A program made the translations under genes and the position numbers. From Escherichia coli (GTDB lineage: Bacteria > Pseudomonadota > Gammaproteobacteria > Enterobacterales > Enterobacteriaceae), in assembly GCF_003991155.1 (NCBI RefSeq), contig NZ_CP031293.1: a DNA stretch of 64,000 nucleotides; one strand, written 5' to 3'. This document shows, piece after piece, positions 1 through 64,000 of the stretch. Positions within the stretch are counted from its first letter, which is position 1. Every line of letters starts with the position of its first letter. Under the pieces are notes generated by a model. It did not search any database. It was not told where the DNA came from and saw only the letters and a list, made by a program, of their open reading frames with translations.

Positions 1-717
1 GTCGCTCATCGTGGCGGCGGTAAGCTGGCCCCGGAAAACACCCTGGCGGCAATCGACGTCGGGGCAAAATACGGTCATAAAATGATCGAATTTGACGCGA
101 AGTTATCGAAAGATGGCGAGATCTTCCTGCTCCATGACGACAATCTCGAACGCACCAGCAACGGCTGGGGCGTCGCGGGTGAACTGAACTGGCAGGATTT
201 ACTGCGCGTGGATGCGGGCAGTTGGTACAGCAAAGCGTTTAAAGGTGAGCCGCTGCCGTTGCTTTCGCAGGTGGCGGAACGCTGTCGCGAACACGGGATG
301 ATGGCGAATATCGAAATCAAACCCACCACTGGCACTGGACCATTAACGGGCAAAATGGTGGCGCTGGCGGCACGCCAACTGTGGGCCGGTATGACGCCGC
401 CGCTGCTGTCATCGTTTGAGATTGATGCTTTAGAAGCTGCACAGCTGGCGGCACCGGAACTGCCGCGTGGTTTATTGCTTGATGAGTGGCGCGACGACTG
501 GCGCGAACTGACCGCGCGGCTGGGCTGCGTCTCTATTCATCTCAATCATAAGTTACTCGATAAAGTGCGAGTGATGCAGTTGAAAGACGCCGGACTGCGG
601 ATTCTGGTTTATACCGTCAATAAACCCCAGCGCGCGGCAGAGTTGCTGCGCTGGGGCGTGGATTGCATCTGTACCGATGCGATTGACGTGATTGGTCCGA
701 ACTTTACGGCCCAATAG
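1..717 (+). CDS. ugpQ: glycerophosphodiester phosphodiesterase UgpQ, 5' end truncated by the window edge
   Basis: Frame 1 is open from base 1 ([20 protein letters not shown]...) to a stop at 715-717; the sequence matches my recollection of E. coli UgpQ and only the first few codons are missing. Confidence 0.9.
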
Positions 718-1144
718 TTTTCAACGGAATGTCAGGCTGCGGCGTGCTGGGCTGATTCAGCATGTCGCCGTTTCTCCTCTCCGGCAGCATATGCTGCTGA
801 TTCAACGAACTATCCGGATTACGGTTGCTGTTTAACATCCCGCCGTTGGTGTTGGGCAGCATTTGCTGCCGGGCGGGATTTCGCTCCCCCGGCTGTGACT
901 GCAACACCCGCTGAGAATTATTGTTTATCTGGTTTTCTAAATGCTGCTGTTGCAACTGAGTTTGCGTTTTCAGTTGCTGATTCAGCATCCCTTTTTGCTG
1001 GATTTGCTGAGTCTGCATCTGGGTTTGCATCCGCTGCTGGCTGGGTATCTGATACCCCGGCTGGTTAGGGTTGTTCAGAGTATTAATGGGCTGTGCAAAG
1101 CCGACAAACGGCAGGAGTGCCGTAAGAATCAGAAGTCGTTTCAT
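704..1144 (-). CDS. yhhA: Gln-rich secreted protein YhhA (signal peptide [17 protein letters not shown])
   Basis: 146-aa ORF with an N-terminal signal peptide and low-complexity Q-rich body; convergent with ugpQ, overlapping it by 14 nt. Confidence 0.85.
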
Positions 1145-1263
1145 CGCGTATCCTCCTCTGAAGATATCCTTTAAGTTTACTCGCTTCCCGACAAAACGAT
1201 GATTAATTCAGAGTTATATACCAGGCTTAGCTGGGGTTGCCCCTTAATCTCTGGAGAATAACG

Positions 1264-3006
1264 ATGATAAAACCGACGTTTTTACGCCGGGTGGCCATTG
1301 CTGCTCTGCTCTCAGGAAGTTGTTTTAGCGCCGCCGCCGCGCCTCCTGCGCCGCCCGTCTCGTATGGTGTGGAGGAAGATGTCTTCCACCCGGTACGCGC
1401 GAAACAGGGAATGGTAGCGTCTGTGGACGCCACTGCCACTCAGGTGGGGGTGGATATTCTCAAGGAGGGCGGGAATGCCGTTGATGCCGCCGTGGCGGTG
1501 GGCTACGCGCTGGCGGTAACGCATCCGCAGGCAGGGAATCTGGGCGGTGGTGGTTTTATGTTAATCCGCTCGAAAAATGGCAATACCACGGCTATCGATT
1601 TCCGCGAAATGGCACCCGCCAAAGCGACCCGCGATATGTTCCTCGATGATCAGGGCAACCCGGACAGCAAAAAATCACTCACTTCGCATCTGGCTTCCGG
1701 CACACCGGGTACGGTAGCAGGTTTCTCGCTGGCGCTGGATAAATACGGCACCATGCCGCTGAACAAAGTCGTGCAGCCCGCGTTTAAACTGGCACGCGAT
1801 GGTTTTATCGTTAACGACGCGCTGGCTGACGATCTCAAAACCTACGGTAGCGAAGTGTTGCCGAATCACGAAAACAGTAAAGCTATCTTCTGGAAAGAGG
1901 GCGAGCCGCTGAAAAAGGGCGACACGCTGGTGCAGGCGAACCTGGCAAAGAGCCTGGAGATGATTGCTGAAAACGGCCCGGACGAATTCTATAAAGGCAC
2001 GATTGCGGAACAGATCGCCCAGGAGATGCAGAAAAACGGTGGCTTGATCACTAAAGAAGATTTAGCAGCCTATAAAGCGGTCGAACGTACTCCGATAAGC
2101 GGCGATTATCGCGGGTATCAGGTTTACTCCATGCCACCGCCATCCTCCGGCGGGATCCATATCGTACAAATCCTCAATATTCTGGAAAACTTCGATATGA
2201 AGAAATACGGCTTTGGCAGCGCCGATGCGATGCAAATCATGGCAGAAGCGGAGAAATACGCCTACGCCGACCGCTCGGAATATCTTGGCGACCCGGATTT
2301 TGTCAAAGTACCGTGGCAGGCGCTGACCAATAAAGCCTATGCCAAATCTATTGCCGATCAAATTGATATCAATAAAGCGAAGCCATCCAGCGAAATTCGC
2401 CCCGGCAAGCTTGCGCCTTATGAGAGTAATCAAACTACCCATTACTCAGTGGTGGATAAAGACGGCAACGCGGTGGCGGTGACCTATACGCTGAACACCA
2501 CCTTCGGGACGGGCATTGTCGCGGGCGAGAGCGGTATTCTGCTTAATAACCAGATGGATGATTTCTCCGCCAAACCGGGCGTACCGAACGTTTACGGGCT
2601 GGTGGGCGGTGATGCCAACGCGGTTGGGCCGAACAAACGCCCGCTGTCGTCGATGTCACCAACCATTGTGGTGAAAGACGGTAAAACCTGGCTGGTTACC
2701 GGTAGCCCTGGCGGGAGTCGGATTATTACCACCGTGCTGCAAATGGTGGTGAATAGCATCGATTATGGCATGAATGTCGCCGAAGCGACCAATGCACCGC
2801 GTTTCCACCATCAGTGGTTGCCGGACGAGCTGCGTGTCGAAAAAGGGTTTAGCCCGGATACGCTCAAGCTGCTGGAAGCAAAAGGTCAGAAAGTGGCGCT
2901 GAAAGAGGCGATGGGCAGTACACAAAGCATTATGGTTGGGCCGGACGGTGAGTTGTACGGCGCATCTGACCCGCGCTCGGTGGATGATTTAACGGCGGGG
3001 TATTAA
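1264..3006 (+). CDS. ggt: gamma-glutamyltranspeptidase
   Basis: 580-aa product starting MIKPTFLRRVAIAALLSGS with a signal peptide and the conserved GGT core; ATG at 1264 is preceded by GGAGAA; the track's longer ORF from 1237 is an upstream extension. Confidence 0.95.
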   Translation: MIKPTFLRRVAIAALLSGSCFSAAAAPPAPPVSYGVEEDVFHPVRAKQGMVASVDATATQVGVDILKEGGNAVDAAVAVGYALAVTHPQAGNLGGGGFMLIRSKNGNTTAIDFREMAPAKATRDMFLDDQGNPDSKKSLTSHLASGTPGTVAGFSLALDKYGTMPLNKVVQPAFKLARDGFIVNDALADDLKTYGSEVLPNHENSKAIFWKEGEPLKKGDTLVQANLAKSLEMIAENGPDEFYKGTIAEQIAQEMQKNGGLITKEDLAAYKAVERTPISGDYRGYQVYSMPPPSSGGIHIVQILNILENFDMKKYGFGSADAMQIMAEAEKYAYADRSEYLGDPDFVKVPWQALTNKAYAKSIADQIDINKAKPSSEIRPGKLAPYESNQTTHYSVVDKDGNAVAVTYTLNTTFGTGIVAGESGILLNNQMDDFSAKPGVPNVYGLVGGDANAVGPNKRPLSSMSPTIVVKDGKTWLVTGSPGGSRIITTVLQMVVNSIDYGMNVAEATNAPRFHHQWLPDELRVEKGFSPDTLKLLEAKGQKVALKEAMGSTQSIMVGPDGELYGASDPRSVDDLTAGY

Positions 3007-3013
3007 GGTTAGC

Positions 3014-3037
3014 GGCCCTCTTAGTGGGAAGAGGGCC
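3014..3037. terminator. hairpin between the convergent ggt and yrhB 3' ends
   Basis: Perfect 9-bp inverted repeat ggccctctt / aagagggcc with a 6-nt loop; no clear U-tract, so terminator function is inferred from position only. Confidence 0.4.
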
Positions 3038-3043
3038 GTATTG

Positions 3044-3328
3044 TCAGGGCAAGCCGAAGGTAGCCTTTTTTATTTCATAATCCTGTAGATATTCTTCCAG
3101 TGGCTTTGCCGTTCCCAGAGAATGAATTTCACCACTGCCTTTATCAATAATAAAAGGTGCGTTACCAGCTAAGCGCGCGGCCTCATCTCCAGATTCAAGA
3201 AATTATTGTGATTCGAAACAGAAATACCAGCCCTGGCTAAAACGTCCATGCAGAGTGATGACGACAGGGAGATCTGCATCATCAAGGTAATGGTTCGCTT
3301 TCGCGAATGCGTCGTGATAAGTAATCAT
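3044..3328 (-). pseudogene. yrhB: yrhB-like small protein gene interrupted by an in-frame TAA at codon 42
   Basis: Minus-strand ATG at 3328 gives MITYHDAFAKANHYLDDADLPVVITLHGRFSQGWYFCFESQ, then TAA at 3203-3205; the same frame stays open for 52 more codons (FLESGDEAARLAGNAPFIIDKGSGEIHSLGTAKPLEEYLQDYEIKKATFGLP) to a stop at 3044-3046. Total length equals the 94-codon yrhB as I recall it. Confidence 0.5.
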
Positions 3329-3777
3329 AATTATAATAAATATTATTGTTGATCGTTATATTATTATTCTTGCGTTATACTTTGAGAAAAGACGCGTTCA
3401 TCTTCGTCAAAGATATTATTAAATGCTGGTTTTGAAAAAAGTTCATCGGGTAATATACAGTCACGAAATAAGTATCTGCTAATGTTTTGTGATTTCTTTT
3501 TCAGAACGTCGAACGGGATTTTCTTATTTAAGATATCAGAATCTTATGATTCGGGTGAAATTCTAACTAAATCAACATGTCACTAAAATCATCATAGCCA
3601 TTAGCTATTTCGGCTAAAATAGAGATTACATGTCTTCGGTCCATCTCACTTAAGGAGTGTAGTTCCGTTGTAAGTTTTTCCATAGCTTGCATTGCTAAGT
3701 TTCGAACAAGGAATTTTCTGCTGGTAATCTCTAAAAAGATGGCATGGTTTATAATGATTTTTGTTACCTTTTGATTA

Positions 3778-4272
3778 TTATGAACAACTGTCCATGATTT
3801 CGTTTAAGAATGAAGAGAAATCACTAAACGAACTGAATATATTTTCTGTGCCAATATTATCTCTAATTTCAAAAAAGTTATTTTTAATGTCATAAGTAAA
3901 TATTGAAATGCTATCATCCCCGATCACTAACCGTTCTTGTAGATCAGGGTTTATGAAATCATCATTATTTCTATAAAATTCATTTACGGCAAAAAGGTTT
4001 TTAACTGAAGGTTCTGGAATCGAGAGGCTGAATAATCGTAATCCATTAACTTCGAATCCATCCATTGCTCTTAAAAAAGTAAGATAATCAGGTTGATTAT
4101 TAAAGAGAATACTAACTTCATTACATAACTTCTCCAGGCAATTAGTTGGATTAGAATTAAATTTTATTTGGATTATACTTTCAATAAATGATTCCTTGAG
4201 CGGTGCTTCAAATGGATAGTCTAAATCATTCATCATTTTTTTTAATTTATTTATTTGGGTTTTAGTCATCAT
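3778..4272 (-). CDS. hypothetical 164-aa protein; candidate cognate immunity protein for the YhhZ HNH toxin (occupies the yrhA position)
   Basis: ORF immediately downstream of yhhZ on the same strand with a 4-nt ATGA start/stop overlap (4269-4272); AT-rich, acidic, no signal peptide. The immunity role is inferred from synteny and coupling only. Confidence 0.6.
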   Translation of the reverse strand: MMTKTQINKLKKMMNDLDYPFEAPLKESFIESIIQIKFNSNPTNCLEKLCNEVSILFNNQPDYLTFLRAMDGFEVNGLRLFSLSIPEPSVKNLFAVNEFYRNNDDFINPDLQERLVIGDDSISIFTYDIKNNFFEIRDNIGTENIFSSFSDFSSFLNEIMDSCS

Positions 4273-5447
4273 TTTGTGGGTTCCATAATATTTTTCATGG
4301 GAGGATAAATTGAGCCAGATGGAATGGCCCAGGGAGTGATTTTGCTTTCACCTACTAATATTCCCTTAGCTATTCGTGATTGCATGTTAGTAAAAACTTT
4401 ATGATATGGTTCGTTTTCGATTAATACTAAATTTTCGAAATCATTAGTACCACCATCATCTAGAGATAGTTTATGGTGAACATTATAATTTAGAGGAACA
4501 TTGCCCTTTCTCATTCTTAAAAGGTCTTCGGCGTTGAATCTTCCAGATGCTTCGGAGGTTTTTGCAAGTTTGATAAGAAAATTTTTTCTTACAGTTTTAT
4601 TAAACTCCTTTCGTAAGTTAGCTAAGTCTTTTGAAGGTCTCTTAATGTATATTATTTCTATTATGTCTATACCATCAAGAAGTTTTTGTTGACCTCTAAG
4701 TTTGCCTAAGTAACTATTTATTTCTGTATATGTATCAACATTAGAACGCTTTGTTAAAAGAATAGATGCTGTTGCTATCGCTATGCCCGCTGTTTTTTCA
4801 TTTAGTATTTGATCATAGCCTTTTATTGCATCTCCACCCAGTTTTTCCGCAGTATCTCTGAATCCTTCAATGTTCCCATTGTATACGCCACCAGCAGCAA
4901 GTAGCCTGCCAATAGCTTTGCTGTTTAACGTTTTGAAACGATTATTTGTTTGGTTTTTTGAATTTGGTAAAAACAAACAGTTATAATTTTCAGGGAGTGC
5001 CAAATAGCTGAACTCGGTATTTGCGATAATCTGTTGACAGAGGATAAATTCATAACTAACAGTTATTGTTTCTGTATCCAGTTGATTTTCAATGATCTGA
5101 TGATGAATAGCCGATAAAAAAGCGCCTCTTAGTTGTATATAATAATACTTTTCCCATCTACCAAATCTATTTATTCGATAGAAGTCAAATCCCATAAATA
5201 ATTGTTCATTATTGTTAATGGAATTAATAAATAATGGAGTGCTTTTATCAATTAATTTACAAAATGTTATACCATGGAACTGTGAACCAAGCCCCGTATT
5301 AGTAATACTATTTAAGAGTGAGAATGTAAATATTTCATCCTCATGCCCGCTCTGCCAGCGATTACCTGTAGACTCAGAAGTCCCACAACCTGCGGAGATG
5401 CTTCCTTGTTGTTCTCCCGTTACTGTCAGGTAAACAATATTACTCAT
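4269..5447 (-). CDS. yhhZ: Hcp-family protein with a C-terminal HNH nuclease domain (Hcp extended-toxin type, YhhZ)
   Basis: 392 aa; the N-terminal ~160 aa look Hcp1-like (MSNIVYLTVTGEQQGSISAG...), and the C-terminus carries an HNH-like motif (NYNVHHKLSLDDGGTNDFENLVLIENEPYHKVF); markedly AT-rich compared with its neighbours. Confidence 0.8.
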   Translation of the reverse strand: MSNIVYLTVTGEQQGSISAGCGTSESTGNRWQSGHEDEIFTFSLLNSITNTGLGSQFHGITFCKLIDKSTPLFINSINNNEQLFMGFDFYRINRFGRWEKYYYIQLRGAFLSAIHHQIIENQLDTETITVSYEFILCQQIIANTEFSYLALPENYNCLFLPNSKNQTNNRFKTLNSKAIGRLLAAGGVYNGNIEGFRDTAEKLGGDAIKGYDQILNEKTAGIAIATASILLTKRSNVDTYTEINSYLGKLRGQQKLLDGIDIIEIIYIKRPSKDLANLRKEFNKTVRKNFLIKLAKTSEASGRFNAEDLLRMRKGNVPLNYNVHHKLSLDDGGTNDFENLVLIENEPYHKVFTNMQSRIAKGILVGESKITPWAIPSGSIYPPMKNIMEPTK

Positions 5448-5650
5448 CCCTGAAAAGTCCTTTTATGGCATGCTATTTTATTAATGGCACTATTATGCTT
5501 GTTAATTGTTATTTATTTACTCCAGGAAATTGTAGGCGTATATATTAATAATAAAATATTACACTTTAGGACGTAATTATGAGGTAAATCTCAATATATT
5601 TATTGGGCAAATAAATACATTAAAGGAAGATATGCCGATTTTGAATGACG

Positions 5651-5677
5651 CCCTTTTTCCATCTCAGAAAAAGGGCA
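5651..5677 (-). terminator. hairpin just downstream of yhhY
   Basis: Inverted repeat gcccttttt(c) ... gaaaaagggc lying directly 3' of the yhhY stop on the minus strand. Confidence 0.5.
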
Positions 5678-5682
5678 CTATC

Positions 5683-6171
5683 TTATTTCACCCGCGCCAT
5701 ATAATACGCATCGACATATTCACCATTACGTAATGCGTACTTCTTGCCAGTCCCTTCAATCTCAAAGCCGAATTTTTTATAGACCTTAATTGCTGGCGCG
5801 TTATCGACGAACACCGTTAGCTCGATACGATCTACCCGCAACCAGTTGTCGCACATATCAATCATTTCGCGCATCAGGGCGCTGGCGACGCCGCGGTTCT
5901 TCCAGCGAGAGTCGACACAGATACCAAAATCGGCAACATGACTGCGGCGCGGGCGTTGCTGTACATCAATGGTGAGATGACCTACTACGGTTCCATCAAT
6001 ACAGGCGACGAGTTGCTTGATGCCGGGGCGTTCGGCGAGTCGCTCCTGCCACATATAGTCTGAAGGATGAGGCACCTGTAGCGTGTTGTAATACACCTCC
6101 GGCTGGGCGTGAATCTGCCTGATGGCCTCGTAATCCCGTGTTTCTGCGTGGCGTATCACTATCTCACTCAT
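5683..6171 (-). CDS. yhhY: GNAT-family N-acetyltransferase YhhY
   Basis: 162-aa product from the ATG at 6171 (MSEIVIRHAETRDYEAIRQIH...) with an AGGAA ribosome-binding site; acetyltransferase fold motifs; the track's longer ORF is an N-terminal extension. Confidence 0.9.
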   Translation of the reverse strand: MSEIVIRHAETRDYEAIRQIHAQPEVYYNTLQVPHPSDYMWQERLAERPGIKQLVACIDGTVVGHLTIDVQQRPRRSHVADFGICVDSRWKNRGVASALMREMIDMCDNWLRVDRIELTVFVDNAPAIKVYKKFGFEIEGTGKKYALRNGEYVDAYYMARVK

Positions 6172-6255
6172 TCCTTTGTCCTCTTTGGGGTAAATGTCCC
6201 TTTCAACATCATTGACTTTCAAATGCGAGTCAAATGCATTTTTTTTGCAAAAAGT

Positions 6256-6293
6256 GTTGGACAAGTGCGAATGAGAATGATTATTATTGTCTT
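6256..6293 (+). promoter_or_regulatory. ryhB promoter with overlapping Fur box
   Basis: -35-like ttggac and -10-like tattat just upstream of the RyhB 5' end; the overlapping gaatgagaatgattattatt resembles the Fur consensus GATAATGATAATCATTATC. Confidence 0.7.
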
Positions 6294-6383
6294 GCGATCA
6301 GGAAGACCCTCGCGGAGAACCTGAAAGCACGACATTGCTCACATTGCTTCCAGTATTACTTAGCCAGCCGGGTGCTGGCTTTT
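6294..6383 (+). ncRNA. ryhB: RyhB small regulatory RNA (Fur-repressed, iron-sparing)
   Basis: Base-for-base match to the RyhB sequence as I recall it (GCGATCAGGAAGACCCTCGCGGAGAACCTGAAAGCACGACATTGCTCACATTGCTTCCAGTATTACTTAGCCAGCCGGGTGCTGGCTTTT), ending in a GC-rich hairpin and U-tract; sits between yhhY and yhhX as in K-12. Confidence 0.95.
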
Positions 6384-6505
6384 TTTTTGATCTTTCGTTT
6401 TCAAATTATCCACGGGAAGTGCTTGTGTTCGTTATGCGCACTCCAGTAGGAACCACGTCCGCTTTGCGCTAAGGTGTAAATAACCCCCTTAAAAAGGACG
6501 AAATC

Positions 6506-7543
6506 ATGGTCATCAACTGCGCCTTTATTGGCTTCGGCAAAAGCACCACCCGTTACCATCTGCCGTATGTACTTAACCGCAAGGATAGCTGGCATGTCGC
6601 GCATATTTTTCGCCGCCATGCGAAGCCGGAAGAACAGGCTCCCATTTACTCTCATATCCATTTCACCAGCGATCTCGACGAAGTGCTAAACGATCCCGAT
6701 GTTAAGCTGGTTGTCGTCTGCACCCACGCGGATAGCCATTTCGAATACGCGAAGCGCGCGCTGGAAGCCGGGAAAAATGTGCTGGTCGAAAAACCGTTCA
6801 CCCCGACGCTTGCCCAGGCGAAGGAGCTGTTTGAGTTGGCGAAAAGCAAAGGGCTGACCGTCACGCCGTATCAGAATCGTCGCTTTGATTCCTGCTTCCT
6901 GACGGCGAAAAAAGCGATTGAAAGCGGTAAGCTGGGAGAGATTGTTGAAGTGGAAAGCCATTTTGACTATTACCGCCCGGTGGCAGAAACCAAACCTGGG
7001 CTGCCGCAGGATGGCGCGTTCTATGGCCTTGGTGTGCATACCCTCGACCAGATTATCTCGCTGTTCGGTCGCCCGGATCACGTCGCTTATGACATCCGCA
7101 GCCTGCGTAATAAAGCCAATCCTGACGACACCTTCGAAGCGCAGCTGTTTTATGGCGATCTAAAAGCCATCGTCAAAACCAGCCATCTGGTGAAAATCGA
7201 TTATCCGAAATTTATCGTTCACGGTAAGAAAGGTTCGTTTATTAAATACGGTATCGACCAGCAGGAAACCAGCCTGAAGGCTAATATTATGCCGGGCGAA
7301 CCGGGATTCGCAGCGGATGATTCGGTCGGTGTGCTGGAGTATGTCAATGACGAGGGCGTGACGGTCAGAGAAGAGATGAAGCCGGAGGTGGGCGATTACG
7401 GGCGCGTTTATGATGCGTTGCATCAAACCATCACCAACGGTGCGCCAAATTACGTCAAGGAATCTGAAGTTCTTACCAATCTGGAAATCCTTGAACGCGG
7501 TTTTGAGCAAGCTTCTCCCTCCACAGTGACTCTCGCGAAGTAA
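6506..7543 (+). CDS. yhhX: Gfo/Idh/MocA-family oxidoreductase YhhX
   Basis: 345-aa ORF with an N-terminal Rossmann dinucleotide-binding motif (AFIGFGKSTTRYHLP). Confidence 0.9.
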   Translation: MVINCAFIGFGKSTTRYHLPYVLNRKDSWHVAHIFRRHAKPEEQAPIYSHIHFTSDLDEVLNDPDVKLVVVCTHADSHFEYAKRALEAGKNVLVEKPFTPTLAQAKELFELAKSKGLTVTPYQNRRFDSCFLTAKKAIESGKLGEIVEVESHFDYYRPVAETKPGLPQDGAFYGLGVHTLDQIISLFGRPDHVAYDIRSLRNKANPDDTFEAQLFYGDLKAIVKTSHLVKIDYPKFIVHGKKGSFIKYGIDQQETSLKANIMPGEPGFAADDSVGVLEYVNDEGVTVREEMKPEVGDYGRVYDALHQTITNGAPNYVKESEVLTNLEILERGFEQASPSTVTLAK

Positions 7544-7550
7544 GTTTGAT

Positions 7551-7589
7551 GACCCCTCGAATAGTTCAATTTTTTTGAACAGAGGGGTC
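7551..7589 (+). terminator. yhhX terminator hairpin
   Basis: Inverted repeat gacccctc ... gaggggtc followed by aatttt, directly after the yhhX stop. Confidence 0.6.
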
Positions 7590-7665
7590 AATTTTCACCC
7601 TCTATCATCCCAGGCTGATCGGGTCCACACTAAGCCCATCGAAATCATTCAGGGGGCGAATACAA

Positions 7666-8361
7666 ATGATCTACTTACGCAAAGCAAATGAACGTGGTCA
7701 TGCAAATCATGGCTGGCTGGACTCCTGGCATACTTTCTCTTTTGCCAACTACTACGACCCGAACTTTATGGGTTTCTCCGCGCTGCGCGTGATTAACGAC
7801 GACGTGATTGAAGCAGGGCAGGGCTTTGGCACTCACCCGCATAAAGATATGGAAATTTTGACCTACGTGCTGGAAGGTACTGTTGAGCACCAGGACAGCA
7901 TGGGCAATAAAGAGCAGGTTCCGGCGGGTGAGTTCCAGATTATGAGTGCGGGTACGGGTATCCGTCACTCTGAGTACAACCCAAGCAGCACCGAGCGTCT
8001 GCATCTGTATCAAATCTGGATCATGCCGGAAGAAAACGGCATCACGCCTCGCTATGAGCAGCGCCGTTTCGATGCCGTACAGGGCAAACAGCTGGTGCTC
8101 TCGCCGGATGCGCGAGATGGTTCGCTGAAAGTGCATCAGGATATGGAACTGTATCGTTGGGCATTGCTGAAAGATGAGCAGTCGGTGCATCAGATTGCCG
8201 CTGAACGCCGCGTCTGGATCCAGGTGGTGAAAGGCAATGTCACCATTAACGGCGTGAAAGCCTCGACCAGCGATGGTCTGGCAATCTGGGATGAGCAGGC
8301 AATCTCCATTCATGCGGATAGCGACAGCGAAGTGTTACTGTTCGATCTGCCGCCGGTTTAA
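7666..8361 (+). CDS. yhhW: pirin-like protein / quercetin 2,3-dioxygenase YhhW
   Basis: 231-aa cupin protein with the metal-binding HPH...E motif (GFGTHPHKDMEILTYVLEG). Confidence 0.9.
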   Translation: MIYLRKANERGHANHGWLDSWHTFSFANYYDPNFMGFSALRVINDDVIEAGQGFGTHPHKDMEILTYVLEGTVEHQDSMGNKEQVPAGEFQIMSAGTGIRHSEYNPSSTERLHLYQIWIMPEENGITPRYEQRRFDAVQGKQLVLSPDARDGSLKVHQDMELYRWALLKDEQSVHQIAAERRVWIQVVKGNVTINGVKASTSDGLAIWDEQAISIHADSDSEVLLFDLPPV

Positions 8362-8584
8362 AACTCAACGGCATCTTTGAAGCCTGCCTTTTTGCAGGCT
8401 TCCTCGCTCGCTCCGGTCGCGTGCTGATATACGCTTCCGGGGTTTTGCCGTGTCGTTAGCACAATGCGATGCAATTGATTTAGTGTATATCTAATAATTG
8501 TAAACAAGCACTGTTTTCCCCGGGAAGGTTCTGATGCGTCCGTGTTAAACTAAGAGAATCTATCTCTTTTGTACCTTCAGGACG

Positions 8585-9580
8585 ATGAAAAAGAAAAGAC
8601 CCGTACTTCAGGATGTGGCTGACCGTGTAGGCGTGACCAAAATGACGGTCAGCCGTTTTTTACGCAACCCGGAGCAGGTTTCCGTCGCTCTACGCGGCAA
8701 GATTGCCGCCGCTCTTGATGAACTGGGTTATATTCCCAATCGCGCGCCCGATATCCTCTCTAACGCCACCAGCCGGGCGATTGGCGTCCTGTTACCTTCT
8801 CTCACCAACCAGGTTTTTGCGGAAGTATTACGCGGAATCGAAAGCGTCACCGACGCGCACGGTTATCAGACCATGCTGGCCCACTACGGTTATAAACCGG
8901 AAATGGAGCAAGAACGCCTCGAATCCATGCTCTCCTGGAATATCGACGGCCTGATCCTCACTGAACGTACGCACACGCCGCGCACCTTAAAGATGATTGA
9001 AGTGGCGGGGATTCCAGTGGTGGAACTGATGGACAGCAAGTCGCCATGCCTCGATATCGCCGTCGGTTTTGATAACTTTGAAGCGGCACGCCAGATGACC
9101 ACCGCCATTATTGCTCGCGGGCATCGTCACATTGCCTATCTCGGCGCACGCCTCGACGAACGTACTATCATCAAACAGAAGGGATACGAACAGGCGATGC
9201 TGGATGCAGGCCTGGTGCCGTATAGCGTGATGGTCGAGCAATCTTCTTCTTACTCTTCCGGTATTGAACTGATTCGCCAGGCGCGGCGGGAATATCCGCA
9301 GCTGGATGGCGTGTTCTGTACTAATGATGATCTGGCGGTCGGCGCGGCGTTTGAATGTCAGCGTCTGGGGTTAAAAGTTCCTGACGATATGGCGATTGCC
9401 GGTTTCCATGGTCATGACATTGGTCAGGTGATGGAACCACGGTTGGCGAGCGTACTGACGCCGCGTGAGCGGATGGGCAGTATTGGCGCTGAACGCCTGC
9501 TGGCGCGTATTCGTGGCGAATCTGTGACACCGAAAATGTTAGATTTAGGTTTCACCTTGTCACCGGGCGGATCTATTTAA
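8585..9580 (+). CDS. gntR: gluconate repressor GntR (LacI family)
   Basis: 331 aa; N-terminal helix-turn-helix (VLQDVADRVGVTKMTVSRFL) and a periplasmic-binding-protein-like effector domain. Confidence 0.95.
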   Translation: MKKKRPVLQDVADRVGVTKMTVSRFLRNPEQVSVALRGKIAAALDELGYIPNRAPDILSNATSRAIGVLLPSLTNQVFAEVLRGIESVTDAHGYQTMLAHYGYKPEMEQERLESMLSWNIDGLILTERTHTPRTLKMIEVAGIPVVELMDSKSPCLDIAVGFDNFEAARQMTTAIIARGHRHIAYLGARLDERTIIKQKGYEQAMLDAGLVPYSVMVEQSSSYSSGIELIRQARREYPQLDGVFCTNDDLAVGAAFECQRLGLKVPDDMAIAGFHGHDIGQVMEPRLASVLTPRERMGSIGAERLLARIRGESVTPKMLDLGFTLSPGGSI

Positions 9581-9660
9581 GCCCACAAATTTGAAGTAGC
9601 TCACACTTATACATTTAAGGCACGGATGGATATTGCTTCTGATATTGTCCGGCCGGACAA

Positions 9661-9688
9661 TGTTACCGATAACAGTTACCCGTAACAT
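9661..9688 (+). promoter_or_regulatory. tandem GntR operator half-sites in the gntKU promoter
   Basis: tgttaccgataaca followed by gttacccgtaacat, matching the palindromic GntR operator consensus (ATGTTACCCGTATCAT-like), immediately upstream of gntK. Confidence 0.7.
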
Positions 9689-9718
9689 TTTTAATTCTTG
9701 TATTGTGGGGGCACCACT

Positions 9719-10246
9719 TTGAGCACGACTAACCATGATCACCACATTTACGTCTTGATGGGCGTATCGGGCAGCGGCAAATCTGCGGTCGCCAGTGAAG
9801 TGGCGCATCAACTTCATGCCGCGTTTCTTGATGGCGATTTCCTCCATCCGCGCTGCAATATCGAAAAAATGGCGTCTGGCGAACCGCTGAATGACGACGA
9901 TCGCAAACCGTGGTTGCAGGCGCTGAACGACGCCGCGTTTGCTATGCAGCGCACTAATAAAGTGTCGCTGATTGTCTGTTCTGCACTGAAAAAACACTAT
10001 CGTGACCTGCTACGCGCGGGTAATCCGAATCTCTCTTTCATCTACCTGAAAGGCGATTTTGATGTGATTGAAAGCCGCCTGAAAGCGCGCAAAGGCCATT
10101 TCTTTAAAACCCAAATGTTGGTGACGCAGTTTGAAACGCTGCAGGAGCCGGGTGCGGACGAAACCGATGTACTGGTGGTAGATATCGATCAACCGCTGGA
10201 AGGTGTTGTGGCAAGCACCATTGAGGTTATTAAAAAAGGCAAATAA
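9719..10246 (+). CDS. gntK: thermoresistant gluconokinase GntK (TTG start)
   Basis: 175-aa product (STTNHDHHIYVLMGVSGSGKSAV...) with a P-loop; TTG at 9719 gives the known N-terminus. Confidence 0.9.
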   Translation: MSTTNHDHHIYVLMGVSGSGKSAVASEVAHQLHAAFLDGDFLHPRCNIEKMASGEPLNDDDRKPWLQALNDAAFAMQRTNKVSLIVCSALKKHYRDLLRAGNPNLSFIYLKGDFDVIESRLKARKGHFFKTQMLVTQFETLQEPGADETDVLVVDIDQPLEGVVASTIEVIKKGK

Positions 10247-10249
10247 GTA

Positions 10250-11590
10250 GTGACTACATTAACGCTTGTTTTAACAGCAGTAGGGTCTGTTTTACTGCTG
10301 CTGTTTTTAGTCATGAAGGCGCGTATGCACGCTTTCCTGGCTTTGATGGTGGTGTCCATGGGGGCTGGCCTTTTTTCCGGTATGCCGCTCGATAAAATCG
10401 CAGCGACGATGGAAAAAGGGATGGGAGGCACCCTCGGCTTTCTGGCGGTGGTTGTCGCCCTGGGAGCCATGTTTGGCAAGATCTTACATGAAACCGGCGC
10501 AGTCGATCAGATTGCCGTCAAAATGCTCAAATCCTTCGGTCACAGCCGCGCGCATTATGCCATCGGCCTTGCGGGGCTGGTCTGTGCGCTACCGCTGTTC
10601 TTTGAAGTGGCGATTGTTCTGCTGATTAGCGTTGCTTTCTCAATGGCGCGCCACACCGGTACGAACCTGGTGAAGCTGGTAATCCCATTATTCGCAGGCG
10701 TGGCGGCCGCGGCTGCGTTCCTGGTGCCTGGACCAGCGCCAATGCTGCTGGCATCGCAGATGAACGCCGACTTTGGCTGGATGATCCTGATTGGCCTGTG
10801 TGCGGCAATTCCGGGAATGATTATTGCCGGGCCGCTGTGGGGTAATTTCATCAGCCGCTACGTGGAGCTGCATATTCCTGACGACATCAGCGAACCACAT
10901 CTCGGTGAAGGCAAAATGCCGTCCTTCGGATTCAGCCTGTCGCTGATCCTGTTGCCACTGGTGCTGGTGGGGCTGAAAACCATTGCCGCGCGTTTTGTGC
11001 CAGAAGGCTCTACCGCTTACGAATGGTTCGAGTTTATCGGCCATCCGTTTACCGCGATTCTGGTTGCTTGTCTGGTAGCAATTTATGGCCTGGCAATGCG
11101 TCAGGGTATGCCAAAAGACAAAGTGATGGAGATTTGTGGTCACGCGCTGCAACCGGCGGGGATCATTCTGCTGGTGATTGGTGCAGGCGGCGTGTTCAAA
11201 CAGGTGCTGGTTGACTCTGGTGTCGGTCCGGCACTGGGCGAAGCGTTAACCGGCATGGGCCTGCCGATTGCCATCACCTGCTTCGTGCTGGCAGCTGCAG
11301 TGCGCATCATTCAGGGTTCTGCCACTGTTGCCTGTTTAACGGCGGTGGGACTGGTAATGCCGGTCATTGAACAACTGAACTACTCCGGTGCGCAAATGGC
11401 GGCGCTGTCGATTTGTATCGCCGGTGGTTCGATTGTTGTCAGCCACGTTAACGACGCGGGTTTCTGGTTGTTCGGTAAATTTACCGGCGCGACCGAAGCC
11501 GAAACGCTTAAAACCTGGACCATGATGGAAACCATCCTCGGCACTGTTGGTGCCATCGTTGGGATGATTGCGTTCCAGCTGTTGAGTTAA
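10250..11590 (+). CDS. gntU: low-affinity gluconate:H+ symporter GntU (GTG start)
   Basis: 446-aa polytopic membrane protein of the GntP family; paralogous to gntT in this window. Confidence 0.9.
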   Translation: MTTLTLVLTAVGSVLLLLFLVMKARMHAFLALMVVSMGAGLFSGMPLDKIAATMEKGMGGTLGFLAVVVALGAMFGKILHETGAVDQIAVKMLKSFGHSRAHYAIGLAGLVCALPLFFEVAIVLLISVAFSMARHTGTNLVKLVIPLFAGVAAAAAFLVPGPAPMLLASQMNADFGWMILIGLCAAIPGMIIAGPLWGNFISRYVELHIPDDISEPHLGEGKMPSFGFSLSLILLPLVLVGLKTIAARFVPEGSTAYEWFEFIGHPFTAILVACLVAIYGLAMRQGMPKDKVMEICGHALQPAGIILLVIGAGGVFKQVLVDSGVGPALGEALTGMGLPIAITCFVLAAAVRIIQGSATVACLTAVGLVMPVIEQLNYSGAQMAALSICIAGGSIVVSHVNDAGFWLFGKFTGATEAETLKTWTMMETILGTVGAIVGMIAFQLLS

Positions 11591-11602
11591 TTACTGCGAC
11601 AA

Positions 11603-11628
11603 ATTACTGCGAGCTTGCTCGCAGTAAT
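11603..11628 (+). terminator. gntU terminator hairpin
   Basis: Perfect inverted repeat attactgcgagc / gctcgcagtaat followed by a T-rich tract. Confidence 0.7.
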
Positions 11629-11729
11629 TCATTTCTCTTATCTCCTCTCTTCATCTTTTTGATCTCTCTCGCAAATTTACCTGCTAATAATCCGTTCTAA
11701 TCACTGCCTAAAGATCGCAGGAGATAAAG

Positions 11730-13826
11730 ATGGAAAAGCACGGAGCTGAATTGCTTTTACAGCGGATGTTAGGAAATACCACCGCTACTTTCAGGGAAGG
11801 GCAATGGGAAGCCATAGATGCAGTGGTTAATCAGCGGCGAAAACTGCTGGTTGTACAGCGCACCGGCTGGGGGAAAAGTGCCGTGTACTTCATCGCCAGT
11901 AAAATCTTCCGCGATCGCGGCGCTGGCCCGACAATTATCATCTCTCCTTTGCTTGCCCTGATGCGTAACCAGGTTGCCGCCGCTGAACGGTTAGGTATTA
12001 CGGCTGAAACGTTGAATTCTACAAACAGGGAAGAATGGCAGCGCATTAGCGATAAGTTGCTGCAAGGTGAGGTCGATTGCTTGCTGGTTTCCCCGGAACG
12101 TTTGGCAAACCAGGACTTTATCGAAACGGTTTTATATCCTATAGCCGATCGTATTGGCTTGCTTGTGGTCGACGAGGCGCACTGCATCTCTGATTGGGGC
12201 CACGATTTTCGCCCGGATTACCGACGTATATTAGATATTTTGCGCCAACTGCCTGCGAATACCCCTGTTCTGGGTACAACCGCGACAGCGAATAACCGTG
12301 TTGTTGAGGATATCCGTCAGCAATTGGGTGACATTGTGATTCAGCGTGGAACGCTGGCTCGCGAAAGTTTGGCGCTTGATGCCTTAGTCTTAGGAGAACA
12401 GTCATCCCGTCTGGCATGGTTAGCAACGGTTATCCCTCAGTTTTCCAAATCGGGAATTGTTTATACCCTGACGACTCGCGATGCTGAACTTGTCGCCGAG
12501 TGGTTAAGGAAAAATGGTATCAGTGCATTTGCTTACTACAGCGGCGTGACTTGTGAAGGCGCGGAAGATTCTAATACTGCCAGGGAATATCTGGAGCAGG
12601 CACTGCTGGCAAATAAAATCAAAGTGCTGGTCGCGACGACGGCATTAGGTATGGGGTTTGATAAACCTGATTTAGGTTTCGTCATTCATTATCAGATGCC
12701 GGGGTCTATTGTCGGTTACTACCAACAGGTGGGGCGTGCCGGGCGTGCTATAGATTCCGCAGTTGGCATATTGCTTTGTGGTGGTGAAGACCGCGCTATT
12801 CATCAATTCTTCCGTGAAAGCGCCTTTCCTGCGGAGGCGCAAATTCATGAAATACTCAACGTACTTAGCGAGAATGACGGTCTTACCCTACGAGGCATTG
12901 AACAACGGACGAATCTTCGTTATGGGCAAATAGAAAAAGCACTGAAATTATTGGTAGCGGAAAATCCATCGCCTGTGGTGTATACCGAGAAATTATGGCG
13001 CAGAACTATCGTCAGTTTTTCTCCTGATCATGAACGAATTAACCATTTGATGAATCAGAGAAAAAGTGAGCTGGCAGACGTTGAAAGCTATATCACGACC
13101 AAGGAGTGCAAAATGCAATTTCTGCGCCGTGCACTCGATGAGCCAAGTGCCGAACGTTGTGGTAAATGTAGCAGTTGTCTTCAACATCCGTTATTGTCGC
13201 CCGACATTGATAGCGGCTTACTCCATGCGGCAAATTTATTTATTAAACACGCTGACCTGCCGTTAAATCTCAATAAACAGGTGGCAGCTGGGGCTTTTAC
13301 GCAATACGGATTTAAAGGGAACTTGCCTGCGGGTTTACAAGGATCTACGGGGCGAATCCTTTCTCGTTGGGGAGATTCCGGGTGGGGAAAGCAGGTAGCA
13401 CAGGAGAAAAAAACGGGGCGCTTAAGTGATGAGCTGGTAGAAGCATGTGCGGAAATGGTTTGCCAACGCTGGAATCCGCATCCTGAACCAACCTGGGTAT
13501 GCTGCGTTCCTTCATTAAGGCACCTCGACCTGGTTCCTGATTTTGCCCGGCGACTGGCGGCGAAACTTGGCTTACCTTTTATTGATGCCATTGAAAAAGT
13601 CGTGGACAATCCACCGCAGAAAATGCAGCAAAACCGTTTTCACCAGTGTCAAAATCTCGACGGGGCGTTTGTGATTACCCCTCCTTTGATGCCAGGTCCG
13701 GCGTTGCTGGTTGACGATATCGTGGATTCTGCATGGACGCTGACAGTTCTGACAGCACTGTTACGCAAGGCAGGTTGCCCGACGGTTTATCCTCTTGCCC
13801 TTGCTTCTACCTCGGTAAAAAATTGA
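11730..13826 (+). CDS. RecQ-like superfamily-2 DNA helicase fused to a C-terminal ComF-type phosphoribosyltransferase-like domain (PsyrT/ShosT-like candidate toxin or defence effector)
   Basis: 698 aa; helicase motifs Walker A (RTGWGKSAVY), DEAH in the RecQ-style context VVDEAHCISDWGHDFRPDY, TATA and QQVGRAGR; a Zn-binding Cys cluster (ERCGKCSSC); the last ~150 aa carry a PRPP-binding-like motif ALLVDDIVDSAWTLTVL resembling gntX/ComF MVIVDDVVTTGST. AGGAGA ribosome-binding site before the ATG. Not part of the K-12 gntU-yhgN junction as I recall it. Confidence 0.8.
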   Translation: MEKHGAELLLQRMLGNTTATFREGQWEAIDAVVNQRRKLLVVQRTGWGKSAVYFIASKIFRDRGAGPTIIISPLLALMRNQVAAAERLGITAETLNSTNREEWQRISDKLLQGEVDCLLVSPERLANQDFIETVLYPIADRIGLLVVDEAHCISDWGHDFRPDYRRILDILRQLPANTPVLGTTATANNRVVEDIRQQLGDIVIQRGTLARESLALDALVLGEQSSRLAWLATVIPQFSKSGIVYTLTTRDAELVAEWLRKNGISAFAYYSGVTCEGAEDSNTAREYLEQALLANKIKVLVATTALGMGFDKPDLGFVIHYQMPGSIVGYYQQVGRAGRAIDSAVGILLCGGEDRAIHQFFRESAFPAEAQIHEILNVLSENDGLTLRGIEQRTNLRYGQIEKALKLLVAENPSPVVYTEKLWRRTIVSFSPDHERINHLMNQRKSELADVESYITTKECKMQFLRRALDEPSAERCGKCSSCLQHPLLSPDIDSGLLHAANLFIKHADLPLNLNKQVAAGAFTQYGFKGNLPAGLQGSTGRILSRWGDSGWGKQVAQEKKTGRLSDELVEACAEMVCQRWNPHPEPTWVCCVPSLRHLDLVPDFARRLAAKLGLPFIDAIEKVVDNPPQKMQQNRFHQCQNLDGAFVITPPLMPGPALLVDDIVDSAWTLTVLTALLRKAGCPTVYPLALASTSVKN

Positions 13827-15028
13827 TGAATCTTTCAGCCAATGCACAAGCGACCCTCCTGCTAACCAGCGATTTTTCTCGCGCGGCGGCGAGTGAGTAT
13901 AAACCTCTTAGTAATAGTGAATGGGGGAAGTTTGCATTATGGCTGAAGCACCAACGTATCAGTCCCGCCGATCTTCTGGTGCCGCAACCGCAAGAGAAAC
14001 TTACAGGCTGGAGCGATCCGCGTATTTCTCAGGAGCGTATTCTTGGCTTGCTGGCGCGTGGCCATAGTCTGGCGTTGGCGGTAGATAAGTGGCAACGCGC
14101 CGGTTTATGGATCTTAACCCGCGGAGATGCCGATTATCCCGTTCGCTTGAAAAACCGATTGCGAACGGATGCACCTCCCGTTTTATTTGGCTGCGGGAAT
14201 AAAGCATTACTGCAAGCGGAAGGTATGGCGATTGTTGGCTCGCGAGATGCTCCGACTGCCGATTTGCGCTATACCCAACAACTGGCAGCGAAACTGGCCC
14301 AACAGGGGATTTGCGTTATCTCTGGTGGTGCGCGAGGTATTGATGAATGTGCAATGGCGTCGGCACTGGAGGCCGGGGGAACTGCCGTTGGCGTATTAGC
14401 TGATAGCTTGTTAAAAACGAGTACGTTAGTGAAATGGCGTGAAGGGCTTATAGCAGGCAACCTGGTGTTGATTTCGCCGTTTTACCCAGAGGTACGTTTC
14501 ACCGTCGGCAATGCGATGGCGCGAAATAAATATATTTATTGCCTTGCTGAAAGCGCAATGGTTGTACGTGCGGGAATGACCGGTGGAACGATAACCGGAG
14601 CGATGGAGGCGTTAAAACATCAGTGGCTGCCTGTGCAGGTTAAACCAAATCAGGATGTGCAATCAGCCAATTCACGATTAGTAGAAAATGGGGCGTCATG
14701 GAGTGCTGAACAGGCTGAGAATGTGACGATCAGACTGCCAGACGTTCCTGGGCTGATGTATGACAGAGCACTCCGTAACGCTCAACCAGAATTGTTTTCG
14801 CTGCACGAAGATGACGCAAATTACGCAGTGATGCCCTCGCATACCCCTGTCGATTTTTATCAACTTTTTGTGGCGGAACTGGCGATCCTTGCAAAGGAAT
14901 CGATAAGTATTGAAAGGCTGGCGTCTTGTACTGGTTTAACCATCGAACAAATTAGTGTGTGGCTGAACCGCGCAGAAGAAGAGGGAAGGGTTATCCGATT
15001 GGGCGAAGGTCATTATCAGTTCAGGTAA
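13826..15028 (+). CDS. DprA/Smf-like Rossmann-fold DNA-processing protein (PsyrA/ShosA-like candidate antitoxin or partner)
   Basis: 400 aa from the ATG at 13826, which overlaps the upstream TGA (TGATG, translational coupling); DprA signature (MAIVGSRDAPTADLRY ... VISGGARGIDECAMASALEAGG) and a C-terminal winged-helix-like tail; the track's longer ORF from 13733 is an in-frame extension into the upstream gene. Confidence 0.8.
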   Translation: MNLSANAQATLLLTSDFSRAAASEYKPLSNSEWGKFALWLKHQRISPADLLVPQPQEKLTGWSDPRISQERILGLLARGHSLALAVDKWQRAGLWILTRGDADYPVRLKNRLRTDAPPVLFGCGNKALLQAEGMAIVGSRDAPTADLRYTQQLAAKLAQQGICVISGGARGIDECAMASALEAGGTAVGVLADSLLKTSTLVKWREGLIAGNLVLISPFYPEVRFTVGNAMARNKYIYCLAESAMVVRAGMTGGTITGAMEALKHQWLPVQVKPNQDVQSANSRLVENGASWSAEQAENVTIRLPDVPGLMYDRALRNAQPELFSLHEDDANYAVMPSHTPVDFYQLFVAELAILAKESISIERLASCTGLTIEQISVWLNRAEEEGRVIRLGEGHYQFR

Positions 15029-15030
15029 TA

Positions 15031-15068
15031 AAACAGGTGCCGCCTCTGGTTGTGTGCAGCACCTGTTT
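15031..15068. terminator. hairpin between the island and the yhgN 3' end
   Basis: Inverted repeat aaacaggtgc ... gcacctgttt with an 18-nt loop, between the DprA-like stop and the yhgN stop. Confidence 0.45.
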
Positions 15069-15073
15069 GAACC

Positions 15074-15667
15074 TTACCCTTTCATCCACATTCGAATGCC
15101 GTCGAGGAACATCTGGGTTGCCATCATCACCAGAATCAATCCCATCAGGCGTTCAAGTGCATTCACCCCTTTCTCGCCCAGCAGACGTAAAAATAGCGAA
15201 GACTGTAGCAGGATAACAAAGGTGCCACCCCAGGCCAGCAGCAGAGCAATTACCAGATGTCCCATCTGATTCGGGTACTGATGAGACAACAACATCAGCG
15301 TGGCGAGAATAGTCGGCCCGGCGACTAACGGAATTGCCAACGGCACGATAAACGGCTCTTCACCTGCCGGAAGCCCGCTGCTATTTCCTGAAGCGCTGGG
15401 GAAAATCATCTTAATGGCGATCAGAAACAGAATGATGCCGCCAGAAATGGAGACGGTTTCTGCTCGCAGGCTGAGAAATGCCAGAATTTTCTCACCCGCA
15501 AACAGGAACACCAGCATCACCAGGAGAGCAATAAGCAACTCCCGCACCATGATTGCCCGCCGTCTTTTCGGTTCAGTATGTTTCAGTACGGACATGAAAA
15601 TAGGTAGGTTTCCGAGCGGATCCATAATCAGGATCAATAAAACTGCTGCAGAAATGATTTCATTCAT
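15074..15667 (-). CDS. yhgN: MarC-family inner-membrane protein YhgN
   Basis: 197-aa hydrophobic protein (MNEIISAAVLLILIMDPLGNLPIF...), typical of the UPF0056/MarC family. Confidence 0.9.
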   Translation of the reverse strand: MNEIISAAVLLILIMDPLGNLPIFMSVLKHTEPKRRRAIMVRELLIALLVMLVFLFAGEKILAFLSLRAETVSISGGIILFLIAIKMIFPSASGNSSGLPAGEEPFIVPLAIPLVAGPTILATLMLLSHQYPNQMGHLVIALLLAWGGTFVILLQSSLFLRLLGEKGVNALERLMGLILVMMATQMFLDGIRMWMKG

Positions 15668-15858
15668 AACTCAAATTCCCTGATAATTGCCGCGGACTTT
15701 CTGCGTGCTAACAAAGCAGGATAAGTCGCATTACTGATGGCTTCGCTATCATTGATTAATTTCACTTGCGACTTTGGCTGCTTTTTGTATGGTGAAAGAT
15801 GTGCCAGGAGGAGACCGGCACATTTATACAGCACACATCTTTGCAGGAAAAAACGCTT

Positions 15859-16962
15859 ATGAAAAATGTTGGTTTTATCGGCTGGCGCGGTATGGTCGGC
15901 TCCGTTCTCATGCAACGCATGGTTGAAGAGCGCGACTTCGACGCCATTCGCCCTGTCTTCTTTTCTACTTCTCAGCTTGGTCAGGCTGCGCCGTCTTTTG
16001 GCGGAACCACTGACACACTTCAGGATGCCTTTGATCTGGAGGCGCTAAAGGCCCTCGATATCATTGTGACCTGTCAGGGCGGCGATTATACCAACGAAAT
16101 CTATCCAAAGCTTCGTGAAAGCGGATGGCAAGGTTACTGGATTGACGCAGCATCATCTCTGCGCATGAAAGATGACGCCATCATCATTCTTGACCCCGTC
16201 AATCAGGACGTCATTACCGACGGATTAAATAATGGCATCAGGACTTTTGTTGGCGGTAACTGTACCGTAAGCCTGATGTTGATGTCGTTGGGTGGTTTAT
16301 TCGCCAATGATCTTGTTGATTGGGTGTCCGTTGCAACCTACCAGGCCGCTTCCGGCGGTGGTGCGCGACATATGCGTGAGTTATTAACCCAGATGGGCCA
16401 TCTGTATGGCCATGTGGCAGATGAACTCGCGACCCCGTCCTCTGCTATTCTCGATATCGAACGCAAAGTCACAACCTTAACCCGTAGCGGTGAGCTGCCG
16501 GTAGATAACTTTGGCGTGCCGCTGGCGGGTAGCCTGATTCCGTGGATCGACAAACAGCTTGATAACGGTCAGAGCCGCGAAGAGTGGAAAGGGCAGGCGG
16601 AAACCAACAAGATCCTCAACACATCTTCCGTAATTCCGGTAGATGGTTTATGTGTGCGTGTCGGGGCATTGCGCTGCCACAGCCAGGCATTCACTATTAA
16701 ATTGAAAAAAGATGTGTCTATTCCGACCGTGGAAGAACTGCTGGCTGCGCACAATCCGTGGGCGAAAGTTGTTCCAAACGATCGGGAAATCACTATGCGT
16801 GAGCTAACCCCAGCTGCCGTTACCGGCACGCTGACCACGCCGGTAGGCCGTCTGCGTAAGCTGAATATGGGACCGGAGTTCCTGTCAGCCTTTACCGTAG
16901 GCGACCAGCTGCTGTGGGGGGCCGCGGAGCCGCTGCGTCGGATGCTTCGTCAACTGGCGTAA
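15859..16962 (+). CDS. asd: aspartate-semialdehyde dehydrogenase
   Basis: 367-aa product starting [16 protein letters not shown] with the active-site region around Cys ([11 protein letters not shown]); the track's ORF from 15799 is an upstream extension. Confidence 0.95.
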
Positions 16963-17234
16963 TCTTTATTCATTAAATCTGGGGCGCGATGCCGCCCCTG
17001 CTAGTGCGTAATACAGGAGTAAGCGCAGATGTTTCATGATTTACCGGGAGTTAAATAGAGCATTGGCTATTCTTTAAGGGTGGCGGAATACACGAGTATT
17101 CACAGCCTTACCTGAAGTGAGGACGACGCAGAGAGGATGCACAGAGTGCTGCGCCGTTCAGGTCAAAAAAATGTCACAACCAGAAGTCAAAAATTCAGTT
17201 GGATGGGGTGACACAATAAAACAGGAAGACAAGC

Positions 17235-19421
17235 ATGTCCGATCGTATCGATAGAGACGTGATTAACGCGCTAATTGCAGGCCATTTTGCGGATCCTTTT
17301 TCCGTACTGGGGATGCATAAAACCACCGCGGGACTGGAAGTCCGTGCCCTTTTACCCGACGCTACCGATGTGTGGGTGATTGAACCGAAAACCGGGCGCA
17401 AACTCGCAAAACTGGAGTGTCTCGACTCCCGTGGATTCTTTAGCGGTGTCATTCCGCGACGTAAGAATTTTTTCCGCTATCAACTGGCTGTTGTCTGGCA
17501 TGGTCAGCAAAACCTGATAGATGATCCTTACCGTTTTGGTCCGCTAATCCAGGAAATGGATGCCTGGCTATTATCTGAAGGTACTCACCTGCGCCCGTAT
17601 GAAACCTTAGGCGCGCATGCAGATACTATGGATGGCGTCACAGGTACGCGTTTTTCTGTCTGGGCTCCAAACGCCCGTCGGGTCTCGGTGGTTGGGCAAT
17701 TCAACTACTGGGACGGTCGCCGTCATCCGATGCGCCTGCGTAAAGAGAGCGGCATCTGGGAACTGTTTATCCCTGGGGCGCATAACGGTCAGCTCTATAA
17801 ATATGAGATGATTGATGCCAATGGCAACTTGCGTCTGAAGTCCGACCCTTATGCCTTCGAAGCGCAAATGCGCCCGGAAACCGCGTCTCTTATTTGCGGG
17901 CTGCCGGAAAAGGTTGTGCAGACTGAAGAGCGCAAAAAAGCGAATCAGTTTGATGCGCCAATCTCTATTTATGAAGTTCACCTGGGCTCCTGGCGTCGCC
18001 ACACCGACAACAATTTCTGGTTGAGCTACCGCGAGCTGGCCGATCAACTGGTGCCTTATGCTAAATGGATGGGCTTTACCCATCTCGAGCTACTGCCCAT
18101 TAACGAGCATCCCTTCGATGGCAGTTGGGGTTATCAGCCAACCGGCCTGTATGCACCGACCCGCCGTTTTGGTACCCGCGACGACTTCCGTTATTTCATT
18201 GATGCCGCACACGCAGCTGGTCTGAACGTGATTCTCGACTGGGTGCCAGGCCACTTCCCGACCGATGACTTTGCGCTTGCCGAATTTGATGGCACGAACT
18301 TGTATGAACACAGCGATCCGCGCGAAGGCTATCATCAGGACTGGAACACGCTGATCTACAACTATGGTCGCCGTGAAGTTAGTAACTTCCTTGTCGGTAA
18401 CGCGCTTTACTGGATCGAACGTTTTGGTATTGATGCGCTGCGCGTCGATGCGGTGGCGTCAATGATTTATCGCGACTACAGCCGTAAAGAGGGGGAGTGG
18501 ATCCCGAACGAATTTGGCGGGCGCGAGAATCTTGAAGCGATTGAATTCTTGCGTAATACCAACCGTATTCTTGGTGAGCAGGTTTCCGGTGCGGTGACAA
18601 TGGCGGAGGAGTCTACCGATTTCCCTGGCGTTTCTCGTCCGCAGGACATGGGCGGTCTGGGCTTCTGGTACAAGTGGAACCTCGGCTGGATGCATGACAC
18701 CCTGGACTACATGAAGCTCGACCCGGTTTATCGTCAGTATCATCACGATAAACTGACCTTCGGGATGCTCTACAACTACACTGAAAACTTCGTCCTGCCG
18801 TTGTCGCATGATGAAGTGGTCCACGGTAAAAAATCGATTCTCGATCGGATGCCGGGCGACGCATGGCAGAAATTCGCTAACCTGCGCGCCTACTACGGCT
18901 GGATGTGGGCATTCCCGGGCAAGAAATTGCTGTTCATGGGGAACGAATTTGCCCAGGGCCGCGAGTGGAACCATGACGCCAGCCTCGACTGGCATCTGTT
19001 GGAAGGCGGCGATAACTGGCACCACGGTGTCCAGCGTCTGGTGCGCGATCTGAACCTCACCTACCGCCACCATAAAGCAATGCATGAACTGGATTTTGAC
19101 CCGTACGGCTTTGAATGGCTGGTGGTGGATGACAAAGAACGCTCGGTGCTGATCTTTGTGCGTCGCGATAAAGAGGGTAACGAAATCATCGTTGCCAGTA
19201 ACTTTACTCCGGTGCCGCGTCATGATTATCGCTTCGGCATTAACCAGCCGGGCAAATGGCGTGAAATCCTCAATACCGATTCCATGCACTATCACGGCAG
19301 TAATGCCGGCAATGGCGGCACGGTACACAGCGATGAGATTGCCAGCCACGGTCGTCAGCATTCACTAAGCCTGACACTACCACCGCTGGCCACTATCTGG
19401 CTGGTTCGGGAGGCAGAATGA
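17235..19421 (+). CDS. glgB: 1,4-alpha-glucan branching enzyme
   Basis: 728-aa GH13 enzyme; first gene of the glgBXCAP cluster. Confidence 0.95.
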
Positions 19422-21391
19422 CACAACTCGCCATTGGCAAACCCGCACCCCTCGGCGCGCATTACGACGGTCAGGGCGTCAACTTCACACTTTTCTCCGC
19501 TCATGCCGAGCGGGTAGAACTGTGTATCTTTGACGCCAATGGCCAGGAACATCGCTATGACTTGCCAGGGCACAGTGGCGACATTTGGCACGGTTATCTG
19601 CCGGATGCGCGTCCGGGTTTGCGTTATGGTTATCGCGTTCATGGCCCCTGGCAACCCGCCGAGGGGCATCGCTTTAACCCGGCGAAGTTGTTGATTGATC
19701 CTTGCGCGCGGCAAATTGACGGGGAGTTTAAAGATAACCCGCTGCTGCACGCCGGTCATAATGAACCTGACTATCGCGACAACGCCGCCATTGCGCCGAA
19801 ATGCGTAGTGGTGGTTGATCACTATGACTGGGAAGATGATGCCCCGCCGCGCACGCCGTGGGGCAGCACCATCATTTATGAAGCCCATGTCAAAGGATTA
19901 ACGTACCTGCACCCGGAGATCCCGGTCGAGATCCGTGGCACTTATAAAGCCCTGGGGCATCCGGTGATGATCAACTATTTGAAACAGTTGGGCATTACCG
20001 CGCTGGAACTGCTGCCGGTGGCGCAGTTTGCCAGTGAACCACGTCTGCAACGCATGGGGCTAAGTAACTACTGGGGTTACAACCCGGTGGCGATGTTTGC
20101 GCTGCATCCGGCGTATGCCTGCTCCCCAGAAACGGCGCTGCATGAGTTTCGCGATGCAATCAAAGCACTGCATAAAGCGGGTATCGAAGTCATTCTTGAT
20201 ATCGTGCTCAACCATAGCGCGGAACTGGACCTCGACGGCCCGTTATTCTCTCTGCGTGGGATCGACAACCGTAGCTATTATTGGATAAGAGAAGACGGCG
20301 ATTATCACAACTGGACCGGTTGTGGCAACACGCTCAATTTGAGTCATCCGGCGGTAGTGGATTATGCCAGCGCTTGCCTGCGTTATTGGGTAGAAACCTG
20401 CCACGTCGATGGTTTCCGCTTTGATCTGGCGGCAGTCATGGGCCGTACGCCAGAGTTCCGTCAGGATGCGCCGTTGTTTACCGCTATCCAGAACTGCCCC
20501 GTGCTCTCACAGGTGAAGTTAATTGCTGAACCGTGGGATATTGCGCCTGGTGGTTATCAGGTGGGAAATTTCCCGCCACTGTTTGCTGAGTGGAACGATC
20601 ATTTCCGCGATGCTGCCCGTCGTTTCTGGCTGCATTATGATTTGCCTCTGGGGGCGTTTGCCGGGCGTTTTGCTGCCTCCAGCGATGTTTTTAAACGTAA
20701 TGGTCGTCTGCCGAGTGCCGCGATTAATCTCGTCACCGCGCATGACGGTTTTACGCTTCGCGACTGCGTTTGCTTCAACCATAAACACAATGAAGCAAAC
20801 GGAGAAGAAAATCGCGACGGGACCAACAACAATTACAGTAACAATCATGGTAAAGAAGGGTTAGGCGGTACTCTTGATCTGGTTGAACGGCGGCGCGACA
20901 GCATTCACGCCCTGTTAACAACGTTGTTGCTCTCCCAGGGTACGCCGATGTTACTGGCCGGTGACGAACATGGTCACAGCCAGCATGGCAATAACAATGC
21001 CTACTGTCAGGATAACCAATTAACCTGGTTGGACTGGTCGCAGGCAAGCAGTGGTTTAACCGCATTTACCGCCGCGTTAATCCATCTGCGCAAGCGCATT
21101 CCCGCTTTGATGGAGAATCGCTGGTGGGAAGAAGGCGACGGCAATGTCCGTTGGCTAAATCGATATGCTCAACCTTTAAGCACGGATGAGTGGCAAAACG
21201 GGCCGAAACAGCTGCAAATTCTGCTTTCGGATCGCTTTTTGATCGCAATTAACGCCACGCTTGAGGTAACAGAGATTGTTTTACCTGCTGGGGAGTGGCA
21301 CGCCATTCCCCCATTCGCTGGAGAGGATAACCCAGTGATTACGGCTGTCTGGCAGGGACCTGCACACGGATTGTGTGTGTTCCAGAGATGA
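19418..21391 (+). CDS. glgX: glycogen debranching enzyme
   Basis: 657-aa GH13 enzyme; its ATG overlaps the glgB stop (ATGA). Confidence 0.95.
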
Positions 21392-21408
21392 TAAAAAAGG
21401 AGTTAGTC

Positions 21409-22704
21409 ATGGTTAGTTTAGAGAAGAACGATCACTTAATGTTGGCGCGCCAGCTGCCATTGAAATCTGTTGCCCTGATACTGGCGGGAGGACGTGGTAC
21501 CCGCCTGAAGGATTTAACCAATAAGCGAGCAAAACCGGCCGTACACTTCGGCGGTAAGTTCCGCATTATCGACTTTGCGCTGTCTAACTGCATCAACTCC
21601 GGGATCCGTCGTATGGGCGTGATCACCCAGTACCAGTCCCACACTCTGGTGCAGCACATTCAGCGCGGCTGGTCATTCTTCAATGAAGAAATGAACGAGT
21701 TTGTCGATCTGCTGCCAGCACAGCAGAGAATGAAAGGGGAAAACTGGTATCGCGGCACCGCAGATGCAGTTACCCAAAACCTCGACATTATCCGCCGTTA
21801 TAAAGCGGAATACGTGGTGATCCTGGCGGGCGACCATATCTACAAGCAAGACTACTCGCGTATGCTTATCGACCACGTCGAAAAAGGCGCACGTTGCACC
21901 GTTGCTTGTATGCCAGTACCGATTGAAGAAGCCTCCGCATTTGGCGTTATGGCGGTTGATGAGAACGATAAAATTATCGAATTCGTTGAAAAACCAGCTA
22001 ACCCGCCGTCAATGCCGAACGATCCGAGCAAATCTCTGGCGAGTATGGGTATTTACGTCTTTGACGCCGACTATCTGTATGAACTGCTGGAAGAAGACGA
22101 TCGCGATGAGAACTCCAGCCACGACTTTGGCAAAGATTTGATTCCCAAGATCACCGAAGCCGGTCTGGCCTATGCGCACCCGTTCCCGCTCTCTTGCGTA
22201 CAATCCGACCCGGATGCCGAGCCGTACTGGCGCGATGTGGGTACGCTGGAAGCTTACTGGAAAGCGAACCTCGATCTGGCCTCTGTGGTGCCGGAACTGG
22301 ATATGTACGATCGCAATTGGCCAATTCGCACCTACAATGAATCATTACCGCCAGCGAAATTCGTGCAGGATCGCTCCGGTAGCCACGGGATGACCCTTAA
22401 CTCACTGGTATCCGGCGGTTGTGTGATCTCCGGTTCGGTGGTGGTGCAGTCCGTTCTGTTCTCGCGCGTTCGCGTGAATTCATTCTGCAACATTGATTCC
22501 GCCGTATTGTTACCGGAAGTATGGGTAGGTCGCTCGTGCCGTCTGCGCCGCTGCGTCATCGATCGTGCTTGTGTTATTCCGGAAGGCATGGTGATTGGTG
22601 AAAACGCAGAGGAAGATGCACGTCGTTTCTATCGTTCAGAAGAAGGCATCGTGCTGGTAACGCGCGAAATGCTACGGAAGTTAGGGCATAAACAGGAGCG
22701 ATAA
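21409..22704 (+). CDS. glgC: glucose-1-phosphate adenylyltransferase
   Basis: 431-aa product starting [33 protein letters not shown]; AAGGAG ribosome-binding site; the track's ORF from 21373 is an extension. Confidence 0.95.
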
Positions 22705-24137
22705 TGCAGGTTTTACATGTATGTTCAGAGATGTTCCCGCTGCTTAAAACCGGCGGTCTGGCTGATGTTATTGGGGCATTACCCGCAGCACAAATCGCAG
22801 ACGGCGTTGACGCTCGCGTACTGTTGCCTGCATTTCCCGATATTCGCCGTGGCGTGACCGATGCGCAGGTAGTATCCCGTCGTGATACCTTCGCCGGACA
22901 TATCACGCTGTTGTTCGGTCATTACAACGGGGTTGGCATTTACCTGATTGACGCGCCGCATCTCTATGATCGTCCGGGAAGCCCGTATCACGATACCAAC
23001 TTATTTGCCTATACCGACAACGTGTTGCGTTTTGCGCTGCTGGGGTGGGTTGGGGCAGAAATGGCCAGCGGGCTTGACCCATTCTGGCGTCCTGATGTGG
23101 TGCATGCGCACGACTGGCATGCAGGCCTTGCGCCTGCGTATCTGGCGGCGCGCGGGCGTCCGGCGAAGTCGGTGTTTACTGTGCACAACCTGGCCTATCA
23201 AGGCATGTTTTATGCACATCACATGAATGACATCCAATTGCCATGGTCATTCTTTAATATTCATGGGCTGGAATTCAACGGACAAATCTCTTTTCTGAAG
23301 GCCGGTCTGTACTATGCCGATCACATTACGGCAGTCAGCCCAACCTACGCTCGCGAGATCACCGAACCGCAGTTTGCCTACGGTATGGAAGGTCTGTTGC
23401 AACAGCGTCACCGTGAAGGGCGTCTTTCCGGCGTACTGAACGGCGTGGACGAGAAAATCTGGAGTCCAGAGACGGACTTACTGTTGGCCTCGCGTTACAC
23501 CCGCGATACGTTGGAAGATAAAGCGGAAAATAAGCGCCAGTTACAAATCGCAATGGGGCTTAAGGTTGACGATAAAGTGCCGCTTTTTGCAGTGGTGAGC
23601 CGTCTGACCAGCCAGAAAGGTCTCGACCTGGTGCTGGAAGCCTTACCGGGCCTTCTGGAGCAGGGCGGGCAGCTGGCGCTACTCGGCGCGGGCGATCCGG
23701 TGCTGCAGGAAGGTTTCCTTGCGGCGGCAGCGGAATACCCCGGCCAGGTGGGCGTTCAGATTGGCTATCACGAAGCATTTTCGCATCGCATTATGGGCGG
23801 CGCGGACGTCATTCTGGTGCCCAGCCGTTTTGAACCGTGCGGCTTAACGCAACTTTATGGATTGAAGTACGGTACGCTGCCGTTAGTGCGGCGCACCGGT
23901 GGGCTTGCTGATACGGTTTCTGACTGTTCTCTTGAGAACCTTGCAGATGGCGTCGCCAGTGGGTTTGTCTTTGAAGATAGTAATGCCTGGTCGCTATTAC
24001 GGGCTATTCGACGTGCTTTTGTACTGTGGTCCCGTCCTTCACTGTGGCGGTTTGTGCAACGTCAGGCTATGGCAATGGATTTTAGCTGGCAGGTCGCGGC
24101 GAAGTCGTACCGTGAGCTTTACTATCGCTTGAAATAG
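22704..24137 (+). CDS. glgA: glycogen synthase
   Basis: 477 aa, starting [22 protein letters not shown] (KTGGL motif); 1-nt overlap with the glgC stop. Confidence 0.95.
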
Positions 24138-26603
<2,466 letters not shown>

Positions 26604-26619
26604 GTTCGCTAAAAAACAG

Positions 26620-26648
26620 AACGGGGCCAAAAGGTCCCGTTTTTTTTC
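26620..26648 (+). terminator. glgP terminator
   Basis: Hairpin aacggggcc aaaa ggtcccgtt followed by a run of T. Confidence 0.7.
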
Positions 26649-26731
26649 GCCTTTATTTAGGAAAAGTGTCCAGAGGGGGCGAGGGTTATCGGGGAGTATA
26701 ATTTCGCCATTCAGCAAGAATGGAAAGAATA

Positions 26732-28237
26732 ATGCAAAACGGAAAATGGATTTTGACCTCGCTGGTAATGACTTTTTTTGGCATCCCCATACTGGCGCAA
26801 TTTTTGGCAGCGGTTGTTGCCATGCTGGGGGCCGGGCTTGCCGCTATTCTTGAGGTTTGCAATTTACTCTTTACGCCAACAATTTATCTTCTACTCAACG
26901 TCTTTATGCTGACGCTGGGGGCGATAATCATATTTTTCTCTGGTCGCGTGTGGACTGGTGATAGCGCACCAGAAAAAAGAGAAATAGCCGCCTGGCGACA
27001 ATGCTTTTTTCTCTTACCCGCGCTATTAACCCTGATTGGCTGGATAATCGCGCTACATCTGGCAGATTATCAACTTCGCCAGATGGGAGCCGGTTGGTTG
27101 GCAAACCTTATGCTTCCCTGGTTGGGCGTTTTTACAGTCTCATTCGTCGGTGGTGAGTACTGGTGGATAGTCATTATTCCCGTTGGCGCGCATATCAGTT
27201 TTTCACTGGGATACGGCTGGCCGACCAGACACCCTTTAACCGGCACCTCCGGTCTACGTTGCCGTAATTTACTTCTGTTCATTCTTCTCTTACTGGGTAT
27301 TGTCGCTGGTTATCAGGCTTATTTATATAAACAGCTTAATCCCGGCGTCGGTGTGCGTGAAAATATTGATACCTGGGCCTGGCGACCCGATAAACTTAAT
27401 AATCAACTGACGCCACTGCGTGGTAAACCACAAATTCAATTTACGCAAAACTGGCCGCGACTCGATGGCGCTACGGCGGCGTACCCCATTTATGCCTCTG
27501 CATTTTATGCATTAAGTGTAATACCAGAGGATTTTCACGTTTGGGATTATCTGGATAACTCTCGTACGCCAGAAGCATATAACAAAATCGTTAACGGTGA
27601 TGCCGATATTATTTTCGTGGCGCAACCTTCCGATGGGCAAAAAAAACGCGCTGAGAAATCGGGCGTCACTTTGCTGTACACGCCATTTGCCCGTGAAGCG
27701 TTTGTTTTCATCGTCAATGCGGATAATCCGGTTAATTCCCTGACTGAACAACAAGTGCGTGACATTTTTAGTGGCGAAATTACCAACTGGCGCACGGTTG
27801 GCGGTAAGGATCAGGAGATCCAGACCTGGCAACGCCCGGAAGACTCTGGCAGCCAGACAGTGATGCAATCACAGGTCATGAAAAATGTCCGCATGATCTC
27901 GCCGCAGGAAACCGAAGTGGCAAGCATGATGGAGGGAATGATTAAAGTCGTTGCCGAATACCGTAATACAAACAACGCAATAGGCTACACCTTCCGCTAT
28001 TACGCAACACAAATGAATGCCGATAAAAATATAAAACTGCTAGCGATTAACGGTATTGCACCGACTGCGGAAAATATTCGTAACGGCAAATATCCGTATA
28101 TCATCGATGCCTTTATGGTAACGCGGGAAAATACTACGTCAGAAACACAAAAACTGGTCGAATGGTTTTTAACGCCGCAGGGACAGAGTCTGGTGGAAGA
28201 TGTGGGCTATGTGCCGCTGTATCCAACAATGAAATAA
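26732..28237 (+). CDS. membrane-anchored PstS-like substrate-binding protein (N-terminal polytopic membrane domain fused to a C-terminal phosphate/oxyanion-binding-protein-like domain)
   Basis: About 200 aa of hydrophobic helices, then a binding-protein-like domain with an R-x-x-D-S-G-S-Q-T motif (QRPEDSGSQTVM) reminiscent of the PstS phosphate-binding loop; start taken at the ATG at 26732 (MQNGKW, GGAAAG upstream), though 26720 is also possible. K-12 has only a pseudogene remnant (yzgL) at this position, from memory. Confidence 0.65.
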   Translation: MQNGKWILTSLVMTFFGIPILAQFLAAVVAMLGAGLAAILEVCNLLFTPTIYLLLNVFMLTLGAIIIFFSGRVWTGDSAPEKREIAAWRQCFFLLPALLTLIGWIIALHLADYQLRQMGAGWLANLMLPWLGVFTVSFVGGEYWWIVIIPVGAHISFSLGYGWPTRHPLTGTSGLRCRNLLLFILLLLGIVAGYQAYLYKQLNPGVGVRENIDTWAWRPDKLNNQLTPLRGKPQIQFTQNWPRLDGATAAYPIYASAFYALSVIPEDFHVWDYLDNSRTPEAYNKIVNGDADIIFVAQPSDGQKKRAEKSGVTLLYTPFAREAFVFIVNADNPVNSLTEQQVRDIFSGEITNWRTVGGKDQEIQTWQRPEDSGSQTVMQSQVMKNVRMISPQETEVASMMEGMIKVVAEYRNTNNAIGYTFRYYATQMNADKNIKLLAINGIAPTAENIRNGKYPYIIDAFMVTRENTTSETQKLVEWFLTPQGQSLVEDVGYVPLYPTMK

Positions 28238-28262
28238 CGCTCGAGAGAAAGGAATCAGCGCA

Positions 28263-29255
28263 ATGAATAAATTCACCGGTGTTTTACTATTAGGTACGGC
28301 GCTACTGGCGGGATGTGTCGACCGGGAAGGGTACTATAACAGCGTCAGGGAAGAAGACAGCCATGGACTGACGTCTCTGCGGGGGCAACCTGAATTACGT
28401 TACAACGATGATTGGTCAAGATGGCCGAGAGTGTACGGCGCTACAGCCTTATACCCGCTGTATGCCTCCGCGTATTATGAATTAGTACCCGAGCCAAAAG
28501 ATAAGGATCGAACCTCGCTGGCCTGGCAGGCGTATGGTTTGCAACAAACCCGAACAGCTGAAGCCTACGATAGTCTGATTAAGGGTACCGCGACGGTTAT
28601 TTTTGTTGCACAACCGTCGGAAGGACAGAAAAAACGTGCAGAAGAAGCAGGTGTTAAACTCAAATATACCGCTTTCGCCCGCGAAGCCTTTGTCTTTATC
28701 GTTGATATCAAAAACCCGGTTAATTCACTTAGCGAACAGCAGGTCAAAGACATTTTTAGCGGTAAAGTGAGTCGCTGGAATAAAGTGGGCGGCGGTGACG
28801 AAAGTATAAAAGTCTGGCAGCGGCCAGAAGATTCTGGAAGCCAAACGGTTATGAAGGGACTGGTTATGCAAGATACTCCAATGCTGCCAGCCAAAAAATC
28901 CACTGTTATCGATCTTATGGGCGGTTTAATTACCGAAGTCGCCGACTACCAAAATACACCATCTTCTATTGGATACACCTTCTACTATTACGTCACACGT
29001 ATGAATGACAATATGCTCAAAATGCGCAAACAGATCAAACTGCTGGCTATAAATGGCGTTGCACCTACAGAGGAAAATATCCGTAACGGCACTTATCCGT
29101 ACATAATTCATGCTTATATGGTGACGCACGAAAACCCTACGCTGGAAACACAGAAATTCGTCGACTGGTTTTTAAGCCCGCAGGGACAGCAATTGGTAGA
29201 GGATGTGGGCTATGTGCCGATTTATGACGCATCATCCGAATCATCAGGACAATAA
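28263..29255 (+). CDS. PstS-like substrate-binding lipoprotein, paralog of the C-terminal domain of the upstream gene
   Basis: 330 aa; lipoprotein signal with lipobox (MNKFTGVLLLGTALLAGC); shares long near-identical blocks with the upstream protein (VIFVAQPSEGQKKRAEEAGV, QRPEDSGSQTVM, KLLAINGVAPTEENIRNGTYPYII, VEDVGYVPIY); AAGGAA ribosome-binding site. Confidence 0.7.
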   Translation: MNKFTGVLLLGTALLAGCVDREGYYNSVREEDSHGLTSLRGQPELRYNDDWSRWPRVYGATALYPLYASAYYELVPEPKDKDRTSLAWQAYGLQQTRTAEAYDSLIKGTATVIFVAQPSEGQKKRAEEAGVKLKYTAFAREAFVFIVDIKNPVNSLSEQQVKDIFSGKVSRWNKVGGGDESIKVWQRPEDSGSQTVMKGLVMQDTPMLPAKKSTVIDLMGGLITEVADYQNTPSSIGYTFYYYVTRMNDNMLKMRKQIKLLAINGVAPTEENIRNGTYPYIIHAYMVTHENPTLETQKFVDWFLSPQGQQLVEDVGYVPIYDASSESSGQ

Positions 29256-29257
29256 AG

Positions 29258-29863
29258 ATGAATAAAATCAGACTTTATATTCCTCCGTTAATTCTTGGTT
29301 TTGTTATTGTGCCGTTGTTGGTGTGGCCGACGGTGGTTGCGCTGGCTGCTTGTGTTATCACGCTGAGTTTTATGGGAGAAATACTGTTCTCTATCCCGCT
29401 CATGTTCAGGAGTATTTCACTTCTGGAATTCCAACTTGGGTTATTGGCTGAATATGCACTTTTTTTCTGTGCCATGTGTTGCGTTGGTTGGCAATTTTCT
29501 TGCAGAACTCAATCTGAACTGAAAAGCAGACTCCATTGTTGGTTGGTATTTGCACCAGTTTATTTCTGGTTGCTCCTGTGGAATATCATTTTCTATGTCG
29601 CGCCAGCGCAAATTGCTTTGCTGGAAAATATGCGCAATTTCTTTCTGACCATTGTCTGGTTACCCCTGAATTTTTTTCAATTTGGGTCTCAGCCGTGGAC
29701 TGACTTTATCGGTCCGATAAGCGCCCAGCTTGGTTTTGCATTGGGATATTATTGCCAGTGGCGTAGCAAAAATAGAAGTCAGAGGAAGAAGTGGGGCGAG
29801 TGGGTAACGTGCTTAAGTTTGGCGATTTTAGCTCAGGGGCCGTTATTCAATTATTTACAATGA
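29258..29863 (+). CDS. hypothetical polytopic membrane protein
   Basis: 201-aa ORF with about five hydrophobic segments, 2 bp after the lipoprotein gene (probable operon); no recognisable family from sequence alone. Confidence 0.5.
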   Translation: MNKIRLYIPPLILGFVIVPLLVWPTVVALAACVITLSFMGEILFSIPLMFRSISLLEFQLGLLAEYALFFCAMCCVGWQFSCRTQSELKSRLHCWLVFAPVYFWLLLWNIIFYVAPAQIALLENMRNFFLTIVWLPLNFFQFGSQPWTDFIGPISAQLGFALGYYCQWRSKNRSQRKKWGEWVTCLSLAILAQGPLFNYLQ

Positions 29864-29883
29864 ATAGTCTAAGAATCCAAATA

Positions 29884-29908
29884 GCCCGGTTGCACTTCAC
29901 AACCGGGC
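29884..29908. terminator. hairpin between the membrane-protein gene and the glpD 3' end
   Basis: Inverted repeat gcccggttg ... caaccgggc between convergent genes. Confidence 0.5.
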
Positions 29909-29915
29909 ATCATCC

Positions 29916-31421
29916 TTACGACGCCAGCGATAACCTCTGCTGCGTATACTCCACCAGCCACTGACTCACACGAGATTGTTGATCCGCATTCAGCCACATG
30001 CCTTGTTTTGTGCGACGCCACAGGGCATCGTCGGCGCGACGGACCCATTCGTGATCCACCAGGTATTTCAGTTCCGCTTCGTAGAACTCATGACCGAAAT
30101 CTTCCCCGAGGTCGCTTATCGCTCCCGCGTTGCCGAGCAGCAGTTCGCTGTTGCTGCCGTAAGTGCGCGCGTAGTGACGTGCCAGCGATTCGGTCAGGAA
30201 CGGGTAACGGCGGCGCAGGCGGGCGGCGTAATCGTCACGGTCGCCTTCAATGGCACCACCCGGCAGCACGCTCTCTTTCGTCCACGTCGGACCAATGCCC
30301 TGATAATATGGCGTCAGTTTTTCCAGCGCATGTTCTGCCAGTTTTCGGTAGGTGGTCAGCTTACCGCCGAATACCGACAGCAGCGGTGCTTTGCCGTTTT
30401 CATCATGGATATCAAGGGTGTAATCACGGGTAATAGCCTGCGGCGAGTCGGACTCATCATCACACAGCGGACGCACACCGGAATAGGTCCAGACGATATC
30501 GTCACGGCTAAGCTGTTTTTTAAAGTGCGCGTTATACACTTTCAGCAGGTAATTGATTTCACTCTCTTCAATCTTCACCGCTTTCGGATCGCCTTTGTAT
30601 TCCACATCGGTGGTGCCGATGATGGAAAACTCGTCCATCCACGGGATCACGAACACAATACGTTTATCTTCGTTTTGCAGAATGTAGGCTTGCTTCTGGG
30701 TATGCACGCGTGGCACCACAATATGGCTGCCTTTGATCAGGCGAATGCCATAAGGCGAAGGCAGATGCATCCCCTCGTCGAAGAACTGTTTCACCCACGG
30801 GCCGGTGGCGTTCACCAGGCCGCGCGCCTGCCAGGTGCATTTTTTGCCGGTATCGATATCTTCTGCTTCCACAATCCACAGGCCGTTTTCGCGGCGAGCA
30901 GAAGTGGCACGAGTACGAGTAAGCACTTCACCGCCTTTACGTACCACCATCTGGGCGTTGGCGAGTACCAGACGGGCGTCGTCTACCCAACAGTCAGAAT
31001 ATTCGAATCCGCGCTTAATTTCCGGTTTTAACACTGAGTTTGCGCCAAAACGCAAACCGGTTGATCCCGGCAGGCTGGTGCGTTTACCCAGATGATCGTA
31101 CATAAACAGACCAATGCGAATCATCCACGCCGGGCGCAGATGCGGACGATGTGGCAGGCGAAAACGCATCGGGAAGGCGATATGCGGAGCCATTTTCAGC
31201 AACACTTCACGTTCAGCCAGCGCCTCGCTGACCAGGCGGAATTCATAGTGCTCAAGGTAGCGCAGGCCACCGTGAATGAGTTTTGAACTGGCGGAAGAGG
31301 TCGCGCAAGCGAGATCCTGCGCCTCCAGCATCAGCACGGATAAACCGCGTCCAGCGGCGTCTGCCGCGATACCAGCACCATTGATGCCGCCACCTATCAC
31401 AATCAGATCTTTGGTTTCCAT
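29916..31421 (-). CDS. glpD: aerobic glycerol-3-phosphate dehydrogenase
   Basis: 501-aa product starting METKDLIVIGGGINGAGIAADAAGRG (FAD-binding GxGxxG); the track's ORF is 5 codons longer. Confidence 0.95.
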   Translation of the reverse strand: METKDLIVIGGGINGAGIAADAAGRGLSVLMLEAQDLACATSSASSKLIHGGLRYLEHYEFRLVSEALAEREVLLKMAPHIAFPMRFRLPHRPHLRPAWMIRIGLFMYDHLGKRTSLPGSTGLRFGANSVLKPEIKRGFEYSDCWVDDARLVLANAQMVVRKGGEVLTRTRATSARRENGLWIVEAEDIDTGKKCTWQARGLVNATGPWVKQFFDEGMHLPSPYGIRLIKGSHIVVPRVHTQKQAYILQNEDKRIVFVIPWMDEFSIIGTTDVEYKGDPKAVKIEESEINYLLKVYNAHFKKQLSRDDIVWTYSGVRPLCDDESDSPQAITRDYTLDIHDENGKAPLLSVFGGKLTTYRKLAEHALEKLTPYYQGIGPTWTKESVLPGGAIEGDRDDYAARLRRRYPFLTESLARHYARTYGSNSELLLGNAGAISDLGEDFGHEFYEAELKYLVDHEWVRRADDALWRRTKQGMWLNADQQSRVSQWLVEYTQQRLSLAS

Positions 31422-31454
31422 GCTGCCCTCATTCACTTTCGTTAAAGTTCATAA

Positions 31455-31472
31455 ATGTTCGTTATCGAACAT
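31455..31472. promoter_or_regulatory. GlpR operator in the glpD-glpE divergent control region
   Basis: Near-perfect palindrome atgttcgttatcgaacat matching the GlpR operator consensus, just upstream of glpD. Confidence 0.7.
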
Positions 31473-31532
31473 ATTAGCAAAGAATCGCGCTTTGGGTAAC
31501 ATTGAAAAAACATTTTAGAGTGATATGTATAA

Positions 31533-31937
<405 letters not shown>

Positions 31938-31969
31938 CGCTTTATACTGTCCCCTTTTGTGTGGAATAA

Positions 31970-32812
<843 letters not shown>

Positions 32813-32828
32813 TTCCAGGGATTTAGAA

Positions 32829-33587
32829 ATGAAACAAACACAACGTCACAACGGTATTATCGAACTGGTTAAACAGCAGGGTTATGTCAGCACCGAGGAG
32901 CTGGTAGAGCATTTCTCAGTTAGCCCGCAGACTATTCGCCGCGATCTCAACGAGCTGGCAGAGCAAAACCTGATCCTGCGCCATCATGGCGGTGCGGCGC
33001 TGCCTTCCAGTTCGGTTAATACGCCGTGGCACGATCGCAAGGCCACCCAGACCGAAGAAAAAGAGCGCATCGCCCGCAAAGTGGCGGAGCAAATTCCTAA
33101 TGGCTCGACGCTGTTTATCGATATCGGCACCACGCCGGAAGCGGTGGCGCACGCGCTGCTTAATCACAGCAATTTACGCATTGTGACCAACAATCTCAAC
33201 GTCGCTAACACGCTGATGGTAAAAGAGGATTTCCGTATCATTCTTGCCGGTGGCGAATTACGCAGCCGTGATGGCGGGATCATTGGCGAAGCAACGCTCG
33301 ATTTTATCTCCCAGTTCCGCCTTGATTTCGGCATTCTGGGGATAAGCGGCATCGATAGCGACGGCTCGCTACTGGAGTTCGATTACCACGAAGTTCGCAC
33401 CAAACGCGCCATCATTGAGAACTCGCGCCACGTTATGCTGGTTGTCGACCACTCAAAATTTGGCCGTAACGCGATGGTCAATATGGGCAGTATCAGCATG
33501 GTAGATGCCGTCTACACCGACGCCCCGCCGCCAGTAAGCGTGATGCAGGTGCTGACGGACCACCATATTCAACTGGAGCTGTGCTGA
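32829..33587 (+). CDS. glpR: glycerol-3-phosphate regulon repressor GlpR (DeoR family)
   Basis: 252 aa starting MKQTQRHNGIIELVKQQGYVSTEELVEHFSVSPQTIRRDL (helix-turn-helix). Confidence 0.9.
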   Translation: MKQTQRHNGIIELVKQQGYVSTEELVEHFSVSPQTIRRDLNELAEQNLILRHHGGAALPSSSVNTPWHDRKATQTEEKERIARKVAEQIPNGSTLFIDIGTTPEAVAHALLNHSNLRIVTNNLNVANTLMVKEDFRIILAGGELRSRDGGIIGEATLDFISQFRLDFGILGISGIDSDGSLLEFDYHEVRTKRAIIENSRHVMLVVDHSKFGRNAMVNMGSISMVDAVYTDAPPPVSVMQVLTDHHIQLELC

Positions 33588-35167
33588 TCCTGCACGGCTT
33601 CCCACGTCAGATTAAAACGCGCCAGGTATTTGCGTAGCCGATCCGCGTCGTTGACGCTGGCTTTCCCCTGGCGCGAAACATCAAAGAGTTCACGCCCGGC
33701 AGCGGAAAGCGACTTTGCCTGCCGGCAGATAGCGATAACATGTTCCAGTTGCATACGGTCAAAGAGGTCGATGTTTTCTGCCTCAGCGCCCAGCAACGCC
33801 GTCAGCGCGGAAGGACGACTCTCCTGCCAGTTATAGCGCAGACGGTTTATCTCATCTTCCACCACTTCCAGAGTGATGCGTCCGCTAGTGGCAAAGGTAG
33901 CCATCCGCGTGATGCTGGCAGAAAGTTCGCGAAAGTTACCGCGCCATGTTGCCTGGGGAGATGTCGCAAAGGCCAGCCAGGCGCGCCGCGCTTCGGTGTT
34001 AAAACGCACGCTGTCGCCAGTGAGTGAGGCGTGGCGCTCCACTTCATAATCCAGGTTCGGTTCAATATCTTCCTGGCGCTGGCGTAGACCCGGCAGGGTG
34101 AAGGTCCAGAGATTGATCCGCGCGTACAGATCTTCGCGGAATTTGCCTTCGGCAACCAGCTGACGCAAATCGCGCACCGTTCCGGCGATCAGCTGAAAGT
34201 CGCTACTCACCTGGCGATCGCTGCCAAACGGATAAAAGGTTTTCTCTTCAATGGCTTTCAGCAGCATTGCCTGTTCGTCTGCGCCCAGTTCGCCAATCTC
34301 ATCAAGAAATAACATCCCGCCGTTGGCGCTGCGTAATAATCCTTCCCGCGACTCCCGCGCCCCGGTAAACGCGCCTTTCACATGACCAAACAGCGCTGAC
34401 ATGGCGGTATCGCCGCGCAGAGTGGCACAGTTCACCTCCACAAACGCGCCGCTAAACTGATGCCGCGCCTGTTTTAACTCGAAGATGCGTCGTGCCAGAA
34501 ACGACTTTCCCGCACCGGTTGGGCCGTTGAGCAGGATCGGTGCGCGGGATTTGATCGCCACTTTTTCGATCTGCTCAATCATGCGGTTGAAGTGGGCGTT
34601 ACGCGTGGCAATGCCGGACTTAAGAAAATCGAGCGTTTGCTGGCGTTCCTCGGCAAAGCGGCTGGCGATGGCGTTATAACGGCTTAAATCGAGATCGATA
34701 ATCGTCACTTCACCTGCACCGCGCGGCTGTTCTTTTTTACGCGGTGGCGAAGATTGTATTAACCTGGCGGGCAGGTAACGTGCTTCCGCCAGCAGAAACC
34801 AGCAAATCTGCGCGACGTGGGTACCGGTGGTGATGTGAATTAAATAGTCTTCTTTATCAGGTTCGAACACGTAACCACGGGCGAAATCATGCAGGCAGGC
34901 GTAAACCTCCTCGAAATCCCATGGGTTATGCAGTTCAATCTCAACGCCCACCACTTTTGTTTCTGGCGAAACGCTGGCGATATCGCGTTTAAGCGTTTCA
35001 AACAGCGAGCGCGAGCGGGCGTCGTGCAACAATTCCAGTCGATTGATGACTAACGATTCTTGCTGGCATAGACAGAGTGACGGACGCCATTTCGACCATC
35101 GCTGACTGCCGCGCCCGGCATAATCCAGTACGGTGCCGACAAAGCCAAAAGCCACTGTTTTACGCAT
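33569..35167 (-). CDS. rtcR: sigma54-dependent transcriptional activator RtcR
   Basis: 532 aa; AAA+ sigma54-interaction domain ([24 protein letters not shown]) and a C-terminal helix-turn-helix; convergent 19-nt overlap with glpR. Confidence 0.95.
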
Positions 35168-35301
35168 CTTAGATATCCTTATAAAAGACGATATTTCATT
35201 ATCGGCGAATTGGCTTTGCGGGAAATCTCCGTTTACGGACGTAAAGATTTTATCTATTTAAAAACAATGAATTAAAAAATTAATCTACTCATTTAATTTT
35301 C

Positions 35302-35317
35302 TGGCACGACGGTTGCA
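35302..35317 (+). promoter_or_regulatory. sigma54 (-24/-12) promoter of rtcBA
   Basis: TGGCACgacggTTGCA matches the RpoN consensus TGGCAC-N5-TTGCA, about 40 bp upstream of the rtcB start. Confidence 0.8.
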
Positions 35318-35355
35318 ATTATCTGGACAGCAAACAACGAAAAGAGAAAAATAAA

Positions 35356-36582
35356 ATGAATTACGAATTACTGACCACTGAAAATGTCCCGGTAAAAATG
35401 TGGACCAAAGGCGTACCGGTAGAAGACGATGCGCGTCAGCAACTGATAAATACGGCGAAGATGCCGTTTATTTTCAAACATATTGCGGTAATGCCTGATG
35501 TACATCTGGGTAAAGGTTCCACCATTGGTAGCGTGATCCCAACCAAAGGAGCGATTATTCCGGCGGCGGTGGGGGTAGATATCGGTTGTGGAATGAACGC
35601 GCTGCGTACCGCGTTAACGGCGGCTGACCTGCCTGAAAACCTGGCGGAGCTGCGTCAGGCGATTGAAGCTGCCGTGCCGCATGGGCGTACCACAGGCCGT
35701 TGTAAACGTGATAAAGGCGCATGGGAAAAACCGCCTGTTAACGTCGATGCGAAATGGGCTGAGCTTGAAGCCGGTTATCAGTGGTTAACGCAAAAATATC
35801 CCCGTTTCCTTAACACTAACAACTATAAACACCTGGGAACGCTGGGAACGGGTAACCACTTTATTGAAATCTGCCTTGATGAGTCGGACCAGGTGTGGAT
35901 TATGCTGCACTCCGGTTCACGCGGAATTGGTAACGCCATCGGGACTTACTTTATCGATCTGGCGCAAAAAGAGATGCAGGAAACGCTTGAAACATTGCCG
36001 TCGCGTGATCTGGCGTACTTTATGGAAGGTACGGAATACTTTGATGATTACCTGAAAGCCGTGGCCTGGGCGCAGCTTTTTGCCAGCCTTAACCGCGATG
36101 CGATGATGGAAAACGTGGTAACGGCGTTGCAGAGCATTACGCAGAAAACGGTCAGACAGCCACAAACGCTGGCGATGGAAGAGATCAACTGTCACCACAA
36201 CTATGTGCAAAAAGAACAGCACTTTGGCGAAGAGATCTACGTGACGCGTAAAGGCGCGGTGTCTGCGCGTGCTGGTCAATATGGAATTATTCCCGGTTCG
36301 ATGGGAGCGAAAAGCTTTATCGTCCGTGGGCTGGGAAATGTAGAGTCGTTCTGTTCGTGCAGCCACGGTGCCGGGCGGGTAATGAGCCGTACTAAAGCGA
36401 AAAAACTGTTCAGCGTGGAAGATCAAATTCGTGCCACCGCGCATGTGGAATGCCGTAAAGATGCCGAAGTGATCGACGAAATCCCGATGGCGTATAAAGA
36501 TATCGACGCGGTGATGGCGGCACAAAGCGATCTGGTGGAAGTTATCTACACCCTGCGTCAGGTGGTGTGTGTAAAAGGATAA
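35356..36582 (+). CDS. rtcB: RNA-splicing ligase RtcB
   Basis: 408 aa with conserved RtcB metal-binding histidines and Cys (CHHNY, HSGSRG). Confidence 0.95.
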   Translation: MNYELLTTENVPVKMWTKGVPVEDDARQQLINTAKMPFIFKHIAVMPDVHLGKGSTIGSVIPTKGAIIPAAVGVDIGCGMNALRTALTAADLPENLAELRQAIEAAVPHGRTTGRCKRDKGAWEKPPVNVDAKWAELEAGYQWLTQKYPRFLNTNNYKHLGTLGTGNHFIEICLDESDQVWIMLHSGSRGIGNAIGTYFIDLAQKEMQETLETLPSRDLAYFMEGTEYFDDYLKAVAWAQLFASLNRDAMMENVVTALQSITQKTVRQPQTLAMEEINCHHNYVQKEQHFGEEIYVTRKGAVSARAGQYGIIPGSMGAKSFIVRGLGNVESFCSCSHGAGRVMSRTKAKKLFSVEDQIRATAHVECRKDAEVIDEIPMAYKDIDAVMAAQSDLVEVIYTLRQVVCVKG

Positions 36583-37602
<1,020 letters not shown>

Positions 37603-37644
37603 TATAAAGATGTAAGCCGGATCCGACGTATTATCCGGCTAAAC

Positions 37645-40381
<2,737 letters not shown>

Positions 40382-40973
40382 TCACTTCACTGTGGAAAAT
40401 GAGGAAATATTATTTTTTTTGCGCTTCGTAATTAATGGTTATAAGGTCGGCCAGAAACCTTTCTAATGCAAGCGATGACGTTTTTTTATGTGTCTGAATT
40501 TGCACTCTGTCACAATTCCAAATCTTTATTAATGACTCACCTAAAACGACGCTGATCCAGCGTGAATGCTGGGTTGTACGGTATTTCCCTTATGTTCATC
40601 AGTTTCATTTAAGCAAGGGTTTTTTCTTTATCCCTGATGAAAGTGCCATCTAAAAAGATGATCTTAATAAATCTATTAAGAATAAGATGGAGCACACTTG
40701 ATATTTTACTTATGTAACTGTTTCACTCCTTTACTTAATTTATAGAGTTACCTTCCGCTTTTTGAAAATACACAACGGCCATTTTTTGCACTTAGATACA
40801 GATTTTCTGCGCTGTATGGCATTGATTTGCTGCTAATCCTGTGGTTTGCACTAGCTTTAAGTGGTCGAGATCACATTTCCTTGCTCATCCCCGCAACTCC
40901 TCCCTGCCTAATCCCCTGCAGGATGAGGAAGGTCAACATCGAGCCTGGCAAACTAGCGATAACGTTGTGTTGA

Positions 40974-43391
<2,418 letters not shown>

Positions 43392-43400
43392 GGAAGCTCG

Positions 43401-45485
43401 ATGGAAAGCAAACGTCTGGATAATGCCGCGCTGGCGGCGGGGATCAGCCCCAATTACATCAATGCCCACGGTAAACCGCAGTCGATTAGCGCCGAAACCA
43501 AACGGCGTTTGCTTGACGCGATGCATCAACGTACCGCCACGAAAGTGGCGGTAACGCCAGTCCCGAATGTCATGGTTTATACCAGCGGCAAAAAAATGCC
43601 GATGGTGGTGGAGGGCAGCGGCGAATATAGCTGGCTGCTGACCACCGAAGAAGGAACGCAGTACAAAGGCCATGTAACGGGGGGCAAAGCGTTCAATCTA
43701 CCGACAAAGCTGCCGGAAGGTTATCACACGCTGACACTCACCCAGGACGACCAGCGTGCTCATTGCCGGGTGATTGTGGCACCGAAACGCTGTTACGAAC
43801 CGCAGGCGTTGCTGAACAAACAAAAGCTGTGGGGTGCCTGCGTTCAGCTTTATACGCTGCGATCGGAAAAAAACTGGGGTATTGGGGATTTTGGCGATCT
43901 CAAAGCGATGCTGGTGGATGTGGCAAAACGTGGCGGGTCGTTCATCGGTCTGAACCCGATTCATGCGCTCTATCCGGCAAATCCGGAAAGTGCCAGCCCG
44001 TATAGCCCGTCTTCTCGCCGTTGGCTGAATGTGATTTATATCGACGTTAACGCCGTTGAAGATTTCCATCTTAGCGAAGAGGCTCAGGCCTGGTGGAAGT
44101 TGCCGACCACGCAACAGACGCTGCAACAGGCGCGGGATGCCGACTGGGTCGATTACTCCACGGTTACCGCCCTAAAAATGACAGCATTACGAATGGCGTG
44201 GAAAGGTTTCGCGCAACGTGATGATGAACAGATGGCCGCGTTTCGCCAGTTTGTTGCAGAGCAAGGCGACAGCCTGTTCTGGCAGGCGGCGTTTGACGCG
44301 CTACATGCCCAGCAAGTGAAAGAGGACGAAATGCGCTGGGGCTGGCCTGCATGGCCAGAGATGTATCAGAACGTGGATTCACCAGAAGTGCGCCAGTTCT
44401 GCGAAGAACATCGTGATGACGTCGATTTTTATCTCTGGTTGCAGTGGCTGGCTTACAGCCAGTTTGCCGCCTGCTGGGAGATAAGCCAGGGCTTTGAAAT
44501 GCCGATTGGCTTGTATCGTGACCTGGCCGTTGGTGTAGCAGAGGGTGGAGCAGAAACCTGGTGCGACCGGGAGTTGTATTGCCTGAAAGCGTCGGTTGGA
44601 GCACCGCCGGATATCCTCGGCCCGTTGGGGCAGAACTGGGGATTGCCGCCAATGGACCCGCATATTATCACCGCGCGTGCCTATGAACCGTTTATCGAGC
44701 TGTTGCGTGCCAATATGCAAAACTGCGGCGCATTACGAATTGACCATGTGATGTCGATGCTGCGTTTGTGGTGGATACCGTATGGCGAGACGGCAGATCA
44801 GGGGGCATATGTTCACTATCCGGTGGATGATCTGCTCTCGATTCTGGCACTCGAAAGTAAGCGTCATCGCTGTATGGTGATTGGTGAAGATCTCGGTACC
44901 GTACCGGTAGAGATTGTCGGTAAGCTGCGCAGCAGCGGTGTGTACTCCTACAAAGTGCTCTATTTCGAAAACGACCACGAGAAGACATTCCGCGCGCCGA
45001 AAGCGTACCCAGAGCAGTCGATGGCGGTTGCGGCGACACACGACCTGCCTACGCTACGCGGCTACTGGGAGAGCGGGGATCTAACGCTGGGCAAAACGCT
45101 GGGGTTGTATCCGGATGAAGTGGTACTGCGCGGTCTGTATCAGGATCGCGAACTGGCGAAGCAAGGACTACTGGATGCTCTGCATAAATATGGTTGTCTG
45201 CCAAAACGTGCCGGGCATAAGGCATCGTTGATGTCGATGACGCCGACGCTGAATCGTGGCTTACAGCGCTACATCGCCGATAGCAACAGCGCCCTGTTAG
45301 GACTACAGCCAGAAGACTGGCTGGATATGGCGGACCCGGTAAATATTCCCGGCACCAGTTACCAGTATAAAAACTGGCGGCGCAAGCTCTCCGCAACGCT
45401 TGAGGCGATGTTTGCCGATGATGGCGTGAACAAGTTGCTGAAGGATTTGGACAGACGGCGCAGAGCGGCAGCGAAGAAGAAGTAG
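43401..45485 (+). CDS. malQ: 4-alpha-glucanotransferase (amylomaltase)
   Basis: 694-aa GH77 enzyme immediately downstream of malP. Confidence 0.95.
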   Translation: MESKRLDNAALAAGISPNYINAHGKPQSISAETKRRLLDAMHQRTATKVAVTPVPNVMVYTSGKKMPMVVEGSGEYSWLLTTEEGTQYKGHVTGGKAFNLPTKLPEGYHTLTLTQDDQRAHCRVIVAPKRCYEPQALLNKQKLWGACVQLYTLRSEKNWGIGDFGDLKAMLVDVAKRGGSFIGLNPIHALYPANPESASPYSPSSRRWLNVIYIDVNAVEDFHLSEEAQAWWKLPTTQQTLQQARDADWVDYSTVTALKMTALRMAWKGFAQRDDEQMAAFRQFVAEQGDSLFWQAAFDALHAQQVKEDEMRWGWPAWPEMYQNVDSPEVRQFCEEHRDDVDFYLWLQWLAYSQFAACWEISQGFEMPIGLYRDLAVGVAEGGAETWCDRELYCLKASVGAPPDILGPLGQNWGLPPMDPHIITARAYEPFIELLRANMQNCGALRIDHVMSMLRLWWIPYGETADQGAYVHYPVDDLLSILALESKRHRCMVIGEDLGTVPVEIVGKLRSSGVYSYKVLYFENDHEKTFRAPKAYPEQSMAVAATHDLPTLRGYWESGDLTLGKTLGLYPDEVVLRGLYQDRELAKQGLLDALHKYGCLPKRAGHKASLMSMTPTLNRGLQRYIADSNSALLGLQPEDWLDMADPVNIPGTSYQYKNWRRKLSATLEAMFADDGVNKLLKDLDRRRRAAAKKK

Positions 45486-45497
45486 AGTGCGGTTGAT

Positions 45498-45518
45498 GCC
45501 GGATGCGATGCATCCGGC
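45498..45518. terminator. palindromic REP-like hairpin between the convergent malQ and gntT
   Basis: gccggatgcgatgcatccggc is a perfect palindrome between the two stop codons. Confidence 0.5.
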
Positions 45519-45529
45519 AGTCAGTGTTA

Positions 45530-46846
45530 TCAAATCACCATATTCAGCAGCAGACAGCCTACCAGACCGCACACCGAGATAATGGTTTCCAGCATCGACC
45601 AGGATTTGATGGTCTCGCCGATAGTCAGGTTAAAGTACTCTTTGAACAACCAGAAGCCCGGATCGTTCACGTGAGAGAAAATCACACTACCGGAACCAAC
45701 CGCAATAACCATCAGCTCCGGGCTAACACCCGTCGTTGCAATCAGCGGTGCCGCGATACCACCCGCAGTGATTGCCGCAACGGTTGCAGAACCCAGCGCG
45801 ATACGCAGTACGGCAGCAATCGACCAGGCCATCAGCAGCGGAGAAATGTTGGTTTCGTGCATCATGGAAGCAATGTATTTATCCACGCCGCTGTCTACCA
45901 GCACCTGCTTGAACGCACCGCCACCACCGATAATCAACAGCATCATCGCAATGATTTTGATGGAAGAAACCAGCGTGTCGTTAATCTGATCCATTGAACG
46001 ACCACGGTTCAGACCAAAGGTGAACATCGCAATCAGTACGGCAATCAGCGTAGCCATTACCGGGTCACCGAGGAACTCCGCTACCGGCAGGAAAGCGTGA
46101 CCTTTCGGCAGGATCATTTCGGCAATCGCACGCATCGCCATCAGCACTACCGGCACCAGAGAGGTCCAGACGCTGACGCCAAAGCTCGGCATCTCTTCTT
46201 CGCTGAAGGTTTTCGCGCTGTACAGACCTTCCGGGATCGGCTTATCGATACCTTTCAACACGCGAGCGTAAACCGGACCGGCGAGAATCACGGTCGGAAT
46301 TGCCAGAATAGTCCCGTACAGCAGAGTTTTACCCATATCGGCATTGAAAATGGTGGCAATCGCAGTCGGACCCGGATGCGGTGGCAGGAAGCCGTGGGTC
46401 ACAGACAGTGCAGCCGCCATTGGTACACCAACATACAGCAGTGGAATATTCGCGGAAGCCGCGATGGTAAACACCAGCGGCAGCATCAGCACGAAACCCA
46501 CTTCATAGAACAGGGCAAAACCAACGGTAAAACCGGTCAGTACCACCGCCCACTGGATGTGTTTTTTACCAAATTTAGCAATCAGCGTGGTGGCGATACG
46601 TTGTGCGCCACCGCAGTCTGCCAGCATTTTGCCCAGCATTGCGCCAAAACCCATGATCAGGGCAAGGCTACCGAGCGTTCCGCCGACACCAGCTTTGATG
46701 GAGCCAATAACTTTATCCAGCGGCATCCCTTGCATTAATCCAACAGCAAGCGCCACGAGGACGAGAGCGATGAAACCGTTCATTTTGAAGCGGATCATCA
46801 GGAGCAACAACAAGATTACACCGATAGCAACAATGACTAATGGCAT
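45530..46846 (-). CDS. gntT: high-affinity gluconate:H+ symporter GntT
   Basis: 438-aa GntP-family membrane protein (MPLVIVAIGVILLLLLMIRFKMNGFIAL...). Confidence 0.95.
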   Translation of the reverse strand: MPLVIVAIGVILLLLLMIRFKMNGFIALVLVALAVGLMQGMPLDKVIGSIKAGVGGTLGSLALIMGFGAMLGKMLADCGGAQRIATTLIAKFGKKHIQWAVVLTGFTVGFALFYEVGFVLMLPLVFTIAASANIPLLYVGVPMAAALSVTHGFLPPHPGPTAIATIFNADMGKTLLYGTILAIPTVILAGPVYARVLKGIDKPIPEGLYSAKTFSEEEMPSFGVSVWTSLVPVVLMAMRAIAEMILPKGHAFLPVAEFLGDPVMATLIAVLIAMFTFGLNRGRSMDQINDTLVSSIKIIAMMLLIIGGGGAFKQVLVDSGVDKYIASMMHETNISPLLMAWSIAAVLRIALGSATVAAITAGGIAAPLIATTGVSPELMVIAVGSGSVIFSHVNDPGFWLFKEYFNLTIGETIKSWSMLETIISVCGLVGCLLLNMVI

Positions 46847-46866
46847 GATTTACCTGGCCTTTCATT

Positions 46867-46880
46867 TGTTATGGGTAACG
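46867..46880. promoter_or_regulatory. GntR operator-like site in the gntT promoter
   Basis: tgttatgggtaacg matches the GntR half-palindrome consensus. Confidence 0.5.
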
Positions 46881-47006
46881 TCAATTTTCTGACGACAAAC
46901 TCTAATTATCCCAATCGGGAACAGAGATATTGCGGCACCACGACTGATACCCACTAAAACTAATTATTGTAGTCAGATGTCAGGAGTATGTTTGGTACCC
47001 ACGTGA

Positions 47007-47022
47007 ATGATACGGGTAACAT
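47007..47022. promoter_or_regulatory. GntR operator in the gntT upstream region
   Basis: atgatacgggtaacat is the reverse complement of the GntR operator consensus ATGTTACCCGTATCAT. Confidence 0.65.
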
Positions 47023-47150
47023 CTGGCGTTTGAGAATCACCAGAGCGGGGTAAATTTAAATTATGAGAGGTTGGTCATATTATCGCGGGGAAACGAAGGG
47101 AGGGATTTGCCAAAGCAATGCAGCGCCAACGTCTGGCACATGTTCAACGT

Positions 47151-47206
<56 letters not shown>

Positions 47207-47782
47207 TTAGTAGTAGGAGTGTTCGCCGCGCTGGTGTTCGGTGAGATCGCGCACACCTTTCAGCTCCGGGAATTCGTTTAGCAGCTGCTTCTCGATCCCT
47301 TCTTTCAGCGTCACATCGACCATGGAACAACCGTTACAGCCGCCACCAAATTGCAGAATGGCGTAACCGTCTTCGGTGATTTCCATCAGCGAAACGCGAC
47401 CACCGTGACCAGCCAGTTGCGGGTTGATCTGCGACTGCAGCATATACTCAACGCGCTCCATCAGCGGCGCATCGTCTGCGACTTTACGCATTTTGGCGTT
47501 AGGCGCTTTCAACGTTAACTGGGAACCCAACTGGTCGGTAACAAAGTCGATCTCTGCATCTTCCAGGTAAGGAGCGCTTAACTCATCAACATACGCGGTC
47601 AGCAGGTCAAATTTCAGGGCAGTGTCGGTGGCTTCCACAGCATCCGGCGGACAATAAGAAACGCCACATTCAGCGTTAGGCGTGCCAGGGTTAATCACAA
47701 ATACGCGGATTTGTGTCCCTTCTTCCTGATTTGCCAGCAGTTTGGCAAAGTGCGCTTGTGCAGCATCGGAAATACGGATCAT
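47207..47782 (-). CDS. nfuA: Fe/S cluster biogenesis protein NfuA
   Basis: 191 aa with the C-terminal Nfu CxxC motif ([19 protein letters not shown]). Confidence 0.95.
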
Positions 47783-47840
47783 AGTAATGGCCTAATAGTT
47801 GACTATTTTAGTTGGTTATAATACGCCCATCATCGAGGCT

Positions 47841-49332
<1,492 letters not shown>

Positions 49333-49360
49333 GTGGCTTTTGAAATGGCGAGACAGAACT

Positions 49361-50239
49361 TTACTGACTCGCCGCAGCCAACTCTTCTTCTGACACCCCG
49401 GTAAAACGCATGATGTCCGCAAGAGGGACTCCGGATTCAAGCATTATTTTTGCTATATGCAAGGCTTTGGATTGTTCCCCCTCTTGCCGCAATCTTTCCG
49501 CAATAGTCATTAAGCTCTCCTTGTGTTTCGGTGAATGTTCGGCAACGCCGTCGATAAAATCGTTAAAACGTACCGCATCGCCGGTTTGCAAGATGTAATT
49601 AAACAGCCCTTTGATTTGTCTGTCATTAGCGTATCCACTACTTAATAAGCAGGCCATTTGCTCTACCAGCCCCATCAGATCGCGTTGACGAATATGTTTT
49701 TGAATTAACTCCAGCAGCGCCATACGTCGGTGCTGCATGATTTCATCATCAGGCATGACGGTGACATCAATCAGCGGAAATGCGGAGGCATAAAGCTGCC
49801 TTGCCAGGTTGGGATCGGCGAAACAATCCAGCCAACACAGTGAATAGGGATAGGGGCTTTCAATGCCGTGGTAAAACAACAATGGCACCACCATCGGCAA
49901 CGTTTTGTATCCGGCATCCAGGTGATTTTGCATTGCGGCAATAGCGTAACGCATCATGCGAAATGCGATCAGTTTGTTTGAGGTGCTTTGATGTTCAATC
50001 AGACAATAGATGTATCCTGGTCCTTGTTCCGTTTTCACCGACCACAGCACGTCGGAATAGCTTTCACGCAGATCGTCATCAATAAAGCTGCTCGACTCCA
50101 GCTTGAGGGTTTTCATATCACAGAGCGCGTGAATAGGTGCCGGTAAATGGAACGCAAGAAAATCGCGCGCCGTCTCCGGTTGGCGTAAAAAGAGTTTGAA
50201 CAGCGCATCGTGTGGGGTGGAACTCTGCTTTTTGCTCAT
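49361..50239 (-). CDS. rpnA: recombination-promoting nuclease RpnA (YhgA; transposase_31 / PD-(D/E)xK family)
   Basis: 292-aa ORF matching my recollection of YhgA; a core Rpn-family gene, not an IS element (no inverted repeats). Confidence 0.85.
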
Positions 50240-50384
50240 GGCGTTCCTTCACCTGTTGTTTGAATGCCGCGACTCTACGCGCCACTCCACACCTGTGCAT
50301 TAGCGAGTTTTCATCCCTGCGAGACGCTTTCAGAGGAACTTGCGCCGTGCTGCAAGGGTTGCATTTTTATGGAAAGTCGCACGC

Positions 50385-50420
50385 AAAAAGGCCCGGATGC
50401 AAACGCATACCGGGCTTTTC
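50385..50420. terminator. feoABC terminator hairpin
   Basis: gcccggatgcaaacgcataccgggc with T-runs on both flanks, 3' of feoC. Confidence 0.6.
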
Positions 50421-50441
50421 AAAACAGGCGATGGAGTAAGG

Positions 50442-50678
50442 TTAACGCAGCGCCCACCACTCGCGCAGACAGGCTTTGCCTTCCGGGCAGCTTTTACAAC
50501 TGCCAGAGAGGCAGCCGTCAGGTTCTTCCTGAATCCGCACGGCTTTGCCCATGCTTTCCAGCTGTTGCAGCATGGCGTTAATCATTGGCTGCGGGGTGTT
50601 CAATGTCTGGCTTATCTGGGCCGCTTCCATACGGCCCCGTAACGCCAGCAAATCACGCACCTGAATAAGTGAAGCCAT
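50442..50678 (-). CDS. feoC: FeoC, ferrous iron transport regulator
   Basis: 78 aa starting [22 protein letters not shown] with a C-terminal Cys cluster ([15 protein letters not shown]). Confidence 0.9.
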
Positions 50679-52999
50679 TAATGGCAATCACCGGTGGTGC
50701 TGGCTGCGCAGCAACTGCTTACCGACTTGCGCGTTGCCAACAGTTCGATATCCACCCGGCTACGCGCGCGACGCAGCAAACCGATAACCACGATGTTAAA
50801 CAGGATAACCGCCAGAATGCACACCAGGCTGTAAGTTGGGTGCTGGCTGTAGCTGGCGACCTGATAGAACAATGTTGCCAGTGAGTAAGCAATATTCAGC
50901 CCCCACAGGATGGAGAAGCCCATCCAGCCACGGCTTGATTCACGGGCGATGGCCCCCATCACCGAGATGCACGGTACGTACAGCAGGACGAAAATCAGGT
51001 AGCTGTATGCGGCAGCTGCGCTACCGAATTTCTGATCCATCACGCCCATCGCCCCGGTACCCATTTCGCCGTCGCCTTTGCTTGCTTCAATGGGGTTCAT
51101 CAGTACGCTAAGGCTGAAGGTGTCTTTCAGGCTCTGCCAGGTTTCATCTACCGCACTGAACAGCTCTTCACCGAGGTTAAACTCTGCCGGATTGAACTCT
51201 TCGTCCTGAATATTTTCTGCGGTGTAGAGGGTGTTGAGCGTACCCACTACCACTTCTTTCGCCATGGCACCTGTAAACAGGCCAACCGTTGCCTGCCAGT
51301 TATCTTCATGCACACCAATTGGCTTGAAGACCGGGGTGATCACCCGGCTGACGGACGCCAGCGCCGAGTCGTTGATGTTATCGACGATTTTCCCGCTCAG
51401 CGAGAAGCTGTTGAAAGCACTCAGGAAAATGCTGACGATGATAATCACTTTACCAGCACGCAGAACGAAGCCTTTCAGACGCTGCCAGGTCTGGATAATC
51501 AGGCTTTTAACGTGTGGTACATGGTAGACCGGTAGCTCCATGACAAACGGCGTCGCTTCACCGCGCATGATGGTGTACTTGAGCATCAGGCCAGTCAGCA
51601 CCGCCATCACAATACCGAGCATATACAGCGAGAAGACCGCCAGCGCACCGTTCTGCCCGAAGAAGGCAGCCGCGAATACGGCGAAGATAGCCAGACGCGC
51701 GCCGCAGGACATAAACGGTGCCATCATGATGGTCATCAGACGTTCACGCGGTGCATCAAGCGTACGTGCGCCCATTACCGACGGTACGTTACAACCGAAA
51801 CCAACGATCAGCGGTACAAAGGATTTCCCGGGCAAGCCCAGCGCCTGCATCAGACGGTCCATCACAAACGCCGCACGCGCCATATAGCCGGAGTCCTCGA
51901 GGAAGGAGAGGAACAGGTACATCATGCCGATCTGCGGCACCAGTGGCAGAACGGTGTTAACACCACCGCCCAGGCCCTGGGCGAGGAAGATAGTCAGCCA
52001 GTCCGGGAAGTGGAGCGTGTAGCCAATCCATTGAATACCATGCACAAAAAGTGCCACGGAACCGACGTCAAACAGCGGCTGTAACGCCCCGCCGATGTTG
52101 ATAGCCAGCAAGAACATCAGGTACATCACAAAGAGGAAAATCGGCAGACCGAGGAAACGGTTGAGCACGATTTTATCTACCGCAGTGGTGAAACGGCTGG
52201 GTTCTGCCGTCAGGGTGTTGCTTACCACATCACAGATGGCAGCAATGCACTGGTAACGCGCATCGGCAATGTGCAGCGCCGGATCGTCCATCTCATTACA
52301 CAGACGGGCGAGGGCGGCATCCAGATGCTGCGACGCTTCACCGGCGTAGGCGCGGCTGTAGATATCGCCTTCCAGCATTTGCAGGCCCAGCCAGCGACGT
52401 TGTTTCAGCGGGATGTCGGAAGGCATCACTTTTGCCAGTGAATCTGCTTCGTTGAGCAGCGGCTGAGCGTAATGCACCAGTTCCACATTTTCGTTAGCTT
52501 TATAGCGATCAATCGCCAGCTTGAGCGCTTCAATACCGCGACCACGGGTTGAAACCAGCGGGATCACCGGGCAGCCAAGACGTGCCGACAGAGCATCAAT
52601 TTCAATACGAATATTTTGCTTCTCGGCAATGTCGAGCATGTTCAGTGCCACGATGCAGGGAATGCCGAGTTCCAGCAGTTGCAGCGTCAGGTACAGGTTA
52701 CGCTCAAGGTTAGACGCATCCACCACGTTAATCAGCAGGTCGGCGTCGCCACTCAGAATATAGTGACAGGCGATTTGCTCATCGAGCGAGGTCTGCGATG
52801 AGATGGTGGTCAGAGAATAGGTGCCAGGCAGGTCCACCAGCGTGACCTGATGATCGGTGGTGGAGAATTGCCCTTCTTTACGTTCGACGGTAACGCCAGC
52901 CCAGTTACCTACACGCTGACGTGCGCCAGTGAGCTGGTTAAATAAGGTTGTCTTGCCAGAATTTGGATTACCAATTAAGCCAATGGTTAATTTTTTCAT
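50678..52999 (-). CDS. feoB: ferrous iron transporter FeoB
   Basis: 773 aa; N-terminal G-protein domain ([12 protein letters not shown]) followed by a polytopic membrane domain. Confidence 0.95.
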
Positions 53000-53015
53000 T
53001 GTTGTTATCACCGTA

Positions 53016-53243
53016 TTAACAGGAAACCGCTTCCACTTCTAATAAGGCCAGATCTTTTTTGCGTAATACCAGGCTCACACGACGGGTTTCGATATGAATG
53101 GGGTCGCCGAGTGGAGCGACGCGCACCACATTAAAAGAGGAGCCAGGTAACATGCCTAGAGAAAGCAGTTTTTGGCGATATGCCGGGCTGATTTCACGGG
53201 AAAAGCCAGTAATTTTCCACGCAGTATCTGGAGTGTATTGCAT
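53016..53243 (-). CDS. feoA: FeoA
   Basis: 75-aa SH3-like small protein ([14 protein letters not shown]...). Confidence 0.95.
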
Positions 53244-53351
53244 AGGTGCCTACTTGTTTCTCATTAACTGGATAACTACCTCATGGGGCGTTTGACAGCG
53301 ACATGAGACCAGATGATTTGCCAACGAAGGAGAGATTAAATAATCAACAGT

Positions 53352-53372
53352 ACAATGATAATGAGAATGGTT
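53352..53372. promoter_or_regulatory. Fur box in the feoA promoter region
   Basis: acaatgataatgagaatggtt matches the Fur consensus (GATAATGATAATCATTATC-like), upstream of feoA; a nearby ttgat-N4-ctcaa around 53431-53444 is an FNR-like half-palindrome. Confidence 0.6.
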
Positions 53373-53574
53373 TCTATCAGCAATACTTAAAATGTGTGTG
53401 AATGTTGGTTTGAATAATAATCTGACTCAATGTTGATATGGCTCAAGATTATATCGCAGCGAAAATATAATTCGCATGACGAATTATTAGGGCTGGTTAA
53501 TGTTTAATTAAGGTTTCAGTTGTTAATGAAGTGATAAATATTAACGGGATATATTATGAGTTTGCTTGTGGAAT

Positions 53575-53607
53575 AAAAAGGCCGGAGATATTCTCCGGCA
53601 CTTTTAT
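53575..53607 (-). terminator. tex terminator
   Basis: Hairpin ccggaga tat tctccgg which, read on the minus strand, is followed by a T-run; directly 3' of the tex stop. Confidence 0.7.
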
Positions 53608-53680
53608 GTCAGGCAAGGCGTTCGTTGCCAGATGTGGCGTGAACGCCTAATCGCGCAGGTTTAGGGGCCAGTCCGGGCGT

Positions 53681-56002
53681 TTAACGTTTTTTGCCCATTG
53701 CCGCCGCCAGCGCATCCATCATCGCGCTATTACCGGCAGGCTGCGCTTCACGCCCACGCGGTTTGGCTGCCGGGCGGTTGTTCTGCGGACGTTCATTACC
53801 GCCGCCGCGACGAGCGTTGGTTTCGCCAGGCTGCTCGTCCAGACGCATAGTCAGGGCGATACGTTTGCGCTGAAGATCCACTTCCAGCACTTTCACCTTC
53901 ACAATATCGCCCGCTTTCACCACGGTATGCGGATCTTCCACAAACTTGTTCGACAATGAAGAGATGTGAACCAGGCCGTCCTGATGAACGCCAATATCGA
54001 CAAACGCGCCAAAGTTGGTGACGTTGGTCACCGCACCTTCGAGGATCATACCCGGTTGCAGGTCGTTCATCGTTTCGACGCCATCGGCAAACTGAGCGGT
54101 TTTAAATTCCGGACGCGGATCGCGACCCGGTTTTTCCAGCTCTTTGATGATGTCAGTTACCGTCGGTACACCGAATTTTTCATCAGTAAAGTCAGACGCT
54201 TTCAGGTTACGCAACTCGCTGCTGTTACCCATCAGATCTTTCAGTGCCTGCTGTGTTGCTGCCAGAATGCGTTCCACCACCGGATAGGCTTCCGGGTGAA
54301 CGGTAGACGCGTCCAGCGGGTTATCACCATGGTTAATGCGCAAGAAGCCCGCGCACTGCTCGAAGGCTTTCGGCCCCAGACGGCTCACTTTCAGCAGTTG
54401 CTGACGGTTCTGGAACTGACCGTTCTCATCGCGCCAGGCAACGATGTTTTGCGCCATCATGCGCGTCAGGCCCGCCACGCGAGTTAACAGCGGAACAGAA
54501 GCGGTGTTGAGATCGACGCCAACGGCGTTTACGCAGTCTTCTACTACTGCGTCCAGTTTGCGGGCCAGTTGCGTCTGGCTGACGTCATGCTGATACTGAC
54601 CTACGCCGATAGATTTCGGATCGATTTTCACCAGCTCCGCCAGCGGATCCTGCAAACGACGGGCGATAGACACCGCGCCACGCAGCGAAACGTCGAGATC
54701 CGGGAATTCCTGTGCTGCCAGCTCGGAAGCCGAGTAAACCGACGCGCCAGCTTCGCTGACGATCACTTTCTGCGCGGTCACTTTCGGGAACTGCTTCTGC
54801 ACGTCGAGATAGAAACGTTCGGTTTCGCGAGAAGCTGTACCGTTGCCGATCGCCACCAGTTCAACGTTATGCTTTTCACACAGGGCAGCAACGGTCATCG
54901 CTGCTTTTGCGGCTTGTCCGGTATGTGGATAAATGGTATCGGTCGCCACCAGTTTGCCAGTTGCATCGACCACCGCTACTTTTACCCCGGTACGCAGACC
55001 CGGATCGAGGCCCATCGTTGCACGCAGTCCGGCTGGGGCCGCCATCAGCAGATCGTGCAGGTTACGGGCAAAGACGTTGATTGCTTCATCTTCCGCGCGT
55101 TCGCGCACGGTGCCCATCAGTTCGGTTTCCAGATGCATCAGCACCTTGATGCGCCACGTCCAGCTCACCACGCCTTTGCGCCAGCTATCCGCCGGGGCAT
55201 TGTTCAGGCGCAGGCCAAGGTGATCCATGATGATTTGCTCGCAATAGCTCTCTTTCGGCGGCTCTTCGAACTGCGGATCGGCATTCAGCGAAAGCTGAAG
55301 TATGCCTTCGTTACGCCCACGGAACATCGCCAGCGCGCGGTGAGAAGGCACCGTGGATAGCGGTTCGTGATGATCGAAATAGTCGCGGAATTTCGCCCCT
55401 TCCTCTTCTTTACCGCTCACCACCGTCGAAACCAAATGCGCGTTCTTCCACAGATAATCACGCACTTTTGCCAGCAGCGCGGCATCTTCGGCAAACCGTT
55501 CCATCAGGATATAGCGCGCGCCGTCCAGCGCGGCTTTGGTATCTGCCACGCCTTTATCTGCATCAACATATTGTGCAGCCGCGACTTCTGGCGTGTGTGA
55601 CGGATCGCTCCACAGCAGGTCAGCCAACGGCTCAAGCCCTGCTTCAATGGCGATTTGCCCGCGGGTGCGGCGTTTAGGTTTGTAGGGTAGGTAGAGGTCT
55701 TCGAGTTCGGTTTTGCTTAGTGTGGCGTTGATGGCATTCGCCAGCTCGTCAGTGAGTTTGCCTTGCTCGGAAATGGACTTGAGGATCGCCTGACGTCTCT
55801 CTTCCAGCTCGCGCAGATAGCTCAGACGCGTTTCCAGATTACGCAGCTGCGTGTCATCCAGACCGCCGGTGATTTCCTTACGATAACGTGCGATAAACGG
55901 CACGGTATTCCCTTCGTCAAGCAGGCGAACGGCAGCGTCAACCTGTTCCGGGCGCGCCTGAATTTCACCCGCAATAATGCGGCAGAACGAATCATTCATC
56001 AT
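53681..56002 (-). CDS. tex: transcription accessory protein Tex (YhgF)
   Basis: 773 aa with YqgF/RNase H-like, helix-hairpin-helix and C-terminal S1 domains. Confidence 0.95.
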
Positions 56003-56098
56003 GGTTTGAGTTCATCTTTTCGGATCAAAAATCAGGGGATAGTTATACGGACTGGCTGGCAAAAATGCCAGCCATCGGCAGGAGGTTAAGACTCTTCC

Positions 56099-56575
56099 TT
56101 ACGGTTTCACGTACTCGATAGCATTAACATACCAGCTCGCTTCCCCGGCAGGGGTATTCACCACCGCCAGATCGCCGACTTCTTTTTTCAGCAATGCGCG
56201 GGCCATCGGGGAATCGATAGAGATGTAATCTTTACGGCCAAAAATTTCATCGTAGCCGACAATACGGAAACGGTGAGTCACGCCATCGTCGTTTTCAATC
56301 TCCACCCACGCGCCAAAAAAGACTTTGCCTTCCTGCTGCGGGGAGTAATCGACGATTTTGAGATTTTCCATGCATTTAGTGAGATAGCGCACGCGACGGT
56401 CGATTTCACGCAGGCGCTTTTTATTATACTGATAGTCAGCATTTTCGCTGCGGTCGCCCAGACTTGCGGCCCAGGTCACTTTCTTTGTGACCTCCGGGCG
56501 TTCTTCACGCCAGAGATAATTAAGCTCTTGTTTGAGTTTTTCATACCCTTCCCGGGTAACCAGGGGCGTTTTCAT
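56099..56575 (-). CDS. greB: transcription elongation factor GreB
   Basis: 158 aa starting MKTPLVTREGYEKLKQELNYLW; Gre coiled-coil plus FKBP-like domain; the track's ORF is 12 codons longer. Confidence 0.95.
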   Translation of the reverse strand: MKTPLVTREGYEKLKQELNYLWREERPEVTKKVTWAASLGDRSENADYQYNKKRLREIDRRVRYLTKCMENLKIVDYSPQQEGKVFFGAWVEIENDDGVTHRFRIVGYDEIFGRKDYISIDSPMARALLKKEVGDLAVVNTPAGEASWYVNAIEYVKP

Positions 56576-56802
56576 CTCGTTGATTCCCTTTGTCTGTTTG
56601 ATAATGCGCACATTGGGTATAACGTGATCATATCAACAGAATCAATAATGTTTCGCCGAATAAATTGTATACTTAAGCTGCTGTTTAATATGCTTTGTAA
56701 CAATTTAGGCTGAAATTCATACCAGATTTAGCTGGTGACGAACGTGAGCTTTTTTAAGAATACACGCTTACAAATTGTTGCGAACCTTTGGGAGTACAAA
56801 CA

Positions 56803-58871
<2,069 letters not shown>

Positions 58872-58876
58872 ATAAA

Positions 58877-58904
58877 ACGGGAGGTGAAGGTGCCTCCCGT
58901 TTTT
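58877..58904. terminator. envZ terminator, shared with the convergent antitoxin gene
   Basis: acgggagg tgaaggtg cctcccgt followed by TTTT; the minus-strand antitoxin stop codon (58903-58905) abuts the T-run. Confidence 0.7.
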
Positions 58905-59199
58905 AGATTGTTTTCAATTGATTGATAATGAAAGGATTCGCTTGCAAAAGCAGGAGCAATTTTCGGGGTGCTCCGGTAGGCTGACGGCGTTTGGTTTCCC
59001 AGCTTTTGACCAGGTCATAACTTACCCCTACGGCGACAGCAAAATCTTGCTGACGTAAACCCGTTGCTTCACGGATCGCTTTTACATCGATTTCGCTAAA
59101 AGTATGGACGTGCTCTGGTTCTGGCGTTTCTTCACCCTTTTCGATGCGTACCATTTCTTCTGCGCTGGCAAGAAGATCAGCAAATAATTCATCTTTCAT
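58903..59199 (-). CDS. HigA-like antitoxin (XRE-type helix-turn-helix DNA-binding protein)
   Basis: 98 aa; helix-turn-helix segment (IREATGLRQQDFAVAVGVSYDLVKSWETKRRQPTGAPRKLL) typical of HigA/NadS-type antitoxins; 58 bp downstream of the toxin gene on the same strand. Confidence 0.75.
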   Translation of the reverse strand: MKDELFADLLASAEEMVRIEKGEETPEPEHVHTFSEIDVKAIREATGLRQQDFAVAVGVSYDLVKSWETKRRQPTGAPRKLLLLLQANPFIINQLKTI

Positions 59200-59257
59200 C
59201 TGTTTTCAATGCCTCCGTTGACATTTCGGCCATGGTGGAATTTGTGGAGCTTCAACA

Positions 59258-59575
59258 TTAAAGCAGCTTCTCGGACAATAGTTTCAATGCCTTTCTTTGT
59301 TCTTCTGTTAAATCATCCTGTTCATTTTTAGGATAAATCAACGCCAGATAAATTCGGCCATTGCGTGTTACGTTGTAATAAATTATCCGAATGCCACCCC
59401 GTTTCCCCATTCCAGAACGGTTCCAGCGAATTTTTCTAAAACTGCCTGTGCCTGCGATAATGTCACCGGCAGTGGGATCTTGAATGAGTAGTTCCTGAAA
59501 AGCCCGGAACTCATCATCAGGTAGCAATAACTGGCGGCGTTTGCTAAATCCTTGTAGTTCAATAAAGGTGAACAT
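59258..59575 (-). CDS. HigB-like toxin (RelE/ParE superfamily mRNA interferase)
   Basis: 105 aa with the GTG-x-R-K-I-R ... G-K-R-G-G-x-R-I-I-Y-Y ... L-x-x-I-Y-x-K-N-E motif (GSFRKIRWNRSGMGKRGGIRIIYY, LALIYPKNEQDDLT) that I associate with Vibrio-type HigB toxins; toxin-first gene order is characteristic of HigBA. Absent from the K-12 envZ-pckA junction as I recall it. Confidence 0.75.
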   Translation of the reverse strand: MFTFIELQGFSKRRQLLLPDDEFRAFQELLIQDPTAGDIIAGTGSFRKIRWNRSGMGKRGGIRIIYYNVTRNGRIYLALIYPKNEQDDLTEEQRKALKLLSEKLL

Positions 59576-59639
59576 AATGCATCCTGCGGTCTATTGATAA
59601 TTATAAGTGTACCGTGTACATATTGGTAGCTAATTAGAT

Positions 59640-59670
59640 AAAAAAACCCCTTATCCGTTTGGATAAGGGG
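59640..59670 (-). terminator. pckA terminator
   Basis: Hairpin ccccttatcc gttt ggataagggg preceded on the plus strand by A7 (a U-tract on the minus-strand transcript). Confidence 0.75.
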
Positions 59671-59689
59671 TCAATGAGATATCAGCTGA

Positions 59690-61312
59690 TTACAGCTTAG
59701 GACCTGCCGCTACCAGCGCGGCACCCGCAGGGGTGTCGGTGTATTTATCAAAGTTGTCGATAAACAGTTTCGCCAGGGTTTCGGCTTTTTCCTGCCACTG
59801 TTCCGGGGAAGCGTAGGTGTTACGCGGATCGAGGATCTTCGTGTCTACGCCCGGCAGTTCGGTTGGGATCGCCAGGTTAAACATCGGCAGAGTGAAGGTT
59901 TCTGCGTTATCCAGCGAACCGTTGAGGATGGCGTCGATAATGGCGCGGGTATCTTTAATCGAGATACGTTTGCCAGTGCCGTTCCAGCCGGTGTTAACCA
60001 GATACGCCTGCGCGCCTGCCGCCTGCATACGTTTCACCAGCACTTCTGCGTACTGAGTTGGGTGCAGCGACAGGAATGCCGCGCCGAAGCAGGCGGAGAA
60101 GGTTGGCGTCGGTTCGGTGATGCCGCGCTCTGTACCAGCCAGTTTGGCGGTGAAGCCAGAGAGGAAGTGGTACTGGGTTTGATCGGCAGTCAGACGAGAA
60201 ACCGGCGGCAGCACGCCGAAAGCATCAGCAGTCAGGAAGATAACCTTAGTTGCGTGGCCCGCTTTGGACACCGGCTTAACGATGTTTTCAATGTGATAGA
60301 TAGGATAAGAAACGCGGGTGTTCTCGGTTTTTGAACCATCATCAAAGTCGATAGAACCATCTTCACGCACGGTGACGTTTTCCAGCAGCGCATCACGACG
60401 GATAGCGTTGTAGATTTCAGGTTCCGCTTCTTTCGACAGCTTGATAGTTTTTGCGTAGCAGCCGCCTTCAAAGTTAAACACGCCGTCATCGTCCCAGCCG
60501 TGTTCGTCATCGCCAATCAGGCGACGTTTCGGGTCGGTGGAAAGGGTGGTTTTACCGGTGCCGGAAAGGCCGAAGAACACCGCAACATCGCCTTTCTCAC
60601 CAACGTTGGCGGAGCAGTGCATAGAAGCGATACCTTTCAGCGGCAGCAGGTAGTTCATCATTGAGAACATCCCTTTCTTCATTTCGCCGCCGTACCAGGT
60701 GCCGCCAATCAGCTGCATGCGCTCGGTCAGGTTAAACGCCACGAAGTTTTCGGAGTTCAGACCCTGTTCTTTCCACTGCGGGTTAGTGCACTTCGCGCCG
60801 TTCATAACGATAAAGTCTGGTTTGAAACCTGCCAGCTCTTCATCGCTCGGGCGAATAAACATGTTTTTGACAAAATGCGCCTGCCAGGCCACTTCGGTGA
60901 TGAAACGGACGGAAAGACGAGTATCCGGGTTCGCACCACAGAAAGCGTCGACAACGAACAGACGTTTGCCGGAAAGCTGTTTGGTCACCAGGCCTTTAAG
61001 ATGCTGCCAGGTTTCCGGAGAGAGAGGTTTGTTGTCGTTCTTACCTTTGCCTTTGTCTGCCCACCAGAAAGTATCGCGAGTGGTATCGTCACGGACGATA
61101 TACTTATCTTTTGGTGAACGACCGGTGAAGATCCCGGTATCGACGGCAACGGCACCCAGATTAGTTAACACCCCGCGCTCATAACCTGTCAGGCTCGGAT
61201 CGAGCTCTTCCTGATACAGCAGGTCGTAGCTTGGGTTGTAAACGATATCATGTACGTCACTGATACCATAAGCCTCGAGTTCTTGCGGGGTCAAACCATT
61301 GTTAACGCGCAT
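59690..61312 (-). CDS. pckA: phosphoenolpyruvate carboxykinase (ATP)
   Basis: 540 aa starting [20 protein letters not shown] with the kinase P-loop ([11 protein letters not shown]); the track's ORF is 23 codons longer. Confidence 0.95.
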
Positions 61313-61690
61313 TTCACTGCTCCTTAGCCAATATGTATTGCCTGAATAGTAAAGTCTTTTTGGGGGTGTTAACCGCGACAAGGCTCATAGATTTACGTAT
61401 CTGGAGAAATTCATATTTGACAAAAAACTCCGTGATTCCTGTCACGAAACGGTTGCTATTATCGCAGAAATAGCATTTTAGGTGTGGAAAATGTTCTCAA
61501 AAGGTTAAATCTTGGTTTATATGGCGGGAATATTGTGAGTGGAATCGCATTCCTGAATGAAATTGATGCAAATTCAATCGGTAAAGTATCGATTCACCAC
61601 GCTAACTTTTTTTGATTATTTTCTGAAAAAAGCAAAATACTACGGCCTGGATGCGATAATTAACCCACTTTTTGATTCTGGATAACTAAC

Positions 61691-63415
61691 ATGGATAACG
61701 TTGAACTTTCACCCGCAACACGTTGGGGGATGATTGCTACCGGATTACTTCAGGGTCTGGTTTGCTACCTGCTGATCGCCTGGCTTGCCGGAAAAAATCT
61801 CAGTTGGATTGTTTATGGCGTGCCTGCGACCGTCGCGTTTTCATCCGTTTTACTCTTCTCCGTGATCTCCTTTAAACAGAAGCGCCTTTGGGGATGGCTG
61901 GCGCTGGTGTTTATTGCCACGCTAGGGATGAGCGGTTGGCTAAAGTGGCAAATTGATGGCATGAACCCCTGGAGAGCTGAAAAGGCGCTTTGGGATTTTG
62001 GCTGCTATCTGCTGCTGATGGCAATGTTGTTGCTACCGTGGATACAACAAAGCCTTCGCATCCGCAATGACAGTAGCCGCTATCGCTATTTTTACCAGTC
62101 AATATGGCATAATGTACTTATATTACTGGTGATTTTTCTCGCCAATGGCCTGACGTGGCTGGTGCTTTTACTGTGGAGTGAGTTGTTTAAACTTGTTGGC
62201 ATCACGTTTTTCAAAACGCTCTTTTTTGCAACCGACTGGTTTATTTATCTCACGTTAGGTCTGGTTACCGCACTGGCGGTGATCCTCGCGCGTACACAGT
62301 CACGTTTAATCGACTCTATTCAAAAGTTGTTCACGTTAATCGCCACGGGGTTGCTGCCGTTAGTATCATTGCTAACCCTGATGTTTATTATCACCCTGCC
62401 GTTTACGGGCCTGAGCGCGATTTCTCGCCACATCTCCGCCGTTGGGTTGCTGTTAACGCTGGCCTTTTTGCAATTGATCTTAATGGCTATTGTCCGCGAT
62501 CCGCAAAAAGCGTCTCTTCCCTGGACGGGGCCGTTGCGTTGCCTGATTAAAACCGCTTTGCTGGTTGCTCCGCTGTATGTGTTCGTCGCCGCCTGGGCGT
62601 TATGGCTGCGGGTCGCTCAGTACGGCTGGACTGTCGACCGCTTGCAGGGCGCGCTGGCGGTGCTGGTGTTACTGGTATGGTCACTGGGGTATTTTGTCAG
62701 TATCGTCTGGCGTAAAGGGCAAAATCCCCTTGATCTTCAGGGCAAAGTGAACCTTGCGGTTTCGTTATTGGTGTTGGTAATGCTGGTGCTTCTTAATTCG
62801 CCGGTGCTGGACAGTATGCGCATTAGCGTGAACAGTCATATGGCGCGTTATCAGAGCGGCAAAAACACGCCAGACCAGGTAACTATCTACATGCTCGAAC
62901 AGAGCGGTCGCTATGGACGTGCGGCGCTTGAGTCGCTGAAAAGCGATGCCGGGTTTATGAAAGACCCGAAACGCGCGCGGGATCTGCTGATGGCGTTAGA
63001 TGGAGAGCAACATCTTCAGGAACAGGTATCGGAAAAAGTATTAGCCGATAATGTGTTAATTGCCCCAGGTTCTGGTAAACCGGATGCGACATTCTGGTCG
63101 GCCTTAATCCAGGATCGCTATAACGTGATGACCTGTATTGAAAAAGACGCCTGCGTACTGGTCGAGCAAGATCTGAATAGTGATGGTCAGGCGGAGCGGA
63201 TCCTGTTTGCTTTTAATGATGACAGAGTCATTGTCTATGGCTTTGACTCAGATAGAAAAGAATGGGACGCGCTTGATATGAGTTTACTTCCGCGCCAAAT
63301 AACGAAAGAAAAATTACTCGCTGCTGCGAAGGATGGAAAGCTGGGGACGAGGCCTAAAGCGTGGCGCGATCTGACGGTAGATGGTGAAACGCTGGAAATA
63401 AACTTAAGTAAGTGA
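61691..63415 (+). CDS. yhgE: inner-membrane protein YhgE (N-terminal polytopic membrane domain, C-terminal soluble domain)
   Basis: 574-aa ORF, hydrophobic for the first ~370 aa; matches my recollection of K-12 YhgE. Confidence 0.85.
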
Positions 63416-63517
63416 CAACGCTTTTAACGGATACGACGCTGTATCTGACCAAAATAACTTGCGATTTATTTCATAGGCCTGGTAAGCGCAGCGCATCAGG
63501 CCATTACGTCGTAAAAT

Positions 63518-63539
63518 CCGGCAGAGCCCTCTCTGCCGG
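63518..63539 (-). terminator. hslO terminator hairpin
   Basis: ccggcagag ccct ctctgccgg, followed on the minus strand by a T-rich tract, just 3' of the hslO stop. Confidence 0.55.
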
Positions 63540-63548
63540 ACATACTCA

Positions 63549-64000
63549 TTAATGAACTTGCGGATCTGCCGGAGACGCGTTGTTGCGGATTTCAGCAATA
63601 TCCATCGCATTGAACAGATAGTGGTTACCGCAGTAATCACAATGCATGTCAATTTCGCCATCTTCCGCCAGGATGCTATCGACTTCTTCATCCGGCAGCG
63701 TTTTTAGCGCGTCGGCGCAACGTTCACGCGAGCAGGTGCATTTGAACTCCACATCCTGCGGATCGTAAACCGTCACCTCTTCTTCGTGATACAAACGCCA
63801 CAACACTTCGTTTGCCGGTAAGGTCAGCAGTTCTTCGGTTTTGATGGTTTCGGTTAGCGTCGCCAGGTGGTCAAAGTCGTCCTGCTGGGCATTTTGCGCA
63901 GGCATTACCTGCAACAACATACCGCCTGCAGCCGGTTTGCCGTCTACGTCGCCGGTGCGAATAAACAGGCGCGTCGGCAACTGTTCAGAACGCATAAAGT
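63549..64000 (-). CDS. hslO: Hsp33 redox-regulated chaperone HslO, C-terminal part (5' end beyond the window)
   Basis: The open frame runs to the window edge; the C-terminal zinc centre CxC...CxxC ([10 protein letters not shown]...HCDYCGNHY) is diagnostic of Hsp33. Confidence 0.9.

Follow-up and report, generated by a model that had tools for sequence, protein, structure and literature searches.

RqlH/RqlI (PsyrTA) of Escherichia coli: a RecQ-like helicase carrying a ComF-like PRTase domain and its DprA-family partner

The founding RecQ-like helicase with a ComF-like C-terminal domain is RqlH from M. smegmatis, for which helicase activity was biochemically defined, with ATPase and 3'-5' helicase activity located within residues 1–505, and for which a tetracysteine domain was reported as well; the ComF-like nature of its C-domain has been in print since 2012 (PMC3378886). 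This protein, for which no report of toxicity has been published, shares its architecture with the toxin described below and is 41.2% identical to RqlH of the extraintestinal pathogenic E. coli (ExPEC) strain F11, while among Gram-positive organisms almost every one that has an RqlH homolog is devoid of an RqlI ortholog (PMC4670107). For F11 RqlH/RqlI (EcF11_3932/3933) toxicity and SOS induction were abolished by deletion of the PRTase domain, by D663A or by DIVD663EVME, whereas the PRTase domain by itself was non-toxic and RqlI rescued the toxicity of RqlH (PMC4670107). The parallel to ComFA/ComFC/DprA has been in print since 2015 (PMC4670107) and 2017 (PMC5512222), and in 2022 the anti-phage role of PsyrTA was reported: the system gives phage resistance, and a psyrA deletion could not be transformed (Millman et al., bioRxiv 10.1101/2022.05.11.491447). 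A common logic is found in ShosTA (PDB 8ZVB, 8ZVA), in which a PRTase toxin causes DNA damage and filamentation and is neutralised by a DprA-like protein; toxicity needs the PRPP pocket in both systems (PMC12961424, PMC4670107). Furthermore, ShosT and ComFC bind PRPP in their crystal structures and lose function upon mutation of the PRPP site (PMC11961720, PMC12961424, PMC9005727).

The window analyzed here comprises 64,000 nucleotides of the E. coli contig NZ_CP031293.1 and carries a two-gene insert between gntU and yhgN, for which the RefSeq annotation gives a RecQ-family helicase and DprA. This insert is the RqlH/RqlI operon of ExPEC, alias PsyrTA. Both proteins are matched end to end by the PADLOC PsyrT and PsyrA models, and the residues K49, D148 and D663, which were mutated in the 2015 study (PMC4670107), bear identical numbering in RqlH from the window. 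The likeness to the F11 proteins, inferred from residue numbering and locus, includes the species, the two-gene operon and the domain order (in the toxin a RecQ-like helicase, then a zinc region, then the PRTase; as partner a DprA-like protein of 400 aa), and as judged by numbering, domain order and locus no difference was found. The resemblance to a helicase, ComF and DprA is real and already known, and the novelty implied for these look-alikes in the original prediction is unsupported in view of the published work (PMC3378886, PMC4670107, PMC5512222). Being a correct re-discovery of rqlHI/PsyrTA, which is its proper label, the locus adds nothing new.

The toxin gene rqlH (psyrT; 11730–13826, plus strand, as for all parts of rqlH and rqlI below) encodes a 698-aa fusion of a RecQ-like helicase and a ComF-like PRTase, of which residues 3–697 align with positions 5–687 of the 689 positions of PADLOC PsyrT (E 0, 1061.7 bits). 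Its SF2 helicase core (11796–12749) consists of the DEAD (residues 23–194, Pfam E 4.9e-25) and Helicase_C (residues 239–340, Pfam E 4.2e-13) domains and contains TGWGKS at 45–50, including the Walker A residue K49, and DEAH at 148–151, starting with D148. A RecQ-type zinc-binding region (residues 443–484; 13056–13181) with CGKCSSC at 477–483 matches Pfam RecQ_Zn_bind weakly (E 0.0014), and the Pfam search of RqlH gave no match to HRDC. RqlH passes the RecQ-family subfamily model TIGR00614 (252.8 bits, cut-off 219.8) and fails the RecQ equivalog model TIGR01389 (296.3 bits, cut-off 640.2); it is therefore a member of the RecQ family and not RecQ itself. Evidently, the TIGR00614 result does not bear out an earlier description of the motor as a ComFA-type helicase.

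The C-terminal end of the helicase, ...ALLVDDIVDSAWTL..., belongs to a C-domain (residues 500–698; 13227–13823) in which a small beta-rich subdomain with an SRWGDxGWG motif is followed by a ComF-like type I PRTase fold. The span of 13400–13826 (residues 558–698) originally assigned to this domain covers the PRTase core but starts too late, as the conserved C-domain begins at about residue 500–540 (nt 13227–13350). The weak match of full RqlH to Pfam Pribosyltran (E 0.0039) is insufficient alone to settle the fold, a single-sequence phmmer search of the PDB with the C-domain gave marginal matches only (APRT, E 0.14), and neither ComFC nor ShosT was reached by sequence in a family-profile search of the PDB. 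The structural check unveiled a Rossmann-like PRTase fold in which an acidic pair precedes a phosphate-binding loop (Pfam PF00156 superfamily), and the nearest structure is a ComFC-type fold, i.e. a PRTase core extended by N-terminal strands.

For comparison, the housekeeping ComF-family protein GntX (227 aa; gntX at 47841–48524, minus strand), which is encoded in the window outside the system, was analyzed. It carries MVIVDDVVTTGST at residues 190–202 and scores 428.5 bits with the GntX model NF008616 (cut-off 304) and 269.9 bits with the ComF model TIGR00201 (cut-off 233.55); both its presence in the window and the analogous domain at the end of the helicase are confirmed. In BLASTP the C-domain and GntX are 26% identical across 76 aa (E 4e-6), and aligning a 36-sequence family profile to GntX with hhalign yielded a probability of 93% (E 2.8e-7) over 68 columns. 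Only the last 68 columns were aligned, the N-terminal half of the C-domain being without detectable sequence similarity. GntX in turn matches positions 607–684 of the PADLOC PsyrT model (E 3.9e-9). Judged by these alignments, the RqlH C-terminal region and GntX are distant but genuine homologs. While the homology is beyond chance, the term paralog-like copy, as it had been used, is too strong for an identity of 26%, which points to an old divergence, and a recent paralog or duplicate of gntX was rejected because of this identity and the location on a horizontally acquired accessory insert. To the wider family of ComF/ComFC/GntX (H. pylori ComFC, PDB 7P0H; TIGR00201) the identity is ~26% over ~70 residues only; TIGR00201 was absent among the eight curated families listed for the C-domain at E ≤1. 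Typical of that family are stand-alone proteins of ~200–250 aa that have their own N-terminal 4-Cys zinc finger and are needed for DNA uptake, whereas the RqlH domain is toxic, fused to a RecQ-like motor and preceded by cysteines matching RecQ_Zn_bind. No DNA-uptake role has been demonstrated for it, and transformation was undetected in the ExPEC isolates (PMC4670107).

The PRPP loop LLVDDIVDSAWTL (residues 659–671; 13704–13742), which contains D663, was located by ORF position, conservation, alignment and published mutagenesis (PMC4670107). The flexible (hood) loop (residues 623–647; 13596–13670) was located by conservation and by the Q...N[LV]xxF pattern common to ComF/GntX, and it aligns to '...TQHF...RNLKNAF' of GntX; its low pLDDT would be consistent with a loop ordered by a ligand. 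When the PRPP-binding residues were checked across 140 family representatives, the acidic DD pair (100%), S667 (99%) and T670 (96%) turned out to be conserved, as were W669 (99%) and the flexible-loop residues Q630 (100%), N635 (97%) and N642 (99%). The family loop consensus is DD-x-V-D-S-[R/G/A]-W-T with R, G or A at position 668. It differs from the TTG(S/T)T form of ComF proteins, found as DDVVTTGST in GntX and as DDIITTGTTL in ComFC (PMC9005727), and the signature DD-x-x-T-T-G-x-T is absent from the RqlH family. The RqlH loop aligns instead with PRPP synthetase LIDDIIDTAGT and with HPRT loops, and active E. coli enzymes have loops of the form D-[ST]-G-x-T (Hpt VEDIIDSGNTL, Gpt IDDLVDTGGT, Prs VDDMIDTGGT). 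A degenerate loop was consequently rejected, as Hpt, Gpt and Prs carry the same loop form. With R, G or A in place of G at position 668 and the unusual W669, the chemistry may, as far as the loop sequence suggests, differ from that of classic PRTases.

The antitoxin gene rqlI (psyrA; 13826–15028) shares 1 nt with the stop codon of rqlH (TGATG) and encodes a DprA-family protein of 400 aa, in agreement with the 'Full-length RqlI 1–400' of PMC4670107. Residues 1–400 align with positions 1–397 of the 398 positions of PADLOC PsyrA (E 4.2e-202), and PADLOC ShosA is matched as well (E 7.1e-27). The DprA/SLOG Rossmann domain (residues 89–292; 14090–14701) was identified with Pfam DNA_processg_A (E 2.2e-50) and SLOG cluster4 (E 9.9e-11), and among solved structures RqlI matches DprA (E 3e-12) and ShosA 8zva (E 1.2e-7). 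Both DprA equivalog models are failed (TIGR00732, 102.1 bits, cut-off 191.15; NF008007, 80.1 bits, cut-off 495). According to these profiles RqlI has a DprA-family domain but differs from housekeeping DprA/Smf. The partner, which the original prediction regarded as a DprA mimic, is DprA-like indeed, yet the DNA_processg_A match makes it a true DprA-family homolog and no mimic. The proposed pull-down between both partners has a published counterpart in the co-immunoprecipitation of RqlI and RqlH, which depends on the PRTase domain and is lost with RqlH 1–509 (PMC4670107).

With a probability of roughly 90% we regard the locus as a horizontally acquired rqlH-rqlI (PsyrTA) toxin-antitoxin/defence module, whose toxic ComF-like PRTase is kept silent by RqlI. 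RqlH would act as a RecQ-family 3'-5' helicase with the C-terminal PRTase domain as toxic effector, the latter presumably retaining a working PRPP/nucleotide pocket built from the DD pair, the D-S-x-W-T phosphate loop and the invariant flexible loop. Tethered to the helicase and unchecked, this domain would cause DNA damage, SOS induction and filamentation; RqlI, a DprA-family protein of the ssDNA-binding type probably produced by translational coupling, would silence it by binding. Phage infection or replication stress might then provide ssDNA or proteins that draw RqlI off or engage the helicase, whereupon the PRTase activity would be freed and growth would stop. Several reports stand against this reading. 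Neither a PRTase product nor an acceptor has been reported for RqlH, ShosT or ComFC (PMC11961720, PMC12961424, PMC9005727), PsyrTA of E. coli NILS69 gave only a growth defect in K-12 and no detectable protection from the tested phages, and an RqlI ortholog is absent from 55.3% of the strains with an RqlH ortholog according to the authors' count (PMC4670107). Moreover, helicase-dead RqlH was toxic and only partly rescued by RqlI (PMC4670107), and regulation must therefore be more complex than simple sequestration.

It is also conceivable, though rather unlikely, that the PRTase-like fold has been repurposed, without catalytic function, as a sensor or decoy for ssDNA or phage replication intermediates, possibly taking bound PRPP or nucleotide for a signal but transferring nothing. 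Neither RqlH nor ShosT nor ComFC has been reported to show enzymatic turnover, ShosT bound PRPP and none of the tested purines (PMC11961720), and ComFC binds ssDNA besides PRPP and NMPs (PMC9005727). A role as PRPP sensor was proposed for ShosT (PMC12961424), nucleotide sensing or ssDNA binding for the ComF-type class (PMC5512222), and both the non-toxic isolated domain (PMC4670107) and a loop with a family-specific W and often R for G are in line with such a function. The altered loop, from which the original prediction had derived a decoy, is indeed a family hallmark. The decoy itself is unsupported, because the D-S-x-x-T form occurs in the active Hpt, Gpt and Prs, the DD/S/T residues are conserved to 96–100%, a pattern that, together with the flexible-loop residues, is usual for a functional active site, the D663A mutant no longer induces SOS or inhibits growth (PMC4670107), and RqlI binding needs the domain. 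Furthermore, a decoy leaves the genotoxicity of the domain unexplained.

Still less credible to us is that RqlH-RqlI serves chiefly as an accessory to DNA repair or DNA uptake instead of defence, both proteins acting jointly on chromosomal or incoming ssDNA like ComFA/ComFC/DprA of competent bacteria, with toxicity as a mere by-product of imbalance. Russell and Mulvey put forward a cooperative model, in infection models the rqlI mutant was impaired in fitness and in growth at low oxygen, and RqlH occurs without RqlI in many bacteria (PMC4670107); ComFC and DprA interact in other species (PMC9005727), and the missing phage protection by NILS69 PsyrTA, for the phages tested, points in the same direction. 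On the other hand, transformation was undetectable in the authors' ExPEC isolates, and deletion of rqlH rescued all rqlI phenotypes (PMC4670107), so that loss of the pair's function had no observed cost. The pair is also patchy, with the whole insert found in 1641 (~30%) of the 5426 complete E. coli genomes, and it has been classified and assayed for defence and behaves like a toxin with its antitoxin (PMC4670107, bioRxiv 10.1101/2022.05.11.491447). An ordinary metabolic salvage PRTase fused to the helicase by chance is effectively refuted despite the loop resembling those of Hpt and Prs, since the C-domain scores far under the cut-off of every curated metabolic PRTase model (best 15.8 bits, to GntX, cut-off 304), is structurally nearest to ComFC, damages DNA and has a dedicated antitoxin that binds it (PMC4670107), and is located on an accessory insert.

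With respect to the toxin of the rqlHI module, the invariant W669, the frequent Arg in the phosphate loop and the invariant Q/N-rich flexible loop leave slight room for a PRTase with nucleic acid as its substrate in place of a free base, an idea speculated upon by Russell and Mulvey (PMC4670107). Such an enzyme might, for example, phosphoribosylate either nucleobases or DNA ends within ssDNA laid bare by the attached 3'-5' helicase. If true, RqlH would be a DNA-modifying toxin with chemistry not yet described. Residues for experiments can be taken from the conservation profile (DD-x-V-D-S-[R/G]-W-T, Q630, N635, N642). How a ComF-type PRTase uses PRPP, why it is genotoxic and how it is released from a DprA-like partner are field-wide questions beyond the window, and the answers would also be informative for ShosTA and for what ComFC does in natural transformation.

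The insert takes the place of the 56-bp gntU-yhgN spacer of K-12, and the spacer before rqlH differs entirely from it. Inspection of the insert borders unveiled neither direct repeats nor mobility genes, the GC content of the insert (47–53%) shows no contrast with the flanks, and the promoter scan upstream of rqlH gave no sigma-70-like site. For a separate insert between glgP and glpD PADLOC returned no match. Directly past gntU, in the insert-specific spacer preceding rqlH, the terminator scan detected a terminator-like hairpin (11602–11629, plus strand) with a 12-bp stem and a subsequent T-rich tail. Between the converging rqlI and yhgN, an inverted repeat AAACAGGTGC...GCACCTGTTT (15031–15068, no strand assigned) was read from the sequence; it was not called by the simple terminator scan and is probably a bidirectional terminator.

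The window is E. coli chromosome with the gene order gntR-gntK-gntU, a two-gene insert and yhgN-asd-glgB. The first insert gene, rqlH (11730-13826, + strand), encodes 698 aa; the second, rqlI (+ strand, start at 13826), encodes 400 aa and overlaps rqlH by 1 nt within a TGATG, and the two genes are translationally coupled. Both proteins gave full-length matches to PADLOC models, the first to PsyrT (E 0, 1061.7 bits) and the second to PsyrA (E 4.2e-202). Furthermore, the residues K49, D148 and DIVD663 mutated in RqlH of the ExPEC strain F11, whose RqlH and RqlI were studied by Russell and Mulvey 2015 (PMC4670107), and the 400-aa RqlI recur at exactly the same positions in the window proteins. 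PsyrTA and RqlHI are one system, and our analysis identifies the locus as this already known system.

RefSeq/PGAP starts the DprA-like gene at an upstream ATG (13733), which lengthens the product to 431 aa and makes the gene overlap that of the helicase by 94 nt (13733-13826). Positions 1-397 of the PADLOC PsyrA model align on RqlI residues 1-400, favouring the start at 13826 with TGATG coupling, as does the published RqlI length of 400 aa (PMC4670107); RefSeq/PGAP probably places the start 31 codons too far upstream. Of 5426 complete E. coli genomes, 1641 carry the whole insert, in every case on the chromosome, and its distribution is accessory. In the window it substitutes for the 56-bp gntU-yhgN spacer of K-12, its GC content is unremarkable, and inspection of its borders revealed neither repeats nor mobility genes. 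Between the converging rqlI and yhgN lies a perfect 10-bp inverted repeat (AAACAGGTGC / GCACCTGTTT, 15031-15068), which is missing from the K-12 spacer and was left uncalled by a simple terminator scan.

As the original prediction had correctly read, the C-terminal domain of the helicase carries the loop LLVDDIVDSAWTL (residues 659-671, 13704-13742, + strand), and gntX (47841-48524, − strand) encodes MVIVDDVVTTGST at residues 190-202. The proposed likeness to GntX is real and distant. When the last 175 aa of RqlH were compared with GntX by BLASTP, 76 aa aligned at 26% identity (E 4e-6), a distance at which a recent gntX copy was rejected; hhalign of A1, our 36-sequence family profile of the C-domain, against GntX gave 93% probability (E 2.8e-7), and GntX matched positions 607-684 of the PADLOC PsyrT model (E 3.9e-9). 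Among eight E. coli PRTase-fold proteins taken from K-12, A1 scored GntX highest (27.2 bits over 70 columns, extending into the flexible loop), followed by Prs (21.0), Hpt (12.4) and the others (≤8 bits). The AlphaFold2 model of residues 500-698 reached a mean pLDDT of 84.7 and a pTM of 0.84, and its best 50 Foldseek matches in the PDB were all type I PRTase-fold, mostly PRTases and PRPP synthetases. Together, profile, GntX-alignment and AlphaFold2/Foldseek results identify the domain as a ComF-like, ComFC-like PRTase fold. Membership in the ComF family itself was rejected (15.8 bits against the 304-bit GntX cut-off), and TIGR00201 was absent among the families listed for the C-domain at E up to 1; GntX passes both the curated GntX and ComF models.

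The helicase is RecQ-family, scoring over the TIGR00614 cut-off and under that of RecQ proper, and found no support as ComFA-type. RqlI had been regarded as mimicking DprA; it is indeed DprA-like, as a genuine DprA-family protein rather than a mimic (Pfam DNA_processg_A, E 2.2e-50, with a SLOG match; matches to DprA proteins of solved structure, E 3e-12, and to ShosA, E 1.2e-7). It scores under the DprA equivalog cut-offs and is therefore not housekeeping DprA/Smf.

From DSAWT in place of TTG(S/A)T a domain that is non-catalytic or a decoy had been deduced. The loop form, the pocket constraint and the D663 mutants speak against this. Hpt (VEDIIDSGNTL), Gpt (IDDLVDTGGT) and Prs (VDDMIDTGGT) of E. 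coli share a D-[ST]-G-x-T loop, which is a normal form, and in the PDB the family profile aligned to the loops of PRPP synthetase and HPRT. In 140 cluster representatives of 40-66% identity, drawn from 1636 that matched at E 1e-3 or better, D662 (100%), D663 (99%), D666 (83%), S667 (99%), W669 (99%) and T670 (96%) are conserved, while position 668 is R (56%), G (34%) or A (4%). The flexible loop is fixed too (Q630 100%, N635 97%, N642 99%), and GntX residues align with Q630, N642 and F647. The RqlH pocket is strongly constrained. Mutation of D663 abolishes toxicity (PMC4670107). Crystals of the relatives ShosT and ComFC contain bound PRPP, and both proteins lose function upon PRPP-site mutation. 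The difference from the ComF form is nonetheless family-specific: W is invariant and R frequent. For RqlH, ShosT and ComFC, neither catalytic turnover nor an acceptor is reported; ligand sensing without catalysis, which these points would suit, is unlikely in view of the shared loop form, the constraint and the mutants. The observation is confirmed and its interpretation partly supported, for the ComF-like PRTase fold and the DprA-like partner, not for a degenerate decoy.

Fold, residue conservation and pull-down, proposed as checks, were largely published already, and we likewise found the ComF-like fold and the conserved pocket. Ordonez, Unciuleac and Shuman 2012 recognised PRTase motifs in M. 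smegmatis RqlH, in what they described as a 'C-terminal ComF domain', and showed that residues 1-505 of this protein contain a DNA-dependent ATPase and 3'-5' helicase (PMC3378886). Russell and Mulvey 2015 drew the parallel to B. subtilis ComFA/ComFC, H. influenzae ComF and DprA (PMC4670107), Iyer et al. 2017 set the system beside ComFA/ComFC (PMC5512222), and Millman et al. 2022 listed PsyrTA among phage-resistance systems, noting a DprA-like antitoxin and a PRTase toxin (bioRxiv 10.1101/2022.05.11.491447).

For the ortholog, the literature shows a RecQ-like motor, toxicity that needs the PRTase pocket and the full-length protein, and neutralisation by RqlI, whose binding depends on the PRTase domain. 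SOS induction, filamentation and growth inhibition require this domain and its PRPP pocket (D663A, DIVD663EVME); the domain by itself is non-toxic, RqlI rescues, and RqlI co-precipitates with full-length RqlH and not with RqlH 1-509 (PMC4670107). Phage or replication-stress signals would free the pocket-dependent toxin RqlH from RqlI and lead to growth arrest; by analogy to ShosA, which binds ssDNA and RecA, ssDNA may be a cue. Helicase-dead RqlH mutants behave in a complex manner and many RqlH homologs occur without RqlI (PMC4670107), and an E. coli PsyrTA tested in K-12 failed to protect. In the beta-rich subdomain before the PRTase core we observed a family-specific G-R-x-L-S-R-W-G-D-x-G-W-G (residues 541-553, about 13350-13388), in which G541, L544, D549, G551, W552 and G553 are 83-96% conserved among family representatives; the publications consulted on the system assign it no function, and it could be an RqlI-binding or DNA-contact surface.

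Between glgP and glpD a three-gene block (26720-29863, + strand) encodes two annotated PstS-family phosphate-binding proteins, 505 and 330 aa long, together with a hypothetical protein of 201 aa. PADLOC gave no matches in it, K-12 presumably lacks such genes at this site, and the block may be another accessory insert. A 392-aa ORF (4269-5447, − strand) adjoining yrhA is labelled Hcp1-family type VI secretion effector (tssD) in RefSeq; it lies in the variable yhhZ/yrhA region, where the neighbours yrhB and yrhD are pseudogenes. Just past bioH, two genes from gntX, a 292-aa ORF (49361-50239, − strand) is located, which by sequence and position we take to resemble YhgA/RpnA, an Rpn-family recombination-promoting nuclease.

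Follow-up and report, generated by a model that had tools for sequence, protein, structure and literature searches.

A PstS-type gene cluster between glgP and glpD of Escherichia coli with fused and split binding and membrane modules, a possible non-ABC periplasmic oxyanion receptor

Introduction

PstS-type proteins are usually seen solely as receptors that serve ABC phosphate importers. In ABC importers of the OpuA and GlnPQ type, the binding domain is fused to the permease, while the TRAP and TTT transporters are secondary, binding-protein-dependent systems that work without an ATPase. In Gram-positive bacteria and archaea, binding proteins are commonly tethered to the membrane, through either a lipid or a helix.

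Here we describe a three-gene cluster of E. coli, located in a window of 64,000 nucleotides (contig NZ_CP031293.1, assembly GCF_003991155.1). Its family pairs the PstS fold with a private membrane domain, without transporter genes, and is labelled in databases as 'phosphate ABC transporter substrate-binding protein' despite the missing transporter genes. E. coli PstS and the ptsS_2 group, represented here by the comparison structures from C. perfringens (4GD5/4Q8R), Borrelia (4N13) and Synechocystis (9L8J), have the same type II fold and belong to the same PBP_like_2 family as the binding domains of the cluster. They also have in common with them Thr10, Arg135, an acidic partner at position 137 and the Ser-Gly-Thr/Ser loop. 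In contrast to PstS, the cluster proteins come with a polytopic membrane domain, as a fusion or as a partner, their family is never linked to pstCAB or phoU, and the cluster has no Pho box.

The other two types of transporter each resemble the cluster in one respect. OpuA and GlnPQ show the same covalent link between a substrate-binding domain and a polytopic membrane domain; however, the membrane domain of the cluster matches no ABC permease or other Pfam family, and there is no ATPase gene. TRAP and TTT systems, like the cluster, combine a binding protein with membrane proteins and no ATPase, but the cluster lacks a 12-helix large subunit, its binding domain belongs to the PstS type and not to the DctP or TctC type, and any likeness between the model of gene 3 and TRAP small permeases is at noise level (E >5, TM-score ~0.2).

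Results

The interval between glgP and glpD contains three intact, closely packed genes, as a first-pass annotation of the locus had proposed (Table 1). The gap between genes 1 and 2 is 25 nt, and only 2 nt separate the stop of gene 2 from the start of gene 3. The same annotation had stated that K-12 retains just a remnant here, and indeed K-12 has only the 222-bp yzgL pseudogene, which is a 5' stub of gene 1. The reading frame of gene 1 opens at the ATG at 26720, the 501-aa product is counted from the ATG at 26732, and PGAP places the start at the ATA at 26729. Because the glgP terminator splits glgP from the cluster, the cluster needs a promoter of its own in 26650-26720; a promoter scan gave a single sigma-70-like match, weak and not above chance. 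No Pho box was found for the cluster, and an Rfam search of the locus gave no match. The hairpin between gene 3 and glpD is probably a bidirectional terminator that also marks the end of the operon.

Table 1. Features of the cluster and its flanks (positions in the window)
Feature	Position	Strand	Remarks
glgP	24156-26603		upstream flank of the cluster
glgP Rho-independent terminator	26613..26650	+	GC hairpin and T-run, read from the sequence
Gene 1 ORF	26720/26732-28237	+	505/501 aa
Gene 1 polytopic membrane domain	26732..27340	+	residues ~1-206 (505-aa numbering), no Pfam match
Gene 1 PstS-type (PBP_like_2) binding domain	27407..28234	+	residues ~230-505
Gene 1 anion-binding loop	27833..27859	+	R372-P-E-D-S-G-S-Q-T380
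Gene 2 ORF	28263-29255	+	330 aa, lipoprotein with the binding domain alone
Gene 2 lipobox	28302..28316	+	L-L-A-G-C, Cys18, read from the sequence
Gene 2 anion-binding loop	28821..28847	+	R187-P-E-D-S-G-S-Q-T195
Gene 3 ORF	29258-29863	+	201 aa, free-standing membrane-domain paralogue
GC-rich hairpin between gene 3 and glpD	29884..29908	.	11-pair stem
glpD	29916-31436	minus	downstream flank, convergent with the cluster

Gene 1 encodes a polytopic membrane domain of about 200 residues fused to a PstS-type binding domain, which agrees with the architecture read in the first pass. Both binding domains of the cluster are of the PstS/PBP_like_2 kind that had been suggested for them: residues 249-485 of gene 1 match Pfam PBP_like_2 (PF12849) with an E-value of 2e-31, residues 94-306 of gene 2 do so with an E-value of 1.6e-29, the best PDB sequence matches are PstS proteins, and PGAP names both products 'PstS family'. 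The AlphaFold model of gene 1 (pLDDT 89, pTM 0.79) was compared with solved structures by Foldseek, and the top 38 matches are all phosphate-binding proteins, with E-values down to 7e-15; the target-normalised TM-scores to solved PstS structures are 0.77-0.79. Identity to E. coli PstS is about 17-23%, and the scores against the NCBIfam PstS model (TIGR02136), 129.5 and 125.1 bits, lie below its curated cut-off of 206.6 bits. The binding domain of gene 1 is expected to face the periplasm.

The residues that form the anion pocket of E. coli PstS can be followed into gene 1 as T10=T252, R135=R372, D137=E374, S139=S376, G140=G377 and T141=S378. Among 46 aligned fused proteins R372, S376 and S378 are invariant, as is Q379 of the loop, T252 and G377 reach at least 90% conservation, and a majority have Glu at position 374. 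Conservation extends to the lipoprotein alignment, where the equivalents of T252, R372, S376, G377 and S378 are all invariant. The equivalent of PstS S38 in gene 1 is probably T283, whereas the alignments variously pair D56 with Ala, Gln or Ser, none of which is acidic, so ligand specificity may differ from that of PstS. Taken together with the scores below the NCBIfam cut-off, the missing Asp56 equivalent makes phosphate only a likely ligand.

Gene 2 carries a signal peptide that meets the lipobox pattern L-[AS]-[GA]-C (MNKFTGVLLLGTALLAG followed by C), and at least 90% of the lipoprotein clade keep G17 and C18. Since the residue at +2 is Val and not Asp, the classical +2 rule would place the mature lipoprotein in the outer membrane. 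The two binding domains are paralogous, with 59% of residues identical across 286 positions (E 3e-118 in pairwise alignment), and both contain the loop R-P-E-D-S-G-S-Q-T, in which R187, S191, G192, S193 and Q194 of gene 2 are invariant across the lipoprotein clade. Of the tandem duplication that had been read from this similarity, the paralogy holds, but a recent event is ruled out by the tree: the duplication is old, and the lipoprotein lineage is monophyletic and common to Salmonella and other genera. This clade arose once and has shifted from locus to locus. Within E. coli, the position of gene 2 is a swappable cassette slot that is filled in most genomes by unrelated cytoplasmic proteins.

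Gene 3 had been described as a small membrane partner of the binding proteins. It is indeed a small membrane protein, but not an unrelated one: gene 3 is a free-standing paralogue of the membrane domain of gene 1, a relationship newly shown here. Profile comparison by hhalign aligned the two over 167 columns with a probability of 98.1% and an E-value of 1.1e-13, and the score of 86.6 compares with 25 or less for reversed and shuffled controls. Direct BLASTP of gene 3 against the N-terminus of gene 1 was not significant, so the homology is visible only by profile-profile comparison with such controls. Moreover, the only matches of the gene 3 AlphaFold model in AFDB50 are N-terminal domains of members of the fused family. 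A Pfam search of gene 3 gave no match, and the search of NCBIfam for a membrane-protein family returned only a sub-threshold match at chance level. Thus, the cluster contains the same two-module unit twice, once as a fusion and once split over two genes.

Structural relatives of the membrane domain are confined to its own family. In gene 1 it comprises six hydrophobic helices, with K/R-rich loops at the N-terminus and at residues 79-92 and 169-182, and the six segments and the latter two loops give a self-consistent topology only if one segment is re-entrant. Conserved polar residues are few, which fits a scaffold but points neither to a conduction path nor to a signalling output. A profile search found only 145 cluster representatives of this domain among 1.84 billion, and PBP_like_2 was carried by 41 of the 51 matches that were scanned, a picked set made up mostly of proteins of ~470-550 aa; the membrane domain therefore occurs almost only together with a PstS-type binding domain. 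The architecture of the membrane domain is conserved from Proteobacteria to Planctomycetes; in distant relatives from Ruminococcus, the anchor is a single N-terminal helix. A captured intermediate occurs in Pseudocitrobacter, where a lipoprotein binding protein overlaps a protein that has the membrane domain and a degenerate binding domain.

Homologues of gene 1 are found across Enterobacterales and beyond, and members of the fused family also stand as single genes in unrelated surroundings, Firmicutes and Planctomycetes among them. Gene 1 is syntenic in several genera of Enterobacteriaceae and is followed there by a swappable cassette region. Of 5426 complete E. coli genomes, 3346 (62%) have gene 1, 884 have gene 2 and 3869 (71%) have gene 3 at a coverage of at least 80%; many genomes have gene 3 without gene 2, so the split pair is not obligatory. 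BL21(DE3) and O157:H7 carry all three genes, and K-12 is a natural null. Carriage by plasmids or phages is effectively nil.

All three genes are under purifying selection, with pairwise dN/dS of 0.10-0.36, and their alleles are unusually deep, divergent pairs having dS of 0.26-0.86 against 0.02-0.17 in the flanks. Diversifying selection as the source of this divergence was ruled out, as dN/dS is low while dS is high.

The neighbourhoods were examined at 33 related loci. The absence of ABC permease and ATPase genes that had been remarked on beside the cluster proved general, since none was present at the locus or at any of the 33, and no PstC gene lies within 7-10 kb of them. Beyond the synteny with glgP and glpD, there are no conserved neighbours that would name a pathway and no conserved neighbour in phosphate metabolism. 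PPK2 is found near two of the 33 loci only, adjacent in Leclercia and nearby in Brachymonas. PADLOC models did not match genes 1-3 or two of the cassette proteins, even at an E-value of 0.1, and neither Pfam and NCBIfam searches of the cassette proteins nor NCBIfam searches of the neighbours in Salmonella arrays gave anything useful. In EDL933, the cassette region after gene 1 is probably O-island 133, deletion of which lowers type III secretion according to a screen (PMC3378721). A literature search on yzgL, on PstS-type immunity and on the locus tags returned nothing functional beyond mentions in arrays and screens.

Discussion

The reading that we tentatively favour, although we would stop short of calling it probable, is that the cluster encodes a non-ABC periplasmic receptor for phosphate or a related oxyanion, built as an operon of fused and split two-module proteins. 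In the periplasm, the most likely ligand of the binding domains would be orthophosphate, or else an oxyanion or phosphoryl group closely related to it, as the retained pocket suggests. Once loaded, a binding domain would dock on its own kind of membrane domain, which is the most likely docking partner given that the family has no linked ABC permease or ATPase anywhere. What follows could take one of two forms: if the system senses, the membrane domain may signal to other membrane proteins whether the binding domain is occupied; if it scavenges, the membrane domain may hold the ligand for hand-off to transporters encoded elsewhere.

Some observations touch on this receptor from the side. PPK2 near two loci and the type III secretion screen on O-island 133 are weak pointers to phosphate and to a phenotype, respectively. 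Counted against a receptor are the lack of a Pho box, the rarity of PPK2 (only those two of 33 loci), the lack of a cytoplasmic output domain, and the fact that relatives of gene 2 occupy toxin-immunity positions in Salmonella. The scores under the NCBIfam cut-off, the non-acidic Asp56 equivalent, the scarcity of conserved polar residues and the awkward topology of the membrane domain, and the many genomes with gene 3 but not gene 2 also weigh against it.

These Salmonella positions raise an alternative that we regard as unlikely: that the PstS-fold lipoprotein, perhaps together with the membrane-bound forms, shields the periplasm or inner membrane from the toxins of competitors, the island being an orphan-immunity cluster. 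Like the periplasmic lipoprotein immunity proteins of T6SS and Rhs systems, gene 2 is an exported lipoprotein, and in orphan arrays its Salmonella relatives immediately follow Rhs toxin ends. At locus L102, an orphan Rhs C-terminal toxin (7898-8456), which lies after DPLGL and has His and then Cys motifs, ends 56 nt before the gene 2 homologue; at L016, the Rhs C-terminal toxin ahead of another homologue (~2577-2990 for the repaired toxin end) is frameshifted, and its motifs are weakly colinear; and Rhs PAAR-type 5' fragments come after both. An immunity gene is expected directly 3' of its toxin, which is so for these two homologues but not in the window, where gene 1 lies upstream of gene 2. 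The toxin end gave no PDB sequence match, and a word-based protein search for it returned nothing.

Further points in the same direction come from the cassettes and from population structure. In E. coli, proteins in the cassette slot are named 'YbbD family' by PGAP, related loci of Salmonella and Klebsiella have YbbD_head proteins, and K-12 carries ybbD within the rhsD orphan region. A Salmonella Rhs array contains a homologue of one cassette protein, with 34% identity. The presence/absence polymorphism of the locus, its deep alleles, and a lipoprotein clade of single origin that has moved between loci would also suit an immunity function. A kinship between the cassette 'YbbD family' protein and K-12 ybbD was considered and set aside, since it depends on the name alone and tblastn against the K-12 ybbD region gave no match.

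Against these points, the cluster in the window has no toxin gene or Rhs fragment, the Salmonella toxin end is absent from the 5426 E. coli genomes, and only two such positional cases are known. The residues of the anion pocket are invariant across the lipoprotein clade, which suggests a conserved small ligand rather than fast-changing toxin partners and sets gene 2 apart from known Rhs immunity proteins. The low dN/dS gives no sign of diversifying selection, the fused family exists as a lone gene in unrelated contexts as far as Firmicutes and Planctomycetes, and PADLOC found no match. To our knowledge, there is no immunity family with a PstS fold.

Another account that we hold to be unlikely is that genes 1 and 2 are extra, tethered PstS paralogues that feed a distant PstCAB, with the membrane domain being no more than an elaborate anchor and gene 3 a leftover of it. 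The PstS fold and most of the pocket are retained, the Ruminococcus relatives with their single helix indicate that the type of anchor can vary, multiple PstS paralogues exist in other bacteria (PDB entries for PstS-1, PstS-2 and PstS-3), and tethered binding proteins are widespread in Gram-positive bacteria and archaea. However, a membrane domain conserved from Proteobacteria to Planctomycetes goes far beyond what an anchor needs, and 71% of E. coli genomes maintain free membrane-domain genes, on which purifying selection acts. The cluster has no Pho box and has lost the Asp56 equivalent, and at ~17-23% identity to E. coli PstS the conservation of a docking surface for PstC and PstA is doubtful.

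That the cluster is merely decaying accessory DNA without a current function is very improbable: most of the locus is lost in K-12 and many other strains, and truncated and split copies are common, yet here all three reading frames are intact, dN/dS between alleles is 0.10-0.36 with dS up to 0.86, and gene 1 is syntenic in several genera.

Put more broadly, the cluster could represent an undescribed two-module envelope system, either a binding-protein device independent of ABC and TRAP transporters or an immunity or defence module with a PstS fold, a proposal that we consider somewhat unlikely as it stands. Were the immunity or defence reading true, the glgP-glpD island would be an orphan-immunity cluster against Rhs and T6SS toxins, and if the lipoprotein branch is an immunity protein for Rhs toxins, it would constitute a new immunity fold. 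Should the family instead sense or scavenge phosphate independently of Pst, it would be a missing piece of envelope phosphate biology, and it may explain the type III secretion defect of EHEC lacking O-island 133.

An intact three-gene operon between glgP and glpD

In the window, glgA and glgP are followed by three ORFs and then by convergent glpD, glpE, glpG and glpR, in the 76-min region of E. coli; over 3.3 kb, the sequence shows 100% identity to that of strain 2016C-3878. The first-pass annotation had described three intact, tightly spaced genes where K-12 retains only a remnant, and both points hold, K-12 keeping a 222-bp yzgL stub. Because the intergenic gaps are just 25 and 2 nt, a GGA/AGGA motif precedes each gene, and hairpins lie at the glgP end and before glpD, the arrangement indicates a single operon. 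RefSeq (PGAP) starts gene 1 with ATA at 26729. ATG codons occur in frame at 26720 and 26732, with GGAAAG upstream of the latter, and the 26732 ATG, also the first-pass choice, is the more plausible start. G+C is 0.42-0.49 over the cluster versus 0.51-0.58 in the flanks. No Pho box was found at the cluster, no Rfam element was matched in it, and PADLOC gave it zero hits.

Features of the glgP-glpD interval
Feature	Coordinates	Strand	Description
glgP terminator	~26613-26650		GC hairpin and T-run; ends glgP
Gene 1	26720/26732-28237	+	ORF; membrane domain fused to PstS-type binding domain
Gene 2	28263-29255	+	ORF; lipoprotein with binding domain alone
Gene 3	29258-29863	+	ORF; 201-aa membrane protein
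Strong hairpin	29884-29908		Between gene 3 and glpD

A largely retained PstS-type pocket in both binding domains

The proposed PstS-like nature of genes 1 and 2 was borne out by Pfam PBP_like_2 matches (residues 249-485, E 2e-31, and 94-306, E 1.6e-29, respectively), while NCBIfam TIGR02136 was matched at 129.5 and 125.1 bits, under its curated 206.6. The closest solved sequences are PstS of Borrelia, Clostridium perfringens, Lactobacillus, Streptococcus, Vibrio and Synechocystis. Gene 1 was modelled by AlphaFold with high confidence (pLDDT 89, pTM 0.79); the model can be overlaid on these structures, and its 38 best Foldseek matches are phosphate-binding proteins without exception. The two domains are indeed paralogous (59% identity over 286 residues). 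At the DNA level, the 3' parts of genes 1 and 2 (28025-28222 and 29028-29225) are 78% identical over 198 nt, above the expectation from the overall protein identity; strong constraint or an earlier gene conversion may account for this.

With E. coli PstS from MG1655 as the reference, we aligned the family and computed pocket conservation from 46 fused proteins (gene 1 homologues) and 26 lipoproteins. R372, S376 and S378 (PstS Arg135, Ser139 and Thr141) are invariant in both groups; T252 and G377 (Thr10 and Gly140) reach at least 90% in fused proteins, their equivalents being invariant in lipoproteins. Asp137 corresponds to E374, Glu being the majority residue, and Ser38 probably to the nearly invariant T283; Asp56 is replaced by non-acidic Ala, Gln or Ser, according to which alignment is used. 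Because of this mapping, the ligand is likely to be phosphate or a phosphoryl group, and the specificity may differ from that of PstS. The lipoprotein call for gene 2 stands, as it has the lipobox LLAG↓C; the next residue is Val, and by the classical +2 rule the lipoprotein would go to the outer membrane, its linker being ~35 residues long.

A membrane domain paired with the binding domain

Gene 3 had been taken for a small polytopic membrane partner; it is not, however, unrelated to gene 1. BLASTP of gene 3 against the gene 1 membrane domain detected nothing; a gene 3 profile matched one built on residues 1-212 of the gene 1 family with 98.1% probability (E 1.1e-13, 167 columns). The real pair scored 86.6, against 20.9 for the reversed target and at most 25 for all 14 column or block shuffles. 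On this profile evidence, gene 3 is a free-standing paralogue of the gene 1 membrane domain.

The membrane-domain profile matched just 145 proteins in 1.84 billion cluster representatives. PBP_like_2 was carried by 41 of the 51 matches picked for scanning, mostly those of ~470-550 aa; the other 10 were free membrane domains, fragments or noise. The two modules thus belong together. Conservation in the membrane domain is confined to a few prolines and tryptophans, G75, R93 and Q199, with no catalytic-looking residue set. Gene 1 has six hydrophobic segments and K/R-rich loops at the N-terminus, 79-92 and 169-182; we propose a topology with all these loops in the cytoplasm and the binding domain in the periplasm, which requires a re-entrant fourth segment.

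Old alleles, a cassette slot and family spread

At ≥80% coverage in 5426 complete E. coli genomes, gene 1 is present in 3346, gene 3 in 3869 and gene 2 in 884, including BL21(DE3), O157:H7 and O55:H7. Genes 1 and 3 flank a cassette slot, which in ST131 carries a 255-aa cytoplasmic protein and in other strains a 'YbbD family' protein plus the same 255-aa protein. The 255-aa protein and gene 2 end in the same residues, YDASSESSG, a motif that pinpoints the swap junction. In Enterobacteriaceae at large, glgP precedes the fused gene, directly or with an inserted block between them (Salmonella), and variable cargo comes after it (extra binding- or membrane-domain copies, a helicase-like gene, small periplasmic proteins). 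In Superficieibacter sp. (related locus L021, 11574-14381), the fused gene and the cassette proteins are separated by a helicase-like protein of 935 aa that has a Walker A motif, which suggests that the site is a general integration hotspot.

Pairwise comparisons gave dN/dS values of 0.12-0.30 (gene 1), 0.10 (gene 2) and 0.20-0.36 (gene 3). Between divergent allele pairs, dS reaches 0.26-0.43 (gene 1) and 0.34-0.86 (gene 3), against 0.02-0.15 for the glgP 3' half and 0.09-0.17 for glpD; therefore the genes are constrained and their alleles much older than the surrounding chromosome. That the cluster is decaying DNA is accordingly very improbable. Flank dS (glgP 24156-26603, glpD 29916-31436) reaches 0.15-0.17 in strain comparisons and may be elevated near the island, which would fit hitch-hiking with old alleles.

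Fused proteins are present in Enterobacterales and Brachymonas, and a genome scan added Budvicia, Planococcaceae, Viridibacillus and one planctomycete; in Ruminococcus relatives the anchor is a single helix. No plasmid or phage carriage of the family was found. In an NJ tree, all true lipoprotein forms make up a single clade that branches from within the fused proteins of enterobacteria; therefore gene 2 is an old lineage, and a recent tandem duplication, with gene 2 as a fresh copy, is rejected. At the glgP-glpD site of Pseudocitrobacter cyperus (L018, 6001-8057), a binding protein of the lipoprotein type overlaps a protein of 351 aa that combines the membrane domain with a degenerate binding domain (GATA altered, RPEDSGSQT region deleted), which looks like a captured intermediate between fused and split states. 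Local expansions of the family occur in E. coli TA054 (L100/L101, 6486-9981), with two more binding-domain genes in a row after the fused gene, and in Intestinirhabdus alba (L026, 208-3382), with two fused genes in tandem. In Salmonella (L010, 6449-8497) and Brachymonas (L013, 5938-8503), the fused gene directly follows a ruv gene, ruvC in one and ruvB in the other, probably a coincidence between unrelated genomes.

Immunity, transport or reception

A serious rival, possibly for the lipoprotein branch only, is immunity against interbacterial toxins. Salmonella homologues of gene 2 sit in Rhs orphan arrays, and the position just after an Rhs toxin end is the canonical site of an immunity gene. 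Near a pagN-like gene and fadE in Salmonella enterica AAOLBB010000004.1 (L102), an orphan Rhs end (DPIGL...DPLGL) leads into a C-terminal toxin domain with His...Asn-Cys motifs (7541-8456) that stops 56 nt short of the gene for a PstS-like lipoprotein (8512-9483). Another array (L016, DBHMGN010000006.1) holds two such genes, within 2500-4520 and 5986-7830, Rhs PAAR-type 5' fragments (MSGKPAARQNDMT...) following both copies and a frameshifted Rhs end with weakly colinear motifs (BLASTP E 0.16) preceding one; HEAT-repeat, Ntox34 and HExxH genes are neighbours. However, the window has no toxin gene, the L102 toxin end has no match in E. coli genomes, the lipoproteins keep invariant anion-pocket residues, selection on genes 1-3 is purifying, and fused members of the family are widespread as single genes. 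We regard immunity as unlikely.

It is about equally doubtful that genes 1 and 2 are accessory receptors feeding PstCAB. The PstS fold and the mostly retained pocket would suit such a role. As the first-pass annotation had noted, the cluster has no ABC permease or ATPase, and none of 33 related loci has PstC within 7-10 kb. Among these loci, PPK2 occurs only in Leclercia, adjoining the family gene, and in Brachymonas, nearby. Deletion of OI-133 (EDL933 O-island 133, probably the glgP-glpD locus) lowered type III secretion in a screen (PMC3378721), a result restated in a review; no follow-up was found in the literature.

The best-supported mechanism, which we favor tentatively at somewhat under even odds, is a non-ABC periplasmic receptor for phosphate or an oxyanion, in which the ligand-bound PstS-type domain would act through its own private membrane domain rather than an ABC transporter. 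Genes 1-3 encode the two-module unit twice, once fused and once split; its membrane domain is previously undescribed, the genes having been catalogued but mislabelled as ABC-transporter components.

Follow-up and report, generated by a model that had tools for sequence, protein, structure and literature searches.

A predicted HigB-2/NadS toxin-antitoxin operon carried as an accessory cassette between envZ and pckA of Escherichia coli

The DNA analysed here, referred to as the window, is a 64,000-nucleotide stretch from Escherichia coli (NZ_CP031293.1) that contains ompR-envZ and, facing envZ, the convergent pckA gene. Two small reading frames, encoding proteins of 105 and 98 amino acids, lie on the minus strand between these two housekeeping genes, and both the coordinates (Table 1) and a comparison with K-12, where the site carries no gene, agree with the original prediction on this point. 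In K-12 MG1655, the annotated coding regions of envZ and pckA are separated by a geneless interval of 75 bp, 44 bp of which form a spacer running from the envZ terminator to the pckA stop codon. At the left end of the variable segment, identity with K-12 spans the stem of the envZ terminator and stops within its T-run, at 58903/58904, as seen in the alignment, and at the right end it returns inside the last codons of pckA, with synonymous changes relative to K-12 up to about position 59705. When the window was aligned with both K-12 and Escherichia albertii, the window and E. albertii proved to have synonymous differences from K-12 at the end of pckA in common. The GC content of the segment between these edges is 41-44%, compared with 52-59% in the flanks.

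Table 1. Features of the envZ-pckA region in the window (positions counted from its first nucleotide; TA, toxin-antitoxin)
Feature	Position	Strand	Remark
envZ	57519-58871	plus	convergent with pckA; ompR-envZ in the window
Bidirectional hairpin terminator	58874-58903	plus (envZ) and minus (TA operon)	common to envZ and the TA operon; same sequence as in K-12
Antitoxin ORF	58903-59199	minus	98 aa
Variable cassette	58904-59689	minus	786 bp, in place of the 44-bp spacer of K-12
Spacer, toxin stop to antitoxin start	59200-59257	minus	58 nt
Toxin ORF	59258-59575	minus	105 aa
Toxin Shine-Dalgarno sequence	59582-59585	minus	AGGA, 6 nt before the ATG
Probable operon promoter	59600-59628	minus	from comparative alignment of upstream regions
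Putative antitoxin operator	59608-59620		palindrome TGTAC-N3-GTACA, between -35 and -10
Intrinsic pckA terminator	59645-59672	minus	cassette-borne; sequence unrelated to K-12
pckA	59690-61312	minus	RefSeq start

The segment had been described as an insertion, a description that has to be revised: the K-12 spacer is absent from the window and is unrelated to what stands in its place, and on sequence comparison the cassette is a replacement allele for that spacer rather than a clean insertion. When the K-12 spacer is aligned with the cassette, the score is 16 against a mean of 16.3 for shuffled sequences, that is, there is no similarity beyond chance, and since no remnant is left either, the K-12 spacer can be ruled out as a deletion scar of the cassette. 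A search for direct repeats bounding 58904-59689 found none, and with no bounding repeats and no further open reading frame in the cassette, there is no indication of a transposon, an insertion sequence or a site-specific insertion.

The 105-amino-acid protein is closely related to HigB-2 of Vibrio cholerae. Residues 3-100 align without gaps, over 98 residues, to PDB chains of V. cholerae HigB-2 (E 1.3e-23) at an identity of about 47-49%, and a scan against Pfam-A returned a modest match to PF06296 (‘PF_RelE’; E 1e-5, residues 44-104). This was the sole Pfam-A family returned, the classical HigB families PF05015 and PF09907 being unmatched, and the NCBIfam models gave no match to the toxin. 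In a survey of the superfamily, PF06296 is treated as the HigB-2 family, separate from the HigB families PF05015 and PF09907 (PMC11980606). The designation ‘HigB-type’ in the original prediction therefore stands as far as the RelE superfamily is concerned, whereas the family within it is HigB-2 and not classical HigB. The motifs on which that designation was based are present, as G57-K-R-G-G-I-R63-I-I-Y-Y67 and Y81-P-K83-N-E85. Four residues in this region and just upstream of it, R50, R63, Y81 and K83, are the equivalents of R51, R64, Y82 and K84 of V. cholerae HigB-2 and are invariant in an alignment of 20 sequences that includes the V. cholerae protein; an alanine at any one of these V. cholerae positions reduced activity 170- to 3000-fold (PMC5416850). 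Residues 64-67 correspond to the IIYY sliding strand, which in V. cholerae HigB-2 shifts its register upon antitoxin binding and thereby inactivates the toxin.

An AlphaFold2 model of the toxin, built on the same 20-sequence alignment, has a mean pLDDT of 89.5 and a pTM of 0.82. When this model was compared with the PDB using Foldseek, the top 11 matches were all HigB-2 (TM 0.76-0.87, rmsd 1.3-2.9), toxins of the RelE family came next, and superposition on the best HigB-2 crystal structures gave TM values of 0.82-0.87. By analogy with its relatives, the protein is thus predicted to be a member of the HigB-2 family and a ribosome-dependent mRNA endonuclease. The public annotation is similar: RefSeq lists the protein (WP_000493756.1) as a ‘type II toxin-antitoxin system RelE/ParE family toxin’, and its UniRef name is ‘Toxin HigB-2’.

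The 98-amino-acid protein scores 75.1 bits, against a cut-off of 60, on the NCBIfam model NF041265 (NadS family; residues 5-96), and an XRE-type helix-turn-helix is recognized at residues ~39-76 (Pfam HTH_31 and HTH_3). Its single sequence matches HigA-2 in the PDB at E 4.9e-5, and a profile of 20 homologues matches at E 3e-10 over the full length (positions 3-94 against 3-99), with the N-terminal stretch (DELFADLL...) aligned to the toxin-neutralizing tail of HigA-2. On these sequence matches the antitoxin belongs to the HigA-2/NadS family, and it is deposited in RefSeq under the gene name nadS (WP_000650976.1). The profile searches that had been suggested for the two proteins thus returned PF06296 and NadS, a RelE/HigB-2 fold is predicted with confidence for the toxin, and profile, PDB and fold matches all bear out a type II pair with a RelE-superfamily toxin encoded before an XRE antitoxin. 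PRK10072 came up as the second NCBIfam match of the antitoxin, below its cut-off; a connection of this model with K-12 YddM was considered and dropped, as K-12 YddM has no similarity to the antitoxin. A blastn search with the antitoxin gene (11-base words) found no second NadS-like gene in E. coli, a search that distant paralogues could escape. We did not find the source of the name NadS in the literature, where the only mention encountered was of an unstudied nadS in K-12 BW25113.

The regulatory signals of the operon are best read by comparison with related loci. A CAGG(A/G) sequence is kept at the position of the toxin Shine-Dalgarno sequence in 21 aligned upstream regions, and a GGAGG (59212-59216) lies 12 nt before the antitoxin ATG; in strains 55989 and Nissle it reads GGAGA. 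In relatives, the toxin and antitoxin genes lie -4 to 85 nt apart. The probable promoter, assigned from the aligned upstream sequences, combines a perfect -10 box (TATAAT, 59605-59600 on the minus strand) with a poor -35 box (TACCAA, 59628-59623) in place of the TTGATT or TTGAAT of most relatives; a consensus promoter scan returned no minus-strand promoter, the -35 box falling below its threshold. Between the two boxes lies the palindrome that we propose as the antitoxin operator. Its core, GTAC-N3-GTAC, is present a single time in the 64-kb window, compared with 0.32 expected occurrences. Of the 32 loci compared, 30 have the motif no more than ~100 nt ahead of the toxin start, the two exceptions being the empty site of K-12 and a decayed copy in Pseudomonas; no related locus that retains the cassette lacks it in front of the toxin gene. 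Two copies spaced by about 30 bp are found in most loci, and a single copy in all pckA-envZ loci. In V. cholerae, the HigA-2 operator was footprinted as TGTACGC-N5-GCGTACA, extending from after the -35 box across the -10 box (PMC11006873). Three of the four base-contacting residues differ between the two antitoxins (D62, K65, S66 and R71 here versus R68, E71, N72 and R77 in V. cholerae HigA-2), so that DNA recognition cannot simply be transferred from the V. cholerae protein. Autorepression through the TGTAC-N3-GTACA box is probable from the conservation and position of the motif, and the combination of a poor -35 box with one operator copy instead of two suggests that expression of the cassettes at pckA-envZ may be low.

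A terminator scan picked up both hairpins of the region. The hairpin shared by envZ and the toxin-antitoxin operon folds with -19.1 kcal/mol on the plus strand and -17.8 kcal/mol on the minus strand (z -4.9 and -6.9, respectively), and the stop codon of the antitoxin gene (58903-58905) shares positions with the T-run of this hairpin (58900-58904), in line with the original description. The terminator of pckA is a hairpin of -20.4 kcal/mol followed by U7 (z -4.8); it is absent from K-12, present in the Citrobacter and Kluyvera cassettes, and stands between pckA transcription and the promoter of the toxin-antitoxin operon. The view that both flanking terminators had been left intact consequently holds for envZ, the terminator of which is that of K-12, and not for pckA, the hairpin of which came with the cassette and is unlike K-12; transcription of K-12 pckA presumably ends at the bidirectional hairpin that it has in common with envZ. 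A search against Rfam yielded nothing above threshold, and the sub-threshold matches fell on the terminator hairpin only.

Comparison of the envZ-pckA junction across E. coli, which had been proposed as a check, demonstrated that the cassette genes are accessory and not core. The cassette is present in 1330 of 5426 complete E. coli genomes (24.5%), always on the chromosome and in a single copy, and all copies for which the context was inspected lie between envZ and pckA. Carriers include 55989, E2348/69, IAI39 and Nissle 1917, and each of the two exact protein sequences is found on at least 1000 contigs. Apparent remnants of the cassette in two further strains were discarded: the match in HS-02 is homopolymer-rich assembly junk of no biological meaning, and that in BS-04, which is equally short, is assumed to be the same. 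In our literature search, no experimental work on the E. coli HigB-2/NadS copy came up.

In a scan of other species, covering one genome per species, the pair was also found between pckA and envZ in E. albertii, Citrobacter gillenii, Citrobacter portucalensis and Kluyvera ascorbata; in Kluyvera sichuanensis the site is occupied as well, with the toxin gene cut to a stump. Elsewhere on the chromosome, the pair is present in Klebsiella, Leclercia, Enterobacter, Budvicia, Yersinia, Photorhabdus and marine gammaproteobacteria. In total, it recurs as a unit in 29 loci of other species and plasmids, with the toxin gene first in all 29. Homologues of the toxin are encoded on 900 plasmid records, 306 of them from Acinetobacter, and are paired with nadS on both plasmids inspected (Yersinia ruckeri pYR4 and Klebsiella variicola pKP91). 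Both proteins of E. albertii are 100% identical to those of the window, and the cassettes are 98.3-99.3% identical, compared with about 93% for pckA and envZ; this closer relationship of the cassette than of its flanks suggests that the two species exchanged it recently. For Citrobacter and Kluyvera the values are 73-82% for the cassette genes and 82-89% for the flanks, which is compatible with an ancient residence at this site and also with its opposite.

Both genes bear signs of selection. The dN/dS ratio is ~0.05 for each, a rough value given that synonymous sites are saturated (dS >1.5), and for the toxin this ratio shows, within the precision of such an estimate, continuing purifying selection. 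The non-synonymous rate of the antitoxin is about half that of the toxin (dN ~0.05-0.08 versus 0.13), and amino-acid identities among Enterobacterales are 85-95% for the antitoxin and 69-83% for the toxin. The toxin is frameshifted or truncated beside an intact antitoxin in five of the 29 loci from other species, and a broken antitoxin beside an intact toxin was never seen among these 29. A similar state is found within E. coli: the toxin gene of Nissle 1917, a pseudogene in RefSeq, is interrupted by a stop at codon 22, the antitoxin protein of this strain is identical to that of the window, and a 7-bp deletion takes half of the palindrome and shortens the promoter spacer. Nissle-type alleles account for ~106-108 of 1329 E. 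coli carriers (~8%), and the remaining ~92% are without these lesions; the window has the intact form, with a full-length toxin and all catalytic residues. Decay that strikes the toxin first is the pattern predicted for an active pair whose toxin does harm when the antitoxin is missing, and thus lends indirect support to toxicity.

The closest characterized system is HigB-2/HigA-2 of V. cholerae (VCA0468-0469; PDB 5JA8, 5JA9, 5JAA, 5J9I and 8A0X). The two operons have the toxin-first order in common, the toxins agree in fold, in the IIYY strand and in all four catalytic residues, and the antitoxins, although only distantly similar (single-sequence E 5e-5), share a layout in which a toxin-binding tail at the N terminus precedes an XRE helix-turn-helix at the C terminus. 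The putative operator described here has the TGTAC half-site and the promoter position of the V. cholerae operator, and differs from it in the spacing between the TGTAC pentamers, which is 3 nt here and 9 nt in V. cholerae. The V. cholerae higB-2 gene sits in the superintegron, in contrast to the fixed site between core genes described here. V. cholerae HigB-2 has been described as chromosomal (PMC5416850). A second member of the same family, HigBA2 of the Acinetobacter baumannii plasmid pAB120, has a toxin less than 60% identical to the one described here and was reported to stabilize its plasmid, to degrade RNA, to form a tight complex and to repress its own operon with the toxin acting as co-repressor (PMC5906591). 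It can serve as a functional model for the E. coli pair, except that it is plasmid-borne whereas the E. coli pair is a single chromosomal copy, a site at which plasmid stabilization is not relevant.

More distant systems have some of these properties in common. Classical HigB/HigA pairs, such as those of plasmid Rts1 of Proteus vulgaris and K-12 HigB/YgjN, are also toxin-first, with a toxin of the RelE superfamily that works at the A site of the ribosome and an antitoxin of the XRE type, but their toxins belong to other Pfam families, and the fold matches of K-12 and Shigella HigB to the toxin model are weak (TM 0.37-0.56). K-12 RelE matches the model with a Foldseek probability of 1.00 and a TM of ~0.57-0.59 at an identity of ~11-16%; the relE/relB gene order is antitoxin-first, opposite to that of the pair described here. 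The RelB antitoxin has a ribbon-helix-helix fold, as opposed to the helix-turn-helix of the HigA-2/NadS protein. HigB-2 is structurally nearer to RelE than to Rts1 HigB (PMC5416850, PMC11980606), and its active-site geometry and expected mechanism are RelE-like (PMC5416850).

Taken together, the cassette probably carries an intact, working and autorepressed type II toxin-antitoxin operon, a chromosomal member of the HigB-2/HigA-2 family with a mechanism assigned by homology. In the proposed model, transcription of the minus strand would pass from the promoter-operator region through the toxin and antitoxin genes to the terminator shared with envZ. The toxin would enter the ribosomal A site and cleave mRNA under translation by means of R50, R63, Y81 and K83, as proposed from V. 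cholerae HigB-2, and would be neutralized when the N-terminal tail of the antitoxin folds onto it; in V. cholerae, neutralization shifts the IIYY strand, and the arginine that corresponds to R63 flips out of the active site. A dimer of the C-terminal helix-turn-helix domain of the antitoxin would bind TGTAC-N3-GTACA between the -35 and -10 boxes and so repress the operon. For the E. coli pair, toxicity, ribosome dependence, the mode of neutralization and DNA binding are read across from relatives, which have been found experimentally to be toxic, RNA-cleaving and autorepressed (PMC5416850; PMC5906591). At the level of populations, the behaviour of the cassette is that of a selfish or accessory element, which stays at a single chromosomal site, passes from one Escherichia species to another and, when it decays, loses the toxin first.

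The greater conservation of the antitoxin among Enterobacterales, and the orphan intact antitoxins beside broken toxins in five species and in the Nissle-type allele, lend themselves to another reading, namely that the locus is a domesticated or decaying remnant in which NadS is the selected part, either as a regulator or as an anti-addiction antitoxin against plasmid-encoded HigB-2, and in which the toxin is weakly expressed or near loss. The degenerate -35 box and the single operator at pckA-envZ cassettes would fit such a state, as would the frequent occurrence of HigB-2 homologues on enterobacterial plasmids. We regard this reading as unlikely, however, because the window toxin is complete in length and in catalytic residues, is found as the same protein on at least 1000 contigs and has a dN/dS indicative of ongoing purifying selection, because about 92% of E. 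coli carriers are free of Nissle-type lesions, and because the Nissle deletion also removes part of the operator and promoter spacer, which suggests decay of the whole operon rather than an antitoxin kept for use. A related proposal, tentative and rather improbable in our view, is that NadS is the long-lived selected component, kept as an orphan to act as a wider regulator or as chromosomal anti-addiction immunity against plasmid HigB-2, and that pckA-envZ is an old cassette site common to several genera, with repeated loss and interspecies replacement.

A role primarily in phage abortive infection, mentioned as a possibility in the original prediction, found no support and is very improbable. 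Some type II toxin-antitoxin systems do defend against phage (PMC11980606), both proteins match phage-encoded families without assigned function (phrog_5869, E 1e-33, and phrog_2104, E 8e-28), and toxin homologues occur in nine phage records. Yet PADLOC-DB 2.0 contained no system match, with nothing for the toxin and for the antitoxin a generic helix-turn-helix model and a weak match to RmrA (E 0.0013), the cassette stands alone between two housekeeping genes and outside any defence island, and no phage-sensing component is evident. The notion that the two genes are reading frames open by chance, or non-coding DNA annotated in error, for which their small size and low GC content are the sole arguments, is refuted by the strong matches to solved structures, the pairing in 29 loci and the preservation of the proteins in spite of saturated synonymous sites, and has practically no probability left.

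With the working HigB-2/HigA-2 operon as the preferred reading, the finding matters little beyond correct annotation: structure, catalysis, neutralization and operator binding are known from work on V. cholerae and A. baumannii; the family, structure, mechanism and annotation of this exact pair are already public in RefSeq and UniRef. The label ‘HigB-like’ should read HigB-2, a Pfam family other than that of K-12 HigB. As a clean presence/absence polymorphism, found in 24.5% of genomes as a single chromosomal copy, the cassette could act as a lineage marker, and naturally inactivated alleles such as that of Nissle 1917 are ready-made controls for tests of function. The TGTAC-N3-GTACA box is a specific and testable prediction of the antitoxin binding site, with a spacing unlike that of the one solved example. 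This conserved operator variant, a cassette site common to several genera and the persistence of orphan antitoxins are the mildly interesting aspects of the locus.

In 5 of 29 loci, all five listed below, an intact antitoxin gene sits next to a toxin gene that carries a frameshift or is truncated, and the antitoxins encoded next to these broken toxins retain 61–94% identity to that of the window; the reverse arrangement, a broken antitoxin with an intact toxin, was found in 0 of the 29. A toxin-null allele is also found within E. coli, where it is common to about 8% of cassette carriers and is exemplified by Nissle 1917. Compared with the window, this Nissle-type allele carries a premature stop at codon 22 of the toxin gene as well as a 7-bp deletion; the deletion takes away half of the putative operator palindrome and leaves a shorter promoter spacer, and the allele encodes an antitoxin protein identical to the window antitoxin.

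Coordinates of the features compared, in each related locus and in the window
Feature	Locus and source	Position in locus	Position in window
Nissle-type allele	L034, E. coli Nissle 1917 (NZ_CM189243.1)	653-1035	59258-59640
Broken-toxin locus	L027, Photorhabdus bodei		
Broken-toxin locus	L028, Enterobacteriaceae bacterium B14		
Broken-toxin locus	L029, Photobacterium ganghwense		
Broken-toxin locus	L030, Phytobacter ursingii		
Broken-toxin locus	L032, Kluyvera sichuanensis		
Homopolymer-rich region	L033, E. coli HS-02 (NZ_CP172818.1)	1013-1546	
Accessory DNA adjoining the cassette	L006, E. albertii NBRC 107761 (NZ_BBMY01000013.1)	4700-7790	
Mechanical pckA ORF	window		59690-61381
RefSeq pckA ATG	window		61312

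Among the related loci L003-L026, the GTAC-N3-GTAC box is present twice in most family members, the two copies lying about 30 bp from each other in the region roughly 40–85 nt 5' of the toxin start. In such two-box loci, one box lies at or over the -35 element and the other within the spacer. The upstream box and the consensus -35 have both been lost from every pckA-envZ cassette, and the pckA terminator occupies their place. On the pckA side, the mechanical ORF (563 aa) begins at a TTG 23 codons upstream of the RefSeq ATG (540 aa), a difference that is without consequence for the toxin-antitoxin finding.

In E. coli HS-02, homopolymer-rich nonsense sequence, annotated as a 177-aa 'hypothetical protein', separates pckA from envZ; it looks like an artefact of sequencing or assembly across the cassette, not a biological remnant of it, and strain BS-04 probably carries the same artefact. 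PLSDB files as plasmids two records whose matches should be left out of plasmid-borne counts: LR134122.1 (Klebsiella aerogenes 'plasmid 2', 568 kb) has the core chromosomal genes era, recO, pdxJ and acpS, and NZ_OL790696.1 (E. coli, 4.8 Mb) is chromosome-sized.

K-12 BW25113 (NZ_CP009273) is reported to have an unstudied NadS-family gene, nadS (locus tag RS26030), which is expressed during laboratory growth (PMC12350097). Since K-12 lacks the cassette, this gene may be an orphan paralogue; it was undetected by blastn with 11-base words and the window antitoxin gene as query.

In E. albertii NBRC 107761, accessory DNA adjoins the same toxin-antitoxin cassette. Beside the cassette lie a duplicated and frameshifted envZ 3' fragment (residues 371–450) and short fragments resembling pckA. 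Additional ORFs, about 2.7 kb in all, precede the real envZ, and one of them may encode an SMI1/KNR4-type immunity protein. The pckA-envZ junction appears to be a place where accessory DNA repeatedly inserts.

Follow-up and report, generated by a model that had tools for sequence, protein, structure and literature searches.

Type II toxin-antitoxin modules are well known to repress their own transcription through a palindrome embedded in the promoter. In the Escherichia coli DNA analysed here (the window, a stretch of 64,000 nucleotides), a toxin gene and an antitoxin gene lie between envZ and pckA, and a short repeat with GTAC cores precedes the toxin gene, which raises the question of whether this repeat is the operator of the module and, if so, with which symmetry and by which protein it would be read. 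A first-pass annotation had proposed a candidate autoregulatory operator of a HigBA-like module, made of a direct repeat of TGTAC around palindromic GTAC cores. The comparative sequence analysis reported below indicates that the 15-bp dyad at 59607-59621 is very probably an autoregulatory operator, at which a dimer of the HTH antitoxin controls the toxin-antitoxin operon. The features of the locus are listed in Table 1.

Table 1. Coordinates of the features discussed, in window positions; gene order is ompR, envZ, antitoxin, toxin, pckA.
Feature	Position	Strand	Basis or remark
ompR		+	
envZ	end 58871	+	
Bidirectional hairpin terminator	58874..58903	both	common to envZ (+) and the antitoxin gene (-)
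Antitoxin gene	58903..59199	-	98 aa, NadS family; N-terminal toxin-binding segment and C-terminal XRE-type HTH
Inserted cassette	58904..59685	-	alignment with the K-12-like empty site; boundaries approximate
Toxin gene	59258..59575	-	105 aa, predicted HigB2-like mRNase of the RelE/ParE superfamily; PF06296
Shine-Dalgarno AGGA	59582..59585	-	6 nt before the toxin ATG
-10 hexamer TATAAT	59600..59605	-	predicted; perfect consensus in the sequence, and homologues have TAnnnT at the same offset
Candidate operator	59607..59621		15-bp dyad; + strand gTGTACcgtGTACAt / gTGTACcgTGTACat: gTGTAC-cgt-GTACAt
Putative -35 TACCAA	59623..59628	-	2/6 matches to TTGACA; 17 bp from the -10
Intrinsic terminator of pckA	59638..59672	-	stem 59672..59645, 12 pairs, then T-run
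pckA	61381..59690	-	

The predicted toxin matched HigB2 of Vibrio cholerae (PDB 5ja9; E=1.3e-23, 50% identity over 98 residues) and keeps the residues equivalent to K49, R51, R64, Y82 and K84 of the HigB2 active site (PMC10098735). The antitoxin was recognized by the NCBIfam NadS model (E=4e-21) and showed similarity to V. cholerae HigA2 (VcHigA2), both by phmmer (E=5e-5) and by a family profile (E=1.8e-9 over residues 4-97), at an identity of only about 26%. Its AlphaFold2 model (pLDDT 85) shows a five-helix HTH domain preceded by a helix and a linker at the N terminus; the closest solved structure is VcHigA2 (5j9i; rmsd 1.9 A over 65 columns of the C-terminal domain), followed by the C-terminal domain of MqsA (3fmy; rmsd 2.8 A), 5jaa having also been compared. 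The module thus has the toxin-first order of HigB2/HigA2, a HigB2-homologous toxin with its catalytic residues, and an antitoxin with an N-terminal segment and a C-terminal XRE-HTH, for which dimerisation is predicted. The HigBA-like label given earlier was appropriate, and by these sequence matches the more precise name is HigBA2-like. K-12 also carries a core-genome NadS-like paralogue, yiaG (14479-14769 of locus L094), whose family (NCBIfam PRK10072) matched the window antitoxin with E=4e-18; no toxin gene adjoins yiaG.

Comparison with K-12-like genomes revealed that the module lies on an inserted cassette of about 780 bp (roughly 58904-59685), versus about 46 bp between envZ and pckA in those genomes. 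The antitoxin is the only DNA-binding protein that the cassette encodes. The pckA terminator was assigned to the inserted segment because the K-12-like empty site has no such terminator, and it shields the promoter of the module from transcription reading through pckA. The cassette is present in about 1,330 of the 5,426 complete E. coli genomes and holds the pckA-envZ position in E. coli/E. albertii, Citrobacter and Kluyvera alike, while copies with the repeat were also present on plasmids, namely E. coli p13k-GZ04 and K. pneumoniae pEGKP3.3. In the comparison of insertion sites, which included the empty site and six further loci, the site was occupied in Pluralibacter too; one locus (L021) had a truncated toxin and another (L031) an orphan antitoxin without the motif.

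Three records require comment. A 4.8-Mb "plasmid" entry of PLSDB (NZ_OL790696.1) holds the chromosomal cassette at 100% identity and is evidently a mislabelled chromosome. A complete cassette with two GTAC-N3-GTAC sites was present on a contig binned as a Butyricicoccus MAG (Firmicutes), which reflects a contaminated bin or else a horizontal transfer from Gammaproteobacteria. In E. coli BS-04 (NZ_CP172819.1, 3442937-3444279), what seemed to be a remnant of the cassette was dropped as homopolymer-ridden assembly noise; the region bears an annotated "hypothetical protein", but it looks like a local failure of assembly or polishing rather than biology.

The repeat had been placed between the pckA terminator and the toxin start, about 30-45 bp upstream of the toxin ATG, and both statements held: it lies between the terminator stem and the ATG (59575-59573, - strand), at a measured distance of 32-46 bp from the latter. 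The TGTAC copies of the + strand are at 59608-59612 and 59615-59619, the GTAC cores at 59609-59612 and 59616-59619, and the core palindrome at 59608-59620, with one exact TGTACA at 59615-59620. Read on the - strand, the site is aTGTAC-acg-GTACAc. In the sense of the toxin gene the context is ...ctaccaat-aTGTACacgGTACAc-t-TATAAT-tatcaatagaccgcAGGAtgcattATG, a single base (59606) separating the 15-bp site from the predicted -10 hexamer. Judged within the window alone the repeat is statistically unremarkable and constitutes weak evidence: one GTAC-N3-GTAC is present in the 64 kb where 0.32 would be expected, 29 of 100 shuffles contained one or more, and the window contains 21 direct repeats of six-mers at offset 7. 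The longer pattern TGTAC-N3-GTACA has one site in the 64-kb window and none in 30 kb of K-12. The significance of the repeat comes from the comparison of related loci given below.

That the repeat lies inside the promoter, as had been supposed, agrees with the predicted architecture, in which the site fills the 17-bp spacer between TACCAA and the perfect TATAAT, and homologous promoters of Enterobacterales read TTGAnn-3nt-GTAC-N3-GTAC-3nt-TAnnnT. Where the window has the weak TACCAA, the homologues have a well-conserved TTGAnn, and the Shine-Dalgarno sequence is conserved among them as cAGGGA or cAGGA. A simple scan for the sigma-70 consensus called no promoter on the - strand here, because the -35 is too weak; the assignment was retained because of the perfect -10 hexamer and the conservation of the architecture in homologues. 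The strength and the start site of the E. coli promoter are therefore predictions. Overlap with the core promoter, as expected of a type II operator, was therefore found for a promoter that is itself predicted.

To define the conserved unit, we aligned 18 diverse NadS antitoxins and with this alignment retrieved 80 loci from contigs representing each species by one genome; of these, the 55 with a full-length toxin homologue, including its start codon, upstream of the antitoxin were used. These loci range over Enterobacterales, Oceanospirillales, Aeromonas, Idiomarina, Thiomicrospira and others, with identities to the window proteins from 100% down to 38% for the toxin and 41% for the antitoxin. 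In all 55 loci the 110 nt before the toxin start contain GTAC-N3-GTAC at least once, which amounts to 85 sites in 6,050 nt of upstream DNA versus none in 169,209 nt of flanks of the same loci. In all 85 sites the cores are 3 bp apart, other spacings being essentially absent; the GTAC cores are invariant and the spacer bases variable. The flanks are mirror-symmetric, with R in 81 and T in 71 of the 85 sites on the left, and A in 71 and Y in 84 on the right. With fixed cores, a free spacer and symmetric flanks, the conserved unit is an inverted repeat, R-TGTAC-N3-GTACA-Y (13-15 bp), a consensus that the site in the window fits on either strand. Such dyad symmetry typifies sites bound by a protein dimer with twofold symmetry, and symmetry suited to an oligomeric antitoxin, together with conservation along with the cassette, is what a type II operator should display. 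The description of the repeat as a TGTAC direct repeat with palindromic GTAC cores therefore stood in its sequence, coordinates and cores and fell in its symmetry: the impression of direct repetition arose because the T completing the second TGTAC sits in the variable spacer, whose third position is A29/C6/G17/T33 over the 85 sites, the base after the first GTAC being A32/C15/G11/T27.

The number and arrangement of sites differed among the loci. Two sites were present in 30 of the 55, about 30 bp apart in Enterobacterales and 20-24 bp apart elsewhere, and the two-site layout of Enterobacterales is site-TTGAnn-3nt-site-3nt-TAnnnT. The E. coli/E. albertii, Citrobacter and Kluyvera loci have the promoter-proximal site only, directly after the terminator hairpin. 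In Oceanospirillales (L040-L055) the two sites, 20-24 bp apart, bracket a -10-like box, and since the proximal one adjoins the Shine-Dalgarno sequence, it may exert its effect at the transcription start or beyond it.

The residues that would read the site were examined in the 56 cognate antitoxins, in which the helix and turn S60-x-[D/E]62-x-[V/I]-K65-S66-W-E-x-x-R71-R72-x-P is invariant or nearly so. VcHigA2 contacts bases through R68, E71, N72 and R77 (PMC11006873). The equivalents are D, K, S and R in the window antitoxin and in that of the E. coli plasmid p13k-GZ04, and D, R, S and R in that of the K. pneumoniae plasmid pEGKP3.3, all three having GTAC-N3-GTAC in the promoter; a NadS homologue on an Acinetobacter plasmid (L083) has R, Q, N and R and lacks the motif. 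The recognition residues thus differ where the motif is absent, in V. cholerae and Acinetobacter. This co-variation of operator type with recognition residues, drawn from sequence comparison, is the best evidence short of wet-lab work that the antitoxin is the probable binding protein, and together with the presence of the repeat across orders and on plasmids, and its absence from the flanks, it supports the earlier suggestion that the repeat is a cis-element of the cassette's own. L083, on the A. baumannii plasmid pOXA58_005078, comprises a NadS-annotated antitoxin and a RelE/ParE toxin next to msr(E); because it lacks the GTAC motif and has VcHigA2-like recognition residues, the NadS label spans at least two operator specificities. 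Cross-talk with the K-12 paralogue YiaG was considered and rejected, as its recognition residues (A/K/E/R/V) differ and the motif is missing upstream; GTAC-N3-GTAC was found neither in the yiaF-yiaG intergenic region nor in the surrounding 30 kb of K-12.

Binding, its stoichiometry, the effect of the toxin and the transcription start, as we infer them, would combine as follows. By analogy with VcHigA2, a dimer of the HTH antitoxin would bind the 15-bp dyad, either free or as a toxin-antitoxin-antitoxin-toxin tetramer. The operator would span roughly -28 to -14 relative to the predicted start, and since it occupies the whole spacer between -35 and -10, the bound repressor would exclude RNA polymerase and shut off synthesis of toxin and antitoxin; loss of the antitoxin would relieve the repression. 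Were the outer RTGT/ACAY bases the ones contacted in successive major grooves, the distance between their centres would be about 10-11 bp, a normal value for an HTH dimer.

A natural variant of the site was found in 107 of 5,426 complete E. coli genomes, in which one GTACACG unit is deleted (atatGTACacttataat). The deletion arose by slippage on the direct repeat of period 7, and its carriers include CFT073, Nissle 1917, ATCC 25922, ABU 83972 and E2348/69. Among five deletion strains examined, four (CFT073, Nissle 1917, ATCC 25922 and E2348/69) share the same nonsense mutation at codon 22 of the toxin gene, E2348/69 with a frameshift in addition, and the antitoxin is intact in all four (loci among L086 and L089-L093). 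In FCI1 the deletion is present and the toxin intact, which suggests that the deletion preceded the nonsense mutation. The halved operator might have disturbed regulation, with subsequent loss of the toxin, or selection on the operator might have relaxed once the toxin was dead; the association of deletion and nonsense mutation is anecdotal, because it comes essentially from one lineage.

The reading of 59607-59621 as an operator for a twofold antitoxin dimer has to be weighed against others. The repeat might be a functionless direct repeat arisen by chance in AT-rich intergenic DNA, and the shuffles and the 21 offset-7 repeats in the window are what such an origin would look like; but the pattern recurs in all 55 homologous promoters and nowhere in 169 kb of flanks, with the 3-bp spacing exclusively, and it is kept at the orthologous pckA-envZ position in Citrobacter and Kluyvera despite diverged promoter DNA. 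Nor are the loci near-identical copies, given an antitoxin identity that falls to 41% and spacers and flanks that differ, so that chance is a practically negligible explanation. Recognition of TGTAC-nn-TGTAC as a tandem direct repeat by two protomers arranged head-to-tail would account for the 6-bp direct repeat of period 7 on the - strand (GTACAC-g-GTACAC), and the natural 7-bp deletion behaves as a direct repeat does in slippage. We nevertheless regard this arrangement as very unlikely, since the bases that extend the direct repeat are unconserved over the 85 sites, the outer flanks are mirror-symmetric (R-T...A-Y), and the homologues HigA2 and MqsA bind as twofold dimers (PMC11006873, PMC4894380).

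The site might also belong to another protein of the host or of another module, such as a YefM- or Phd-type antitoxin: these recognise paired (T)GTAC(A) cores (PMC1802561), and an exact TGTACA is part of the site. Their cores are, however, 12-13 bp apart and not 7 (PMC1802561), no YefM-type gene is present in the cassette, and the motif accompanies the cassette on plasmids and in different orders while co-varying with the recognition residues of the adjacent antitoxin, all of which makes a foreign binder most unlikely. The remaining explanation, that the palindrome acts as a hairpin in the leader RNA, with an effect on stability or translation, or is merely a sequence requirement of the promoter, draws on the proximal copy of Oceanospirillales, which immediately precedes the Shine-Dalgarno sequence and could be part of the transcript, and on the filling of the promoter spacer by the site in the window. 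It is extremely unlikely: the stem bases never co-vary but are always GTAC, which points to selection for sequence rather than structure; the E. coli site lies upstream of the -10 and would be outside the transcript; and the second copy that most loci have is located before the -35 or at a different offset and so is not bound to one promoter element.

Repression by an antitoxin dimer at this dyad is standard autoregulatory-operator biology, and the mechanism is no surprise. The motif itself seems undescribed for the NadS antitoxin group: no description of this operator or of the E. coli module was found in the accessible literature, although an earlier one may exist elsewhere. The analysis provides a precise consensus for the operator of an antitoxin clade that is widespread on chromosomes and plasmids. 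A broader idea, which we put forward tentatively and consider possible rather than probable, is that NadS-type antitoxins form a large mobile clade with an undescribed operator code, R-TGTAC-N3-GTACA-Y, read by a re-registered or differently docked HTH dimer with MqsA-like geometry. If this were true, the compact site of 10 specified bases, rare in genomes, might give the antitoxin a small extra regulon; MqsA is said to have one. In that case the 7-bp deletion of CFT073 and Nissle, where an intact antitoxin accompanies a dead toxin, would represent a natural operator-null allele. In CFT073, Nissle 1917, ATCC 25922 and E2348/69, half of the operator is missing and the toxin carries the nonsense mutation, which is relevant to studies or engineering of the locus in these strains.

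Several known systems share parts of this design. The HigBA2Ab module of A. baumannii (pAB120) likewise pairs a NadS-annotated antitoxin with a RelE/ParE toxin, and gfp fusions, the only reporter evidence for a NadS-annotated antitoxin, showed autorepression by its antitoxin that was stronger with the complex (PMC5906591). The antitoxin of the Acinetobacter homologue is only 37% identical, its residues are R/Q/N and, in the plasmid copy examined, the GTAC motif is missing from the promoter; transfer of the reporter evidence to the present module was therefore rejected, on the assumption that L083 and pAB120 carry the same copy. At the YefM-YoeB and Phd-Doc loci, as here, paired palindromes containing GTAC overlap the promoter of the module and are conserved from genome to genome; the pairs consist of TGTACA hexamers in YefM operators and have GTAC cores in those of Phd, with 12-13 bp from core to core (PMC1802561). 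They differ in this centre-to-centre distance, which is 7 bp here, in their antitoxin-first operons and in an unrelated antitoxin family, the antitoxin neighbouring the present site being an XRE-HTH protein.

The geometry is identical to that of E. coli MqsA, whose operator is 5'-AACCT-N3-AGGTT-3' (PMC4894380): the 5-N3-5 palindrome, the toxin-first operon and a homologous HTH domain are shared. The NCBIfam MqsA family matched the antitoxin with E=1.7e-7 in the HTH part only (residues 32-95), and MqsA profile similarity was weak (E about 0.01-0.04). The half-site sequence differs from AACCT/AGGTT, MqsR is not a HigB2-type toxin, and MqsA has an N-terminal zinc-binding domain, whereas the present 98-aa antitoxin contains no cysteine and hence no CxxC zinc motifs.

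The closest relative as a module is V. cholerae HigB2/HigA2, with its toxin-first operon, homologous toxin, an antitoxin of the same architecture and fold, and a palindrome that starts with TGTAC and lies between -35 and -10. VcHigA2 protects a single operator, TGTACGC-N5-GCGTACA, from after the -35 across the -10, represses in vivo in a dimerisation-dependent manner and has been crystallized on DNA (PMC11006873); PDB 8a0x contains the HigB2-HigA2 tetramer on operator DNA, further structures of the module being 5j9i, 5jaa and 8a0w. That operator has 7-bp arms and a 5-bp spacer, whereas all 85 sites here have the 3-bp spacing, and three of the four base-contacting residues are changed (R68/E71/N72 to D/K/S). 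A partner half-site at V. cholerae-type spacing in the window was also looked for and rejected, the candidate at +14 being TTATA with 3/5 matches as read by eye. Since the GTAC cores are 7 bp apart here and 13 bp apart in V. cholerae, the binding geometry of VcHigA2 cannot simply be copied. VcHigA2 and the NadS clade nevertheless share the fold and the TGTAC start of the half-site, with the cores 6 bp closer in the latter, and within this one fold the co-variation of recognition helix and operator could inform how HTH dimers shift the spacing of their half-sites.
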